DNA of 64,000 nt from assembly GCA_963796685.1 (NCBI GenBank), contig CAWCMR010000025.1, positions 832,001 through 896,000 of the forward strand, in the 5' to 3' direction. A program made the translations under genes and the position numbers. The notes under the pieces are model-generated. The model did no database searches. It saw nothing but the letters and a program-made list of their open reading frames with translations, and was not told the origin of the DNA. Positions 1 through 64,000 of this stretch are shown piece after piece (the first letter of the stretch is position 1; every line of letters starts with the position of its first letter). Source of the DNA: an uncultured delta proteobacterium. GTDB lineage: Bacteria > Myxococcota_A > Polyangia > Fen-1088.

Positions 1-36
1 GGGCGAAAAACAGGGCGAGGGCGAAGCAAAGCTTCT

Positions 37-754
37 TCATTGGCTCACACAGCGAAAGCCCAGGTCGGCGTCGCGGTAGCCGGGATCCCAGGCGTTGCGA
101 TTGGCGGCGCGCGGTTCGACGAAATAGCTGCAGCACGAGCCGCCACGTACGACGCGGCGGGAAGGATCGCGATCGTACCTGTCCGCCACCCACTCCCACA
201 CGTTGCCGGCCATGTCGAGCACGCCGAACGGGCTCGCTCCTTGCGGATAGCTGCCGACGGCCACGGGCTTGCCGGGATTCTTGCCCGCGCACGGTCCCTC
301 ATTTTCGAAATTGCCCCAGTTGGCGTGGGCGCAATCGAGCTCCTTGCCCCAGGGAAACTCACGGCCGTCGCCGCCGCGGGCGGCCTTTTCCCATTCGTCC
401 TCGGTGGGCAAGCGTCCGCGAGCGAAGGCGCAGAAGGCACGCGCCTCGCTCCAATTGACGTTGGTGACGGGGGAGCTCCGGCTCGGTCGTCAGATCGCCG
501 ACCAGCGGCTTGCAGCGACGGGCGGCCACGCAGCGCCCGTACATGGCGCGCGTGACCTCGGTGCGGTCGATGTGAAAGGCCCGCAGCCTGATCACCTTCA
601 CCGGCCGCTCGTCGTACGCGCCCTGGGTCGAGCCGCGCGCAAAGGGGCCGGCGGGGACAAGGACGCGATCGGTTTTGTCGCCTGCAGCACGCGAGCCATC
701 GGGCCGCGCCATGGACAACAGAAGAACCCCGACCACCAGCCACGGGCGACTCAT
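37..754 (-). CDS. Formylglycine-generating enzyme (FGE/SUMF1) family protein, apparent frameshift at ~469-473
   Basis: N-terminal half (signal peptide, VPAGPFARGS...IDRTEVT) is in ORF 359..760. C-terminal half (RLPTEDEWEKAARG, DMAGNVWEW, RGGS, GFRC) is in ORF 37..411. Removing one C after GAGCTC joins them. ATG at 754 overlaps the upstream TGA. Confidence 0.85.
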
Positions 755-1002
755 GCACACCCCCCGGCCAGCGCCAGTTTTTTCGCGCGCGGCAGTCTCT
801 TGATGGCGGCTTCCCGACGCAGCGCCGCCGTTTGGCTCGACTTGCGCTCGCTGTGTACGAGGGCAACGGGCCCGCGGCCCCGGGTGTAACGCGCGCCCTT
901 GCCCTGGTTGTGCTTGGCCAGACGAGCGGCCACGTCACGGCTGACACCCGTGTACAGTGTGCCGTCGCGACAGCGCACGACGTAGACGAACCAGATGGCC
1001 AT
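751..1002 (-). CDS. GIY-YIG nuclease family protein (UPF0213/YhbQ-like)
   Basis: WFVYVVRC.DGTLYTG...RL.KHN.GKGARYTRGR.PV...A.RRE..IK motif. Confidence 0.9.
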   Translation of the reverse strand: MAIWFVYVVRCRDGTLYTGVSRDVAARLAKHNQGKGARYTRGRGPVALVHSERKSSQTAALRREAAIKRLPRAKKLALAGGCA

Positions 1003-1169
1003 ACCTCGGAGTCACTATGACCAGCCCGGGTCGGCCTGGCAAATTCCGTGAGTACAGAGGGCACAGAGGGGGAGGAGAGCGCGCGGAGGAAGGCAGATGA
1101 GCCGGGGCGATTGCCCGCGACCACGGGGTCGCTTCTAGCTCGGCTGGCGTCGTTGTATGGTGCTGGACC

Positions 1170-3518
1170 ATGAGACCGCGAACCGTCGCTGCCCTCTTCG
1201 TTGCCGTCTCCGTTTTGTCCGGCGACGCCGTGCTCGCGCAGAAGGCGCCCGTGACTTCGCTGCCGTACCGCGATCCCAAGCTGGCAGTCGACGCGCGGGT
1301 GGCCGACCTGCTCGGGCGCATGACGGTGGCGGAAAAGGTCGCCCAGCTGCAATCGCTCAACTGGGAGCACAGCTACGTCTACGACGCCAAGTCGCGGCTC
1401 TTCTCGCCCGAACGGGCGCGCGCGCTCATGCCGCACGGGATGGGCGAGATCACCCGCCCGGGCGACAGGCACGATGCGCGCGAAGCGACGGAGATGGCCA
1501 ACGCCGTGCAGAAGTTCCTGGTCGAACGGACGCGCCTCGGGATCCCGGCGATCTTGCACGAGGAAGGCTTGCACGGCTTCGTCGCGCCAGGGGCCACCAG
1601 CTTTCCGCAAGCCATTGCCCTGGCGGCCACCTTCGATCCGGCGCTGCTCGAGGAGGTGTTCACCGTGGACGCACGCCAGATGCGGGCGCGCGGCGTGCAA
1701 CAGGTGCTGGCCCCGGTGGTCGACGTGGCCCGCGATCCGCGCTGGGGACGCATCGAGGAGACCTACGGCGAAGATCCCTATCTCGTCACACGCATGGGCG
1801 TCGCGGCCGTGAACGGTTTGCAGGGCCGGCGCGCATCGGCCGACGCGCCCATCGACGGGACGCACGTCATGGCTACCCTCAAGCACATGACCGGACACGG
1901 CTACCCGGAGGGCGGACGCAACACCGCGCCTGCCATCGCCTCGCCGCGCATGCTGCGCGAGGTGTTCTTCCCACCTTTCGAGATGGCGCTTCGCGAGGCC
2001 CACGCGCTCTCGGTGATGGCCAGCTACAATGAAATCGACGGCGTCCCCTCGCACGAGAACCGCTGGCTTCTGACCGACCTCCTGCGCGGCGAATGGGGCT
2101 TCCGCGGCGTGGTCGTCTCGGACTACTTCGGCATCGCCGAGCTCGAGCGCAGGCACCACGTGGTCCCGGATCTGCCGAGCGCCGGGCGCACTGCGCTCGC
2201 AGCCGGCGTCGACGTCGAGTTGCCCGAGCCCGAAGGCTACGCATCGCTCGCGACTGACCTCGCGGCCGGGCGCATCCCGCGGGCCCAGCTCGACCAGGCG
2301 ACCTCCCGCGTGCTGCGCGCGAAGTTCTTGCTCGGCCTGTTCGAGCAGCCCTATGTCGTGAACACCACGCTCGAGCCCGAACGGCACTCGGACCGGGCGC
2401 TCGCCCGGCGCGCCGCCGAAGAAGCCATCGTGCTGCTCAAGAACGAGGGCGGCCTGCTACCCCTCGATGCCAAGCGCCTGAAGTCGATCGCAGTCATTGG
2501 TCCCAACGCGGAGGTGTGCCGGCTGGGCGGCTACAGCGGAAAACCTGACAAGACGGTCAGCATTCTCGATGGCCTCCGCGCCCGTCTCGGTGAGCATGTC
2601 AAGGTCCTTGCGGCGAAGGGTTGCGACCTGACCACGGGTCAGCGCGGCTGGCACGACGACCAGGTGACCCTGGCCGATCCAGCCGACGACGCGCGCCTGG
2701 TCGCCGAGGCCGCCCGGCTGGCCAAGTCAACCGACGTCACGGTGCTGGTCATCGGTGAGAACGAGCAGCTCTCGCGCGAAGGCTGGACCGACAACCACCT
2801 CGGCGACCGCATGAGCCTGGAGCTCGTGGGCGCGCAGATGGCTCTGGCCGGCGCCGTGCTGGCCAGTGGCCATCCCAGCGTCGTGGTGCTCATCCACGGC
2901 GGCCCGCTCGCCATTCCCGAGCTCGCGCGGAAGGCGCCCGCCATCCTGGACGGCTTTTACCTCGGCGAGGAGACCGGGACGGCCGTCGCGAGCGTGCTCT
3001 TCGGCGATGCGAACCCAGCCGGCCGTCTGCCCTGGACCGTGCCACGGGCTACTGGCACGGTGCCCGTCTACTACGACCACAAGCCGTCGGCCGAGCGCCC
3101 CTACCTGTTCGAGACGCCCGGTCCGCTGTGGGCCTTCGGCCACGGGCAGAGCTACACCACCTTCCGCTACGATCCCGTCAAGGTGCGTCCGGCGCGCATC
3201 GCGCCCGACGGCCAAACCACCGTGTCCGTGAACGTGACCAACACCAGCAAGCGTGCCGGCGACGAAGTGGTGCAGCTGTACGTCCACGACGTCGTCGCCT
3301 CGATCACTCGCCCGGTCAAGGAGCTGCGCGGCTTCGCGCGCATCCATCTCGAAGCGGGCGAGACGAAACGCGTGGACTTCAAGCTCGGCCCGGCGGACCT
3401 GGGTCTGTGGAATCTCGACATGAAGCGCGTGGTGGAACCCGGCAAGTTCGACCTCATGGTCGGCGCCAGCTCCGCTGACATCCGCCAGCGCGCCACCTTG
3501 GAAGTGGGGAGATTCTAG
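1170..3518 (+). CDS. Secreted glycoside hydrolase family 3 (beta-glucosidase/xylosidase, BglX-like)
   Basis: Signal peptide; RDPRWGRIEETYGEDP, LKH, SYNEIDG, VVSDY (nucleophile); C-terminal Fn3-like GDEVVQLY...KELRGF. Confidence 0.95.
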   Translation: MRPRTVAALFVAVSVLSGDAVLAQKAPVTSLPYRDPKLAVDARVADLLGRMTVAEKVAQLQSLNWEHSYVYDAKSRLFSPERARALMPHGMGEITRPGDRHDAREATEMANAVQKFLVERTRLGIPAILHEEGLHGFVAPGATSFPQAIALAATFDPALLEEVFTVDARQMRARGVQQVLAPVVDVARDPRWGRIEETYGEDPYLVTRMGVAAVNGLQGRRASADAPIDGTHVMATLKHMTGHGYPEGGRNTAPAIASPRMLREVFFPPFEMALREAHALSVMASYNEIDGVPSHENRWLLTDLLRGEWGFRGVVVSDYFGIAELERRHHVVPDLPSAGRTALAAGVDVELPEPEGYASLATDLAAGRIPRAQLDQATSRVLRAKFLLGLFEQPYVVNTTLEPERHSDRALARRAAEEAIVLLKNEGGLLPLDAKRLKSIAVIGPNAEVCRLGGYSGKPDKTVSILDGLRARLGEHVKVLAAKGCDLTTGQRGWHDDQVTLADPADDARLVAEAARLAKSTDVTVLVIGENEQLSREGWTDNHLGDRMSLELVGAQMALAGAVLASGHPSVVVLIHGGPLAIPELARKAPAILDGFYLGEETGTAVASVLFGDANPAGRLPWTVPRATGTVPVYYDHKPSAERPYLFETPGPLWAFGHGQSYTTFRYDPVKVRPARIAPDGQTTVSVNVTNTSKRAGDEVVQLYVHDVVASITRPVKELRGFARIHLEAGETKRVDFKLGPADLGLWNLDMKRVVEPGKFDLMVGASSADIRQRATLEVGRF

Positions 3519-4547
3519 CGCGCGCACACGCCCACTCCATCGGGGCGGCGCGCGCAGAAACCCGCGGAACAGTCCGTGGGCAGTGCGCAGAACGGATGGC
3601 GCGCGCCGGGCCCAAGGCAAAGAGGCAGGCCATCGCCGCGGTCGGCGCAGTGTTGACCAAACGGGCAAGCAGCGTCGGACTGGCACAAGGACGCGAGCGG
3701 AAAATCGATGACCACGCCGTAGACCTGAGGTGGCCCATAGCGCAGCCAGCGGATGACGGCGCGCCTTGGAATGGGCGGCGGCGCCACCGCTGCCACCGCC
3801 GCCTGCTCTTCCCGCTGTTGTCGTGCCGCCTTCTCCTCGCGTTCGCTCGCCTCGCGCTTGCTGGCCGCGTGCGCGGCCGCGATCGAGATCGGCCGCCAAA
3901 GCGAGATCGAGGCGCCCGTCCGAGCCGATGCTGATTGCGGTGGAGTGCCTTTCCAGGAACGCGACCAGCGCAGGTAGCTCGGACTCGGCAAGCCACCCAT
4001 CCACCGCAACGTGGACGAGCAAGGTCTCGCTGTCGGCCAGCAATTCGATTTCGGTTCCCGCCGGGCAGGAGGTCTTGAGTGTCAGGGTTCGGGTGGACCC
4101 GGCGCCGGACTTGACCAGGGTCATGTGGCGAATCTCGGGCTTGATGGTGAAGCTGCGATAGAGCCCCCAGGCAAGATCGACCCCCAAGGGCACGAGGAAC
4201 CACGGGCTGCGGAATGCCTTGTTGCCGATAGCCACGGCGGGAACGAAGATGACGCCTTCGAGTCCCGTCGCGATCCACATCATGGGCGCGATACCGTTGG
4301 GGAAGACCGTCTCCATTTCCACCGAGGAGCCGCGTACCCGCGGAGAATCCCGGTACGAACAGACGAGTCCGTGTTCACGGTCAAGCTTTACCTCGCGCGA
4401 GGACTCGCCCGGGCCGACCGGAAGCGCGGTGCCGGACAAGGTGGGACTTTCACCGGGGCCAACCGCCAGATAAATCAGATCGGACGAGATGGCGCAGCCC
4501 GAGGCGGAAAGCAGCGCCAGTGCGACGCCCATCGTGGCGCATCTCAT
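3515..4547 (-). CDS. Hypothetical lipoprotein with Cys-rich C-terminus, apparent frameshift at ~3885
   Basis: Start MRCATMGVALALLSASGC (lipobox-like), ATGA-coupled to the upstream gene. Reading continues into ORF 3515..4009 (CQSDAACPFGQHC...C...C) after removing one base near GATC at 3881-3890. Confidence 0.6.
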
Positions 4548-5272
4548 GGCGTCCTCCGGGCGCCCGCCGGAGCGACCGAGACCACGCGAGGGATCTCGGG
4601 CAGGTCGCCGCCCCCGATGGCAAGGGCAATGGCGAAAGCCTCCTCGCGGGCAATGGCTGGGGGGATCTTGACGGTAACGTTCGGCCGCTGCTGGTCGGGA
4701 CATTTCAGGTTGTCGGCGCGGCGTTCGGACTCGACGTCTGGTGTGACCACCGCCGAGTCCCTGTATGAAATAGTCCAGGTGACCTTCAGGTTCACGCCGT
4801 GCGATGCCGAGCCTGGACCGCGGGTGATGTTCGCGCCGCCAGTTCCGAGCTGACAAGCCACCGAGGGATCCAGATGCAGCCGCAGCTGGGCCGAGCACTC
4901 GCAGCCCTGGGTGCCGGGCAGCCATTCGGAGATGAATCCACTGCCGAGGCTGGAGGCGCCTATGCGCCAGCCCCCCGGATCGGTCAGCACGGAAACCAGC
5001 GTGGCGAATTCCTGCGGGGTCACGCCATAGATGTCGAACACCGCGCGCGTATCGTCGTACACGATGCGCGCCGTGATGCCCAGGATGGACAGGCGGTGCC
5101 ACCAAGCGGTCTCGAATTCCTCCGTCCGTTCGGGCAGCGACGAGGCAAAGAGGACGATGCGACCGGCGTAGGGGATGTTCCAAGCCGGCGGCGGTCCGGA
5201 CGGATTGGGCTCGGTAACCACGGTCGCGCAGCCGAGGGCGACGAAGACCAAAACCGTGACCAGCCGATTCAT
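4544..5272 (-). CDS. Hypothetical lipoprotein
   Basis: MNRLVTVLVFVALGC lipobox; stop overlaps the next start. Confidence 0.6.
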   Translation of the reverse strand: MNRLVTVLVFVALGCATVVTEPNPSGPPPAWNIPYAGRIVLFASSLPERTEEFETAWWHRLSILGITARIVYDDTRAVFDIYGVTPQEFATLVSVLTDPGGWRIGASSLGSGFISEWLPGTQGCECSAQLRLHLDPSVACQLGTGGANITRGPGSASHGVNLKVTWTISYRDSAVVTPDVESERRADNLKCPDQQRPNVTVKIPPAIAREEAFAIALAIGGGDLPEIPRVVSVAPAGARRTP

Positions 5273-5282
5273 CCCCCAAAAG

Positions 5283-5465
5283 CTACACGAGCGCGGCCCC
5301 GAGCGGCAATTTGGTTGACCTATCGGTTTCGATCGTGGCCAGGAATTCGAGCCAATGAGCTTGCAGTGTCTTGTACAGCAGCGTCGTTTCTGGCTGCCGG
5401 CGCGCGTACGCCCCTGCGCCGTGCGCCGGCGCGTGACAGACCGTGGTTGCGCCTTGCGACTGCAT
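5283..5465 (-). mobile_element. Remnant N-terminus of an IS91/ISCR-family transposase
   Basis: YARRQPETTLLYKTLQAHWLEFLA resembles the segment preceding the zinc-binding domain of IS91-type transposases; truncated at 60 aa. Confidence 0.55.
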
Positions 5466-5525
5466 CCACGGGTGCTATCGGTCTGTCCGAGCTTCCCCAG
5501 ATCAGGGAGCCGAAGGTCCCCGAAG

Positions 5526-6572
5526 CTACGCGGCCGCGCTCTCGGCGCTCGCAACCGGCGCCGGCGCGCCGAGCCTCGCATTCTCCGCCTTGCGCAGGGC
5601 GACCAGTTTGTCGCGGAGCTCGGCCGCCAGCTCTGGATGCTCGGCGAGGTACTGGCAGGCCTTGTCGCGTCCTTGGGCGATGCGCTCGCCGTTCCAGGCG
5701 TAGTAGGCGCCGGACTTCTCGATGAGGCCGGCCTCGCTGGCCAGGTCCACGATCTCGCCGACGGCGGAAATGCCGGTGCCATAGGTGATCTCGAATTCGC
5801 ACTCGCGGAAAGGCGGAGCGACCTTGTTCTTCACCACCTTTACGCGCGTCTTGTTGCCGACCACTTGCTCGCCGTTCTTGACCGTGCCGGTCTTGCGGAT
5901 GTCGAGGCGGACGCTGGCGTAAAACTTCAGCGCGTTGCCGCCCGTGGTGGTTTCGGGGTTGCCGTAGACCACGCCGATCTTCTGCCGGAGCTGGTTGATG
6001 AACACCACGCAGGTGTTGTTGCGGCAGGTGGCTGCGGTCAGCTTGCGCAGGGCTTGGCTCATGAGGCGGGCTTGCAAGCCCATGTGGGAATCGCCCATCT
6101 CGCCTTCGATCTCGGCCTTGGGCACGAGCGCGGCCACCGAATCGACGACGATGAGATCGACGGCGCCGGTGCCGACCAGCTTGTCGGCGATCTCCAGGGC
6201 CTGCTCGCCGTGATCGGGTTGCGAGACCAACAAATCCTCGATGCGGACGCCGAGCTTGCGCGCGTAGGTGACGTCCAGGGCGTGTTCGGCGTCGATGAAG
6301 GCGCACACGCCGCCCGCCTTCTGCGCCTGCGCGATGGCGTGCAAGGTCAGCGTGGTCTTGCCCGAGGACTCGGGGCCGAAGATCTCGACCACGCGTCCGC
6401 GCGGCAGGCCGCCCACGCCCAGGGCCAGGTCGAGGCCGACCGAGCCCGTGGGAATGACGTCGATGTCCTCGGCCTCGCCACCGAGGGACATGATGGCGCC
6501 CTTGCCGAATTGCTTCTCGATGGCCGCGAGCGCGCTGGAAATGGCTTTCAGTTTCTCTTTGATGGTGGACAT
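5526..6572 (-). CDS. recA: Recombinase RecA
   Basis: [58 protein letters not shown]; RBS GAAGGAG. Confidence 0.99.
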
Positions 6573-6574
6573 TT

Positions 6575-7078
6575 CTAATCTCCTTCGTTAGTTGGGTGAA
6601 CCACAGAGGACACAGAGGACACAGAGGACACAGAGGACACAGAGGACACAGAGACGGACTTCGGAGGTTTCAAACGACGAACTCCGTGTTTGAGCAGGCC
6701 GACGTTGAAGTTGATGAGGAGGCCAAGCGGAAGCCCGGAGAGCTTCAGATAGGACAGGAGCTGCGCACTGTGGAGAGCCACCAGTTGGTCGACCGCCTTG
6801 ACCTCGACGATCAGCACATCGTCGATGACCAGATCGAGACGATATCCACAGTCCAGTCGCGAACCTCGATAGACAACGGGGAGTTTGCGCTGGCGCTCGA
6901 CCCGATGTCCCTGAGAGACAAGCTCATGGGCTAGGCAAATCTCGTACGCCGATTCCAAAAGTCCCGGGCCCAGAAACCGGTGAACTTCAATGGCACTTCC
7001 GATTACCGCCTCCGAGATCCGGTTCAACCCGTCCTTTCCGACCTCTGTGTCCTCTGTGTCCTCTGTGGTGAACATCAA
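6575..7078 (-). CDS. GxxExxY protein (PD-(D/E)XK nuclease-like family)
   Basis: [21 protein letters not shown]; [17 protein letters not shown]; [11 protein letters not shown]...GLLINF. Termini are encoded by 9-bp repeats (TTEDTEDTE; SVSSVSSV). Confidence 0.93.
6600..6655 (+). repeat. 9-bp tandem repeat (CACAGAGGA) x5 plus one variant; left end of the GxxExxY cassette
   Basis: Copies start at 6602, 6611, 6620, 6629, 6638 and 6647 (CACAGAGAC). Confidence 0.95.
7041..7069 (-). repeat. Inverted 9-bp tandem repeat (CCTCTGTG core) x3; right end of the GxxExxY cassette
   Basis: acctctgtg tcctctgtg tcctctgtg gt, the reverse complement of the 6600 array. Confidence 0.95.
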
Positions 7079-8577
7079 GCAGTCTCCCTATCTAGAAACC
7101 GGTACTGCAACGCCTCGGCCACGTGCGGGCCACGGACACTGGTGGAGGCCTCCATGTCGGCGATGGTGCGCGCCAGCCTGCGCACGCGTTCGATGGCCCT
7201 CGCGGACAGAGCCAGACGCTCGACCGCGCGTTCGAGGAGGCGGTGGCCGTCGCCGTCGAGCACCGCAACTTTTGCCAGGTCGGGCGTGCTCAGGCGCGCG
7301 TTCGGCCGCGGGCCGCGGTCCAGCTGTCGGCGGCGCGTATTTTCCACCCTGGCGCGGACGTCCACGGTGGCCTCGCCCGTTTTGCTCGACGACAGCTCGC
7401 GGTAGGCCAGGGCAGGCACCTCGACGTGCATGTCGATGCGGTCGAGGAGCGGTCCGGACAGTTTCGCCCGGTAGGCGTTGATGGCGGACTGCGAGCAGGT
7501 GCAGGTGCGCAAGCGGTTGCCGAAGTGGCCGCATGGACACGGATTGAGCGCGGCCACCAGCATGAAGTCCGCCGGAAAGAGCACCGTGCGCCGCGCGCGC
7601 ACCACGGCGATCTCGCGCTCTTCGAGAGGCTGGCGAAGCGCCTCCAGGGCCGGCCGACTGAATTCGAGCAGCTCGTCGAGGAAGAGCACGCCGTTGTGGG
7701 CCAGCGAGATCTCGCCCGGCCGCACCGACGGTCCGCCGCCGGCCAGGCCCGCCACGCTGACCGTGTGGTGGGGCGCGCGAAAAGGCCGCTCGGTGACCAG
7801 GGATCGTCCCGCCAGCATGCCGGCGACGGAGTACACCATGGTGGTTTCCAGCGACTCGTCGAAGGTCAGGGCGGGCAGAAGGCCCGGCAAGCGTCGCGCC
7901 AGCATGGTCTTTCCCGACCCGGGCGGCCCGACGAAGAGGATGTTGTGACCTCCCGAGGCCGCGATCTCGAGAGCCCGGCGCGCGATCTCTTGGCCGCGGA
8001 CGTCGGCCAGGTCGGCGCCCGAGGTGGGCAGAAAAGCAGGCGGCGTCGCCGGCTCGATTCCGGTCGCTGTTCCCTGCAAGGCCTCGATGAGCTCGCCGAG
8101 ATGTCCGACAGGGATGACCGAGCAACCACCCACCACCGCGGCCTCGGAAGCGTTTTCCCTGGGCACGAACAAGCGCGGGATGGCGCGCGCCCGGGCGTAG
8201 GCGGCCATGGGCAGCACGCCGCGTACGGGACGCACGCGCCCGTCGAGGGCCAACTCGCCCACGAACATCGCGCTCTCGTTCACCTCGGGCGGGATGGCGC
8301 CCGCAGCGGCCAGGATACCCACGGCGATGGGAACGTCGAAGGCGGCCCCGTCCTTGCGCAAATCGGCTGGCGCCAGGTTCACGGTGATGCGACGGAGCGG
8401 GTACTTGAAGCCACTGTTCTCGATGGCGCCGCGAATGCGGACGCGGCCTTCCTTCACGCCGGCATCCGGCAGGCCCACGATGCGGCAGCCGGGCAGGCCG
8501 TTGGCCACGTCCACCTCGACGTGGATGGGCGCGGCCTCGATGCCGACGACGGTTGCGGAGAGAACGTGAGTAAGCAC
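7075..8577 (-). CDS. comM: YifB/ComM Mg-chelatase-like AAA+ ATPase
   Basis: VEVDVANGLP...VGLPD..VKE, TVNLAPADLRKDG..FD, GPPGSGKTMLARR, RPFRAPHHT, LAHNGVLFLDE, NPCPCG, SGPLLDRID. Confidence 0.93.
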   Translation of the reverse strand: MLTHVLSATVVGIEAAPIHVEVDVANGLPGCRIVGLPDAGVKEGRVRIRGAIENSGFKYPLRRITVNLAPADLRKDGAAFDVPIAVGILAAAGAIPPEVNESAMFVGELALDGRVRPVRGVLPMAAYARARAIPRLFVPRENASEAAVVGGCSVIPVGHLGELIEALQGTATGIEPATPPAFLPTSGADLADVRGQEIARRALEIAASGGHNILFVGPPGSGKTMLARRLPGLLPALTFDESLETTMVYSVAGMLAGRSLVTERPFRAPHHTVSVAGLAGGGPSVRPGEISLAHNGVLFLDELLEFSRPALEALRQPLEEREIAVVRARRTVLFPADFMLVAALNPCPCGHFGNRLRTCTCSQSAINAYRAKLSGPLLDRIDMHVEVPALAYRELSSSKTGEATVDVRARVENTRRRQLDRGPRPNARLSTPDLAKVAVLDGDGHRLLERAVERLALSARAIERVRRLARTIADMEASTSVRGPHVAEALQYRFLDRETA

Positions 8578-8589
8578 GTGGCGGAGTAA

Positions 8590-8606
8590 AGCGAGAACGG
8601 TGCCAA
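8590..8606 (-). promoter_or_regulatory. Putative sigma54 (-24/-12) promoter upstream of comM
   Basis: Minus strand TTGGCACCGTTCTCGCT: TGGCAC-N5-TCGCT with correct GG-N10-GC spacing, one mismatch to TTGC. Confidence 0.5.
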
Positions 8607-8765
8607 GGCTTGCCCGCGCCGTTCATCGCCGGTTTCGTGCGACCTTCGTCGGCGTGAAACGCCGGCGCGACCGGGCTCCGTCCGGGTGCTGTCCACCTTT
8701 CGTCCGGTTCCCGGCCGCCGCCGTCCGACTGTCGTCAGGCTGGCCCCGGTCCAGACCACGGGCTG

Positions 8766-9446
8766 CTAGGTATCGCAGGTACCGCCAGCCCACACGAAGA
8801 TGTCGGGCTCGCGGGTGCGCGCGCAGCGCAAGCCACACAGCCCGGCCGCGAATCCGAGGGTTTTCTCGGCAAAGAAGTTGAGGTGGGTCGCGTCGCGCGC
8901 GTACCACCACGACGCCACCTCGGCCACGGACGGATAGCATTGCGTGCGCACCACGACGCGCCCGTCGGGCTCGAGGCAATGCTTGAGCCTCCGCATCTCG
9001 CCGCGCAGATCGCGCAGGTGCTCGATGACCTCGCATACGACGACGATGTCGTAGCGGCGGTCGAGCGCGGAAAGACCCTTGCCGTACAGCGGATCGTAGG
9101 CAGCGCAGTCGAATCCACGCCGGCGCAGAAGGTCCGCGAGCACGGCGTTTTCTCCGCTGCCAAAATCGAGCACGCGTGGTGCCGCGATTCCGATCTCCGT
9201 CACCACGTCGGCGACCTGCCCCAGGAAATTGACGTAGCCTTCGTTCGAGGGCGAGTTGTCGTGGTGGGCGTAGCGTGCCCGCTCCTCGTCCTCGCTCGGC
9301 CAGAATTCGCCGGGCACGAACACCAAGCCGCAATTCGGACAATGGACGAACGCCCTGTGCTTGTTCCGTCCCGCCGGTACGCAAGCCGAAGCCACGCACA
9401 GCTTGCAAGCACCGGGGGTCGAGAGCCCGCCTGTCACCAGCCGCAT
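8766..9446 (-). CDS. Class I SAM-dependent methyltransferase with N-terminal Cys (zinc-ribbon-like) motifs
   Basis: CKLC...CPNCGLVF, E..RY..H.N, VLDFGSGE, YDP, EVIEHL, WWY.RD.TH..FF. The start may instead be GTG at 9437. Confidence 0.85.
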   Translation of the reverse strand: MRLVTGGLSTPGACKLCVASACVPAGRNKHRAFVHCPNCGLVFVPGEFWPSEDEERARYAHHDNSPSNEGYVNFLGQVADVVTEIGIAAPRVLDFGSGENAVLADLLRRRGFDCAAYDPLYGKGLSALDRRYDIVVVCEVIEHLRDLRGEMRRLKHCLEPDGRVVVRTQCYPSVAEVASWWYARDATHLNFFAEKTLGFAAGLCGLRCARTREPDIFVWAGGTCDT

Positions 9447-10165
9447 GTCGTGACGACGTCGCTCGGCCCTGCACCCCTGCCGCAACCGTTCGTCCCGCAC
9501 AGTCCGCTGGTGCATTCCTCGTCAAAAGTACAATCCTGGCCGTCGGCTGTCTGGGCCACACACTTGCTGCCGTTGCAACCGGCCCCGGCCACGCACTCCG
9601 AGCGGCCGCCAGGGTTGGTGTCGCAAGCCTCGCCGATACTGGCTGGCGCCGAGCACACGTGCATGGCAGACGGACAAACATTGGGCACCCTGCACTCGGC
9701 GTGTTGCGAGCAGGATTGGCCGAGCTCGGACTGGCCCACCACGCAGTGCTGGGTGCTGTCGCAGTAGGCGGGATCTTCGCAGCCACCCGTGTCCGAGCCG
9801 CAAGACTCGCCGACCTTGGCTATCGGCAGGCAGACGATGTTGGTCAGACTGATGTCGGTGGCCGTGCAGCGCGTGCCCGGCCGGCACACGGGCGAGAAGT
9901 TGCCGGTGGTGGAGCAGTCCTCGCCTGCTTCGAGATCGGCCACGCACAGAGGCTGCTCGCTCTGATCCGTGCAGCGGCACTCGACCACCTTGCCGGCCAC
10001 GGCCTGGCAGTCATTGAAGGCCGTGCACACGCCGCCGAGTTGCACCGAGCCCGGTACCACGCCCGCTTTCTTGGCGGCGGAGTCGCAGGTCGTCAAAGTG
10101 ACCACGCCCACGGCAGCAGCCCCCAGGCATAGCAGGGGAACGATCTTGGCAAGGAGTGTGGTCAT
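9434..10165 (-). CDS. Secreted Cys-rich repeat protein (possible lipoprotein)
   Basis: Hydrophobic N-terminus ending LTTC; repeated G(E/Q)xC...C...C...C modules. Confidence 0.75.
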   Translation of the reverse strand: MTTLLAKIVPLLCLGAAAVGVVTLTTCDSAAKKAGVVPGSVQLGGVCTAFNDCQAVAGKVVECRCTDQSEQPLCVADLEAGEDCSTTGNFSPVCRPGTRCTATDISLTNIVCLPIAKVGESCGSDTGGCEDPAYCDSTQHCVVGQSELGQSCSQHAECRVPNVCPSAMHVCSAPASIGEACDTNPGGRSECVAGAGCNGSKCVAQTADGQDCTFDEECTSGLCGTNGCGRGAGPSDVVTTCGW

Positions 10166-10336
10166 GGTGCGGTCGCTGGTGATTCGCCTGTTAGACCACG
10201 GCCGCGCTGATTCTATTCACCCCCGGTCCCGGCTCACCCATGCGCCGGCTTCGCACAGGGCTCTTGCTGTGATCGCTGTCGCTTCAATTCGTCCCGGGGC
10301 AAGGGTACTCTTGCAGGCAAAGGATCGGAGCCGATC

Positions 10337-10939
10337 ATGAAAGAGCGCGATATCAGAGACCACATCAATGCCTTTCTCCGAACCAGGCTCCAGAGTTTGG
10401 TGGTGCCTGCTTCGATGGGGATCGGGCTTGCCCTGGGGGCATGTGACACCTCGGCGCTGACATCCAACCAGGATGGCTCCGGGGACGTTTCAGCCATCCA
10501 GCCCAGCTCCGGCGGTGCTGGTGGCGGCCTGACCGGGGCGGGCGGATCGCTCTATGGGCTCGGAGGATCCACGAACCCCGGCCATGGCGGGTCTGGGGGT
10601 GGCTCCGGTGGCTCCGCGGGTGCCGGCGGCTCCGCGGGTGCGGGTGGTGGCTCGGGGGGGGCTGGCGGTGGCGGTTTGACCGGGGTGGGCGGAATGGTGT
10701 ACGGAACCGGAGGATTCCCCTACTCTAGCTCGGGTGGTGCCGGTGGTGGCTTGGCCGGGGCGGACGGAACGGTGTATGGAATGCCGGGATTCAAAGACGC
10801 CGGCCCGTCAGGTAGCGGCGGCGCGATCGATTCCGGGGTCATTCCCGAAGCAGGCAAGGGCGATGCGGGGCACAAGGCAGACGCCCTGGTTTCGGAAGCC
10901 GGGGTTGCCTCGCCACCCGACGGTTCTATGAATGAGTAG
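10337..10939 (+). CDS. Gly-rich lipoprotein with three GGGL(T/A)G...(L/V)YG repeats; candidate radical SAM substrate
   Basis: Lipobox LALGAC; repeats GGGLTGAGGSLYG, GGGLTGVGGMVYG, GGGLAGADGTVYG; GGAG upstream of the start. Confidence 0.8.
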   Translation: MKERDIRDHINAFLRTRLQSLVVPASMGIGLALGACDTSALTSNQDGSGDVSAIQPSSGGAGGGLTGAGGSLYGLGGSTNPGHGGSGGGSGGSAGAGGSAGAGGGSGGAGGGGLTGVGGMVYGTGGFPYSSSGGAGGGLAGADGTVYGMPGFKDAGPSGSGGAIDSGVIPEAGKGDAGHKADALVSEAGVASPPDGSMNE

Positions 10940-11005
10940 ACCATGCTCGCCGCTCGAAGATGACTTTGGCAGGCCCGCGGCCGCGGCTCGTAATCGAGAA
11001 GAACC

Positions 11006-12148
11006 GTGATCGAAGTCTTGGCGCAGGTCGGATTCTTTCCCCACACTTGCGTGTGGGAGCTGACGCTGGCGTGCAACATGCGGTGCAAGCACTGCGGCTC
11101 CGTCGCCGGCAAGCGGCGTGCGGACGAGCTATCGCTCGACGAGTGTTTGCGCGTGGCTGGCGAATTGGTGGCGCTGGGATGCCAACGCATCACCCTGATC
11201 GGCGGCGAGCCAATCCTCTACCCGGGCTGGCACGAGGTGGCCAAGCGTCTGGTCGAGCTGGGAGCCCAGGTCAACATGATTTCGAACGGCCTGACCTGGT
11301 CGCCCAAACACCTCGAGCAGGCGAAGGCGGCTGGGCTGTGCGCGGTGGGCTTCAGCCTCGACGGTTTCGAGAAGGAGCACGACGCGTTCCGGGTGCCTGG
11401 CTCGTTCGCGCGGGTGGTGCGCGCCATCGACGATTGCGTGGCGGCCGGCATGCGCACGGCGGTGAACACGACCATCAACCGGCTCAATCAAGGTCTCCTC
11501 GCGGAGATGCGCACCTTCTTGATGGAGCACGGGGTTTTCGCCTGGCAACCGCAGCTGGCCACCGCCGCGGGGAACATGGGAGAGCACCGCGAGCTGCTCG
11601 TGCGTCCGGAAGATCTGTTGTGGCTGGTGCCAAAAATCGCGGAGCTGTGCCTGATCGACTGCCCGGAATTCGAGATCTGCGTCGGCCACAACATCGGCTA
11701 CTTCGGCAATCCCGAATCGGCCCTGCGCGCCGCGGATGTCGCCCTACCCTTTTGGCTCGGGTGCCGAGCCGGTTGCCAAGTGATCGGGATCGAGAGTGGC
11801 GGAGATGTGAAGGGCTGCCTCTCCTTGCCTTCGTCGGTGCACGGCGAACGTCGCTTCGTCGAGGGCAACGTGCGGGAGATGGGTCTAAGCGACCTTTGGA
11901 ATCGCGCGGACGCTTTCGCGTACAACCGGTGCTTCCAAGAACGGCAGCTGTGCGGCTTCTGCCGCGTTTGCCGCTTTCGCGACGTGTGTCGCGGCGGCTG
12001 CAGTTGGGCTTCCTATGCCCAGGGCGGCCGCGGCAACGAGCAGTGCTTCTATCACCAGGCGGTCAAGCACGGGCGCCTCGATCTGCTCGCCGAAGCGCCG
12101 ACCGCGGAAGAAAAGAGTTACTTCGAGGGCGGCGTCCCGGTGCGCTGA
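11006..12148 (+). CDS. Radical SAM/SPASM maturase, PlpX-like (TIGR03913-type) candidate splicease
   Basis: VWELTLACNMRCKHCGS.AG..R..ELS, TLIGGE, W.GC.AG...GIE..GD.KGC.SLP, GFCRVCRFRDVCRGGC.W. Confidence 0.85.
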   Translation: MIEVLAQVGFFPHTCVWELTLACNMRCKHCGSVAGKRRADELSLDECLRVAGELVALGCQRITLIGGEPILYPGWHEVAKRLVELGAQVNMISNGLTWSPKHLEQAKAAGLCAVGFSLDGFEKEHDAFRVPGSFARVVRAIDDCVAAGMRTAVNTTINRLNQGLLAEMRTFLMEHGVFAWQPQLATAAGNMGEHRELLVRPEDLLWLVPKIAELCLIDCPEFEICVGHNIGYFGNPESALRAADVALPFWLGCRAGCQVIGIESGGDVKGCLSLPSSVHGERRFVEGNVREMGLSDLWNRADAFAYNRCFQERQLCGFCRVCRFRDVCRGGCSWASYAQGGRGNEQCFYHQAVKHGRLDLLAEAPTAEEKSYFEGGVPVR

Positions 12149-12155
12149 GCTTCGG

Positions 12156-15084
12156 TTACCGCCGCACGAACAGCTTCAACTTCCCGATGCCGACGCCCGG
12201 GAGGTAGTGGGCAAGCAGAAACTGGTGCAGCTCGGGAAAGCCGGTCAACGACTGGGCACTGTCCAATCTGTCTCCGGTCACGAAGGGGAAGACGTCATTC
12301 TCCTCGACCACGACGACCGAAGGCGGGTGGCTGGTCAAGTCCGCCATCAAGCGCGGGCGATACCGGCCGCCCCATGCAACCCGTTGTGGGACGTCGTAGA
12401 TGTAGGGCGTCGAGGATGCCCGTCCGGCCAAGTCGTAGATGACGGGTTCGAACCCCCAGACGTAGATCGGCTGGTCGGGAGGTGTATTGCGCACAATCCA
12501 GCTCGCGATCCTGCGGTTGTCGCCCGCGCTCACGTTTGACGCCGAATGAAGACGGTCCATCAGGTCTTGGCGCCGCTCGGCGTTTGCGAAGACGGACTGT
12601 GAACGTACGCGGTTGCGCGCCCAAAACGAGGCGCGATACGGCGGAAGAATCCTTTCGTCCTTGAGCAACAAGAGAACGCCGACCAGCGCGAGCACCGGCA
12701 GAAGGTGCGTCCGCAGGCGTGTCCACAACTTCCACAATCCCCACCCGGCGGGCAACCCGAGCAAGAGAACGATGGCTGCGTAGTGATACGGGAAGAACTT
12801 GGCTTGGAGTGCGACACCGATGATGGGAAAGAAGGCGACGGCAAGGACATGCAGAAGACCCAGGCGCTCGCGCGCGGCCAAGATGGGCAGGGAGAGCGCG
12901 AACAGAATACCGAAGGCATCGTGGCGGGAAAACCCGAACAGCGACTCGGTCCACGCGCGCGTGAAGAGCGCGAGGGCATCGTGTTTCCGATATCCCAGCT
13001 TGGTGTAGCTGGGCACGAACCGGAACAGCGTGTCGACCATCGCGGGCATGGCTCCCTTCGCGGCGATGTAGGACCCGACACATGCCAGCGGAAGCGCTGC
13101 CCCGAGGGCGATGAAGAAGAGCGGCCCCGCGCTGGCTCGCAGTCGGGCGAGGCGCCCGCTCGATCCGGCTGCGCGCGCATGGCCGAGCAAGAACGGGGTC
13201 AGCACCACGGCCCCGGCCAGTCTGCGGCTTGAGCACCCCAGCCATCCCGTAGCCCACGCCTACCAGCAGCCAGAGCGCCTTCTGCGCGGCCCCACCACGG
13301 TTCGGCAAGGTGGCGCGCTCGCTGGAACATAAGACCAGCGCCCAGATCAGGAAGAGGCCCGCAAAGCCTTCGGGCTGTGCCGTGCTCCAGAATTCGAGCT
13401 GGACGTAGGCCATGACCGACAGGGCAACGGCGGGCAAGGCCGGGCGCCACGAACCGACCCAACGTTTGCAAAGCACGAGGAACGCGGGAAAAAGGGATAG
13501 AAGCCCGATCGCCTCCACGATACGAATGCCGACCATGCCTCGGCCGAACAGAAGGCGAGCGACGGCGTAGACGAAGAAGATCCCCGGTGGCTTGAAATCC
13601 CAAGCGTCTCGGTAGGGCGCTCCACCCTCGAGCATGGTTCGCGCCACGACGGCGTAGATTCCCTGATCGCGGCCATACTGAAAGAGCAAAAGGTGAGCGA
13701 CGAGATAGAGGGATAGCAAGACGCAGGCGACCAGCCCCGCCGCCTCCACCCGCGCTGCGACAGCGTGCGGGAGCGGGATCAACCATCGGCCAAGCCGCCG
13801 CACGCGCTCGGCAAAGACTCTCATGGATGCTTCACCCGCCAGCATGACCACCCAGACCACGCTCAGCAACGCGGCACCCGCGAACACGTAGGAGGCAGTC
13901 AGAAGCGCCGCTGCATGCCGCAAGCCGCGGACCTCGAAATAGCTGGCCATGAGAACGGCCGAAAGGGCAAGGGTGCGCGCGACCGTGCTCCCTGTTTCCC
14001 CGATGGTGGGCGGCAGGTCCGCGAGTCGCTGGCAAAGCAACGCCAGGCAAAGGATCGCGGGGGCGAACTGGTGCTCCCACGCGATGGGCGCCGCCAGGGT
14101 CGCGGCCAGCCAGGCCAGACCCATGACATCCGCGCGCAGGCTCGCGTCGCGAGGCAAGGCCCGAATGCGGAGCGCAAGGTAGAGGAGACTCAGGCCGCCG
14201 AGGCAGAGCGAAACCATACGCGCGGCGCTGCTCAACGGCGCGACCACGAGATGGGCCGCCAATTCCGGGTGAAGCAAACGGGCCACCACCCCATTCCACG
14301 ATTGGTTCGAGTAGTAGGCGTAGCCGGACGAGAGCGCCGGTAACACCCGAGTCAGGTAGTCCACGTTCGCGGACCAGCCTGCGTAGGCGACCGACACCAG
14401 GGCAAGCCCGAGACCCGACAGCAAGGTGCTGACCAGCGTTCGGCGCGCGTGCCAATAGAGCAGCGGCACCATGAGCACCAGGGTGGGATGGAGCGCGACC
14501 GCCAAGGCCACGGCGACCCCGGCGACGACCTCCTTTCCCCTTTGCATGGCCACCAGGCTGGCGCCGAGCAGGACGGTGATGAGCATCGTGGTCTGGTTGT
14601 GCTCGAGGGCGCGCATGAGCGGCTGCCAGAGCAGCAACGCGAGCGCGAGGACGCCAGCGCGCCAAGCCGATGCCATGGTCGAGGCGCGGGTGGGCCGCAC
14701 CAGCAGCGCCAGCAGGACAAAGATCGCCGCGAACAGACAGCGATTGGCCATGAACAGCCAAGCAACGGCGTCATAAGGTGAGAGCCCGGCGAGCGGCCGG
14801 TAGAGCAAGGCGGAAAGCGGCGCGGAGGTGAAGGACGCCCCCTCGGCGGGGATCGTCGCGTACATCGGCTGCCCCCGGGAAGCACGCAGGGCGGCCTCGG
14901 CAGCGGGCCACACGTCGCTGATGTCCGTGCCTTCGATCCGCCAAAGGCTGGTCACGGCGTCCCATCCCGCGTTGCTTTCACTGCTGACGCGGGTCTGGAT
15001 GAATCCCAACAGAACGCCCAGCAGACCGAGCAGAAGCGCTTGGCGCGCGAAGGTACGCTGACCCAACCAAGAGAGCTTCATCAT
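12156..15084 (-). CDS. Polytopic GT-C glycosyltransferase (GT87-like N-half, ArnT/PMT-like C-half), apparent frameshift at ~13221
   Basis: Many TM segments; NQSWNG and PIAWEH (GT87-like), then RDQGIY...PYRDAWDFKPPG. Continues in ORF 12156..13208 (KFFPYHY, IYVWGFEP) after removing one base. Confidence 0.75.
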
Positions 15085-16850
15085 CGACGCCTGAGCCGTG
15101 AGAGCGCCCGCCTGAACTGTCCGAGATCGATGGCCGAGTCCGGTCTCACCCACATCCCGGCAAGGGTGGGCTCGTACCCGAGGCTGCTCAGCTCCGAGCG
15201 CCCCGCTACGCCCTGGTCCACGGTGAGGAACCACGGCGTCTGGACCAGGTCCGGTCTGAGCCTGCCCACGCTGTACGCGTAGTCCCACTTCGTGTGCCCA
15301 GGATAAAAGGGTAGGTGCGACGGGAGATGCGCGATCACCGGGTCGTTCTTGCCGAGCAAGTCGACCGACTGCGCGCGCGAAAAATAGGGGATCGCTCCGG
15401 CCGCGACGACGGCCACCGAGGCGTGCGGAGCGAGCGCTTCCCTCAGCGCCAGTCCCGTGCGCGTCAGCGTCGCATCCTCGCCGACGCCAGGGGCGTTCTC
15501 GGACAGCCACCCCGAGACAGGCGTGCCGTCGAGGGCAACCAGCAAACCAAGCGACAAGAGGACAGGGAGCAGTCCACCGCGCAGATGTCCCGTCTCCGGG
15601 AACCGCCTGAACAGATAGGAGCCCAACAGCCAAAGAGCGATGATTTCCACCGCACCGAGCGGCACCGGCGCTTGTACCAGACCGGCGTGCGGGGCGCCGC
15701 CGACAGGCTCGACCTTGACGACCGTCGCCAGGCCGACGGCAGCGGCGCAGGCGAGCAGGCTTGCCACCGCGGCGCTCGCGCCGATCGTCCACCGCGCGAT
15801 GTTGACCAGGCCAGCGGACGCGAGAATCAAGAGCAGCGGAACCATCGGGGTGATGTACCGGTTGCTGTAGAGCATCCACTCCCACGCATCCCCGCCGACG
15901 AACACCGAGTACATCGCCGCGGTCGCCACGAGGAGCGCCAACAACAGCGGCTCGCGCGCCGGCCCCCGACGCGGCAGAAACACGAACGCGGCGGCGACCG
16001 TGGGCGCGAGCAGGTGAGCGAGCTCCAATTCCGCAAGGGCTTTCAGCCCGCGGCCGAGGCGCGCCCCCGGCGCGATCCCCGTCATCTTGAGGTAGTAGGT
16101 GTTCGGGAGCAGCGCGTGGTAGTAGCCTTCGCGAAAGACGGCCAGGGCAACGAGAGGAATCGCGATCGCCGCAGCCACGGGAAGGCCGACGCGGCGCCAT
16201 TCCGCGCGTGGCAGAGCAGCCGCCAGCCAAAGCGCGATCACCACCACCGGCAGGGTCGCATCATCGCGGGTGAGCTCCGCGGCGGCGAACAGCACACACA
16301 GGACGGCGATGTCGCGCGGCCGGCGATGTCGCCGGATCTCGAGCGCCGCGAGGGTCGCGGACGAGACCAGGAAGGTCAGCACTCCGACCTCCATCCCCCG
16401 CAGCGTCCAGAAGACGAGCGGGTAGTAGAGCGCTGTCAACGACATCGCCAGAAGCATTGAAAGACGGCTTCCTGTCAGCAACCGCGCCAGCTTGCCCACG
16501 ACAAGAACGTTCGCGAGCAACAGCACGGCGCCGGTGCTCATCACGGCGAGCGAAATCGTCGGCTCGGGCAGACGGAGAAGATGGAGCACCGTCATCCACA
16601 ACGTCCACAAGAGGTTGGAATACCCCTCCACCGGCGCCCCATGGGGGTTCCACATCAGGCCGAGACCCTCGGCAAGGTTGCGTGCGTAGCGCATGGAGAT
16701 CATCGCGTCGTCGAACAACGAGAAGTACGTCCGGCCATCCACCTCGAACGCCGATCGCGCGATGAAGACCACCGACACGGCGGCGCTCGCCAGGAGGACC
16801 AGCGCGGTCGCCAAGTTGACGCCGCGAGAACGAGTCGACTCCTCGGACAT
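15081..16850 (-). CDS. GT-C membrane glycosyltransferase (arabinofuranosyltransferase-like)
   Basis: FDDAMISMRYARNL..G.GL.WN...VEGYSN.LW, GME, LPNTYY.K, GGD.W...RY, AAGAIPYFS..DLLGKND, GH.KWD. Confidence 0.8.
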   Translation of the reverse strand: MSEESTRSRGVNLATALVLLASAAVSVVFIARSAFEVDGRTYFSLFDDAMISMRYARNLAEGLGLMWNPHGAPVEGYSNLLWTLWMTVLHLLRLPEPTISLAVMSTGAVLLLANVLVVGKLARLLTGSRLSMLLAMSLTALYYPLVFWTLRGMEVGVLTFLVSSATLAALEIRRHRRPRDIAVLCVLFAAAELTRDDATLPVVVIALWLAAALPRAEWRRVGLPVAAAIAIPLVALAVFREGYYHALLPNTYYLKMTGIAPGARLGRGLKALAELELAHLLAPTVAAAFVFLPRRGPAREPLLLALLVATAAMYSVFVGGDAWEWMLYSNRYITPMVPLLLILASAGLVNIARWTIGASAAVASLLACAAAVGLATVVKVEPVGGAPHAGLVQAPVPLGAVEIIALWLLGSYLFRRFPETGHLRGGLLPVLLSLGLLVALDGTPVSGWLSENAPGVGEDATLTRTGLALREALAPHASVAVVAAGAIPYFSRAQSVDLLGKNDPVIAHLPSHLPFYPGHTKWDYAYSVGRLRPDLVQTPWFLTVDQGVAGRSELSSLGYEPTLAGMWVRPDSAIDLGQFRRALSRLRRR

Positions 16851-16895
16851 TGAATGGCCTGGTCCCTTGCCTGGATCCATCCGATGGTACCCAGG

Positions 16896-17282
16896 CTAGC
16901 GCGCGGGAAGCGGACGCGGTGGCGGCGGGGGCGGCGGCAGTGGCGGCGGAGGTGGCGGCGGGGGCGGGGGCGGCGGGGGCGGGGGTGGCGGCGGCGGCGG
17001 CGGCGGCAAGCGAGGCGGGGGGATCGGCATGCCGGCGTTGGACGTTGGTCGGAATAGCTGCGGCGGTCGCCCGTTTTCCGTCCGAGGCTGCACGCTCGCC
17101 TCCGACTTCGGGGCGCGCGTAACCGACGGCCACAGCCACAGGACAATGCCCACGATCGCCAGGCCCAGGGACAACCCGGCGACCTTGCCCGCCGCGGGCC
17201 ATCGCATGAACAGCCTGGAAACGGCGGCAACGGTCAACCCGAGACCACCGAGCACGACGAGCATGATGCCGGGGGATTGCAT
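16896..17282 (-). CDS. Small membrane protein with C-terminal polyproline tract
   Basis: Two hydrophobic segments, then a long Pro run encoded by mixed CCN codons (16913-17022). Confidence 0.55.
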   Translation of the reverse strand: MQSPGIMLVVLGGLGLTVAAVSRLFMRWPAAGKVAGLSLGLAIVGIVLWLWPSVTRAPKSEASVQPRTENGRPPQLFRPTSNAGMPIPPPRLPPPPPPPPPPPPPPPPPPPPPPLPPPPPPPRPLPAR

Positions 17283-17472
17283 GGCCGTGAATAGTAACCC
17301 AAACGCGAACCCCTTGCCGGACCGCCCCGAGGAAACGCGTGGGTTAGCGGCAAGTATCCTGGGCGTATCCCTGCCACGAAGGGCGGGCAAATTGTGCAGC
17401 CGCCAAGGCCCGTTCGTCTCATGAGTCGTTGCTGGCCTTGCGCCACGCGGACAGACTTGGATCGGTTCGGCG

Positions 17473-18231
17473 ATGAGCAACAGCAACCCAGAGGCCTTCG
17501 AGATCGAGATAGCGGCGTTGAGCGATGCCGGCACCGAACGGGGCCACAACGAAGACCACTGTGGCAAGTACATCAAGAGCAAGAGCAGCGGCTTGGTCGC
17601 GGTGGCGGACGGCATGGCCACCCTCGAAGGTGGAGACCTCGCCAGCCAACGGGCCATCCTGGCGCTCATGCGCTCGTTCCGCGAGCTTGCCCCGGGCATG
17701 ACCCAGGCGCAGCGACTGGTGCGCGCGGCCCGCAACGCCAACTACGAAGTCTACGACATGGCCTTGGTCGTTCCCCAGTTGCGCGGCATGAGCACGACCC
17801 TGACCGCGGTGGCGGTCAACGAAGGCGACCTGACCGCCGCGCACGTGGGCAACAGCCGCATGTATTTGATCCGCGATGGCTACATCAACCAATTGAGCAA
17901 GGACCACACCGTCGGCGCCGAGGCAGCGGCGGCGGAAGGCCACTATGCGCTCAAGGACAGCCACGTGCTCACGCGAACCCTGGGGCGCGAGCTGATCCTC
18001 CCCATCGATTTGTTCGAGCTCGATCTCGTGCAGGGCGACGTGGTGCTCCTTTGCACCGACGGCCTATACCGCGTGTTCGAGGATCTGGAGATTGCGGAGC
18101 TCGTCAAGGGCCTCGATGCCGCCACCGCGTGCCGCAAGCTCATCGACGAGGCCAACGTCGTCGGCACCATCGACAACGTCACCGTCGCGGTCGTGCGCGT
18201 GATCGGCGAAACGCCCGGAACCCGACGCTGA
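17473..18231 (+). CDS. PP2C-family Ser/Thr phosphatase
   Basis: SD.G..R.HNED, VADGM, TTL, AHVG.SR.Y, QLSKDHT, LTR.LG, LLCTDGL, DNVT. Confidence 0.9.
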   Translation: MSNSNPEAFEIEIAALSDAGTERGHNEDHCGKYIKSKSSGLVAVADGMATLEGGDLASQRAILALMRSFRELAPGMTQAQRLVRAARNANYEVYDMALVVPQLRGMSTTLTAVAVNEGDLTAAHVGNSRMYLIRDGYINQLSKDHTVGAEAAAAEGHYALKDSHVLTRTLGRELILPIDLFELDLVQGDVVLLCTDGLYRVFEDLEIAELVKGLDAATACRKLIDEANVVGTIDNVTVAVVRVIGETPGTRR

Positions 18232-18243
18232 CCTGAAACGTGT

Positions 18244-18429
18244 TCAGTGTTTGAACGCACTCCAGATGCCAAGGGCGCCACAGACAACCATTCCGATTAT
18301 GAGAATCCCGCGCGCGCTTTTCATCAGGTGGGTGCCCGCCACCGGTTTGCCTCCCTTCGGCGTCCGGTGACTGAGAACCACGGCGACCACGAAGAAGACC
18401 GTTAGACCAAGCCAAACGAGCGAGCTCAT
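18244..18429 (-). CDS. Small two-TM hypothetical protein
   Basis: 61 aa with two hydrophobic helices around PKGGKPVAGTHLM. Confidence 0.65.
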   Translation of the reverse strand: MSSLVWLGLTVFFVVAVVLSHRTPKGGKPVAGTHLMKSARGILIIGMVVCGALGIWSAFKH

Positions 18430-18564
18430 GCAGAAAGCCTAGGGCTCTTCGCCGACAAGGCGACCTTTTCTTGCCTAAGTCCCCAGGACTTTCAGGTCCG
18501 CACGGAGTTCTTGCCGCTCCTACCGAGCCCGCCGCGATAGAATCAGCCTGCAAACCGGCCACTC

Positions 18565-19473
18565 ATGAAGATCGTCAACCCTCGCATCGTCCACGTCCTC
18601 AAGAACCCGGTCGCCTTCGCGCTCCAGGTCCTGAAGGCCTTCCAAGCGAACCAGGGCCTGCTTCTCGCCGGCGCGGTCGCTTACTACGCGCTGCTCTCCA
18701 TCGTGCCGCTGCTCATCCTGATGGTGATCGCGCTATCGCAGGTGATCGACCAGGACGTGCTCTTGGCGACGTTGCGCCAGGCGCTGGAATACGTGGTGCC
18801 GGGCGAGGGCAAGGCGGTGGTGGCGGAGTTGCGGACGTTCCTCGCTCACCGCGAGGTAATCGGCTGGGTACTGCTCATCACGATGCTGTTCTTCAGCTCG
18901 CTCGGCTTCAAGGTGCTGGAGAGTGCAATCTCGGTAATCTTCCTGCACCGCGTGACCAAGCGCAAGCGGCACTTCCTCGTATCCCTGCTGCTGCTGCCCT
19001 TTGGCTACATCTTCTTCATCGGCGCAGCGCTGTTCGTGGGCACGTTCGTGCTCGCCGACCTGGTGACGATAGGCGGCGCGAATCTTGCCATTCTGGGGCA
19101 TAGCTGGTCGCTGAGCGGCTTCTCGCGCTTGCTCATCTACGTCGCCGGCGTGACCGTGGAGATTCTGCTCATCTCGGCGATCTACTACTTCATGCCGGTA
19201 GGCAGGCTGTCGGCGCAGCACGCGCTGATCGGCGGCGCCACGGCGGGTCTGCTCTGGGAATTCATCCGCCGTGGGTTGCGCTGGTATTTCGGCACGCTGT
19301 CGCAAGTGAGCGTGGTGTATGGCTCGCTCACCACGGGCATCGTCCTGCTGCTTAGCCTAGAAATGGCCGCCACGCTGCTGTTGCTGGGCGCGCAGGTGAT
19401 TGCGGAATACGAAAGGATCGAGACCGGCGAAGCGGAGAAGCCGCGGGGGCCGATGTCGGCCGATGGCCTCTGA
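18565..19473 (+). CDS. YihY/BrkB family inner membrane protein
   Basis: LAGAVAYYALLSIVPLL; VYGSL...LLL...LLLGA. Confidence 0.92.
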   Translation: MKIVNPRIVHVLKNPVAFALQVLKAFQANQGLLLAGAVAYYALLSIVPLLILMVIALSQVIDQDVLLATLRQALEYVVPGEGKAVVAELRTFLAHREVIGWVLLITMLFFSSLGFKVLESAISVIFLHRVTKRKRHFLVSLLLLPFGYIFFIGAALFVGTFVLADLVTIGGANLAILGHSWSLSGFSRLLIYVAGVTVEILLISAIYYFMPVGRLSAQHALIGGATAGLLWEFIRRGLRWYFGTLSQVSVVYGSLTTGIVLLLSLEMAATLLLLGAQVIAEYERIETGEAEKPRGPMSADGL

Positions 19474-19819
19474 ATCAGACGACCCTGGACATCCATTGTC
19501 TCCAGGCATTCCAGACCGTGATGTGCGACGACTACTGGAGTTGGAGCTTCTGGGCGGTGAGCACCCCGGCCATAGACGCGCCGATCGATGCCGCCAGCGA
19601 CTGGTAGCACCTTTCCGCCTTGGCCATTCCTTCTCTTTCTCGCCCCCCAACCAGACCGCCGGATCTAGCCAGCGTTTGGAGGGTTTGACCGACGGTCCGC
19701 CGGGGCGGTCACGGTCGACCATCGCCGGGATACCGCGACGTCAAGCGCCGGGGCCCGTCCGGGCCACACCCGCCGGGCGTCGACCTCGCGACCGCTGCCA
19801 TTAGGGGCCTGGAAAAAAT

Positions 19820-19846
19820 TGTCTGGAGGCGAACGCCTCGAACGTT
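19820..19846 (+). promoter_or_regulatory. Possible ECF42-type promoter
   Basis: TGTCTG-N17-CGTT upstream of the SRPBCC/YciI/ECF operon; resembles the TGTCG.../CG(A/T) motif of this sigma group. Confidence 0.3.
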
Positions 19847-19906
19847 TAGGTGGCAAGGAGGCAGCGGAGACCCTCAACCAAGCCGCTCCTCCAAGGAGGA
19901 AGATCC

Positions 19907-20359
19907 ATGGATATCATCATCGGCATCGAGATCGAAACCACCGCGCAAAAGCTCTTCGAAGCGCTCACGACAGCCTCGGGCATCGCCGCCTGGTGGACCA
20001 AGGCCAAGACGCAGGCCGCCGTTGGCGCCATCAACGAGTACGCCTTCGGACAGGGAACGGTCACGTTCCGCGTGGACAAGTTGGAACCCAACAAGGCGGT
20101 CGGTTGGTCCGCACAGGACGTCCCGCCCGACTGGAAGGGCACGCGGGTGCTCTTCGAGCTGAGCGACGGCGCACGGGCGGGGGCCGTCACCCTGCGGTTC
20201 AGTCACGCGGGCTTTCCGGCCATGACCCCAGTGGTCGCGTTCACCAACTACGCGTGGGCGCAGTTCCTGCGCAGCCTCAAGCTCTTCCTCGAGACCGGCA
20301 TCGGCGAACCATTCGGATCGCCTGCGTCCATCGCCGCGGGGACCACGCCTCGTCGGTAG
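19907..20359 (+). CDS. SRPBCC/AHSA1 domain protein
   Basis: LFEALTT..GIAAWWT, W.GT...FEL, LRFSH.G, W..FL.SLK..LETG.G.P; RBS AAGGAGG. Confidence 0.88.
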   Translation: MDIIIGIEIETTAQKLFEALTTASGIAAWWTKAKTQAAVGAINEYAFGQGTVTFRVDKLEPNKAVGWSAQDVPPDWKGTRVLFELSDGARAGAVTLRFSHAGFPAMTPVVAFTNYAWAQFLRSLKLFLETGIGEPFGSPASIAAGTTPRR

Positions 20360-20421
20360 TTCGCAACCACGCCCATCCCATTCGCATCCATTTACGAAAG
20401 CAGAGACAAGAGGTAGCGCCA

Positions 20422-21387
20422 ATGGCAAAAGTCATCTTTGGAAACCATATGTCGGTCATCGTTCCACGCGCAGACCGGGACGCCGTTAAGAAATTCTATT
20501 GCGAGGCCCTGGGTGCCGTCATCACCAAGGCCGAGGACGACAGGGACTGCATTCGCCTGGGTGATGATTTCTACATCGTCCTCTATGGGGATGTGCCCGA
20601 CGCGAGCGAGTTCCTCCGCAGCGCGAGAGCGGTCTGGCTCGAGCTCAAATCGGACGATGTCGATGCGCTTGCGCGCAGAATCCTCGATGCTGGCGCCAGG
20701 AAGTTGGAGGTTCCGGATCCTCACCTCTATTTCCAGGCGCCCGGTGGTCAATGCCTCCGGCTGGTCGGGATCGATGAAGATCTCTCTTCCTATGAAGGGT
20801 CTGGGAAAGGCCCAGACGTCAAGGCTCACCTCGCCGCGCGCTCCGCCGCCAGCGGAGCGTCCGAGAAGGGTGCCTCGAAACCAGCGCAGCGACCCAAGAC
20901 CGCCAACCTAAGCGCAGCCGATGCCGCTCGCGCAATCACCGACAACGAGATCGTGCTCGCGACCGTAGAGGTTCCCGTGGCACCCGAACGTGCGCTGCGC
21001 GCGTTGATGACGAACGAGTGCGAAACGTGGTGGGGAGCAGCCGGCGTGTACACGATCGAGGCATTTCGCGCTGATCTCCGCCAGGGAGGACACTGGAGCC
21101 TGGTCATCCGCCTTCCCGACGGAACAGCCCTGCCTTCGAGCGGCGAATTCGCGGAAGTCGCGCCCAACAAGATCGTCCAAACACGGCGCTACGACTTCGA
21201 TCACCCTACCCTCGGTCGGCGCGTGACCAAGGTGACGACGCACTTCCTGCCCGTCGACCGAGGGACGCGAATCGTCGTCCGGCACGAAGACTTTGGCGGC
21301 AGCGAACCCGCGGTCGAGCACGCAGGCGGCTGGGAGAGAATGCTCGATTGGTTGGGGGCCTATCTACGATTGGAGCCGGGCGCGTGA
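20422..21387 (+). CDS. VOC/glyoxalase-like domain fused to SRPBCC/AHSA1 domain
   Basis: N-half: H...KFYCEALG...YFQAPGGQCLRL. C-half: APER...WWG...DLRQGGHW...RHEDF...HAGGWERMLDWL. Confidence 0.78.
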   Translation: MAKVIFGNHMSVIVPRADRDAVKKFYCEALGAVITKAEDDRDCIRLGDDFYIVLYGDVPDASEFLRSARAVWLELKSDDVDALARRILDAGARKLEVPDPHLYFQAPGGQCLRLVGIDEDLSSYEGSGKGPDVKAHLAARSAASGASEKGASKPAQRPKTANLSAADAARAITDNEIVLATVEVPVAPERALRALMTNECETWWGAAGVYTIEAFRADLRQGGHWSLVIRLPDGTALPSSGEFAEVAPNKIVQTRRYDFDHPTLGRRVTKVTTHFLPVDRGTRIVVRHEDFGGSEPAVEHAGGWERMLDWLGAYLRLEPGA

Positions 21388-21409
21388 TGGCAAAACAAGG
21401 AGTAAGAGC

Positions 21410-21754
21410 ATGAATGAGTATGTGTTTCTTTACCGTCGGCCGGCCAAGGACCGGACGGTGCAACAAATGCAAGAGTCGATGGTGAAGTGGCAGGCGTGGT
21501 TCAAGCAGATGGGAGACAGCGGCCACCTCGCCAACTACGGCCAACCCCTCGACACCAAGGGTGGCCGCGTGGTGAAGGACAAAAAGGGTAGCTACACCGA
21601 CGGCCCGTACGCCGAGACCAAGGACCTCGTCGTGGGATTCTCCGTCATCCGGGCCAGGGACTACGACGAGGCCGTGGCGCTCACCAACGGGCATCCCATC
21701 TTCGATCAGGACGGCATGATCGAGATCCGCCCTGTGTTCAAGATGGAAGCGTGA
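21410..21754 (+). CDS. YciI/DGPF family protein
   Basis: YVFLYR, TDGPYAETKDLVVGF, IEIRP; RBS AAGGAG. Confidence 0.92.
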   Translation: MNEYVFLYRRPAKDRTVQQMQESMVKWQAWFKQMGDSGHLANYGQPLDTKGGRVVKDKKGSYTDGPYAETKDLVVGFSVIRARDYDEAVALTNGHPIFDQDGMIEIRPVFKMEA

Positions 21755-23010
21755 AGCTCGACAGCGCATTCTTCCGGCAGGAGGCGGCGCGACTGCTCGC
21801 GGCGCTGACCCGCGCGTTCGGCATGGAGAACCTCGCCCTTGCAGAGGACGTCGTGCAGGAGACGCTGGCCAGCGCGTTCGAGGCTTGGAGCTACCAAGGC
21901 GTGCCACCCCACTACAGCGCCCTGCTCATGACAGCGGCCAAGAACCGTGCGCTGGACGTCTTTCGACGGCAGCGCACGGCTAGGAAGTTCGGCCCCGCGC
22001 TGCAGTGGCACATCGAGAGTGCGTGGGCGCTCGAGCCCGCACTGGACGCGATGTTCTTGCCTGATGCCCTCAAGGATGACGAGCTGAGGATGATGTTCAC
22101 CTGTTGCCATCCCGGGCTCGACGAGGACGTGCAGGTCGCGCTCGTGCTTCACTTGCTCTGCGCGCTTGGCGTCGACGAGATCGCGAGCGCATTCCTCGTG
22201 TCGCCTGCGGCGATGCAAAAGCGCATTTTCAGAGGCAAGAAGGTGCTGGCAGAGGCCGGGAACCTGTTCGAGCTCGGCCGCGCGGACTTCTTGCCCCGCC
22301 TCTCTGCTGTCCATCGTGCGCTCTATTTGCTCTTCAACGAGGGGTATCACGGCGCATCCGCGCTCGCGGTCGTGCGTGAGGATCTATGCAAGGACGCCAT
22401 GCGCCTGGTCCGGCTCCTGGTCGACCACGCGCCGTCGGCGACACCGACCACCCACGCGCTTGCTGCGCTCATGTGGCTCCTGGCCGCTCGCCTGCCGGCG
22501 CGAATTGATGAGGCAGGGAACCTCAGGGATCTATTCCAGCAGGACAGATCCTTGTGGGACACGCAGCTGCTTGCCGAGGGGATGCGCCTGCTCGAGCTGA
22601 GCGCGAGCGGCGCCGAGGTAACGGCGTATCACATCGAGGCCGGCATCGCCGGCATGCACGCCACAGCCGGCGACGCCAGCGAAACGCCCTGGGGGAAGAT
22701 CGTCGAGCTCTACGACGTGCTCATCAAGATTTGGCCATCTCCCGTGGTTGCTCTGAATCGAGCCATGGCGATCGCGCAACACCAGGGGGCGAAGAAGGGT
22801 CTCGCGGCTGTGCAAGCCATCGAGAACAAGGGCCGACTTTTCGCCTACCCGTTCTACGCCGCCGCGCTTGGCGAGCTCCAGCTCCGATGCGGACAGGCCA
22901 AGGTGGCAGCCGAACACTTGCGCCAAGCGCACCGACTCGCGCGAAATGAAGGCGAGCGCCGGTTTCTGGAAGCTCGCATCGCGGAATGTGATCGAAAGTC
23001 GCTGTCGTGA
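21751..23010 (+). CDS. ECF sigma factor with long C-terminal extension (ECF42-like)
   Basis: AEDVVQE, AKNRALD, DDELRMMFTCCHP, LYLLFNEGY, QDRSLWD, SPVVALNRA; coupled to a DGPF gene. Confidence 0.9.
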   Translation: MKLDSAFFRQEAARLLAALTRAFGMENLALAEDVVQETLASAFEAWSYQGVPPHYSALLMTAAKNRALDVFRRQRTARKFGPALQWHIESAWALEPALDAMFLPDALKDDELRMMFTCCHPGLDEDVQVALVLHLLCALGVDEIASAFLVSPAAMQKRIFRGKKVLAEAGNLFELGRADFLPRLSAVHRALYLLFNEGYHGASALAVVREDLCKDAMRLVRLLVDHAPSATPTTHALAALMWLLAARLPARIDEAGNLRDLFQQDRSLWDTQLLAEGMRLLELSASGAEVTAYHIEAGIAGMHATAGDASETPWGKIVELYDVLIKIWPSPVVALNRAMAIAQHQGAKKGLAAVQAIENKGRLFAYPFYAAALGELQLRCGQAKVAAEHLRQAHRLARNEGERRFLEARIAECDRKSLS

Positions 23011-23080
23011 CCCCCGCCCGCGTGTCACTTCCCAGCTCTCCGTCAAGATCACGCCGGCCGGGACGCGCAGGTAGGGCCTT

Positions 23081-23947
23081 TCACCGTGGCCACGGCAGCA
23101 GCGCGGGCGTCTTCTTCATGTGCTCGGCCCAGGCGGGGTGGCGGGAAAGCATGCGGCGGTCCATCCAGGGCACGCTGACGAGCACGAAGAGCAGCGTGAT
23201 GGAGAGGGGACCGACGATCGACCAGGCCCAGCCGGGCTGGGCAGCCACGCCGAAGAGAAACAGTCCCCACCAGAACAGGATTTCCCCGAGGTAGTTCGGG
23301 TGGCGGCACGCTGCCCACAAGCCCTGGTCGAGAATTCCGCCCTCGTCGTGCGGCGAGCGCAGGAAGCGGCGCAGTTGACGGTCGGCGACGGTCTCGATGG
23401 CGATGGCCAGGCCCGCGATGAGCGCGGCGGCGAGATCGACGATGCCGAACCCGGGCCGCGTGAGGGCCGGAAAGATGGGAATCACCCCCAGGAAGACCCA
23501 GGCCGTCGGCAGGACGTGAATCGAGGCCAAGCTGGCCGGCCAGTACGCCTTGCCGGTCTTGGCGCGGATCTCGACGTAACGAAAATCCTCGTCGGCCGGG
23601 CCGCGCCAGCGCAGGGCCCAATTGGCGGTAAGGCGCGCGCCCCACATGGCCAGCAGCGCGAGAACCACGAGCTGGCGCAAGCCGTGGTTGGCGCCCGCCG
23701 CGACGGTCCAATAGAGAGCGATCGGCAAGGGCGCCACGCTCCAGTACGGATCGTAGACGCTGGAGTTGTCGAGCGCGACGCTGAAGGCGAACACGACCAG
23801 CGTGGCGGCAAGGTCGGCGACGGCGGCGATCCAGATCGGGTGCAGGCCCGCTGCCGCGCGCCCGACGGCGAGGGCCACCACCAGAGCGACGACATACGCC
23901 ACCGCGACGAAGGCTTGTCCGGCAGGTTTGGATCGCACGACACGCAC
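23081..23947 (-). CDS. DUF1295 / steroid 5-alpha-reductase-like membrane protein
   Basis: NSSVYDPYWS, WGARL, EDFRY, ETVADRQL, GLW..CRHPNYLGE..FWWG. Confidence 0.88.
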   Translation of the reverse strand: MRVVRSKPAGQAFVAVAYVVALVVALAVGRAAAGLHPIWIAAVADLAATLVVFAFSVALDNSSVYDPYWSVAPLPIALYWTVAAGANHGLRQLVVLALLAMWGARLTANWALRWRGPADEDFRYVEIRAKTGKAYWPASLASIHVLPTAWVFLGVIPIFPALTRPGFGIVDLAAALIAGLAIAIETVADRQLRRFLRSPHDEGGILDQGLWAACRHPNYLGEILFWWGLFLFGVAAQPGWAWSIVGPLSITLLFVLVSVPWMDRRMLSRHPAWAEHMKKTPALLPWPR

Positions 23948-23951
23948 GGGG

Positions 23952-24752
23952 TTATCCTTGGGACTCGCCGTACAACTTGCGCGTCGCCCGGCCCATGATT
24001 CGAATGGCCGTCCGGCGCGGCAGCAGGCGCTCCATGATGAAGGCCGAACATCGGTAGAACGCGCCCGGAACCACGCTCGGGCCGCGGCCCAGGCACGCGA
24101 GGGTCTTCTCGGCGACGTGGTTGGGATCGAGCAGGGGAACTCGGCTCGGGCGCGGCTTGGAGGCGGCATATCCGGGCGTGCGCGTGGCCCCGGCGCGACA
24201 GGCGACCACGTGTACGCCGCTGCCCGCAAGCTCGTCCCACAGGGCTTCGGCCAAGATCGAGTTGAAGGCCTTGGACGCGGCATAGGCGGCGATCCACGGT
24301 CCGCCCTGCGAGCCGGCCGTGGAGGTCATGAGCACGATGCCCCCGCGCCGTCGCGCGGTCATGGCGCGTCCGAAATGGTGCGAAAGAACGAGCGGCGCGC
24401 GGCAATTCACGTCGATCACGCGCAGGTGCTCCTCGACGGGATGGTCGAGAAAGGGGCCGATGGTCGAGAAAGCGGCGTTGTAGACCAGCATGCCGACTTC
24501 GAGCTCTGCGGTGAGGTCCTGGACCTGGGCCAGCCCATCCGGCCGCGCCAGATCCATGGCCAGGGTGCGCACCTCGATGCCGTGGGCGCGGCGCAGGTCG
24601 GTGGCCAAAGTGTCCAGGGCGGCCTGGCCGCGCGCGATGAGCACCAGGTCGAGACCACGCCGCGCGAGCTGCCTGGCGAACGCCTCGCCCAGCCCGACCG
24701 AGGCGCCGGCGATCATGGCCCACGGGCCGTACTGCTCGCGAAAGGTGCTCAT
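23952..24752 (-). CDS. Short-chain dehydrogenase/reductase (17beta-HSD/ketoacyl-reductase-like)
   Basis: YGPWAMIAGAS.GLG, LVYNAA, YAASKAF. Confidence 0.92.
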   Translation of the reverse strand: MSTFREQYGPWAMIAGASVGLGEAFARQLARRGLDLVLIARGQAALDTLATDLRRAHGIEVRTLAMDLARPDGLAQVQDLTAELEVGMLVYNAAFSTIGPFLDHPVEEHLRVIDVNCRAPLVLSHHFGRAMTARRRGGIVLMTSTAGSQGGPWIAAYAASKAFNSILAEALWDELAGSGVHVVACRAGATRTPGYAASKPRPSRVPLLDPNHVAEKTLACLGRGPSVVPGAFYRCSAFIMERLLPRRTAIRIMGRATRKLYGESQG

Positions 24753-25273
24753 TCCGTGGGCATCACCAAATCTTCGCTGAACGGGTGCTCTTGGCATGCC
24801 ATCCGCCAGAGCACGATCATGGGAACGACGATCCAGGAGGCGTTCGCCGCCGACACGACAAGGGGACGCGGCGAGGCGTGCGCGCCCAGCCATTCGTCGA
24901 AAAGGATGATGGTCACGTTGGCCAACATCATCCCGGACCACAGCACCGACGGAAGGCGAATCCACTCGCGCCCGCGGACAAAGGCATAGGTGGCCGCAGC
25001 GTAGAAGGGCCCGAAGAGCAAGACGTCGATCCAGATGGTCGCGCGATACCAGGCCGGGCGCGCCCACAGCAAGGGATCGTAGGTCTTCTCCCACCAGTGA
25101 ATCAACGCGAGGGCGCTGCGTGGGGGCCAGATAGGACGAACGAAGGAAGCCGGATTGCCGATGACGATCTGCTCGAGGCTGATCACGTAGCTGACGAACA
25201 CCAGATTGACGATGAAGAAGCCCAGAAGCCCGATGTCGAGTGGCCGGCGTTTGAGGGGAATGGGCAGCCGCAT
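24749..25273 (-). CDS. EXPERA / emopamil-binding-protein-like membrane protein
   Basis: RRPLD, YDPLL, IDVLLFGPFY, ANASWIVVP; four TM helices. Confidence 0.75.
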   Translation of the reverse strand: MRLPIPLKRRPLDIGLLGFFIVNLVFVSYVISLEQIVIGNPASFVRPIWPPRSALALIHWWEKTYDPLLWARPAWYRATIWIDVLLFGPFYAAATYAFVRGREWIRLPSVLWSGMMLANVTIILFDEWLGAHASPRPLVVSAANASWIVVPMIVLWRMACQEHPFSEDLVMPTE

Positions 25274-25343
25274 GGTGCGAAGACTACTCCAAGCGCTGGC
25301 GCAAGTCGCATTCTGGTGAGGTGTTTGGCATCCTACGGTGATC

Positions 25344-26352
25344 ATGACGACCTTACTCGTGCTGCAGCTCCTTCTGGCCACGGAGCTCCCCGACCTCCGT
25401 GCAATGGACCAAGATCGAGACCCCCTTGCCCAAGGCGAGCGGCTTCGTCTCGCTCGACTATTTCGCCGCCGAGCGAGGCGCCGGCCGGGTTTGGATACCG
25501 GCGGGCAACACCGGCTGCGTCGACGTGCTGGACGTGGCCACCCGAAAAGTCACCTGCATCGAGGGCTTTGCCGTGGCAGAGCGCGAGCGACATGGAAAGG
25601 TTCGACAGCTCGGTCCGAGCGCGGTCAGTCTGGGCGATGGCCGCGCCTTCGTCGGCAATCGCGCCAGCGCGGAGCTGTGCGCGGTCGACACGCACAAGCT
25701 GGTCAAGACCGGGTGTACCACCTTGAGCGCCCCCAGCGACGGCGTTCAGTATGTCGCGGCCACCAAGGAGGTCTGGGTGACGACCCCCAGCGACGCATCC
25801 ATCACCATCGTGGACGTCAGCGATGGCGACCGGCCGAAACAGAAGGCCCGCATCGCCCTTCCCGGCGAGCCCGAGGGCTACGCCGTGGACGCCGCGCGCG
25901 GCCTCTTCTTCACCAACCTGGAGGACAAGGACAAGACGCTCGTCATCGATGTCAAGTCGCGCAAGATCGCGCACACGTGGAGCCCACGCTGCGGGCCCAA
26001 CGGTCCGCGCGGCTTGGCGTACGACCGACGCCGCCGATTTCTGTTCGTCGCCTGCACGGATCGTGCCTTGGTCTTGGATGCGGCCCACGGTGGCGCCCTG
26101 CTCTCCACGCTGGAAACCGGCGCAGGGGTCGACAACATCGACTACCTCGATACCCGGCAGACCCTGTACGTGGCGGCCGGAAAGTCCGCCCGCTTGACGA
26201 TCGCCCACGTGAATGATTGGGGCGCGCTCCAGGCGATGGCCACCTTGCCCACGGTAGAAGGCGGCCGGGTCGTGGTGGTGGCCGGGGACGGGACCGCCAT
26301 CGTCGGCGACCCCGAGCACGGCGGCGTTCTCATGGTCGCGCCGCCCCACTGA
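25344..26352 (+). CDS. Secreted YncE/YVTN-like beta-propeller protein, apparent frameshift at ~25388-25391
   Basis: Signal-like MTTLLVLQLLLA joins the VQWTK... frame after removing one C. LDY, PEGYAVD, NLEDK, P.GLAYD, LFVAC, GVDNIDY. Confidence 0.8.
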
Positions 26353-26432
26353 TACACAATCTCCGAGGGAATTGAATCGAGTCCACCTGGGGAACGTCTA
26401 GAAGTACAATAACCAGACTTAGGGAGGTTCGC

Positions 26433-27201
26433 ATGCACGCTACACGTTCACGGCAGAGTCGCTTGGCAGGAATCTTCGGCATACTTACGCTGTTCGGCGC
26501 CGGGTGTGGCGGTGGCGGGGGACATTCCGGGGGACCTGGGACGGGAAGCTCGTACGCCAGCTTCGCGTGGAGCATCTACGATATCGAGGACACCACCTAT
26601 GTCTCTCCCTTAAGCTGCGCCGCAGTCGGAGCCTCAAGTGTCGTCGTGACCCTCACGGACCAGCAAACCGGGGCCGTCTATACTCAAGATCCGGTCAGCC
26701 TGCGCCGGTGCGAACATGGAGATGTCGACCGCCTACGTTCCTGCTGGGGACTATTCGGTGGGGTTCGATCTGTACGGCGATCCTGCGATCTACGGCGACG
26801 CGACAACCCTGCTCGACAGCTTCGATGCAACCGGCGTCTTTCATCTCTACCCGGGTTTGAACGACTTCAGAGGCACTCTTGCTTCGTTCATTACCCAGTC
26901 TTTCGTTGTCGGCTGGAGCATCTACGCCCAGGGAATCCCCACATCCTGCTCCTACGTCGGAGCCAACTCCGTTGATTTCGATTTCGAGACGGATCTCAGC
27001 AGCGCCCGCATCACCTCGACCTTCGATTGCAACCAGGGTTCGGGGATCAGCTTCTCCATCCCTTTTGAGGCAACCTCGGCACAGTGGCAAATGTACGCCG
27101 TCGATATCCATGGACAGGACATCGCAAGCCTGGCCGGGGGAGCGGTGCCCGTGCCCGGCAACGTAGATATCCACCTGGGCACGCAGCCTCTCAGTTTCTA
27201 G
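26433..27201 (+). CDS. Hypothetical lipoprotein, apparent frameshift at ~26700
   Basis: Lipobox LFGAGC. PVS-C-AGANMEM reading is restored by removing one C. Two repeated 'WSIY...SC..VGA' units. Confidence 0.7.
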
Positions 27202-27287
27202 AAGACCCGGCGCTACCCCGTTGGTAAGTCCTCTGTGGCGCCTTTCGAGTCCCCGTCCCGCGACTCGTGTTAGCGTGATCTTTCACC

Positions 27288-28826
27288 ATGAACCTGGGCC
27301 AGCATCTCGTTGACCTGACCGAGGCCGGTCCCTTCACCGGGGCCGGCATGAGCCTGGTCACCGCGCTGGGTGCCCTGGTCGTTCTGCTGTTTCTGCGCCG
27401 GCTGCTCCCGCCTGAGAACCGCGACCACGGCGGCGTGCTCAAGATCTTTCTCGCCGTGGGCGCGCTGCTGGCGTTCGTGCGCCTGGGCTTGCTCACTCTC
27501 GGAGTCGGTCTTCCGGCCATGGGCCGCCTGCTCACCATGTTGTCCACCTTCTTCGTGGCCATGGGGGTCATCGGCACCGCGGTGATGGGCGTGTTCGAGA
27601 TCCTGCCCCGTCGGGCCAATATTCGTTTCCCGGTGCTCTTGCGCGATCTCGTCCTGGTGCTCGGGTTCGTGGTGGTGATCGCGGGCGTCCTCGGGCAAAG
27701 CGGCGTGGACGTGGCGTCGATGGTGACCACCTCCGCGGTGCTGACCGCCATCCTCGGCTTGGCCCTGCAGAGCACCCTGACCAACCTCTTGGCCGGCATC
27801 CTTTTGCACGTGGACCGCTCGCTCGGCGTGGGCGATTGGGTCCAATTCGGCGAACGCAAGGGGTGCATCATGGAGATCCGTTGGCGCGCGACGGTGTTGC
27901 GCACCACCGACGGCGATACGGTCATCATTCCCAACGGGCACATCACCGCGCAGGAGGTTTACAATTACTCGCGACCGTTGCCGCGCCACCGCGCGCAGGT
28001 TCGCATCGGCTTCCACTACCGCCATCCACCCAATGAAGTCCGCCGCGCGCTCGTCGAGGCCGCGCGCGCGACGCCCGAGGTGCTCTCGGACCCGGCGCCA
28101 GACTGTTTCCCCGTCGAATTCGGCGACTCGGCCGTCGTCTACGCGCTTCGTTACTGGATCGATCGCCTCGACCGCGACGTGGATATTAAGGGCGAGGTGT
28201 TGGCTCGCGTCTGGTATGCCGCCCAGCGCTGCGGGCTCGAGATTCCGTTCCCCATCCGCACCCTTCATCAAGAGAGCAAGGTTGCGGAAGAGGCAAGGGT
28301 TTTGCCCACGCCCGCGCTTCGCCAGCGCATTGCGGTCTTGGAACGGGTCGATCTGTTCTCGACCCTGGAGCCCACCGAGCGCGAATTGCTGGCTAGGGGT
28401 CTGCACGAAAAGCGCTTCGCGGCGGGCGAGGCGCTCATCCGGCAAGGTGCGGCCGGCGACTCCATGTTCGTCATCGCCGAGGGGCGTGTGCACGTGACGC
28501 TTGGCCAAGACAACATCAGTACGACCCTGGCCTCGCTGGCGGCGGGTGATTTCGTCGGCGAGATGTCCCTGATGACGGGCGAGCCGCGCGCCGCGACCTG
28601 CCTGGCGGCCACGGACGTCCTGTGCTACGAGCTCGACCACGCGACCTTGCAGAAGGTGCTGACCACCCGGCCCGCCATCGCGGATCAGATGTCGACGCTG
28701 CTGGCCGCGCGCCAGGAGGGGCTGGCCCGCAAAGGTGGCGAGATCTCCGCAAAAGCTGCGTCGAGAACACCCGAGCACCACCGCGCCCTCGGCGAGAAGA
28801 TCCGGCGCCTGTTCAATCTGTCGTGA
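27288..28826 (+). CDS. MscS mechanosensitive channel with C-terminal cNMP-binding domain
   Basis: LGLALQSTL.NLLAG, GDW, WRAT, IIPN, FGDS, IPFP; C-terminal QG..GDSMFVI..G...GEMSLMTGEPR.AT. Confidence 0.93.
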   Translation: MNLGQHLVDLTEAGPFTGAGMSLVTALGALVVLLFLRRLLPPENRDHGGVLKIFLAVGALLAFVRLGLLTLGVGLPAMGRLLTMLSTFFVAMGVIGTAVMGVFEILPRRANIRFPVLLRDLVLVLGFVVVIAGVLGQSGVDVASMVTTSAVLTAILGLALQSTLTNLLAGILLHVDRSLGVGDWVQFGERKGCIMEIRWRATVLRTTDGDTVIIPNGHITAQEVYNYSRPLPRHRAQVRIGFHYRHPPNEVRRALVEAARATPEVLSDPAPDCFPVEFGDSAVVYALRYWIDRLDRDVDIKGEVLARVWYAAQRCGLEIPFPIRTLHQESKVAEEARVLPTPALRQRIAVLERVDLFSTLEPTERELLARGLHEKRFAAGEALIRQGAAGDSMFVIAEGRVHVTLGQDNISTTLASLAAGDFVGEMSLMTGEPRAATCLAATDVLCYELDHATLQKVLTTRPAIADQMSTLLAARQEGLARKGGEISAKAASRTPEHHRALGEKIRRLFNLS

Positions 28827-29033
28827 TTCGGCGCCCCGAATTTCATGGCCGGCACGCGGTCAGGTGTCCGCACCGTGGCTGGCGGCCCGCGTGAGCGAAG
28901 GAATGGGGCGAGGGTGTGAGCGCTGCGCGGGCCGCGCACGCTCGCGCGAGCCGCCCGCACAGGCCGGGACACGCTGGTCGCTACCGCACCGCTCACGGGC
29001 TCGCCGGCCGACCTGCGCTGACCCTCGCAAATA

Positions 29034-29160
29034 GTCGTCGTACGGGTGAAGACATGAGCACCGCGGATGTGGAGGTGCCGGTTGCGGAAGGTCTGATCGA
29101 CATCGAGGGAACCTCGAACGCGAGCAGGGTGAAGAACATCGCCTTCCAAGGCATCACCTC
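29034..29160 (+). pseudogene. Possible fragment of a right-handed beta-helix (carbohydrate-active) protein gene
   Basis: RTGEDMSTADVEVPVAEGLIDIEG...VKNIAFQGIT resembles a conserved internal segment; no start or end context. Confidence 0.35.
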
Positions 29161-29747
29161 TCCGCCTCCACATGCTCGGCCAAGGCGCGCTCGATGCGGC
29201 GGTCGGGGATGAGCCACAGAACGGCCACGGCGAGGTAGAGGGCGTTGGCGAGCCAGGTGCTGACGAAGGCGAGGGCGATGGCGGCGAGGTAGGTCACGGG
29301 CGAGAGCTTGCCTTTGAGGTCGCGGCCGACGGCTGTGGCGAGCAGGGAGGAGGGGCCGTGGCGGGCGATGATGGCGCGTTGGAGGATGTAATACGCGATG
29401 GCGGCCATGAACAGGACGAACCCGTAGACGGCGGCCGGGGTGGCGTCGAGGTGGTGCTCGCCCATCCAGCCGGTGGTGAACGGAAACAGGGAGAGCCAGA
29501 ACAGGAGATGCAGGTTGGCCCACAGGATGCCGCCGCTGACGTGGCGAACGGAATGAAACAGGTGGTGATGGTTGTTCCAGTAGATGCCCACGTAGAGGAA
29601 GCTGAGCACGTAGCTGGCGAAGATCGGCAATAGGGGCCGCAGCGCTGCCAGGCCCGTGCCCCGCGGGACTTTCAGCTCCAGCACCATGATGGTGATGATG
29701 ATGGCCAGCACGCCATCGCTGAAGGCCTCGACACGGTTGCGCTTCAT
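29154..29747 (-). CDS. TMEM175 (DUF1211) potassium channel family protein
   Basis: RVEAFSDGVLAIIITIMVLEL, YVLSFLYVGIYWNNHH, LFPFTT.W. Confidence 0.95.
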   Translation of the reverse strand: MKRNRVEAFSDGVLAIIITIMVLELKVPRGTGLAALRPLLPIFASYVLSFLYVGIYWNNHHHLFHSVRHVSGGILWANLHLLFWLSLFPFTTGWMGEHHLDATPAAVYGFVLFMAAIAYYILQRAIIARHGPSSLLATAVGRDLKGKLSPVTYLAAIALAFVSTWLANALYLAVAVLWLIPDRRIERALAEHVEAER

Positions 29748-29874
29748 CCGCAACGAACGCTAGCATACGCGGGTTCCCGAGCCACGACTGGGGCCCGGAC
29801 GCGGGAGCACGTAACGGACCATTTGGCCGTCGCCTTCCATCGACGGGGATCGTCTCAAGCGCGGTCTCGATCGT

Positions 29875-31176
29875 CTACGACACGACGGCCGGGCTGGTCT
29901 TGGGCGCAACCTCGGTAGCGGCGGCGACCGCCAGGTCGGCGTGGCCGTAGGTCGAGCTGCCGATGGAGTAGCCTTCCTCGCCGTGCAGATTGATGTCGAG
30001 GCCTTCGCGCTCTTCATCGGCGGTGACGCGTAGGCCGACAGTGGCGTCCACGACCTTCAGGATGACCAGCGTACCGGCGACCGAGAACGCGACGGTGACG
30101 GCGACCGCCAAGAGCTGCTTGCCCAGGAACGTGGCATCGCCGGTGATGAGCCCATCCGCGCCGCTGGCGTTCCAGGCCTTGGTCGCGAACACGCCGAGCA
30201 GGATGGTGCCGACCGCGCCGCCCACGCCATGAACGCCGAAGGCATCCAAGGTGTCGTCGTAGTTGAGCTTGCTCTTGAGCATGACGGCGCCGTAGCAGGC
30301 GAGTCCTGCGGCCGTGCCGATGGCGATGGCACCCATGGGGCCGACGAAGCCCGAGGCCGGGGTCACGGTGGCAAGACCGGCGACGAGGCCCGAGGCGAAG
30401 CCGAGCGCCGACGCCTTGCCGTAGCGGATCACGTCGATGAGCATCCACGCCGTGCCGCCCGCGGCCGCCGCCAGCTGGGAATTGACCAAGGCCAGGGTGG
30501 CGATGCCCGAGGCGCCGAGCGCGCTGCCGCCGTTGAAGCCGAACCAGCCGAACCAGAGAATGCCCGCGCCGAGCAGCACCATGGTCAGGTTGTGGGGAAG
30601 GCTGCGCTCGCGCGGATAGCCGATGCGCTTGCCCACCACCAGAGCCACGACCAGGGCCGACACGCCCGAGCTGACGTGGACCACGATGCCGCCCGCGAAG
30701 TCGAGCACTCCCATCTTGGCCATCCAGCCGCCGCTGCCCCAGACCCAGTGGGCCAGGGGATCATAGACCAGGGTCGCCCACAGGATGGTAAACAGGGCGT
30801 AGGCCGAGAACTTGAGACGCTCGGCGTAGGCGCCCGAGATGAGCGCGGGGGTGATGATGGCGAACATCATCTGGTAGGCGAAGAACAGCATGTGCGGGAT
30901 GGTGTCGCCCTGGCGCGGCGCCAGATCCACGCCGCGCATGAACGCAAAGGACAGCCCCCCGATGAGACCGCCATGATCGGGCCCGTAGGCCAGCGAATAC
31001 CCGAAGAGCGTCCATTGCAAGGTCAGAAGGCCCAGCACCACGAAGCTGTGCATGAAGGTGGAGAGGACGTTCTTGGTGCGGACCAGGCCGCCGTAGAAGA
31101 GCGCCAAGCCGGGCATCATGAGCAACACGAGCCCTGTCGAAATGAGCATCCATGCGGTGTCGCCGGTATTGATCAT
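29875..31176 (-). CDS. amtB: Ammonium transporter
   Basis: GDTAWML, PGLALFYGG, YQMMFAIIT, DFAGG.VVH, LWFGWFGFNGGS, DDTLDAFGVHG. Confidence 0.97.
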   Translation of the reverse strand: MINTGDTAWMLISTGLVLLMMPGLALFYGGLVRTKNVLSTFMHSFVVLGLLTLQWTLFGYSLAYGPDHGGLIGGLSFAFMRGVDLAPRQGDTIPHMLFFAYQMMFAIITPALISGAYAERLKFSAYALFTILWATLVYDPLAHWVWGSGGWMAKMGVLDFAGGIVVHVSSGVSALVVALVVGKRIGYPRERSLPHNLTMVLLGAGILWFGWFGFNGGSALGASGIATLALVNSQLAAAAGGTAWMLIDVIRYGKASALGFASGLVAGLATVTPASGFVGPMGAIAIGTAAGLACYGAVMLKSKLNYDDTLDAFGVHGVGGAVGTILLGVFATKAWNASGADGLITGDATFLGKQLLAVAVTVAFSVAGTLVILKVVDATVGLRVTADEEREGLDINLHGEEGYSIGSSTYGHADLAVAAATEVAPKTSPAVVS

Positions 31177-31386
31177 GTCGAGCAGGTTGCATCCAGGAAA
31201 AAACCGAGAAAAGTGCAGGTTTCATACGACTTGCATAATTTGCCTTGGCGACACTCGGAAGTAACCGCGATTTATTCATTCAGATACTTGAAAGAAACAA
31301 TAGCCTTCGTCACGGCGTGTTTCCGTCCGTTCTTGGTTGTATTCGCGGGTGGCGCGCATGGTTTTGACACGTTATAGACAGTCGCG

Positions 31387-32370
31387 GTGAACCAGCAGGG
31401 TGACACGCCGGCCGTTGCTTGTCGGGGCTTGCGCAAAGTCTTCGACGGCCGGCATGGGCTCTTTCGCAAGCCCTCGCCCGCCGTGGTCGCCGTCGATGGC
31501 CTGGACCTGCGCATCGAGCGTGGGGAGTGCTTTGGCTTGCTGGGGCCGAATGGCTCAGGCAAGACCACGACGGTCGAAATGCTGGAAGGCCTGCTTGCGC
31601 CCAGCGCGGGGGAGGTGGAGTTGCTGGGCCTGCGCTGGCAAAGCCATGAGGACAGATTGCGCGAACGCGTGGGCGTGGCCTTGCAAGAGACCCACTTGCC
31701 CGAGAAGCTGATGGTCGAAGAGCTGCTCACGCTCTTTCGCAGCTTCTATCGCAGGCCGCGCCCGCTGGCGGAGCTCCTGGCAGAGGTCGAGCTCGAGGAG
31801 AAACGGCGCTCGTGGGTGGGCAAGCTGTCGGGCGGGCAGCGCCAGCGATTGGCCATCGCATGCGCCATGGTGGGCGAGCCCGAAGTGCTCTTCCTCGACG
31901 AGCCGACCACAGGGCTGGATCCGCAGTCGCGACGCCAGGTGTGGGGGCTCGTCTCCGCCTACCGCGCGCGCGGCGGCACCGTGGTGTTGACCACGCACTA
32001 CATGGAAGAGGCCGAACGTCTTTGCGACCGCGTGGCCATCGTCGATCAGGGCAAGCTGGTCCGGCTGGGCACGCCAGCCGACCTGATCGCCGCGCTGCCG
32101 GGCGGCCACGTCGTGGAGCTCGAGCTCGAAAAGGCCACCGCCGCCGGATTGGAGGCCGTGGAGCTGTGCGGCCTACCGTCGGTCGCGGGGGCGCACCTGA
32201 CCGCCGAGGGCGTGTGGTCGCTGGCGGTGCGCGAACCCGAGCACGCGGTGGCCGCGGTGCTGGCCCTGGTCGAGCGCAAGGGCTGCACGCTGGCTCGCCT
32301 GGGCACGCGCAAGGCCTCGCTCGAGGATGTCTTCGTGGCGCTCACGGGGAGGCATTTGCGTGACGGCTGA
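31387..32370 (+). CDS. ABC-2 type transporter ATP-binding protein
   Basis: GPNGSGKTT, LSGGQRQR, LDEPTTGLDP, TTHYMEEAE. Confidence 0.95.
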   Translation: MNQQGDTPAVACRGLRKVFDGRHGLFRKPSPAVVAVDGLDLRIERGECFGLLGPNGSGKTTTVEMLEGLLAPSAGEVELLGLRWQSHEDRLRERVGVALQETHLPEKLMVEELLTLFRSFYRRPRPLAELLAEVELEEKRRSWVGKLSGGQRQRLAIACAMVGEPEVLFLDEPTTGLDPQSRRQVWGLVSAYRARGGTVVLTTHYMEEAERLCDRVAIVDQGKLVRLGTPADLIAALPGGHVVELELEKATAAGLEAVELCGLPSVAGAHLTAEGVWSLAVREPEHAVAAVLALVERKGCTLARLGTRKASLEDVFVALTGRHLRDG

Positions 32371-33454
32371 TTCGCGGCAAGGACGGTCGAATCCATCCGA
32401 TTTCCCCGATTCGCCCGATTCCCCCAATCCGATCATGCAGCTCACGCTGATGCGGCTGCGCGAGATCGGTCGCGAGCCGGGGGTCCTATTCTGGGCCTTC
32501 GGCTTTCCCGTGGTGTTGTCCCTGGCGCTGGGGATCGCCTTTCGCGCGCGCGGGCCCGAGCCGGTGGTGGTGGCGGCCTTGCCCGGGCTCTCCGCGCAGG
32601 TCGCGCGCGTTCTGACCGACGCCAAGGTCAAGGTCAAGGCGCTCGACGCCCCCGCGGCCGAAGCCGAGCTGCGTGCCGGACGCGTGAGCTTGATTCTGGC
32701 GCCACCGGCAACGCCCGGCCTTGCGCTGGTCTATCGCTTCGATCCGTCGCGCGCCGAGGGCCGCACCGCGCGCTCGGCGGTGAACCAGATCCTCCAGCGC
32801 GCGGCCGGACAGACCGAGCCACGCCTGGTGCGCGACGAGGAGGTGCGCGCGCCCGGCTCGCGCTACATCGATTTTCTGATCCCCGGCCTCATCGCCATGA
32901 ACCTCATGTCGGGGTCGATGTGGGGCGTGGCCTGGGTGGTGGTGCACATGCGCGTGCGCAAGCTGCTCAAACGCCTGCTGGCCGCGCCCATGCGGCGGCG
33001 CCACTTGATGTACTCGCTCGGCCTGGCCCGCCTGGTGATCATCCCCCTCGAGCTGCTCGTGATCCTGGTCTTTTCGCGCATCTTCTTTTCCGTGCAGGTG
33101 GCGGGATCGTATCTCGCGCTCCTGGCCGTGGCGTTCGGCGGCAGCGCATGCTTTGCCGCCATGGCCATCGCGGTCGCCAGCCGGGCGCAGAACACCGAAA
33201 CCGTCAGCGGCCTCATGAACCTGATCATGATGCCCATGTTCATCGCCTCGGGCGTGTTCTTCGCCTCCAGCAATTTTCCCGAGTCCATCCAGCCGGTCAT
33301 TCGCCTGCTGCCGCTCACCGCCATGTGCGACGGCCTGCGCGCGGTCATGATCGACGGCGCCGGGCTCGGCGGCGTGCTGCCTTCGCTGCTCATCCTCGCG
33401 CTGTGGGGCGTGCCCTCGTTCGCGGTGGGGCTGCGCTACTTCCGCTGGAATTGA
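32360..33454 (+). CDS. ABC-2 type transporter permease
   Basis: REP..LFW.FGFP, YIDFLIPG, SGVFF, LPLT. Confidence 0.92.
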   Translation: MTADSRQGRSNPSDFPDSPDSPNPIMQLTLMRLREIGREPGVLFWAFGFPVVLSLALGIAFRARGPEPVVVAALPGLSAQVARVLTDAKVKVKALDAPAAEAELRAGRVSLILAPPATPGLALVYRFDPSRAEGRTARSAVNQILQRAAGQTEPRLVRDEEVRAPGSRYIDFLIPGLIAMNLMSGSMWGVAWVVVHMRVRKLLKRLLAAPMRRRHLMYSLGLARLVIIPLELLVILVFSRIFFSVQVAGSYLALLAVAFGGSACFAAMAIAVASRAQNTETVSGLMNLIMMPMFIASGVFFASSNFPESIQPVIRLLPLTAMCDGLRAVMIDGAGLGGVLPSLLILALWGVPSFAVGLRYFRWN

Positions 33455-33524
33455 GCCTCGTTTTTCGAGTGACACGCGGCGGCCGTTCCCGCAAGATCGC
33501 CCGAGCTTCCAAAGGCAAATCAAC

Positions 33525-34499
33525 ATGACCACCAAGCTGGGCACTTCCTTTCTCGGGACCTTGTTGCTTCTTTCCGCCGCCCTCACGTCCGCGGCCAGCG
33601 CAAAGAGCGCCGCGGCCCCGGCCGCCGTCCCGGAGGAAGAGACACCAGGCGCGGCGGACGACCGGTCCGCGGCCCAAGAGAGCGAGGCCTCCAAGTTTCT
33701 GAACAGCCTGGAGTGGACCGTGGGCCCGGGCAAAGGGAAGGTCGGCAACCTGGCCGAGATCGACGTACCCGAGGGAACGCGCTTCACCGGCGCTGCCGGC
33801 ACACGCAAGATGCTCGAGATGATGCACAACCCGACGGGCGGCGGCGAGCTCGGTCTTCTCACCAACAACGAGCTCGACTGGTTCGTCATTTTCGAGTTCG
33901 AGGACATCGGCTACGTCAAGGACGCGGACAAGGACAAGCTGGACGGTCAGGCGATCCTCACATCCCTGCGCGAGGGCAACGAGGCGAGCAACGAAGAGCG
34001 CAAGAAGCGCGGCTGGGCCCCCATCACCATCGTCGGCTGGCACACGGCCCCCTTCTACAACAAGGACACCCACAACCTCGAATGGTGCATCAAGGGCGCG
34101 TCCGAGGGCCACGAAATCGTGAACTACAACACGCGCATCCTGGGCCGCGGCGGCGTGATGAGCGCGAACCTGCTGGTGGCCCCGGAGCAGCTCGACACCA
34201 CCTTGCCGAGCATCAAGACCATCCTCAAGGGCTTCGCCTACATCGAGGGACAGAAGTACTCGGAGTGGAAGTCGGGCGACAAGATCGCCAAGTACGGCCT
34301 GTCGGCCCTAGTCGTAGGCGGCGCCGTCGGCGTGGCCGCCAAGCTCGGCTTCCTGGGCAAGCTGGCGGGCGTGCTGGGCAAGCTGTGGAAGCTCGTCATC
34401 GTCGGTATTGCCGCCCTGGGCGCCGGCCTCAAGGGCCTGCTCTTCGGCAAGAAGAAAGAGAAGGCGCCACCGGTCGAGCCGGCCGGCAAAGAAGAGTAA
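33525..34499 (+). CDS. DUF2167 domain membrane-anchored protein
   Basis: Signal peptide; GYVKD.D, NEER.KRG, GW...P.Y....H.L.W, NY..R.LGR.G, GDK.A.YGL..LV.G. Confidence 0.88.
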   Translation: MTTKLGTSFLGTLLLLSAALTSAASAKSAAAPAAVPEEETPGAADDRSAAQESEASKFLNSLEWTVGPGKGKVGNLAEIDVPEGTRFTGAAGTRKMLEMMHNPTGGGELGLLTNNELDWFVIFEFEDIGYVKDADKDKLDGQAILTSLREGNEASNEERKKRGWAPITIVGWHTAPFYNKDTHNLEWCIKGASEGHEIVNYNTRILGRGGVMSANLLVAPEQLDTTLPSIKTILKGFAYIEGQKYSEWKSGDKIAKYGLSALVVGGAVGVAAKLGFLGKLAGVLGKLWKLVIVGIAALGAGLKGLLFGKKKEKAPPVEPAGKEE

Positions 34500-34546
34500 C
34501 CGGGCATCCCCGCGGCGATCGTGATGGCGATAGGTAGGGCCGACGA

Positions 34547-35686
34547 TTGAGCGAGCTCACCGAGCTTTACGTCCTTTTCGTGGTCCTGTACCTCTTCGAG
34601 TGCTTGGCCTGGGTTCCACGCCGAACCGTGGGATTCTTCGCGCTCGGGAGAATCTGGCGGGGACGGTCCGCTTTCCGTCCCAACGCCGGCTGGTCCACGT
34701 CGGTGGTGTTCGGCATGCCTTGGCCTCCGCTCTCCCCTCCCTGGCTGGCCGAGCCTCTGCCCGTGGCCATCAATCCTTCCGGGATTGCGCTCATCGAATC
34801 GGACGGACGTCGGCTGGCCTGGGAAGAGCTCGGCCGGGTGTCGGCGCACGGACATCGGGTGGAAAGCGGCGAGCTGTCGCTTGCCACGATGGCCTCGCGC
34901 AAGGGCGCGTCTGCCCTGGCCGAGGCTCTCGAAAAGGCGCGGACCTTGCACCCGAAGCAGCGTGAGACCCATCTGCGCAAGCTCCTCGATGCCCGTTTCG
35001 ACGTGGCGGCTCCCCTTGACCGGTTGAAGGAGTTTCGCGCGAACGTCCGCGTCCTGCGCGTGTGCTCCAACGCGCTTTGGCTTTCCCTGTTCGGTGGACT
35101 GGGCGTGGCGGTGTTCACGCGTAGCACCCTGGTGCTGTTGGCCGCGGCCGCCGCGTCCTTGCTGCTCTGGCCGGTGAGCTCCGTCGTCTTCTTCCTGACC
35201 CTGCGCAAGTCGTCCTGGCTGGCACGCGAGCACAGGCCCGATCTGTCCAAGCGCCTGGTGGCCTTGCTCTCCCCCATTTCCGGGGTGCGCGGCGTGGACA
35301 TGTTGGCCCGCGAGGTGTGGGCCAATCTGGATCCCATGACGGTGGCCGCCGCCTTGCTTTCGTCAGACGCTCTGCCGAGGTTCGCGCGCCCGTTCCTGGT
35401 GGCGATGCGCGCTCGCGAGAACGACCGACTTTCTTGGTGGCACGCGGAAACCCGCCAGCGCATGGAGCGCGTGCTCGCCCACAGGAACGTCGACCTGGAG
35501 GCTTTGCTGGCCCCGCCCGCTCGCGAGAGCACGCGCGCGACAGCCTATTGCCCCTCGTGCCTGGCCCAATTCGAGACCGGGAAAGGACCCGGCGAGAGCT
35601 GCCCCAACGAGAGTTGCAGCGATGTTCCCTTACGCGCCTTTGACCTGAAAACACCCCACCCCGCGCAGCAGGGAGAGGTCCCGTGA
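34547..35686 (+). CDS. Hypothetical membrane protein with C-terminal Cys cluster
   Basis: TTG start, TM segments, YCPSC...CPNESC; stop overlaps the next gene. Confidence 0.65.
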   Translation: MSELTELYVLFVVLYLFECLAWVPRRTVGFFALGRIWRGRSAFRPNAGWSTSVVFGMPWPPLSPPWLAEPLPVAINPSGIALIESDGRRLAWEELGRVSAHGHRVESGELSLATMASRKGASALAEALEKARTLHPKQRETHLRKLLDARFDVAAPLDRLKEFRANVRVLRVCSNALWLSLFGGLGVAVFTRSTLVLLAAAAASLLLWPVSSVVFFLTLRKSSWLAREHRPDLSKRLVALLSPISGVRGVDMLAREVWANLDPMTVAAALLSSDALPRFARPFLVAMRARENDRLSWWHAETRQRMERVLAHRNVDLEALLAPPARESTRATAYCPSCLAQFETGKGPGESCPNESCSDVPLRAFDLKTPHPAQQGEVP

Positions 35687-36483
35687 CCGACCCAGAGACC
35701 CCGTCAGTGAATCCTCCACCGAAACGCGGCAACGGCTCGCTATTCGCGGCCTTCGGGGCCGTGGTCGTGGCCATCTTGGCCAAGTCGAAGGGCCTCCTGC
35801 TGGCGCTCAAGGGGCTGAGCGCGGGCAAGCTGCTGCTGACCGTCGGATCCATGCTGGCCATGGTCGCCTTCGAAGCGCAGCGATCGGGCTGGCTCTTCGG
35901 TCTCGGCTTCGTGGCGATGATCCTCATCCACGAGCTGGGCCATGGGTATGCCATCAAACGCGAGGGGCTTTCGGCCGGCTATCCGATCTTCATTCCCTTC
36001 ATTGGCGCCATGATCGCCCTGCGCGGCCAGCCGCGCAATTCCCTGGTGGAGGCGCGCATCGCCATCGCCGGGCCCATGGCAGGGACCCTGGCCGCACTCG
36101 GGGCCACCACCTTGTTCTTGACGACGGACGGGCGGATGTACCTGGCCGTCGCCTACGCCGGATTCTTCCTGAACCTCTTCAACCTGGTGCCCATGTCGCC
36201 TCTCGACGGCGGGCGTGTGGCCCGGATGTTTTCCCGCCGCATGTGGATCCTCGGGTTGCTCCTGTTGGCCGGCCTCTTCGCCCTGCACCCGAGCCCGCAA
36301 CTCGGCATCATCGGGGTCTTCGCCCTCATTCACTCCTTGTCCAGGCGAGCGGCCCCGGCCGGTCCCGACGAGTCCCAGGTGACCCCGAGGGATCGCGCTC
36401 GCATGGCCATGAGCTACTTCGGCCTCGCGGCCTTTCTGACCATGGGCATGCTGTTTGCCGGGAAGCTACTGGGCCAGGGCTAG
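35683..36483 (+). CDS. Site-2 protease (peptidase M50)
   Basis: HELGH, IAIAGP, NLFNLVP..PLDGG. Confidence 0.93.
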   Translation: MTDPETPSVNPPPKRGNGSLFAAFGAVVVAILAKSKGLLLALKGLSAGKLLLTVGSMLAMVAFEAQRSGWLFGLGFVAMILIHELGHGYAIKREGLSAGYPIFIPFIGAMIALRGQPRNSLVEARIAIAGPMAGTLAALGATTLFLTTDGRMYLAVAYAGFFLNLFNLVPMSPLDGGRVARMFSRRMWILGLLLLAGLFALHPSPQLGIIGVFALIHSLSRRAAPAGPDESQVTPRDRARMAMSYFGLAAFLTMGMLFAGKLLGQG

Positions 36484-36651
36484 CGTGAGTCGACCCAGCA
36501 ACCTCGCGCTCGATAAATTGGCCCTCCGTACTCAGCAGGCTCTCTTCCGTGGACCAAACGGATGCCAAGTACGGAGGGCCCCCCACTTCCACCTAGTTAC
36601 TGCTTACAGGAGAAACCCCTTTCGAATCGTCGCAATCGAGACAAAGAAACC

Positions 36652-37638
36652 TCAGCCAAGACCAAGAAGACCTTCGACATATTGACTTGCCGAGAACCCC
36701 CAAGGGTCGTTGGGATTGATTCGCGCAAGCTTTCCGCGGAAATCTTCGACGTTCTTGTAGCCGTGGGTGTCCATCCAGCCGCCAAGATCGGTCAGCATCT
36801 TGCCGATGACGGCGGGCCTTTCACGAATGATGACGCCCACGACCTGGGTGGCGCGAGCCCCCGCGAGAAGCATCTTGGCCACGTCGCGCCCGCTGCTGAT
36901 GCCGGTGCTGGCCGCGATGCCCGAGCGGATGCGATTGGCGAGCAAGGCTACCCAGCGCAGCGGCAGAAGAGAATCGCGCGACTCGGTTTCCTGGTAGCGC
37001 GCCCTCTTGGTCTCGGCGTCCACGTCGATGTCGGGCTGGAACAATCGGTTGAACATCACGAAGCCGTCGGCGCCCGCCTCCTCGAACCTGGACACGACAT
37101 TGAGCAGGTTGGTGTAGAACGGATGCAGCTTCACGCCGATGGGGACGCGGACGGCATTGCGAACCTGGTTCAGGATCTCCAGCTCGCGACTTTCGATGTC
37201 GGCCGCGGTCGTGGCAAGATCGTTGACCGGCGAGTAGAGGTTGAGCTCGATGCCGTCGATGCCCGCGCCCTCCAAGGCCTTGGCGTACTCGGCCCACTGG
37301 ATCTTGGTCACGCAATTGATGCTCGCGATGAGCGGAATCTTGACCGCCTTGCGCGCCTCCGAAACCCAGTACACGTGCGTACGCGTCCCTGCGTGCTCCA
37401 AGTGGGGAAACATCGAGGTCGCTTCCGCCGAGGTGTCATCGTGCTCGGCCAAGTCGCGCTCGAAGGCCTCGGCATCGATGCGAACCTGCTCTTCGAACAG
37501 GGACTTGAGCACCACCGCGGAAGCCCCGGCGGCCTCCATGGCCTTGATGGCGTCCACGCGAGTCGAGAGCGGAGAGGAGCCGACGATGATGGGATTCCGA
37601 AGCGGAATTCCCATGTAGCTCGTTCGTAGATCGGACAT
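36652..37638 (-). CDS. Dihydroorotate dehydrogenase-like FMN protein
   Basis: YMG..LRNP, VLKSLFEEQ, IASIN, ELNLY, VKL.P, FNRLFQPDID. Confidence 0.9.
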   Translation of the reverse strand: MSDLRTSYMGIPLRNPIIVGSSPLSTRVDAIKAMEAAGASAVVLKSLFEEQVRIDAEAFERDLAEHDDTSAEATSMFPHLEHAGTRTHVYWVSEARKAVKIPLIASINCVTKIQWAEYAKALEGAGIDGIELNLYSPVNDLATTAADIESRELEILNQVRNAVRVPIGVKLHPFYTNLLNVVSRFEEAGADGFVMFNRLFQPDIDVDAETKRARYQETESRDSLLPLRWVALLANRIRSGIAASTGISSGRDVAKMLLAGARATQVVGVIIRERPAVIGKMLTDLGGWMDTHGYKNVEDFRGKLARINPNDPWGFSASQYVEGLLGLG

Positions 37639-37656
37639 GCTGACCTCCCTTTTTTA

Positions 37657-37677
37657 ATGGGACCAACTCGGTCCCAT
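37657..37677. promoter_or_regulatory. Perfect palindrome, candidate operator
   Basis: ATGGGACC-AACTC-GGTCCCAT, about 20 bp upstream of the DHOD-like start codon. Confidence 0.45.
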
Positions 37678-37790
37678 TTGGTCCGGGAAAAGGATCCCAG
37701 CTAAGCTTGCCTATGGGATGCTGCACGACCGGAAGGGGTGACAAAAAAAGATGAGAGAGTCGCAGCCCTTCGAGGGGTTCTGGCGGAACC

Positions 37791-39917
37791 GTGTCATCGA
37801 TACTAGGATGGTCGTCCTTGTCCTCCCCGCCATCTCGACCTTCGTCGCTACACCGCCATTCGGTGCAGATTGTCGCTACCGCGGGGATCTCGGCCGTGTG
37901 CTCGATGGGGGCCATAGGCCTGCTACGCCCTTGCGCCTTGCCGGCGACGCTCTCGCTGCTCTTGTGGTTGGCCAGCGGGCTTTGCGTGGGCATTCTGGAG
38001 GTTCTCTTCATCGTGGTGGCGCGCAAGGCCGCGGCGTGGCCGACGCGCCTTTTGCGGCCACGCTTTCCACGCCTGGCGGATTGGGCGCTCCCGGCGGTCG
38101 TCGGTCTCGCCGCGCTGCCAGCCTTCCTGGCCCTGGGGCGGGCGATGTTTTCCGGCCCTGGCGTCCGGCAGTGGTGGCTGGCCCCGGCCGGCCCGAGCTT
38201 GGTGACGGTCTTGGGCACCGCGGCGGTCTTGGTTGCCGCGCGGCTGCTCATCGCCTTCCGGTCGAGAACCCCTCGGACGCGCGTAGTCGGCGCCGGTGTG
38301 GGACTGCTCGTGGCTATCTCGGCTCTCGGCGCCGGCGCGCGGATCATCCCGCTCAACTACGGCTATCTTTGGGATGCGGCGATAGGGGTGTCGTTCGTGT
38401 CCTTCCAGGTCGCGATCCACCTGGCGTGGCCGCGACCGCGGTTCCTCGATGGCAGCGCCCTCGCAGCCGCGACGCTGCTGGCGGTGACCGCTGCGGCTGT
38501 CCTGGGAGCGCTGCGCTGGCCGGTGCCGTCGGGCGCGACGGCGGCCTTGCACGACGACGATCACCCCACCGGTCGCTTGGCGTCGCACTGGAGGTGGGCC
38601 ATCGACATGGACGGCGACGGCGCCTCTCCCATCCTTGGCGGGGGTGACTGCAACGACTTCGACGACAAGATCAACCCTCTGGCCATCGAGATCCCGGCCG
38701 ACGGAATCGATCAGGACTGCGATGGATCGGACTTGACCATCGCCCAGGCGCAAGATCGCTACGCTTACTGGAGCAAGCGCCCTTGGGCCCGCCAAGCCGC
38801 GGCTGACGGGGCTGCCGACGCTGCCACCTCCCGTGCCTCGATCGTGCTGCTGACCGTCGACGCCTTACGGGCGGACTATGCACGTCCGACGACCGCCGAG
38901 CTGGAGGGCCTCTGGCGAGACAGCGTGAGATTCTCGCACGCCTACGCACCCGCTTCTTCCACGCGGCTGTCCTTGCCGATCATGGCTACCTCGCGATTGG
39001 AGCCGAGCGGGAAACATTTCGCGCCGACCCTCGCGGCGCGGCTGCGCGCCAAAGGGTACCGCACCGACTTCGCCGCGGTGGCCTCGCCCGTCGAGTTCAT
39101 GGCAGAGAGCCGTCTCGAATTTCATCCGCCTTTCAATCTTCAACAAGGCTTCGACCGCGTGCAGCTGTCACGGCGGCAGGGCAAGGTGGCCGACTGGCCG
39201 GCCCTTGACGCCGAGACGGTGGACCATGCGCTCGCCATGGTTCGCGACCTATCGAGCGCGCCCGAGCCCTTCTTCCTCTGGGTCCACCTCTTCGCTCCCC
39301 ACCAGTGGGAGCGCGCCGTCGAGCCGCGTGAAGGGGAATCGGCCGAGTCGCGCTACCGCCGCACGGTCACACAGACCCTGGACGAAGCGAGCCGGTTGCT
39401 CGCCGGGGTGGACGCGGTATCGCAGGCGCGGCCGGTGATTGTGTTGTTCAGCGCCGATCATGGCGAAGCCCTCGGCGAGCGCGGGCTGCTCCACCACACT
39501 CGTTTTCTCTACGACTTCTTGGTCCGCATCCCGTTGCTCATCCGGGCGCGGGGCGTGGCCCCGATGGTCATCGACGTGCCGGTCTCCCTGCTCGATGTGG
39601 TCCCCACGCTGCTCGAGCTGTCGGGGAACGGGCTGTGCACCGATTGCTCGGGCGACTCGCTGGTCCCGCTTTGGGCGTCCAAGGCACCGGTTGCCAGCCG
39701 GGCGTTGCTTCTACGCGACAACGATCAAGTGGCGTTGATTCGCGACGGTTGGAAGTTGCTCTTTATGCCCCGTGCCAACCTGGTCGAGCTCTACCCGCTC
39801 GATGAGGAGCAGCCCCAAGCTGAGGCTGCCGCTGCCCATCCCGAGGTTGCACGGGAGATGCTGGGGCTGCTTCGCGCCTCGCCGCTACGCCGATTTCATC
39901 CCCTGCTCCCGAACTGA
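37791..39917 (+). CDS. Membrane sulfatase-like (alkaline phosphatase superfamily) protein with an Asp-rich metal-binding repeat
   Basis: TM N-half; DMDGDG...GDCND...I.P...EIP.DGIDQDCDG; LTVDALRAD, FFLWVHLFAPH, ADHGE, RIPL, SLLDVVPT. Start uncertain. Confidence 0.85.
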   Translation: MSSILGWSSLSSPPSRPSSLHRHSVQIVATAGISAVCSMGAIGLLRPCALPATLSLLLWLASGLCVGILEVLFIVVARKAAAWPTRLLRPRFPRLADWALPAVVGLAALPAFLALGRAMFSGPGVRQWWLAPAGPSLVTVLGTAAVLVAARLLIAFRSRTPRTRVVGAGVGLLVAISALGAGARIIPLNYGYLWDAAIGVSFVSFQVAIHLAWPRPRFLDGSALAAATLLAVTAAAVLGALRWPVPSGATAALHDDDHPTGRLASHWRWAIDMDGDGASPILGGGDCNDFDDKINPLAIEIPADGIDQDCDGSDLTIAQAQDRYAYWSKRPWARQAAADGAADAATSRASIVLLTVDALRADYARPTTAELEGLWRDSVRFSHAYAPASSTRLSLPIMATSRLEPSGKHFAPTLAARLRAKGYRTDFAAVASPVEFMAESRLEFHPPFNLQQGFDRVQLSRRQGKVADWPALDAETVDHALAMVRDLSSAPEPFFLWVHLFAPHQWERAVEPREGESAESRYRRTVTQTLDEASRLLAGVDAVSQARPVIVLFSADHGEALGERGLLHHTRFLYDFLVRIPLLIRARGVAPMVIDVPVSLLDVVPTLLELSGNGLCTDCSGDSLVPLWASKAPVASRALLLRDNDQVALIRDGWKLLFMPRANLVELYPLDEEQPQAEAAAAHPEVAREMLGLLRASPLRRFHPLLPN

Positions 39918-39936
39918 CTCCCCATCCGACACGTCT

Positions 39937-40866
39937 TCAGACCTCGGCACCGGTCAGGGACTGCAGGCGGGTCTGCGCCGCTTGCGACCAAGGGCTCTCG
40001 GCGGATTCCAGGCCGAGATAGCGGCGCAAGTGGTCGGCGGCCTGGCGCTTGCCGCCGAGCTTTTCGAGCACGGTGGCCAGGTTGTAGTGGGCGTCGGCGA
40101 ACCAAGGGCTTTGCTGCACGACCCGGCGCAGCTCCGAGGCGGCGCGATCCATCTCGCCTTGTTGGTAGAGAATACCGGCCAGGTTGTAGCGAGCCTCGGC
40201 TTGTTCGGGATCGAGGGAGAGCGCGGCTTCGAATTCGATACGAGCCAACGAGATGTCGCCCTTGCGATACGCCAAGCCGCCCAGGTTGGTGTGGGCGGCG
40301 GCAAGCCCCGGATCGCTTTCCAGCGCTTTGCGATAGCAGGCCTCGGCCGCGTCGGCCGCATCCGGCAGGGCTTCCTTGTCGAGGCCGCGCGAGAACCAGT
40401 CGTAGGCACCCGTAGGGGGAGAGGGCTCGGCCGCCGCTTCATCGGACGTGACGGACGCACCCGACAGCGCCCAAACCTCGGCTGCGCGATCCGCCAGATC
40501 GGACAATCCGAAATCGAAACGCCGCTGACCGGAGATCTCGAAGGTGACGCCGTCTTCGACCAGGGCCAACACGTTTCCGTCCCAGGCCACGCGCAGCTTG
40601 TCGAGTGGGCGATTCACCGAGGGCAACTTGCTGCGCACCTGCTCCAGCGCCTTGCGAATGGTAGCCGGCTGGAAACCGCGTTCGACCAGCTCCTTGGCCG
40701 CCCGCACGCTGACCAAGTCTTGAAACGAGTAGACCTGCCGGCCGCCTCGCCGCAGCGACGGGCCGACGAAGCCCGACTGCGACCAGTAGCGCAGCTTGGG
40801 CTCGGCCACGCCTAGGATCCTCGCAGCCGCGCTGAAGGTGTATTCGCGTTCGACGGCGGTGGTCAT
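39937..40866 (-). CDS. MerR-type HTH protein with TPR repeats
   Basis: AARILGV....LRYW...G...P...YSFQDL; TPRs AHTNLG, ARYNLA, AHYNLA. Confidence 0.87.
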   Translation of the reverse strand: MTTAVEREYTFSAAARILGVAEPKLRYWSQSGFVGPSLRRGGRQVYSFQDLVSVRAAKELVERGFQPATIRKALEQVRSKLPSVNRPLDKLRVAWDGNVLALVEDGVTFEISGQRRFDFGLSDLADRAAEVWALSGASVTSDEAAAEPSPPTGAYDWFSRGLDKEALPDAADAAEACYRKALESDPGLAAAHTNLGGLAYRKGDISLARIEFEAALSLDPEQAEARYNLAGILYQQGEMDRAASELRRVVQQSPWFADAHYNLATVLEKLGGKRQAADHLRRYLGLESAESPWSQAAQTRLQSLTGAEV

Positions 40867-41348
40867 GTCAGGACGGCCTCCACGTCGATGTCCAGGTAGA
40901 CGCGCGTGCCGCGCGCGCGGATCCGGGTTTCGCCCCGGACCGACTTGGGCTTTTCGTGCGTGAGGCGCTCGACCTCGCGACGGACGATGAGCTGCGCCCT
41001 GGCGTCAAGGGTGGGCTCGTCGGCCAGCAAGGCCGCCATGCGCCTCGCCGTATCCTCGTCGGCGGGCTCGCGCAGGATTTCACCCAGGGACGAGACGTCG
41101 AACGTCAACATGGTCGAGCCGACGAAGGCCACCTTGCCCAGGGCAGCGCTGCGCTCCCCCTCGGAGATGACCTCCGAGCGGGCGAAGACCGCGTCGAGAG
41201 CGGCTTGTGAAAGGTACTCGCGCACCTCGCGCTCGATGAGGGCGATGCGCCGAACTTGAACCATGGGCCGCATCTCATAGGGCGCGGCCACGCGCCTCTC
41301 GACCGCCGGGATGGTGGGAGCGGGCTCGATGGCGGGTTCGTCAGGCAT
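40863..41348 (-). CDS. Hypothetical protein
   Basis: GC3-rich codon pattern; stop overlaps the MerR-TPR start region. Confidence 0.65.
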   Translation of the reverse strand: MPDEPAIEPAPTIPAVERRVAAPYEMRPMVQVRRIALIEREVREYLSQAALDAVFARSEVISEGERSAALGKVAFVGSTMLTFDVSSLGEILREPADEDTARRMAALLADEPTLDARAQLIVRREVERLTHEKPKSVRGETRIRARGTRVYLDIDVEAVLT

Positions 41349-41494
41349 GATGATTCTCAGGCGACAATGTGATCCCATGTGATGAGATGTAGGATATCAA
41401 GACCTGACGGCTTGGCAAGAAAGCGAGGTGTTGCGGTGGCGGGCCGACTCGTTTTCCCGCCTGGTGATAGGGTTCACCCGACGGCCATCTTGCC

Positions 41495-42253
41495 ATGCCA
41501 AGACTCCTCTGGAATCTCTACGCCCGCTGCTACGACCGGATCACCGGGCTCTTGCCCTATCAGGAGATGTTGGATGAGGTGGTGGGCGCGCTCGAGGTGT
41601 CGCCTGGGATGCGCGTGCTCGACGCCGGCTGCGGAACCGGAGCCCTCGCCGACCGCCTGGCCGAAAGGCACCCGGACATCGAGCTCGTGGCAGTGGATTG
41701 GTCGCCCGCCATGCTCGAGCGAGCCCGAACGCGGCGTGCCTGGCCGGCCACGTTCACCTTCGTCGAGGGCAGCATCGACGACGTGCTGGCCGACGACGAA
41801 CGCGGATTCGATCGCATCGCCAGCGTGAATGTCATCTGGACGCTGCCCGACCCGCAGCGCACCTTCGCGCAAATGACCCGGCGACTGCGCGACGGGGGGC
41901 GCATGGTCCACGCCACGCCGACCTGGCGCCTGCGCGCCCACGCCATCGTGTGGCGCCACCTGCGTGGGCAAAAAGGCAGTGACCTGCCGCGCGCCTTGCT
42001 CGGTTTGCCGGTGCTCGCCCTCGCCGGTCTGCTCAACCTGCTCCTGCTGGTGCAGGGCAAGCTGTTCGCCCGCACCCCCCGCGCGGGCAAGCGATGGCAC
42101 GCCGATGGGCTGGCAGAGCTGTTTCGCGCCACTGGCGCGCCTTCGTCCAAGATCCGGCCGTGCTACGCGGGGCAGGACGTCCTGCTGGTGTGCGAGAAGG
42201 AAGAATCAGGGACGCGCGCTACGCGGTTGCCAGCGCCGGCAGAGCACCTGTAG
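41495..42253 (+). CDS. Class I SAM-dependent methyltransferase
   Basis: VLDAGCGTG, VDWSPAML. Confidence 0.88.
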   Translation: MPRLLWNLYARCYDRITGLLPYQEMLDEVVGALEVSPGMRVLDAGCGTGALADRLAERHPDIELVAVDWSPAMLERARTRRAWPATFTFVEGSIDDVLADDERGFDRIASVNVIWTLPDPQRTFAQMTRRLRDGGRMVHATPTWRLRAHAIVWRHLRGQKGSDLPRALLGLPVLALAGLLNLLLLVQGKLFARTPRAGKRWHADGLAELFRATGAPSSKIRPCYAGQDVLLVCEKEESGTRATRLPAPAEHL

Positions 42254-42265
42254 ACTTGCCGCCTT

Positions 42266-43087
42266 ATGGAAGCGCCACTCGAAATCCGCTACGCAGGTGT
42301 GGTCATCGGCCGAGCGCAGGAGTTGCGGGGGGCCGAGGGGGATTCTCCATCGTTCTTCATTCCGGTGCGCGACCCCATGCCCGTGGGCACGGTCCTGCAC
42401 TTGCGCTCAGGGGATCGCGAAACCCCGGTGCGCGTGATCCGGGCGGTCGAGACGACCGACGCCGCCGCGTGCGGCATGCAAGTGCGAACCATGGGCGAGG
42501 CCGAGGAGGTGGTGCGGGACTTCATCCCGCCCCCCGCCGTCGCCGCGGAGAAGAGCAAGCCTGCCACGCCCACCCCCGTGGTCGAGGTCGACGTCGCCAA
42601 GATGGGGGCCGAGAACGCGGGTCGCCGAGCCACCGACTCCTCGTCGACCACCGCCGAGGCCCCGGTCGGCGAGCCCGAGGCAAAGGCCGCCGACGTCACG
42701 CCCGAGGTGATCATCACCGTCGAAGCCACCCCTGCGGCCGAGCCCGAGGTAGCGGCCCCCGAGGCAGAGGCGAAGGTCGCCGATGCCGTCCCGGCGGTCC
42801 CGTCCGGCGGCTCATCTGATGAAGCCGCCGCGGTTCCCGAGGCCGTTCCCGTGGCCATCGGATCGTCCATGACCGGGGCCCTGAAGAGCGCGACCGAGTC
42901 GGTCGCGGTCGGCGAGCCCGGGCCCGCTGCTTCTTCTCGACCGGAAAGCGGTGTGGTGACCGAGGCCGCGCCCGTGGCCGAGAGCTCCAGCGCCGAGCCA
43001 AGCAGTGCATCTGCTGCCACGGAGTTGCCTCCCGCGCGTCCCATCGCCGGACCGAGCGGACGGCGCAAGACCAAACGGCGCAGGTAG
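42266..43087 (+). CDS. Hypothetical protein with PilZ-like N-terminus and Ala/Glu/Pro-rich tail
   Basis: FF....DPMPVGT.L...VRVIR...GM; low-complexity C-terminus. Confidence 0.7.
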   Translation: MEAPLEIRYAGVVIGRAQELRGAEGDSPSFFIPVRDPMPVGTVLHLRSGDRETPVRVIRAVETTDAAACGMQVRTMGEAEEVVRDFIPPPAVAAEKSKPATPTPVVEVDVAKMGAENAGRRATDSSSTTAEAPVGEPEAKAADVTPEVIITVEATPAAEPEVAAPEAEAKVADAVPAVPSGGSSDEAAAVPEAVPVAIGSSMTGALKSATESVAVGEPGPAASSRPESGVVTEAAPVAESSSAEPSSASAATELPPARPIAGPSGRRKTKRRR

Positions 43088-43093
43088 GGTCGC

Positions 43094-44018
43094 ATGATTC
43101 GGAATCCGATTCGTCCACCCCGTCTCCGGCCGGGCGATGTAGTCCGCGTGATCGCACCATCGGGCCCGCTGTTTACCGATGCCTTCGCGGCCGGCGCGGC
43201 GGTTCTGTCCGCCCGCTACCAGGTGCGCCACGATCCGGCGACGTTGTTTGCCCGCGATGGATTCCTGGCCGGGCCGGACGACCAGCGACTGGCGAGCCTG
43301 ATCGACGCCGTACGCGATCCAGAGGCCCGTGCCGTGTTCCTGGGTCGCGGCGGATATGGCCTCTTGCGCATCGCCAACCGGATCGATTCGCACCTGTTGC
43401 GCGATCACGCCAAGCCCATCGTGGGATGCTCCGACGGAACGGTCCTGCTGGCGCTGGCGGCGCGGGCCGGGGTTGCGGCCATCCATGGGCCGGTGGTCAC
43501 CCAGCTCGGGCGCTTGCCCGACGCCGACCGGTCGGCGCTGTTCTCGCTCCTGGAATCCGGCGAGCCGGGACCCCTGCTCGTCGGGCTTGAAACCCTGTGC
43601 GCGGGCAGCGCCCAGGGACCCTTGCTGGGTGGCAATCTGGAGGTATTCTCGCGACTGCTCGGAACCCCGTATCTGCCCGACCTCGACGGCGCCATTTTGT
43701 TCTTCGAGGAGGTGGGCGAGCGTCCTTACCGAATCGATCGCCTGCTCACCCACTTGGAGCTGGCCGGGGTCTTCACGGCGGTGGCCGGCGTGGTGGTGGG
43801 CGATTCTCGTCGCCTGCGAGGAGCCGCCCGACTCACGCGTGCGCTCACCCTCGGCCATCGAGGTCGTGCGCGAGCGTCTCGGCCGCCTGAGCATCCCCGT
43901 GGCGCTGGGCGCGCGCTTCGGTCACGGCGAACGCAATCTGCCCCTGCCCTACGGCGTTCGCGTCAGCCTCGACGCGCAGGCCGGGACCCTGGTCGCGCTC
44001 GAAGGGGTGGTTGGCTAG
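43094..44018 (+). CDS. LD-carboxypeptidase (peptidase S66), apparent frameshift at ~43804
   Basis: LRPGD.V.VIAPSG, RGGYG, GCSD.T, HGP, GGNL, EEV.E.PY.IDR. FGHG..N..LP.G lies in the other frame. Confidence 0.9.
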
Positions 44019-44178
44019 GAGGCTGGTGTCAAACGGCTCCCGTCGCTTGGCGGGCTGCGGGCCCCGCCCGCTTCGTTGCTCGTCGGTTAAATACGTCCAG
44101 TATTCGCCCTCCTCGCGCCTCGCGGCCGGGGCTCCTCGCCTCGCCAGAGCTCGCGGTCCGCCATTTAACACCAGCCTC
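44019..44178. mobile_element. 160-bp MITE/palindromic element with terminal inverted repeats, flanked by CTAG
   Basis: TIRs GAGGCTGGTGTCAAACGG and CCATTTAACACCAGCCTC (16/18 match); CTAG at 44015-44018 and 44179-44182. Confidence 0.8.
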
Positions 44179-45471
44179 CTAGAACGCGAAGTACGGACCG
44201 GGACCAGCGGGCGTGGACTGGCCTTCGATGGCGGTGTAGACCGAGCGGCCAAAATAGAAGGGTAGCCCCCAATCGAAGCCGGGCACGGTGGTGTCCGTGG
44301 GGAATCCCGGCATGGGCCCGGCCAGGTTGCTGAAGGCGAACGCCGAGGCCTTCAGGGTCGCGGCGCTGGCAACGCTGAACGCGACCGTGGCGCCGGCCCC
44401 GCCGGTCGAGGACAACACGGCGCTCAAGCTGGTCGTCGAGGCGGGGCAGTAGAACGAGTTGAGGTTGCCGGTGCACTGCTTGAGTTTCGTCGTCGTGCTG
44501 TCGAGGAAGAACAAACCGTTCGAGCCGCTGTCGAGATAGCTCGTGTAGGTCGCGCCCCCCACCGGGAAGGTGGTACTGACGAATCCCTGCACATCGAGAG
44601 GGAGCACGGTGGCGCTGCCGAGACCGTTGTTGGCCTGCGTGCCGATCCCGAAGGTCAGCACCCCAGGCACCGACGGCGCGCCTCCGGCGGGAATGCTGGG
44701 TAATTGGATGATCGTACCGTTGTTGTCGAAGGGAAACGCCGCCACGGGATGGGCGACCTGCTGGGCCAGGGGAACCGCGGTGATGGCGCAAGACTGCGAG
44801 GTGCTGCAAGCATAGTAAAGGCCCGGATTCACACGGGACGATGCAGGCTGGGCACAGGCCGCGCCGCAGTCCTGCAGGTAGACCCCGACGCCCAGAATGC
44901 CGTTGGCAGCCAAGGTCTTGAAATCTGTGATGGCGCTGCCGGTGCAAGAGGTGGGCATGGTGTAGGTCTTTTCGCCGATGAGCTGGACGGGCAGCCTTGC
45001 GGCCGACTCCGTGCCCAGCGTGATGTCCGCCAACCTCAGCGGACCCCACGCGGTTCCGTCTACGAAAGGCGTGCACTCGGCCAACTGCACGTTGCTCGCG
45101 TTCGTGACTGCGGGCAAGGGCAGGGTCAATTCCGATTCGAGCACGCGCACGCCCACCGAGCCCGTGTCGACGAGCAGATGATCGAAGGTCTGGCAGGTGG
45201 CGGTTCCCGGCATGCAAAGCGTGACCGTGGCGAAGAGTCCATTGGTGTAGCCGATGTTCTGCGGCCCCGGATCCACCGTGACGGCGAGCGTGTTCGGGTC
45301 GGTGGCGCTCACGGCTCCACCCGCGCCGCCGCCCCCGCCGCTCTGCCCTATCCCGTTGCCCATTCCACCACCGGGATTGAGGACCGGCCCGTTGCCCCCG
45401 CTGCAGCTGGCGAGCACGGCCAGGGCGGTCGCCGTGACCACGATCCTAGTCATGGCTGTCCGGGCCGACAT
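44179..45471 (-). CDS. DUF3443 family lipoprotein
   Basis: Lipobox LASC; N....VTVD.GP, N....VT.C.PG...CQT.D..LVDTGS.G.R, NGILGVG, Q.V..PV..F..DNNG, LDSGSN, FDWGLPFYFGR.VY.A. Confidence 0.88.
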   Translation of the reverse strand: MSARTAMTRIVVTATALAVLASCSGGNGPVLNPGGGMGNGIGQSGGGGGAGGAVSATDPNTLAVTVDPGPQNIGYTNGLFATVTLCMPGTATCQTFDHLLVDTGSVGVRVLESELTLPLPAVTNASNVQLAECTPFVDGTAWGPLRLADITLGTESAARLPVQLIGEKTYTMPTSCTGSAITDFKTLAANGILGVGVYLQDCGAACAQPASSRVNPGLYYACSTSQSCAITAVPLAQQVAHPVAAFPFDNNGTIIQLPSIPAGGAPSVPGVLTFGIGTQANNGLGSATVLPLDVQGFVSTTFPVGGATYTSYLDSGSNGLFFLDSTTTKLKQCTGNLNSFYCPASTTSLSAVLSSTGGAGATVAFSVASAATLKASAFAFSNLAGPMPGFPTDTTVPGFDWGLPFYFGRSVYTAIEGQSTPAGPGPYFAF

Positions 45472-45943
45472 GCTCGGGAACGAACCCGGCCGGGGCCAGG
45501 TCCGTCAAATACACTTGGCCGAAGAAGGCGCGCTGGTGTCCGCCCATGACCACCACCATGCCCGGCAGCTCGATGCGAGCCACCCCACGCGCGATGCGCT
45601 TGCCCCGCGTGGCCGCGATGAGCTCGTCGTAATGAACGCCCATGATGTCGCGCAAGTTCGGCCGCCATCCTCCCGACCAGGACACGGCGAACACCTTGCC
45701 GCTGTCCCCGACGAAGTGGCGCACCTTGGTGCCGGTGGGCAAAACCAGCTCGTGAATCGTGTAGTTGTCCTTGCGCCAGACTTGCAGGCTGGCCTGCATA
45801 CGCGCCTGATACGCGGCCACCGCGGACACGTCGTCGCCCAAGGCCGCACGGGCCGGTGAAGAGAGGTGAAGAAGCAGGGCCAGCGCCAGAACGGCAGACG
45901 GCCAATGACGCAAGCGACGAATGGCGCAACAAAGGGGCTTCAT
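45446..45943 (-). CDS. DUF2844 family secreted protein
   Basis: A.AALG, GT.VR......G.VFAV.W.G...P.L...MG..Y, GH..AF.G..YL..L.P; usual partner of DUF3443. Confidence 0.85.
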   Translation of the reverse strand: MKPLCCAIRRLRHWPSAVLALALLLHLSSPARAALGDDVSAVAAYQARMQASLQVWRKDNYTIHELVLPTGTKVRHFVGDSGKVFAVSWSGGWRPNLRDIMGVHYDELIAATRGKRIARGVARIELPGMVVVMGGHQRAFFGQVYLTDLAPAGFVPEHVGPDSHD

Positions 45944-46014
45944 GGCGAGGTGGGAAACTATAGCAGCTGGTCCCGCCTGCCGCCGACACAGACGTGCAAC
46001 GACGATCACAGGTT

Positions 46015-46281
46015 GATTGAGATGGGAACCCTCGAAGGGTTCCCAAACCCTCCCGCGCTCTGGCGGACCCGGGCAAAGCCCGGCTTCGCCTACGCGATTG
46101 AGATGGGAACCCTCGAAGGGTTCCCAAACCCTCCCGCGCTCTGGCGGACCCGGGCAAAGCCCGGCTTCGCCTACGCGATTGAGATGGGAACCCTCGAAGG
46201 GTTCCCAAACCCTCCCGCGCTCTGGCGGACCCGGGCAAAGCCCGGCTTCGCCTACGCGATTGAGATGGGAACCCTCGAAGG
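46015..46281. repeat. Tandem array of identical 81-bp REP-like palindromic units (3 full copies plus 24 bp)
   Basis: Units start at 46015, 46096, 46177 and 46258. Each has hairpins TGGGAACCCT-CGA-AGGGTTCCCA and CCGGGC-AAA-GCCCGG. Confidence 0.95.
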
Positions 46282-46284
46282 CTG

Positions 46285-46761
46285 CTACGCCGACGCGGCT
46301 AGCATGCTCTCGGGGATCTGAACTGCGACCACGGTGCCCTCGGCGCAAAGCTCGCCGTTCGCGGTAAGCTTTATGGCCACGACGACCTTGCGCCCCTTGT
46401 GCTCGGCCACGCGTCCGCGCAGCAGCAGGGGCACGCCCATGGGCGTGGGTCTGCGATAGTCGACGTGAAGCGACGCGGTCACGAAGCGGAAGGCCGGCAA
46501 GGAATCCTGGGGCCGGTTCTCGGCGCGGTACGCGGCGGCAGCAGCCGTGCCCGTGCCGTGGCAATCGATCAGCGAGGCGATGAGGCCGCCGTAGACGAAT
46601 CCGGCCACCGCGGTGTGCTCGGCACGCGGCTCGAACCGGCACACGGATTCCTCGCCCTCCCAAAAGCTGCGGATGTGCAGGCCCAGGGGGTTGATCCGGC
46701 CGCATCCGTAGCAGACGGCGTGGTCATCCGGGTAGAAGTCTTGGAAAGCGCGTTCGTCCAT
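46285..46761 (-). CDS. PaaI family (hotdog) thioesterase
   Basis: CYGCG..NP.GL, YGGLIASLIDCHG, VTASL.VDY..PTP. Confidence 0.92.
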   Translation of the reverse strand: MDERAFQDFYPDDHAVCYGCGRINPLGLHIRSFWEGEESVCRFEPRAEHTAVAGFVYGGLIASLIDCHGTGTAAAAAYRAENRPQDSLPAFRFVTASLHVDYRRPTPMGVPLLLRGRVAEHKGRKVVVAIKLTANGELCAEGTVVAVQIPESMLAASA

Positions 46762-46847
46762 GATGGTCCTCGGTGGTCCTCGAGCAAAAATCCTGAGCCC
46801 CACAGTATCCATGGCGAGGTACCATGCCAACCCGAAACGGTCCAGGC

Positions 46848-47438
46848 ATGAACCTCGAACCTCGATTGGTCGTGGAATGGCAAACCCCGGGCGACCGGCT
46901 GCGCGCGTTCGAGCCCACGCGCGAGGAGATCGCGCGCTTTGCGCCCTCGCTCGCCGCCTTCTACAACGACCCCTACAATCGTTCCATGATGGCCAACACG
47001 GTGGCCATGACCACAGACGAGGTGGTCGAACACTTCGAGGGCCTGCGGCGCAAGGGCGGCCGACCGTTCTTGCTCGAGCGCGACGGGGTGCTTTTGGGCG
47101 ACGCGGATCTGCGTCACATCACGGCTCAGACCGCCGAGTTCGCCATCTTGGTCGGCCGGCGGCCCGAGCAAGGCAAGGGCATCGGCACGCGCTTCGCTGT
47201 TCTCCTGCACACCCTGGCCTACCGGGGCCTTGGCCTCGAGCGCATGTTCGTCTCCATCATCCCGGCCAACCTTCCCTCGCAGCGCTTGTTCGCCAAGATC
47301 GGCTACGCGCGCGACGACAGCCCCGCGGCGCGCGCGTTCGCCGACGACCCGACCGACCTCACCCTGTCCATGATCCGCGCGACCTTCGAAGCTGCCCACG
47401 CGGCGGCGCTGGACGAGATCCGCTGGTCCTTGCGTTAG
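46848..47438 (+). CDS. GNAT (RimJ/RimL-like) acetyltransferase
   Basis: AEFAILVG...QGKGIG, N.PS.RLF.KIGY. Confidence 0.85.
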   Translation: MNLEPRLVVEWQTPGDRLRAFEPTREEIARFAPSLAAFYNDPYNRSMMANTVAMTTDEVVEHFEGLRRKGGRPFLLERDGVLLGDADLRHITAQTAEFAILVGRRPEQGKGIGTRFAVLLHTLAYRGLGLERMFVSIIPANLPSQRLFAKIGYARDDSPAARAFADDPTDLTLSMIRATFEAAHAAALDEIRWSLR

Positions 47439-47521
47439 CACACGTCAAACCCGACCCGCCAGGCCGGAATTCGTGTGCCTTGCCGTGCGGCCGGGCAAAG
47501 GCGTGCTAGACCCATGGCGCG

Positions 47522-48691
47522 ATGAAGAGCACCGACGTGAACCGATACAAGACTGAAACGGTCTGCGTTCAGGCGGGAACGCGCAAGGACACCACCTTCA
47601 ATGCCGTCGCGGTTCCCATCTACGCGACCTCGACCTTTGCCTTCGAGGCGCCGGGCAAGACCAAGGGCTACGACTACAGCCGCACCGCCAATCCCACGCG
47701 CTCGGCGCTGGAGGAATGCCTGGCCGCGCTCGAGGGCGGCGCTGGCGCCACGGCCACCGCGACCGGCATGGCCGCAGAGACCTCGGTCATGGCGCTCTTC
47801 CCGGCAGGCAGCCACATCATCGCGGGCCACGACATCTACGGCGGCACCTACCGCCTCTTCGCCTCGATCCTGTCCGCACGCGGACTGACCTTCTCGTTCG
47901 TCGACATGTCCGACCCGCGCAACGTGCGCGAAGCCATCCGCCCCGAGACCCGCGCCATCTGGATCGAGACCCCGTCCAATCCCCTGCTCGGTCTGGTCGA
48001 CATCGCCGCTATTTGTGCCATCGCGCGCAAGCACGGACAGCTCACCATTGTCGACAACACCTTCATGTCCCCGATATTCCAAAAGCCGCTGGCCTTGGGC
48101 GCCGACATCGTCGTGCACTCCACGACCAAGTACCTGAACGGCCACAGCGACATGGTGGGCGGCGCCATCATCTCGCGCACGCAAGAGCAGGCCGGTGCCG
48201 TGGCCGCCATGGTGAACGCGCTCGGAACCTGCTCGTCGCCTTTCGACGCGTGGCTGGTGATGCGCGGGATCCGCACCCTGCCCATCCGCATGGTCGCGCA
48301 CGAGCGCAACGCCATGGCCCTGGCCGAGTTCCTGGCCAAGCATAAGTCCGTCGAGCACGTCTACTACCCCGGCCTGCGCTCGCACCCGCAGCACCGTCTG
48401 GCCCGCAAGCAAATGCGCGGCTTCGGTGGCATGCTTTCGTTCGACATTCGCGGCGGCAAGAAGGCCGCATTCCGCTTCATCCAGGCGCTCGAGATCTTCG
48501 CCTTCGCCGAATCCCTGGGGGGGGTCGAGTCCCTGGTCGAGCACCCCGAGACCATGAGCCACGCATCGATGACCGCGGAGGCACGGCGCGCCGCCGGGAT
48601 CACCGGCGCCAATGTCCGCGTCTCCGCCGGCATCGAAAACGCCGACGATCTGGTCGCCGACGTGGCCCAGGCGCTCAAGGCGGTCGGCTAG
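47522..48691 (+). CDS. PLP-dependent transsulfuration enzyme (cystathionine gamma-synthase/lyase)
   Basis: YSRTANPTR, YGGT, ETPSNP, VDNTF, HSTTKYLNGHSD, AESLGGVESL. Confidence 0.95.
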   Translation: MKSTDVNRYKTETVCVQAGTRKDTTFNAVAVPIYATSTFAFEAPGKTKGYDYSRTANPTRSALEECLAALEGGAGATATATGMAAETSVMALFPAGSHIIAGHDIYGGTYRLFASILSARGLTFSFVDMSDPRNVREAIRPETRAIWIETPSNPLLGLVDIAAICAIARKHGQLTIVDNTFMSPIFQKPLALGADIVVHSTTKYLNGHSDMVGGAIISRTQEQAGAVAAMVNALGTCSSPFDAWLVMRGIRTLPIRMVAHERNAMALAEFLAKHKSVEHVYYPGLRSHPQHRLARKQMRGFGGMLSFDIRGGKKAAFRFIQALEIFAFAESLGGVESLVEHPETMSHASMTAEARRAAGITGANVRVSAGIENADDLVADVAQALKAVG

Positions 48692-48701
48692 CGGATTTCT
48701 T

Positions 48702-48806
48702 ACCACGGAGAGCGCAAAGGGCGCAGAGACAGAAGAAGTAGTAGCTCGGATCTAGCTCCGGGAACCCTTCCTTCTCCGACCTCTGTGCTCTCTGTGCCTC
48801 TGTGGT
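48702..48806. mobile_element. 105-bp MITE-like derivative of the GxxExxY cassette ends
   Basis: Left end ACCACGGAGAGCGCAAAGGGCGCAGAGAC. Right end AACCCTTCCTTCTCCGACCTCTGTGCTCTCTGTGCCTCTGTGGTGAA closely matches 7026-7072. Confidence 0.75.
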
Positions 48807-48912
48807 GAAAATCCGCCCCCCCCCGCACCGGCCGTGAATCCAGGGCTTGCGGGGAAGGGCCGGTGCCCTTAGTTTATCGCTTCCCGCGCTTGGCGCGGGG
48901 CGGAAGGATCCC

Positions 48913-51925
<3,013 letters not shown>

Positions 51926-51988
51926 CGGATTGGCCAGCCACGTAATCGGCTGCTTGGCGGAAACGGACTTACCCTCTAAGCTCCACGT

Positions 51989-53191
51989 ATGACCAAGACG
52001 TACCGTCTGGGGATACTGTGCGCGGTTGGACTTTTCGGGTGTAATTCGGATTCACCGCCAGGTGCGATTGCGGCCCTGGACGTGACCTTGCCGGACTCGG
52101 CCCTCACGCGAATGCCGAGCCTCTCGCTCATGCGCGCCGGAGACAGCTTCACCCTGGCCGGCTACGATGGCGCGCAAGTCCGCTGGGGCCGGCTCTCGCT
52201 CGACGGCACGACCTTGACCGAACAAGCGGGTTTCCCGCTGGCCCAGCCGCCGCTCGTCGGCCCGGTCTTCGCCACGACGACCAAGACCACCCCCGGCGAC
52301 CAACTGGTCGCCATCGCGCTGGTGAACAGCGCAACGCCGGGGGGCGGATACGACCTCTTGGCAACCGTCCAAACCGCCGGTGACGCCACCTCCGCAGCGC
52401 CGGTGCTGCTTGCCAACTACCAGGTCGGCACCGATCCGAGCACGGTGCAGCTTGCCGCCGGAGGGGCCACCGCGGGCAACACCGGGTTCGTAGCCTGGGG
52501 CATTCCCGGTACGGGCATTTCCCCCAAGTACCTTCTGCTGTCCGCCGACGCGGCCCCCACGGGTGCGGCATCCAGTATGGACGTCTCGTCCCCGAATTGG
52601 AGCTGCCTGGCCGCGATCGGGAGCACGACCGGCCTTGGCTTCAGCGTCGTGACCCCCGATACTCAGGGAACCTCCGATCTGGTGACCGCAGATATTGGCG
52701 TCTCGTCCACCCTGACCAACCAGTTCACCCGCGAGGTGGCGGACTGTCGCGTGGTGGGCTCGCCCGGACCCTCGGGTACCTTCGTCATGGCCCTGGAAAC
52801 GAGCAATGCCATCGACTTCGCCATCTACTACCCGCCGCCCGATCTTTCGAGTCTCACTGGATCGGTGACGACCTATGACCCGGTGTTGTCCGCGTCCAGC
52901 TTCGGCGATCCGCTGAGCATGCCGCACCCGGCATGGGTCGCGCCCGCGGGGGGTGGGGACATCTCCATCGGGCTCGAGCGCAACGGTGGCCCCCAGATCT
53001 TCCGTTACACCTACGACGCCATTCCCCATGGATCCCCGCTGACCTTGCGCAGCGAAAAGGGCCAGACCGGCCCTGTCGCCGCGTGGGTCGGGTCGGACGC
53101 CGCCTATGTGACGTACACCGACCAGACCAAGAGCGGAACTCCGCCGCTCAAACGTTATTTCATGCGCGTCGAGAGTCCTGTCCTCCCCTAG
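51989..53191 (+). CDS. Hypothetical lipoprotein
   Basis: Lipobox GLFGC; Ser/Thr/Gly-rich, beta-like composition. Confidence 0.75.
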   Translation: MTKTYRLGILCAVGLFGCNSDSPPGAIAALDVTLPDSALTRMPSLSLMRAGDSFTLAGYDGAQVRWGRLSLDGTTLTEQAGFPLAQPPLVGPVFATTTKTTPGDQLVAIALVNSATPGGGYDLLATVQTAGDATSAAPVLLANYQVGTDPSTVQLAAGGATAGNTGFVAWGIPGTGISPKYLLLSADAAPTGAASSMDVSSPNWSCLAAIGSTTGLGFSVVTPDTQGTSDLVTADIGVSSTLTNQFTREVADCRVVGSPGPSGTFVMALETSNAIDFAIYYPPPDLSSLTGSVTTYDPVLSASSFGDPLSMPHPAWVAPAGGGDISIGLERNGGPQIFRYTYDAIPHGSPLTLRSEKGQTGPVAAWVGSDAAYVTYTDQTKSGTPPLKRYFMRVESPVLP

Positions 53192-53205
53192 GAGTTGAAG
53201 AGCCG

Positions 53206-53231
53206 GGAATAGCGCAGGATGCCCGGTGGTT
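53206..53231 (+). promoter_or_regulatory. ECF promoter GGAAT-N18-GTT (SigR/SigH-type), likely autoregulatory
   Basis: GGAAT at 53206-53210, 18-nt spacer, GTT at 53229-53231; 15 nt upstream of the sigma gene start. Confidence 0.6.
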
Positions 53232-53246
53232 GTTTAGATACAGAAG

Positions 53247-53888
53247 ATGTTTTTCCAACGCCGCACCGTGCGAGTCGATTTCGAGCGAGAGGTGATGCCT
53301 CACCTGCAGGCGCTCTATGGCGTTGCTCTTCGGATGACCAAATCGGAAGGCGACGCCGAGGATCTGGTGCAGGACGCCATCTTGCGCGCCTACCGTTTTT
53401 GGGACGGGTTCGAAGCCGGGTCCAATTGCCGGGCCTGGCTCATGCGCATCATGACCAACGTGTTCCGCAACCGCTACCGTGAGCGAGCGCGCGAGCAAGA
53501 AATCTTGAGCGAGGCCGAGAGCACCACCGCCAACCTGGGACAGTTCCAAGGTTCGGCGCCACGCGACGCGGAGAGCGCCCTGTTCGGCCGCATGCTCTCG
53601 CGCGACGTGGAAAGGGCCCTGGACACCTTGCCTCCCGAATTTCGGCTGCCCGTCATCCTGGCCGACCTGGAAGACCTTTCCTACAAGGAGATCGCGGACA
53701 TCATGGAGTGTCCGGCGGGAACCGTGATGAGCCGGCTCTACCGCGGGCGCAAATTGTTGCAGAAGCAGCTCGCCGACTACGCATCCGTCCCGGAAAGCGA
53801 GCAGACGACACCAGCTTCGGATAGCGAAAGCAAGTTGGTTGATTTCGAGGCCTTCCGACGCAAGAAGCAAGAAGGAGGGGCGGCATGA
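53247..53888 (+). CDS. ECF RNA polymerase sigma factor (SigR/SigH-like)
   Basis: DAEDLVQD, AWL.RI..N, L.DLE.LSYKEIA.IM.CP.GTVMSRL.RGR. Confidence 0.95.
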   Translation: MFFQRRTVRVDFEREVMPHLQALYGVALRMTKSEGDAEDLVQDAILRAYRFWDGFEAGSNCRAWLMRIMTNVFRNRYRERAREQEILSEAESTTANLGQFQGSAPRDAESALFGRMLSRDVERALDTLPPEFRLPVILADLEDLSYKEIADIMECPAGTVMSRLYRGRKLLQKQLADYASVPESEQTTPASDSESKLVDFEAFRRKKQEGGAA

Positions 53889-54658
53889 CCCTCTCCTGCT
53901 CCGATGCCGACACCGCGCTGCATGCCTATGTCGACGGCGAATTGACCGGCGCGGATCGGGCAGCCTACGAGGCCCACCTGTGTACCTGCGAGGCCTGTAC
54001 CCATGCCAGCCGTTTGCAGGCTCGCTTCAAGGCGGCTATCCGCGGCCACCTACCCCGCCCGGCGCTACCTGTCGGGCTGCGTTCGCGTATCGAGACCGCG
54101 CTCGCCAGCGCGCCGGCGCCCAGCCGCCGCTGGCCATGGCGCAGCCATCCGCGTGCCTTCACCGTAGGCATGGCCGCGGCCGCCGCTCTTGTGCTGCTAT
54201 TTGCCAACACACACCGAACAGTGCGCTCGGCGGTTCTGGAGCAGGCGGTCTCGACCTTCCACCACGATCTGCCGCTCGACGTGCTCTCCGAGAGCTGCGC
54301 CAAGGTTTCCGACTGGTTCCGCGGCAAGGTAGACTTCGCGATGCAACCGACCGGCCACGCCGGGGTGCACTGCCAGGGCGGGCGTCTGGTCAATGTGCGC
54401 GACCGTTTCGGGGCCTACGTCGTGTACCGGGTGCCGGCCGGGCATCGCCTTGGGGTCATGGTGGTTCCGTCCGACAATGAGCCCTTGGCCGGCGACCATC
54501 TGCGCTTTCTACATGGCAGGCGTGCCTTCCTCGACACCCGCCGCGGAGTTTCCACGGTGACCTTCCGAGAGCCAGGCGGGCTCGATTACGTCTTCACGGC
54601 AGACCTGGACGAAAACGCCTTGGCCAACTGGGTTGAGACGGTCTATCTGGCGCGCTAG
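53885..54658 (+). CDS. Zinc-binding (ZAS, zf-HC2) transmembrane anti-sigma factor
   Basis: YVDGEL...HL..C..C, TM helix, extracytoplasmic GGRL domain; coupled to the sigma gene. Confidence 0.9.
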   Translation: MTLSCSDADTALHAYVDGELTGADRAAYEAHLCTCEACTHASRLQARFKAAIRGHLPRPALPVGLRSRIETALASAPAPSRRWPWRSHPRAFTVGMAAAAALVLLFANTHRTVRSAVLEQAVSTFHHDLPLDVLSESCAKVSDWFRGKVDFAMQPTGHAGVHCQGGRLVNVRDRFGAYVVYRVPAGHRLGVMVVPSDNEPLAGDHLRFLHGRRAFLDTRRGVSTVTFREPGGLDYVFTADLDENALANWVETVYLAR

Positions 54659-54753
54659 CGACTCGACGCGCTAGAGACATCCTGCGAAGCCCACACCTCG
54701 ATGCAGGCTCGCTTGGTCCTGGACGCCTATCCGTAGTAACGTCCCCCATCCTC

Positions 54754-57233
54754 ATGCCGACGAGAACGCTTCTGTGTGTCGAGCCCGACGAAGCCGTACT
54801 GGCCACGATTGCCGCGACCCTGGAACCGTACGGTTTCGAGATCAGGAACATCACCAACGGCGACCTGGTCGTCGACTGGGCCAAGAAGAACCGGCCCGCG
54901 TTGATGATGGTTTCGGTCGAGCCCAAAAAGATTGGCTACGCAATCTGCAACAAGATCAAACGCAACGTCGAGCTCAAAGACGTTCCACTCATCCTCACGT
55001 CCGGGGAGGAGGCACCCGAGAAATTCGAGCAGCACAAGACCTTCAAGCTGCGCGCCGACGACTACATGTTCAAGCCCCTGGATCGCCACGAGCTGATGCG
55101 GAAGGTGAACGTGCTGATCGGTCTGGACGAGCCCGAGTCTGCCGAAGCACCGAGCCCCTCGGCCGAGATCTTCCTCGGCACCGACGTGGTGTCCTCGGAG
55201 ATCGCCATCGACGCCGACGACATCGTCGACGAGGCCAAGATCGCCACGCCGCCGCCTCGGTCCATCGCGGGCGCCGGGGCCCCGACCGGCAACGATCCCT
55301 TGGGCGGCGTCAACCCCGTCTTGGACGCCATGTTCGACAAAGAGGCAGAGGCCGCCTTCGACGCCCTAGAGCTGCCGACGCCCGAGCCGACCCATGCCAG
55401 CCCGGACCCGAGCAAGGACGGCCCTGCCACGAGCTACCTGGACGTGGCCACGCCTCCGCCCGTGGAAGGCATGACCGAGGCCGAGCCACCGCCGCCACCG
55501 CCTCCCGCCCCCGATCCCGACGGCTGGAGCGAAGAAGGGGCGACCCGCGTGGTGCCTTCCTCCTTCAACGCCGAGGACCTCCCGAGCATGCTGCCGCCCC
55601 CGGAGGCGCCGGTGGACTTGGATGGCGTGCCCATGGCCGTGGCGGCGAGCGAGCCCGCGACCGCGGAGGTGGCGGCGCCGTCCGTCGAGATCGAAGGCGA
55701 TCCGGAGCTTCTGCGTCGCGCGGCCCCGCCCGAAGACGTGCCGCCGCTGCCGGACGAGGTCCGCAACACCTCGGTCATCGCCTACGCAACCGCCACCGCC
55801 AACGACGCCGCCTTCAGCGATCTGCAGAAGCGCGTGCACGAGCTCGAGGACGAGAAGCGCGAGCTCGGCGCGGTCATCGACGATCTGCGCGGGCATCTGC
55901 AATCGCAGCCGCTGCACAAGGAGAAAGATCTTCTCGGATTGCGCGAGACCATCAACCGCAAGGAAAAGGACATCCTCGACCTGCGCGATGCCGTGGACGC
56001 CAAGGATCGGTTGATTCTCGACCACAAGGATCGCATGCGCGAGCACGAGCGCGCGCGACGCGACCTCGAAGAGAAGATGCTCACCTTCGAAAAGAACCTG
56101 ATGCACGCCAACGAAAAGGTGATGGCGTTGTCGCAGGACAAAGAAAAGGGCATCGAGCGCGAGCGTGGGCTCAAGGATCAGGCTCGAAGACGCCCACACC
56201 GAGATCGGCAAGACGCACGACGAGCTGGACCTGGTCAAGAAGCGCCTCGCCACGGTTGAGGATCGGGCGCGGCTGGAGCTCGATCGCGTTCGCCACGACC
56301 TGGAGGAGCGCCTCGTCGAGGATGAGCAAGCGCACAAGAACGAGCTGGCACGCTTGCGCGAAGACCGGGAAGCGGAGAAGGCCGCGCGCGAAACCGAGGT
56401 GCAGGCGGAGATCGCGCGCCTCAACGGAAGCCACGCGGCCGAAATCGAGATGCTGGGCAAGCGGCACGCCGAGGAAAAGGCGAGCCTCGAGGACGCCCGC
56501 GAGATCGAGTTGGCGCGCGTGCGCCGCGAGCACGAGAAGGCCCTGCTGGCCCTGCGCGAAGAGCACGCGGCGGCGGTCGAAAACGAGAAGCAGGCCCACC
56601 AGGCCGCGCTCGAAACCAAGGATCGCGACTCCAAGAACGAGCTCGCCGAGCTGCGCCGCGCTCACGACGGTGAGCTGGCGGCGGCCGAGGACCGGCGACG
56701 CCGCGAAATGGAGGAGGCGGAAGTACGCCGCGTGGCGGATCTCGACGCGGCCGATGCACGACGACGCGCGGAATTGCAGGCGCGCGACGAGCAGCACCAC
56801 ACCGCCACCGCCGAGCTGGAACGGCGCAACCTGGCCGAGAAAGCCGAGGCCGCCGAACGCCACCGCGCCGAGTTGGAACAGGCCCTTGGGCGAAGCATCG
56901 AGATCGAGGCCGAGCTGGCGGCGCGCAACGAGGAGCTGGCCGAGACCCACCGCCGCCTCTTGCGCATCGATGGCGAGCTCGACACCGCGCGAACCGATAT
57001 CCGAGACCGCGAGGTCAAGCTTGGCCAGGCCCGAGACCGCATCACCGAGCTGGAAAGCAAGGTGGCGGATTCTCGAAGACCAGGCCTTGCGCGCCTACCG
57101 CCGCATCAAGGACGACGAAAAGACCATCGACAAAGCCAAGCGCGCGGTCAGCGTGGCGCTCACCCTTCTCGACGAGCGCAGCACGACAGGTACGCCTGCG
57201 GCGCCTCGACCCGGCGAAGAGCCGCAGAGCTAG
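54754..57233 (+). CDS. AglZ-like pseudo-receiver / Pro-rich linker / coiled-coil protein, apparent frameshifts at ~56176 and ~57070
   Basis: Receiver fold with Ser where the acceptor Asp is expected (MMVSVE); GYAIC.KIK, QH....ADDY..KP; long Glu/Arg/Ala coiled coil; ends [10 protein letters not shown]...ALTLLDE. Confidence 0.75.
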
Positions 57234-57274
57234 CGTCCCTTCGAGAACCGTCGGTTGCGCGCACCTGGAATTCC

Positions 57275-59047
57275 ATGCATGAGGTGACGGGAAATCGCGC
57301 GGGCCTCAAGCCCTCGGAGATTTCGGCCCTCGAACGCGTGTACCGCCGGCGGGTCGGGGCGCGCGAGATCGTCTCGGCCGAGCTTGGTGCCTATCTGTGC
57401 GAGATCTCCCGCGCCATCGGTCGCCAGGTCGGCGTGCTCATCTCGCGCCAGGGTGCCGTCGAGCACGTCATCGTGGGCGATGCCTCGGGCCTGGTCTTGC
57501 CCGAGGTTGGCCGTCTGCGCGCCGGCCACGGCCGCTTCCGCGGTTTGCGCCTGGTGCACACCCACCTGCGCAACGAGGCCCTGTCGCGCGACGACCTCGT
57601 CGACCTGGCCCTGCTGCGCCTGGATCTGGTGGCCGCGGTGGGCGTGAACCACGAGGGCCGGCCCGCCGATCTGCACGTGGCCCACCTGGTGCCGCCGCAC
57701 GAGGGAAAATCCCCGTGGATCCTGCTGCCGCCCGCCCCTTTCCACCGCACGTCCACCGATTTCGTCGACCTCATCGAGTCCCTCGAGGAGGAGTTCAACC
57801 GCGTGTTGCCCAGCGGCCGCGCGACCCGAGGCTCCGAGCGCGCCTTGCTGGTGGTGGCCGAGCTCGGCAAACAGCGCGGGCAGAGCGGAAGCCGCGTGCG
57901 GAGCCTGCCGGCCCTCGGGACCCACCTGCCCACCCTGCCACACCCTCGGGCTTCGCCCTCGCCCTCGCCGGCAGCGGAGCAACCCTCCCAGGGTTCCCAA
58001 GACAATAGCCGCGTCCATGAGCTGCGCGAGCTGTGCCGGACCGCGGGTATCCAGGTGGTCGACGTGGCGATCCAGCGGCGACCCGAGCCCGATCCGCGCT
58101 ACCTCATCGGCCGCGGCAAGCTCGAGGACGTGCTCGTGCGGGCCATGCAATACGACGCCAGTGCGCTCGTCTTCGATCCCGATCTGTCGCCGGGCCAGGC
58201 CCACGCCATCGCCTCGTTCACCGATCTCAAGGTCATCGATCGCACGATTCTGATTCTGGACATCTTTGCCCAGCGCGCGCGCAGCCGCGACGCCAAGCTA
58301 CAAGTCGAGCTGGCGCAATTGCGCTACCGCCTGCCGCGCCTGCAGGAAGAGAACACCATGATGAGCCGCCTGGTAGGTGGCATCGGTGGGCGGGGACCGG
58401 GCGAAACCAAGCTGGAGATTGGCCGTCGCCGCGCGCGTGAACGCCTGCACCGTCTGGAAAAGGACATCGAGGAGACCCGCCGCCAGCGCGCCGGTCGCCG
58501 AGCCGCGCGCAAGGATCGCGGCCTGCCCGTGGTGGCCATCGTCGGCTACACCAACGCGGGCAAGTCGACGCTGCTCAACGGCCTGACCGGCAGCGAGGTC
58601 CTGGTCGAGGACAAGCTCTTCGCCACCCTCGATCCGACCACGCGCCGCCTGCGTTTCCCACGCGAGCGGGAATTGATCCTGGCCGATACCGTCGGCTTCA
58701 TTCGCGACCTACCCAAGGATCTGGCGCAGGCCTTTCACGCCACCCTGGAGGAGCTGGACGACGCCGATCTGCTGCTACACGTGGTGGATGCCGCGGATCC
58801 CGATCGCGACGCCCACATCACCGCCGTCGAACGCATCCTGGGCGATTTGGAGCTGGCCGAGACGCCCCGCTTGCTCGTGTACAACAAGGCCGATCGCCTG
58901 CTGCCCGAGGAGAAGTCCGTGCTCGAGGCGGGTGGCCGCAACCTGACCATCAGTGCTCTCGACCGAACGACCATCCTGCCCCTGCTCGCGGCCATGGAAG
59001 GCGCCCTGTGGCGCGAAGGCCATAGCGTGGGTGGCTACACGGGCTAG
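57275..59047 (+). CDS. hflX: GTPase HflX (long N-terminal form)
   Basis: [57 protein letters not shown]. Confidence 0.95.
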
Positions 59048-59394
59048 AGCACCACCTCGACGCCAGCGTGCTCGCGCGCGAGACCGGCGACGAGAGCGAA
59101 CAGCTCCACGCCCTGACCTCGATCGTCGAGCCAACGCCCACTCGAGCTGTCCAAGTCGAAGTGCCAGGCGCGGTCGCGAAAGGCGGCCCAAATCTGCCGA
59201 AGCGGCGTCTGGGGCGACAGGATGAGCTTGTGCGACTGCTTGAACGCGATGACCAGGGTGCCTTGGGAAAAGTCGGACTCGGCCAGGTCGGGGTCGACAT
59301 CCTCGAAGACCTTGTCGAGCCGCCCCAGCGCCTCGTCCACGCGCTTGCGGTAAGCGCCCTCGTCCCCTGCGGGGACCGCAGAGCCGGGCATCAC
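59044..59394 (-). CDS. cyaY: Iron donor protein CyaY (frataxin family)
   Basis: G.L.I.F....LI...QTPLRQIW.A....WHF......W. Confidence 0.85.
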
Positions 59395-59741
59395 TCCTTC
59401 TCCAGGTGATGCCCGATGATTCCGCGTAGCGCCTTGCGATCCTTGGCCGGCAATTCCTCGAGCGGTGGTTTCTCGGATTCCTCCGCAGAGCTCGTGCCAT
59501 GGGCGCCCGACTGGCCGGGGCCGTGCTTGACCACGTCCTGAACGACCTCTTCCGATGCACGATCCACGAGATCGCCCACCTTCTGCTTCGTCCCGCGCAA
59601 GAGATCCTGCGACTCGTGGGTCCTCCAGATGGCCTGCATGTGCTCGAACAGGGTCCGATCGCCGAGGCGCACGGTCGTGCCGAAATAGACGATGGCCCCC
59701 AGGCCACCCAGCACGAAGATCAGCCGAAGTAGGCGAAACAC
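59391..59741 (-). CDS. Hypothetical membrane-anchored protein
   Basis: N-terminal TM, then V.LG.RTLFEH...IW and C-terminal E.L...DRK.L..II. Confidence 0.7.
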   Translation of the reverse strand: MFRLLRLIFVLGGLGAIVYFGTTVRLGDRTLFEHMQAIWRTHESQDLLRGTKQKVGDLVDRASEEVVQDVVKHGPGQSGAHGTSSAEESEKPPLEELPAKDRKALRGIIGHHLEKE

Positions 59742-59818
59742 GTCTCTTCTGTTACCACTCCCGGCCCGGCCCCGCCAGTTTCGCTGGCGATCCGCGCGGG
59801 ATCCGGCGCGTCTGACGC

Positions 59819-60214
59819 CTACCGCCGCGGGTCGCCGACGCGGAAGTGATCGGCGCGCAGGAGCAACTTGGTGAGCCGCTCGCGATTGTCGTCGTCCACG
59901 GGATCGATGGTTGCGCCGAACCCCGGCGGGCGCTTGCCGGGATTGCCGGCGTCGACGCGGATGATGCGCGCGTGGCAATTGATGTTGAAATCAGGATCGT
60001 CGCCCAGGCCGTCCTCGGAGCCGAAGATGACGAGCCCGAGATCCCGTCCCGGCACGAGGTCTGGGTACTGCTGGGGCGTGCCCACGAGGTAGATACCGCC
60101 GGCCGACACGTTGCGCACCTCCATGATTTGGACCTCGCGGATCTTGACCTCGGCCTGGGCAAAAACCTCGATACGCTGGCTGGTGCGGCGGTTGGCTGTG
60201 GATTCCAGAGTCAC
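59819..60214 (-). CDS. PilZ domain protein
   Basis: RRTSQR (RxxxR) and NVSAGG (NxSxxG). Confidence 0.85.
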   Translation of the reverse strand: MTLESTANRRTSQRIEVFAQAEVKIREVQIMEVRNVSAGGIYLVGTPQQYPDLVPGRDLGLVIFGSEDGLGDDPDFNINCHARIIRVDAGNPGKRPPGFGATIDPVDDDNRERLTKLLLRADHFRVGDPRR

Positions 60215-60221
60215 GCCTGCA

Positions 60222-60289
60222 TTGTAGCTGGCAAGCTCCGCGTCACTTAACAAAATTGTAGCTGGCCAGCCCCGCGTCACTTAACAAAA
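60222..60289. repeat. 34-bp tandem duplication upstream of the PilZ gene
   Basis: TTGTAGCTGGC(A/C)AGC(T/C)CCGCGTCACTTAACAAAA x2; each copy has TACAAT on the minus strand. Confidence 0.85.
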
Positions 60290-60320
60290 ACGCCCGGCAG
60301 GTTGCTCCCGCCGGGCGTTT
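60286..60320 (-). terminator. Rho-independent terminator of groEL
   Basis: AAACGCCCGGC...GCCGGGCGTTT stem followed by a T-run on the minus strand. Confidence 0.85.
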
Positions 60321-60351
60321 GGATGTGAGTCAGACTGTGCTGGTGGTCGAC

Positions 60352-62004
<1,653 letters not shown>

Positions 62005-62022
62005 GTTGGTCTCCTTGTGTGC

Positions 62023-62310
62023 CTACTCGAGGATCGCGAGGACATCGTCCTCGCGCATAATCAAATGCTCGACGCCATCCATCTTGATCTCGTTGCCCGA
62101 ATACTTCGAGAACAGGATCTTGTCGCCTTCCTTGACGTCCAGCTTGCGAATGGAGCCGTCTTCCTGAACTTTGCCGCTGCCGACGGCAACGACCTGGCCC
62201 TTTTGGGGCTTTTCCTTGGCGGTGTCGGGAATGAAGAGCCCGCCTGCGGTCTTGGTTTCTTCTTCGACGCGCTTGACGAGAATTCGGTCATACAGGGGTC
62301 TTACTTTCAT
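62023..62310 (-). CDS. groES: Co-chaperonin GroES
   Basis: [25 protein letters not shown]; RBS AAGGAG. Confidence 0.99.
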
Positions 62311-62387
62311 GGTGGTCTTCTCCTTGATTGCAAAAACGACCCACCGGTTGGTACCGGAGGGTGGTGCCGGGCGCGGGCGGTGAGCTG

Positions 62388-62744
62388 CTAGGCCGCCTTG
62401 GAGGCGCCCTTCTTGCCTTTGCCCTTGCTTTCGCTGGTCGTGGGTGTCGAGCTCGAGGTGTCGCCTCCAGCCTTCGCCCCGCCGGCCGAGGATTCGGATT
62501 TCGCGGTGGCTACGGATTCGGACTTCCCGCTGGGCGATTCGGCGGAACCGGTCGCGGGCTTCTGGCTGGCGTAGAGATCGCTGTACCAACCGCCTCCCTT
62601 GAGCTGAAACGAGGTGTGGCTGATCAGCTTTTCGACCTTGCGCGCCTTGCACTTCGGACAAACCTTGACCGGTTTGTCGGACATCTTTTGCCATTCTTCG
62701 AAGCGATGGCCGCAGCTCTGACATTCGTATTCGTAAATTGGCAT
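62388..62744 (-). CDS. FmdB-family zinc ribbon protein
   Basis: [15 protein letters not shown]...CPKC...LKG.GWY..Y. Confidence 0.92.
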
Positions 62745-62767
62745 CTGTCGCTCAGCGTCTTGTTTTG

Positions 62768-62845
62768 CCGGCACTCTGCAGAACGCCGGGCAGACGAAGA
62801 TTAAGCACGCTTTGGCCTCTGTCAAGCAGCCTTGGTGAGTGCCAG
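62768..62845 (-). promoter_or_regulatory. Sigma70-type promoter of fmdB-like/groESL, flanked by CIRCE-like half-sites
   Basis: Minus strand TTGACA (62825-62820), N16, TAATCT (62803-62798); CTGGCACTC upstream and GAGTGCCGG downstream. Confidence 0.55.
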
Positions 62846-63024
62846 AAAAGTATAACAAAGCCTTTATATTTCATATGGTTACATTTCACGGAACCTACAA
62901 TCTGCCAAAGCGGTCGCTCGGCCTATGGCGTGCGGCCGCCGCGGGGGCGTCCCCGGCGCTAGCCCGCAGAAGCCGAGCGCCGCTCTCCCGGATGAATGGC
63001 CGCCGTGCTCGCCAGCAATCGCCC

Positions 63025-63591
63025 CTATAGGGGCTCGAAGATTGGGACGAGGGGGATCGCCACCTCGGGAAAGGACGGCGAGGTCAGGGTGGCGGAGCGG
63101 TCGAAGAGAACGCCTTGGTCGTAGCCGGTCTCTTTGAGGCGAAAGACCTCGACGTGGCCGAGGTCGGGGTCGACGATCCAATACTCCTGGATGCCAGCCC
63201 GGGCGTACGCGGCCTTTTTCAAGAACACGTCGTTGCCGCGCGTGGAGGTCGAAAGAATCTCGACGGCCACGTCGGGCGCCCCTTCGAGCCCCCGCTTCGA
63301 AATGCTGTCCCGGCGGCTCTTGCGAATGATGGCGAGGTCGGGCTCGACCACCGAGGTCTCGGCCAGGATGACGTCATACGGGGCGTCGAAAATGTACGCG
63401 ATCCCGGGCAGCTCGAGTTGGCCCATGAGCGCGTACTGCAGGCGACGGGAAACGGTCTGGTGCATGGAAGAAGGCGCTGGTGTCACGTAGAGCTCCCCCT
63501 CGATGATCTCGTAGCGACGGCCATCGTTCGGCAGATAGCAGTACTCCTGGTAGGTGTACGGCACGTTCGCGCGCACCCCGGGATTGGGCAT
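63025..63591 (-). CDS. Uma2 family (DUF820) endonuclease
   Basis: Y..LP.DGRRYEII.GEL...PAP...HQ, EPDL, APD.AVEILS.ST...D...K...YA..GI.EYWIVDP. Confidence 0.93.
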   Translation of the reverse strand: MPNPGVRANVPYTYQEYCYLPNDGRRYEIIEGELYVTPAPSSMHQTVSRRLQYALMGQLELPGIAYIFDAPYDVILAETSVVEPDLAIIRKSRRDSISKRGLEGAPDVAVEILSTSTRGNDVFLKKAAYARAGIQEYWIVDPDLGHVEVFRLKETGYDQGVLFDRSATLTSPSFPEVAIPLVPIFEPL

Positions 63592-63661
63592 GGGGATAGT
63601 ATACGCCGCGCACGGAGAAGGTCGACGTGACAAGTGTGAGCGGGGTGCTCGGCGGCAAGGA

Positions 63662-63814
63662 GCCGCGAAAAGATAACTTGTGCAAAGAGCGCGGCCGAGG
63701 CGCCCGGATGGCAAGGAGCGAGAAGCGAGCATACCCGTCGGTATGTGAGCGACGAGCGACGCAGCCAGCCGGGATGAATCGGCCGCGAGCCTGCTAAAGT
63801 TATCTTTGAGCGGC
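63662..63814. mobile_element. 153-bp palindromic MITE-like element
   Basis: TIRs GCCGCGAAAAGATAACTT and AAGTTATCTTTGAGCGGC (16/18 match); internal core resembles the 44019 element in reverse orientation. Confidence 0.7.
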
Positions 63815-63816
63815 GA

Positions 63817-64000
63817 CTAACCCTCGCCGAGGTACTTGCCGAGCTCGCCCACCAGCTTTTCGAAGCGAGCGATGGCGGCCTCGACAGGCGCCGGGCTCGA
63901 CATGTCGACGCCGGCGAGCTTCAGCGATTCGATGGGGTAGCGCGAACCGCCGGAGCGCAGGAAGGTGAAGTAGTCTTCGCGCTCTTGGGGACCGCCACCC
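63817..64000 (-). CDS. pepF: Oligoendopeptidase F, C-terminal fragment (runs off the window)
   Basis: Manual translation ...EDYFTFLRSGGSRYPIESLKLAGVDMSSPAPVEAAIARFEKLV...stop. Confidence 0.85.
   Translation of the reverse strand, partial: GGGPQEREDYFTFLRSGGSRYPIESLKLAGVDMSSPAPVEAAIARFEKLVGELGKYLGEG

Follow-up and report, generated by a model that had tools for sequence, protein, structure and literature searches.

Tyramine-excising radical SAM enzymes, or spliceases, have been described in two arrangements. Type I systems of Pleurocapsa combine PlpX or PcpX with PlpY; the type II systems of Rheinheimera (RhaX, RasX, RcsX) are binary. Binary spliceases operate without a Y protein, a leader helix of the precursor acting as activator, and for RhaX fusion of this helix to the enzyme restored processing of a core without leader (PMC11414181). 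Each excision removes C8H9NO (135.06 Da) (PMC11626197). NCBIfam represents the PlpX type by the equivalog TIGR04103, 'nif11-class peptide radical SAM maturase 3'. TIGR03913, the 'GDL motif peptide-associated radical SAM/SPASM maturase', occurs with DUF1843 peptides on Azospirillum plasmids, and no paper linking DUF1843 to splicing was found in the literature searched; the DUF1843-linked radical SAM protein of Aureibacter scores 535 bits on this model, under the cut-off of 592. In the TIGR04133/TIGR04134 system, carried on a Treponema plasmid, the radical SAM/SPASM gene directly follows a lipoprotein gene, and MftC and PqqE are radical SAM/SPASM maturases whose target is a tyrosine in a ribosomally made peptide.

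The locus analysed here, in a 64,000-nucleotide stretch of DNA that we call the window, consists of a gene for a lipoprotein-like precursor and, after a gap of 66 nt on the same strand, a gene for a radical SAM/SPASM enzyme (Table 1). A sequence-only reading had described a Gly-rich lipoprotein with three X-Y-G sites directly before a radical SAM/SPASM gene, with no PlpY or protease gene adjacent. The ORFs and motifs were found again, and none of the ORFs around 10337-12148 encodes a PlpY-like protein or a protease. Within the explanation developed below, we interpret the pair as a two-gene, RiPP-like protein-modification unit, a view that we hold with slightly more belief than doubt. Downstream, a convergent ORF ends 7 nt past the enzyme stop codon. 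A promoter and terminator scan of 10000-12500 gave no match, a result that carries no information at high GC content. Two further genes, for a divergent Cys-rich lipoprotein (9434-10165) and for a methyltransferase (8766-9515), were rejected as parts of the system because neither is syntenic in the related genomes G009 and G190. No RNA run was among the sequencing runs listed for the sequence; four soil-metagenome DNA runs from one study gave small shares (0.05-0.13), which have no bearing on expression. The enzyme-lipoprotein pair was not found in the literature searched, which did not extend to the survey by Scott et al. (2022, Chem) that reportedly typed spliceases and predicted 939 systems.

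Table 1. Positions of the gene pair and its features in the window
Feature	Position	Strand	Description
Precursor gene	10337..10939	+	lipoprotein-like protein of 200 aa, rich in Gly, Ser and Ala: leader helix, then hydrophobic stretch and lipobox, then disordered, Tyr-bearing core
Residues 1-18, MKERDIRDHINAFLRTRL	10337..10390	+	charged n-region helix, conserved; proposed leader for recognition and activation
Residues 19-36, QSLVVPASMGIGLALGA-C	10391..10444	+	hydrophobic h-region and lipobox L-G-A-C; Cys36 codon 10442-10444
Site 1, L72-Y73-G74	10550..10558	+	GGSLYGLGGS; X-Y-G kept in subfamily
Site 2, V121-Y122-G123	10697..10705	+	GGMVYGTGGF; X-Y-G kept in subfamily
Fourth Tyr, Y129	10721..10723	+	GGFPYSSSGG (FPYSS), outside Y-G context
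Site 3, V146-Y147-G148	10772..10780	+	DGTVYGMPGF; X-Y-G kept in subfamily
Enzyme gene	11006..12148	+	380-aa radical SAM/SPASM protein, GTG start, splicease-like, outside TIGR03913 and TIGR04103
Radical SAM cluster motif C23-x3-C27-x2-C30 (CNMRCKHC)	11072..11095	+	invariant, 30/30 aligned homologues
SPASM region	11762..12046	+	C253, C257, C271, C319, C322, C328, C332, C347; C-x2-C-x5-C-x3-C at 319-332

The enzyme matches the Pfam models Radical_SAM (85 bits) and SPASM (28 bits), and, as in the spliceotide systems, the full architecture is in place: the CxxxCxxC motif and the SPASM auxiliary-cluster cysteines expected of tyramine spliceases are present, and C23/C27/C30, C253, C271, C319/C322/C328/C332 and C347 are invariant across 30 homologues. 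Identity is 37% over 372 aa to an Azospirillum member of TIGR03913 and 35% over 351 aa to a Nostoc member of TIGR04103. With both it has in common the motifs VWExTLxCNxxCxHCGSxAG, WQxQ...GN and IGY[FY]G, as well as GCxAG...G[IL]ExxGxxKGCxSLx and GFCxxC...CRGGCxW; Tsukamurella MftC has neither WQxQ nor IGY[FY]G, and HCLSSSG replaces HCGSxAG. Compared with known members, the enzyme has five inserted residues behind its SLPS motif and an additional Cys257, and the C-terminal extension of about 130 aa found in TIGR03913 enzymes is missing. A search of PDB sequences returned no close solved relative, the best match being SkfB at 77.5 bits.

Family models give the enzyme a position near the spliceases and outside their curated boundaries. 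TIGR03913 was the best-scoring model (261.1 bits, curated cut-off 591.75) and TIGR04103 the second (243.2 bits, cut-off 725), followed by TIGR04133 (123.5 against 425, with 28% identity), MftC (120.9 against 265) and PqqE (64.9 against 381.35); the cross-linking maturase models WgkB and DynA scored 66 and 59 bits. For scale, a Nostoc TIGR04103 member reaches 853 bits and a TIGR03913 member 768 bits. True members of these two families score 414-438 bits on each other's model, whereas the window's clade scores 235-295, so that this clade is further from either known family than the two families are from one another. At that distance the chemistry of radical SAM/SPASM enzymes can change. The genomic context also differs from that of TIGR03913: the neighbour is a 200-aa lipoprotein-like protein instead of a DUF1843/GDL peptide, and the DUF1843 peptides are 54-70 aa long, with an N-terminal Tyr site, a conserved helix after it and no signal peptide.

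The same picture emerged from a quick maximum-likelihood tree of 42 rows, in which the window's clade (30 rows, SH-aLRT 90) stands beside the known clade (SH-aLRT 97) and not inside it; the latter comprised Nostoc, Tropicibacter, Aureibacter and two Azospirillum sequences, a thin reference sampling. MftC fell on a long outgroup branch. The sequence-only reading had proposed the enzyme as a candidate splicease and had named an HMM search against TIGR03913 and a phylogeny as checks. The motifs that it quoted are present and the nearest models are indeed of splicease type, but the enzyme lies inside neither family (261 of 592 bits for TIGR03913, 243 of 725 for TIGR04103); likewise, it does not cluster with other SPASM families, but its clade lies outside that of the known spliceases. 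Scores and tree together led us to reject a PqqE, heme (NirJ/AhbD) or mycofactocin maturase identity, in line with the earlier expectation. Unlike MftC and PqqE, moreover, the pair includes no MftB/PqqD-type RRE partner and no substrate with a C-terminal GVY or E-x3-Y.

Conservation of the pairing was examined at three scales. Synteny with G009 and G190 extends to the precursor and the enzyme only, five other window genes being excluded. At genome loci, a same-strand upstream match to the leader was found for 3 of 4 enzymes at ≥70% identity, 8 of 9 at 55-70%, 6 of 10 at 50-55%, 1 of 24 at 45-50% and 1 of 28 at 35-45%. Pairing thus holds for 11 of the 13 genome enzymes at ≥55%. Of the other two, one is truncated and one is fused to TPR, and the genome with the TPR fusion carries an orphan precursor at another locus. 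In the genome of the window, a TPR-fused enzyme lies at 1585424-1586563 of contig C25 and an orphan precursor at about 19224-19761 of C6, together a candidate pair of Y-M type. On metagenome contigs, a precursor with the same leader lies beside every one of 33 enzyme relatives with at least 58% identity and at least 900 nt of upstream DNA. The relatives in these co-occurrence counts are not independent, and the counts overstate the number of independent events. Nonetheless, they bear out the claim that lipoprotein and enzyme form a conserved enzyme-precursor unit. Neither a protease nor an exporter gene accompanies the pair in G009 and G190 or on the metagenome contigs, which separates it from the spliceotide systems.

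The neighbouring disordered lipoprotein is very probably the substrate of this splicease-related enzyme. The enzyme might instead act on another molecule, with the lipoprotein a co-regulated partner or a mere neighbour; this would fit the rarity of upstream leader matches below 50% identity and the distant enzyme relatives that have no such precursor (one family beside YkuD-domain proteins, L016 beside an M10 metalloprotease, and L002 alone with its TPR fusion). We regard it as very improbable given the co-occurrence at ≥55% identity and on the contigs, a leader type that follows the enzyme clade among relatives, and a disordered core in which, among the relatives compared, the tyrosines and their flanks are the sole conserved feature.

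The N-terminus of the precursor reads MKERDIRDHINAFLRTRLQSLVVPASMGIGLALGA/C36, with the lipobox LGA/C36. The bacterial lipoprotein pattern is recognizable in RTRLQS, LVVPASMGIGLA and L-G-A-C36 (lipobox [LVI]-[ASTVIG]-[GAS]-C), with an atypically long n-region, and judged by this pattern alone the protein is probably a lipoprotein. All 16 aligned leaders share M1, R7 and C36, and conservation of P24 reaches at least 90%. A profile of the leader retrieved 308 representative clusters (50% identity representatives, E≤1e-3), nearly all matched within their own residues 1-40, and a lipobox-like [GAS]-C near residue 36 is found in 143 of the 150 best matches. AF2 predicts a helix at residues 3-34, with pLDDT 85 over residues 1-10 and 78 over residues 11-20, and pLDDT falls below 50 over most of the protein past it. 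The charged stretch before the signal peptide, which had been proposed as a recognition leader, is therefore well conserved and predicted to be helical.

An alternative that we consider improbable is that these 36 residues serve not as a lipoprotein signal but as a leader of RiPP type or as a membrane anchor that stays uncleaved. The product would then be a membrane protein, of type II or on the cytoplasmic face, or a peptide freed by an unlinked protease. An n-region of at least 18 residues is far above the usual length in signal peptides, relative L032 is without the Cys, and so are 7 of the 150 best leader matches, some of them fragments. Set against this are the constancy of C36, which in each of the 16 leaders closes an L/V/M-x-[GAS]-C motif preceded by about 15 hydrophobic residues, its counterpart in the other 143 database matches, and the fact that the pair travels without a protease or exporter gene.

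If the lipoprotein reading is right, the export signal seems to double as the recognition handle of the enzyme. This departs from the spliceotide precursors, which are Nif11- or NHLP-like, in that the precursor is a 200-aa lipoprotein-like protein whose leader lies within its signal peptide. As in the binary splicease systems, there is no Y protein; the N-terminal helix resembles the leader helix of RhaA and may, by analogy, fit the role of leader-helix activator, and the absence of PlpY is compatible with the proposal, binary systems normally being without it (PMC11414181). The Treponema lipoprotein, by comparison, carries a single site, at its mature N-terminus, has a folded C-terminal region and lacks an extended leader helix. 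Its model, TIGR04134 ('radical SAM-associated putative lipoprotein'), does not match the precursor, the Treponema lipoprotein itself scoring 43.7 bits against a cut-off of 39.8.

The precursor (31% Gly, 12% Ser and 12% Ala over 200 aa) matches no family in Pfam or NCBIfam. Three of its four tyrosines lie within [LV]-Y-G. At such a Gly content YG by itself is unremarkable, at least three occurring in 26,470 of 200,000 shuffles of the core, whereas three [LVIM]-Y-G are rare (57 of 200,000). The main weight rests on the relatives and not on these statistics, since they keep the Gly: in 11 distinct precursors beside enzymes at least 80% identical, which define the window's subfamily, Gly follows 48 of 48 core tyrosines. 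The sites singled out by the earlier reading are thus conserved within this subfamily. They are not recent DNA duplicates: the repeats that Tandem Repeats Finder reports, 9-21 nt in length, are confined to the Gly/Ser/Ala linker (10598-10672).

The context of the sites is also that of known ones. Subfamily sites of the form x-Y-G-[LMTV]-[GP] resemble ALYGLPPELF in a Nostoc Nif11 precursor and MLYGGAM and KPYGVAI in DUF1843 peptides, and they are similar to the PlpA splice tags, given as PIRPLYGLPI (PMC10533398). In the Treponema TIGR04134 lipoprotein, C-Y-G-M-P (CYGMPE) stands right past the lipobox, and its Y-G-M-P is identical to that of Site 3. As in the spliceotide systems, then, an adjacent precursor carries X-Y-G sites, each with a hydrophobic residue and then Pro or Gly behind it; in contrast to them, the window's family has 3 to 11 sites per protein. 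The residue two after Tyr in the window's subfamily is L, T, M, V, I, F or G.

Beyond the subfamily the residue after Tyr changes, another difference from the spliceotide systems. Of 154 sites beside enzymes 73-79% identical, 98 have Met in this place, 21 Ser, 13 Gly and 10 Ala; among the 150 best leader matches this residue is Met at 185 and Gly at 90 of 593 sites. The second residue after Tyr in these 150 is Ala at 376, Val at 55 and Ile at 13 of the 593, and the family-wide consensus is x-Y-[MGASLI]-A-P-x-P. The preceding residue is Lys or Arg at 176 and Leu, Val or Ile at 229 of the 593, with Asp at some, and it is mixed within single proteins. Peptides neighbouring TIGR03913 enzymes show the same post-Tyr spread, with x-Y-G, x-Y-M and x-Y-A (MLYGGAM, KPYGVAI, PMYMATM, VLYAAG). 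The canonical X-Y-G rule of the sequence-only reading therefore stands as invariant in the window's subfamily but fails as a definition of the family. Acceptance of a residue other than Gly after Tyr by any splicease was not established from the literature searched. Tyramine excision is the likely reaction of this clade, which is known from sequence alone, yet it is unproven because the sisters carry Y-M, Y-S or Y-A in place of Y-G.

These data also bear on the possibility that the same pair, with the same export, carries out some other Tyr-directed radical reaction: a C-C or C-O cross-link of the cyclophane type, joining the Tyr ring or C-beta to a residue nearby, a desaturation or another C-beta modification. 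Three-residue cyclophane sites (triceptides) use a residue offering C-beta-H two after Tyr, and the Y-[MGASLI]-A-P-x-P sites keep Ala, Val or Ile there. Gly after Tyr is dispensable in the sister subfamilies, the clade lies outside both curated splicease families, and the Tyr-directed MftC and PqqE are detectable as relatives. We nevertheless consider such chemistry unlikely, if a serious contender, because the cross-linking models score 59-66 bits against 243-261 for the splicease-type models, X-Y-G is invariant (48/48) in the window's subfamily, the second residue after Tyr there is sometimes Gly, which has no C-beta, and the site context is like that of known splice sites.

The explanation that we favour, at little better than even confidence as a whole, runs from leader-guided tyramine excision to a ketoamide lipoprotein, and its steps are proposed on the basis of the conserved pair, the enzyme homology, the motif conservation and the predicted helix. 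The precursor would be synthesised with an unusually long signal-peptide n-region, residues 1-18 of which form the conserved amphipathic helix. In the cytoplasm this helix would dock on the neighbouring enzyme and activate it, by analogy with the leader helix of binary spliceases, and the targets of the enzyme would be the three [L/V]-Y-G tyrosines within the Gly-rich, disordered core. Tyramine excision would be the likeliest reaction: every site would lose C8H9NO (135.06 Da), and the Leu or Val ahead of the Tyr would be turned into an alpha-keto-beta-amino amide. Sec export, lipidation at Cys36 and cleavage by signal peptidase II (LspA) would follow. Since the leader helix lies inside the signal-peptide n-region, this single cut would take off leader and signal peptide at once, so that no dedicated leader protease or exporter would be needed. 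The end product would be a disordered protein held at the cell envelope by a lipid anchor and bearing as many as three electrophilic ketoamides, which plausibly serve there as covalent-reversible protease-inhibitor warheads. The ketoamide product, its lipid anchoring and its role as a protease inhibitor are what we infer from these steps.

A bolder reading, which we consider possible but doubtful, extends this to a large, unannotated family of myxobacterial lipoproteins whose Sec/LspA signal peptide carries a RiPP leader. A single housekeeping cleavage would set free a disordered, surface-anchored chain with 3-11 ketoamide warheads in its backbone, and the residue before each Tyr would become the P1 side chain of an inhibitor. 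Because these residues vary within single proteins, the products would be polyvalent covalent-reversible traps for several protease classes, placed on the envelope of soil bacteria that live by predation. On this reading Gly after Tyr would be dispensable for spliceases, as the Y-M, Y-S and Y-A sites would demonstrate.

If the chemistry proves to be of another kind, the pair would represent a new tyrosine-directed radical SAM modification of lipoproteins. If it is splicing, backbone editing to beta-amino-acid/ketoamide units would reach whole membrane-anchored proteins, beyond small secreted RiPPs, under a new logic in which a general secretion signal is also the maturase leader and no dedicated protease or exporter is involved. 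Splicease-based protein engineering would have at its disposal many compact pairs of enzyme and tag from nature, in which Tyr is followed by Gly, Met, Ser or Ala, and the widespread "hypothetical" lipoproteins of Polyangia, 308 clusters at 50% identity, would gain a testable role.

Our ORF and Pfam analyses agreed in every detail with the sequence-only reading, which had described a lipoprotein with three [LV]-Y-G sites, holding three of its four tyrosines, next to a radical SAM/SPASM gene. The N-terminus of the putative precursor (MKERDIRDHINAFLRTRLQSLVVPASMGIGLALGA-C36) comprises a charged stretch, about 17 hydrophobic residues and the lipobox L-G-A-C, and the 164 residues after C36 are 36% Gly and rich in Ser and Ala. 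The four core tyrosines lie in GGSLYGLGGS, GGMVYGTGGF, GGFPYSSSGG and DGTVYGMPGF. Searches of Pfam and NCBIfam returned no family match for the precursors. AlphaFold2, supplied with a 15-sequence alignment, placed a single helix at residues 3-34 (pLDDT 85 over residues 1-10 and 78 over residues 11-20; mean for the model 49.9, with the bulk of the remainder below 50). The predicted architecture is a confident N-terminal helix continuing into a hydrophobic helix, followed by a disordered core.

Features of the window, its own genome (G000) and related loci; identities are relative to the window's enzyme
Feature	Location	Strand	Details
Precursor gene	window 10337-10939	+	200-aa ORF
Enzyme gene	window 11006-12148	+	66 nt downstream of precursor; GTG start; 380 aa
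Divergent Cys-rich lipoprotein gene	window 9434-10165	-	243 aa; lipobox LTT-C; repeated C-x-C-rich modules
PD-(D/E)XK nuclease family gene	window 6575-7078	-	PDDEXK_3, 142 bits; C-terminal Ser-Val-Ser repeat run
Further ORF	window 15081-16880		599 aa
Second enzyme-precursor pair (L003)	G000 C25:31209-32339		enzyme 56% identical
TPR-fused radical SAM gene (L002)	G000 C25:1585424-1586563	-	61% identical; no precursor nearby
Orphan precursor gene	G000 C6:~19224-19761	+	same leader family; no radical SAM gene nearby
Tandem radical SAM/SPASM paralogues (L004/L005)	G000 C5:388626-390715		42-43% identical; after a 366-aa protein
Matrixin-like metalloprotease gene	L016:319-1479	+	Peptidase_M10, 43 bits
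Tandem precursors on a metagenome contig	L132, starts ~350 and ~1081	+	upstream of one TPR-type enzyme

In a comparison with three related genomes, only the pair of precursor and enzyme reappears, in G009 and G190; the window's other genes considered (ComM, methyltransferase, Cys-rich lipoprotein, membrane protein and the downstream 599-aa ORF) do not recur. The Cys-rich lipoprotein has no Pfam or NCBIfam match and shows no synteny with the pair in either genome. The enzyme's stop codon lies 7 nt from the end of a convergent ORF, and an ORF scan of the locus bore out the absence of an adjacent PlpY-like ORF or protease gene.

We built a 40-position leader and lipobox profile from 16 precursors, in which M1, R7 and C36 are invariant and P24 is at least 90% conserved. 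Among same-class genome loci, which include those used to build the profile, a leader match lies directly upstream on the same strand for 3/4 enzymes of at least 70% identity, 8/9 at 55-70%, 6/10 at 50-55%, 1/24 at 45-50% and 1/28 at 35-45%; above 55%, the match is missing only for L011/L088, where the enzyme copy is truncated, and for the TPR-fused enzyme (L002) of the window's own genome. In an independent set of metagenome contigs (414 relatives confirmed, the best 80 kept, 79 loci), the leader was upstream at all 33 loci with an enzyme of at least 58% identity and at least 900 nt of upstream DNA, and it was present, whole or cut, at 7 of 20 with shorter upstream DNA. Since kin are not independent, these co-occurrence figures are counts and not probabilities. 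The precursor is very likely the substrate of the adjoining enzyme.

In a search of 1.84 billion representative proteins, the profile matched 308 clusters (E<=1e-3), of which 101 reached E<=1e-10. Almost all of them align through their own residues 1-40, and 143 of the best 150 matches carry a lipobox-like [GAS]-C, mostly at residue 36. Nine matches were looked up: the six with names are all "hypothetical protein", three lack a source name, and one of the nine originates from a Polyangia MAG.

In Pfam the enzyme scores 85 bits for Radical_SAM and 28 bits for SPASM. Thirty homologues all retain C23-x3-C27-x2-C30 as well as the SPASM cysteines, among them C319-x2-C322-x5-C328-x3-C332. Its highest NCBIfam scores are to TIGR03913, the GDL-motif-peptide-associated maturase (261 bits; cut-off 592), and TIGR04103, the PlpX-type nif11-class maturase 3 (243 bits; cut-off 725), followed by TIGR04133 (124), MftC (121), NirJ (117) and PqqE (65). 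Membership of TIGR03913, which the sequence-only reading had put forward as a check, thus did not hold. For calibration, true members reach 768 and 853 bits with their own models and 438 and 414 with the other family's; both models give 235-295 for six enzymes of the window's clade. By BLASTP the enzyme shares 37% identity with a TIGR03913 member from Azospirillum and 35% with a TIGR04103 member from Nostoc. Reference enzymes were obtained by tblastn against plasmids, and in a quick ML tree of 42 rows those from Nostoc, Tropicibacter, Aureibacter and Azospirillum (two) form one clade (SH-aLRT 97), with MftC as a long outgroup branch. The window's 30-row clade (SH-aLRT 90) stands beside the reference clade, not within it. 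Both share VWExTLxCNxxCxHCGSxAG, WQxQ...GN, IGY[FY]G, GCxAG...GIExxGxxKGCxSLP and GFCxxC...CRGGCxW, but the window's clade carries five inserted residues after SLPS and an additional Cys257, and lacks the references' long C-terminal extension. Neither the NCBIfam scores nor the tree showed the clustering with PqqE, heme or mycofactocin maturases that had been named as evidence against a splicease. The splicease interpretation is partly supported: it is borne out in the conserved pair and in the splicease type of the nearest families, and not in TIGR03913 membership or placement in the reference clade. These last two points leave room for the main rival, a different tyrosine-directed reaction by the same enzyme, which we regard as less likely; tyramine excision is most probably the chemistry of the candidate enzyme at the three Y-G sites.

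Tyrosine and its flanks are the sole conserved core feature among precursors. At least three Y-G occurred in 26,470/200,000 shuffles of the Gly-rich core, and three [LVIM]-Y-G in just 57/200,000; Y-G alone is unremarkable in such a core, and the relatives are stronger evidence than the shuffles. Where enzymes are at least 80% identical, all 48 core tyrosines (11 distinct precursors, 3-5 Tyr each) precede Gly; they are themselves preceded by Val (20), Leu (13), Met (4), Lys (3), Ile (3), Pro (2), Gly (2) or Thr (1). With enzymes of 73-79% identity (20 precursors, 154 Tyr), Tyr is followed by Met 98, Ser 21, Gly 13 and Ala 10 times. Canonical X-Y-G is thus strictly conserved in the window's own subfamily, and enzymes about 25% diverged appear to serve Y-M sites. 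The consensus from 593 tyrosines in 143 database cores of the best 150 is (P/A)(V/A)(P/A)(K/L/V/P/R)-Y-(M/G/A/S/L/I)-A-(P/Q)-x-P, with Met 185, Gly 90, Ala 70, Ser 65, Leu 64 and Ile 51 at +1, Ala 376 at +2, Pro 278 at +3 and Pro 341 at +5. The preceding residue is Lys/Arg at 176 sites and Leu/Val/Ile at 229, mixed within single proteins. Met follows Tyr at 31% of 115 sites in 23 hand-collected precursors, versus a background of 2.8%.

Substrates of the reference systems vary likewise. DUF1843 ('GDL motif') peptides beside TIGR03913 enzymes (L038, L040 and L045, on Azospirillum and Aureibacter plasmids) start MLYGGAM, KPYGVAI, PMYMATM, VRPYGPAM, MYMATV, VLYAAG, PMYAAS and QPYGAG, so alternation of Gly, Met and Ala after Tyr is not peculiar to the Polyangia family. 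Their x-Y-[G/M/A] is N-terminal with a conserved helix after it, whereas Polyangia precursors have the reverse order, helix first and sites after. In Nostoc, the Nif11 precursor has the C-terminus ...SIALYGLPPELF, and the place of PlpY after it is taken by a hypothetical ORF of 71 aa. The lipobox of a Treponema TIGR04134 lipoprotein is immediately followed by C-Y-G-M-P. An Agathobacter relative is preceded by an unannotated ORF with the C-terminus ...GPVMYGTGVRM, comparable to GGMVYGTGGF in the window's precursor.

At E<=1e-10, the enzyme has 10 matches in the window's genome. The L003 precursor (146 aa, same leader and lipobox) has Tyr sites VPYLVALP, AYVPIPP and LVYIYYMQ, with no Y-G. The orphan precursor has Y-S, Y-P, Y-M, Y-V and Y-M sites and a leader resembling those beside TPR-fused enzymes of other genomes (L012, L013, L046, L048); it and the TPR-fused L002 probably form a pair acting in trans. 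The protein preceding L004/L005, which matches no Pfam family, combines an N-terminal domain of roughly 130 aa with an internal lipobox-like stretch (LLLGLAAAGC) and a Gly-rich region; its C-terminal part contains Cys and finishes with ...CAVPVYKGVSFPD. The two L132 precursors both belong to the leader family but differ from each other. The G009 precursor (L009, contig C10) is split into two overlapping frames of 158 and 136 aa, and a metagenome contig (L123) carries the same N-terminal sequence in a single 281-aa ORF; the split is either an assembly frameshift or a real disruption. In one same-class family with enzymes of 44-50% identity (L020-L029, L031, L033, L035), none of the 12 loci with upstream DNA has a leader-type precursor there (L025 has almost none). 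All five inspected downstream (L020, L021, L022, L026, L028) encode a homologous protein of about 410-540 aa after the enzyme; the one scanned, from L020, scores 61 bits for a YkuD L,D-transpeptidase domain. This clade may have a different substrate or a different role. At L016, and similarly at L017, the metalloprotease gene lies directly upstream of the radical SAM gene in place of a precursor, a noteworthy arrangement in view of the suggested role in protease inhibition.

Spliceases remove a tyramine equivalent (C8H9NO, 135.06 Da) at X-Y-G to leave an alpha-keto-beta-amino amide, according to PMC11626197 and PMC5995677. PMC11414181 describes a Y protein as required in type I systems, many binary systems without one, and a RhaA leader helix that sits in the Y protein's site on the enzyme and acts as activator. 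Counts of 27 characterised and 939 predicted systems are given (PMC10533398), and these came from mining for rSAM/SPASM genes with Y-G-rich neighbours across 189 genera (PMC10849128). None of the papers searched mentions spliceotides and lipoproteins together, and the primary survey, Scott et al. 2022, may already list the family. Among nine papers that mention spliceotides along with a myxo- word, the two mentions in PMC11626197 are unrelated, and the spliceotide discussion in PMC8868522 concerns cyanobacteria. The TIGR accessions occur in one paper, on an unrelated subject.

In the proposed pathway, the conserved n-region helix would be the obvious handle for the enzyme, and tyramine would be excised at L72-Y-G, V121-Y-G and V146-Y-G. 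Modification would have to precede Sec export, because the enzyme is cytoplasmic and oxygen-sensitive and the substrate bears the export signal. Signal peptidase II would then cut once, taking off leader and signal together, which would explain the lack of an accompanying protease or transporter gene. We give this whole chain, from leader recognition through excision and export to the final cut, slightly better than an even chance. Ketoamide spliceotides inhibit serine and cysteine proteases, as stated in PMC11626197 and PMC9811515. If splicing is true, the residue before each Tyr would become the P1-like side chain of a ketoamide, and the mixture of Lys/Arg with Leu/Val/Ile at this position would make these proteins polyvalent protease traps.
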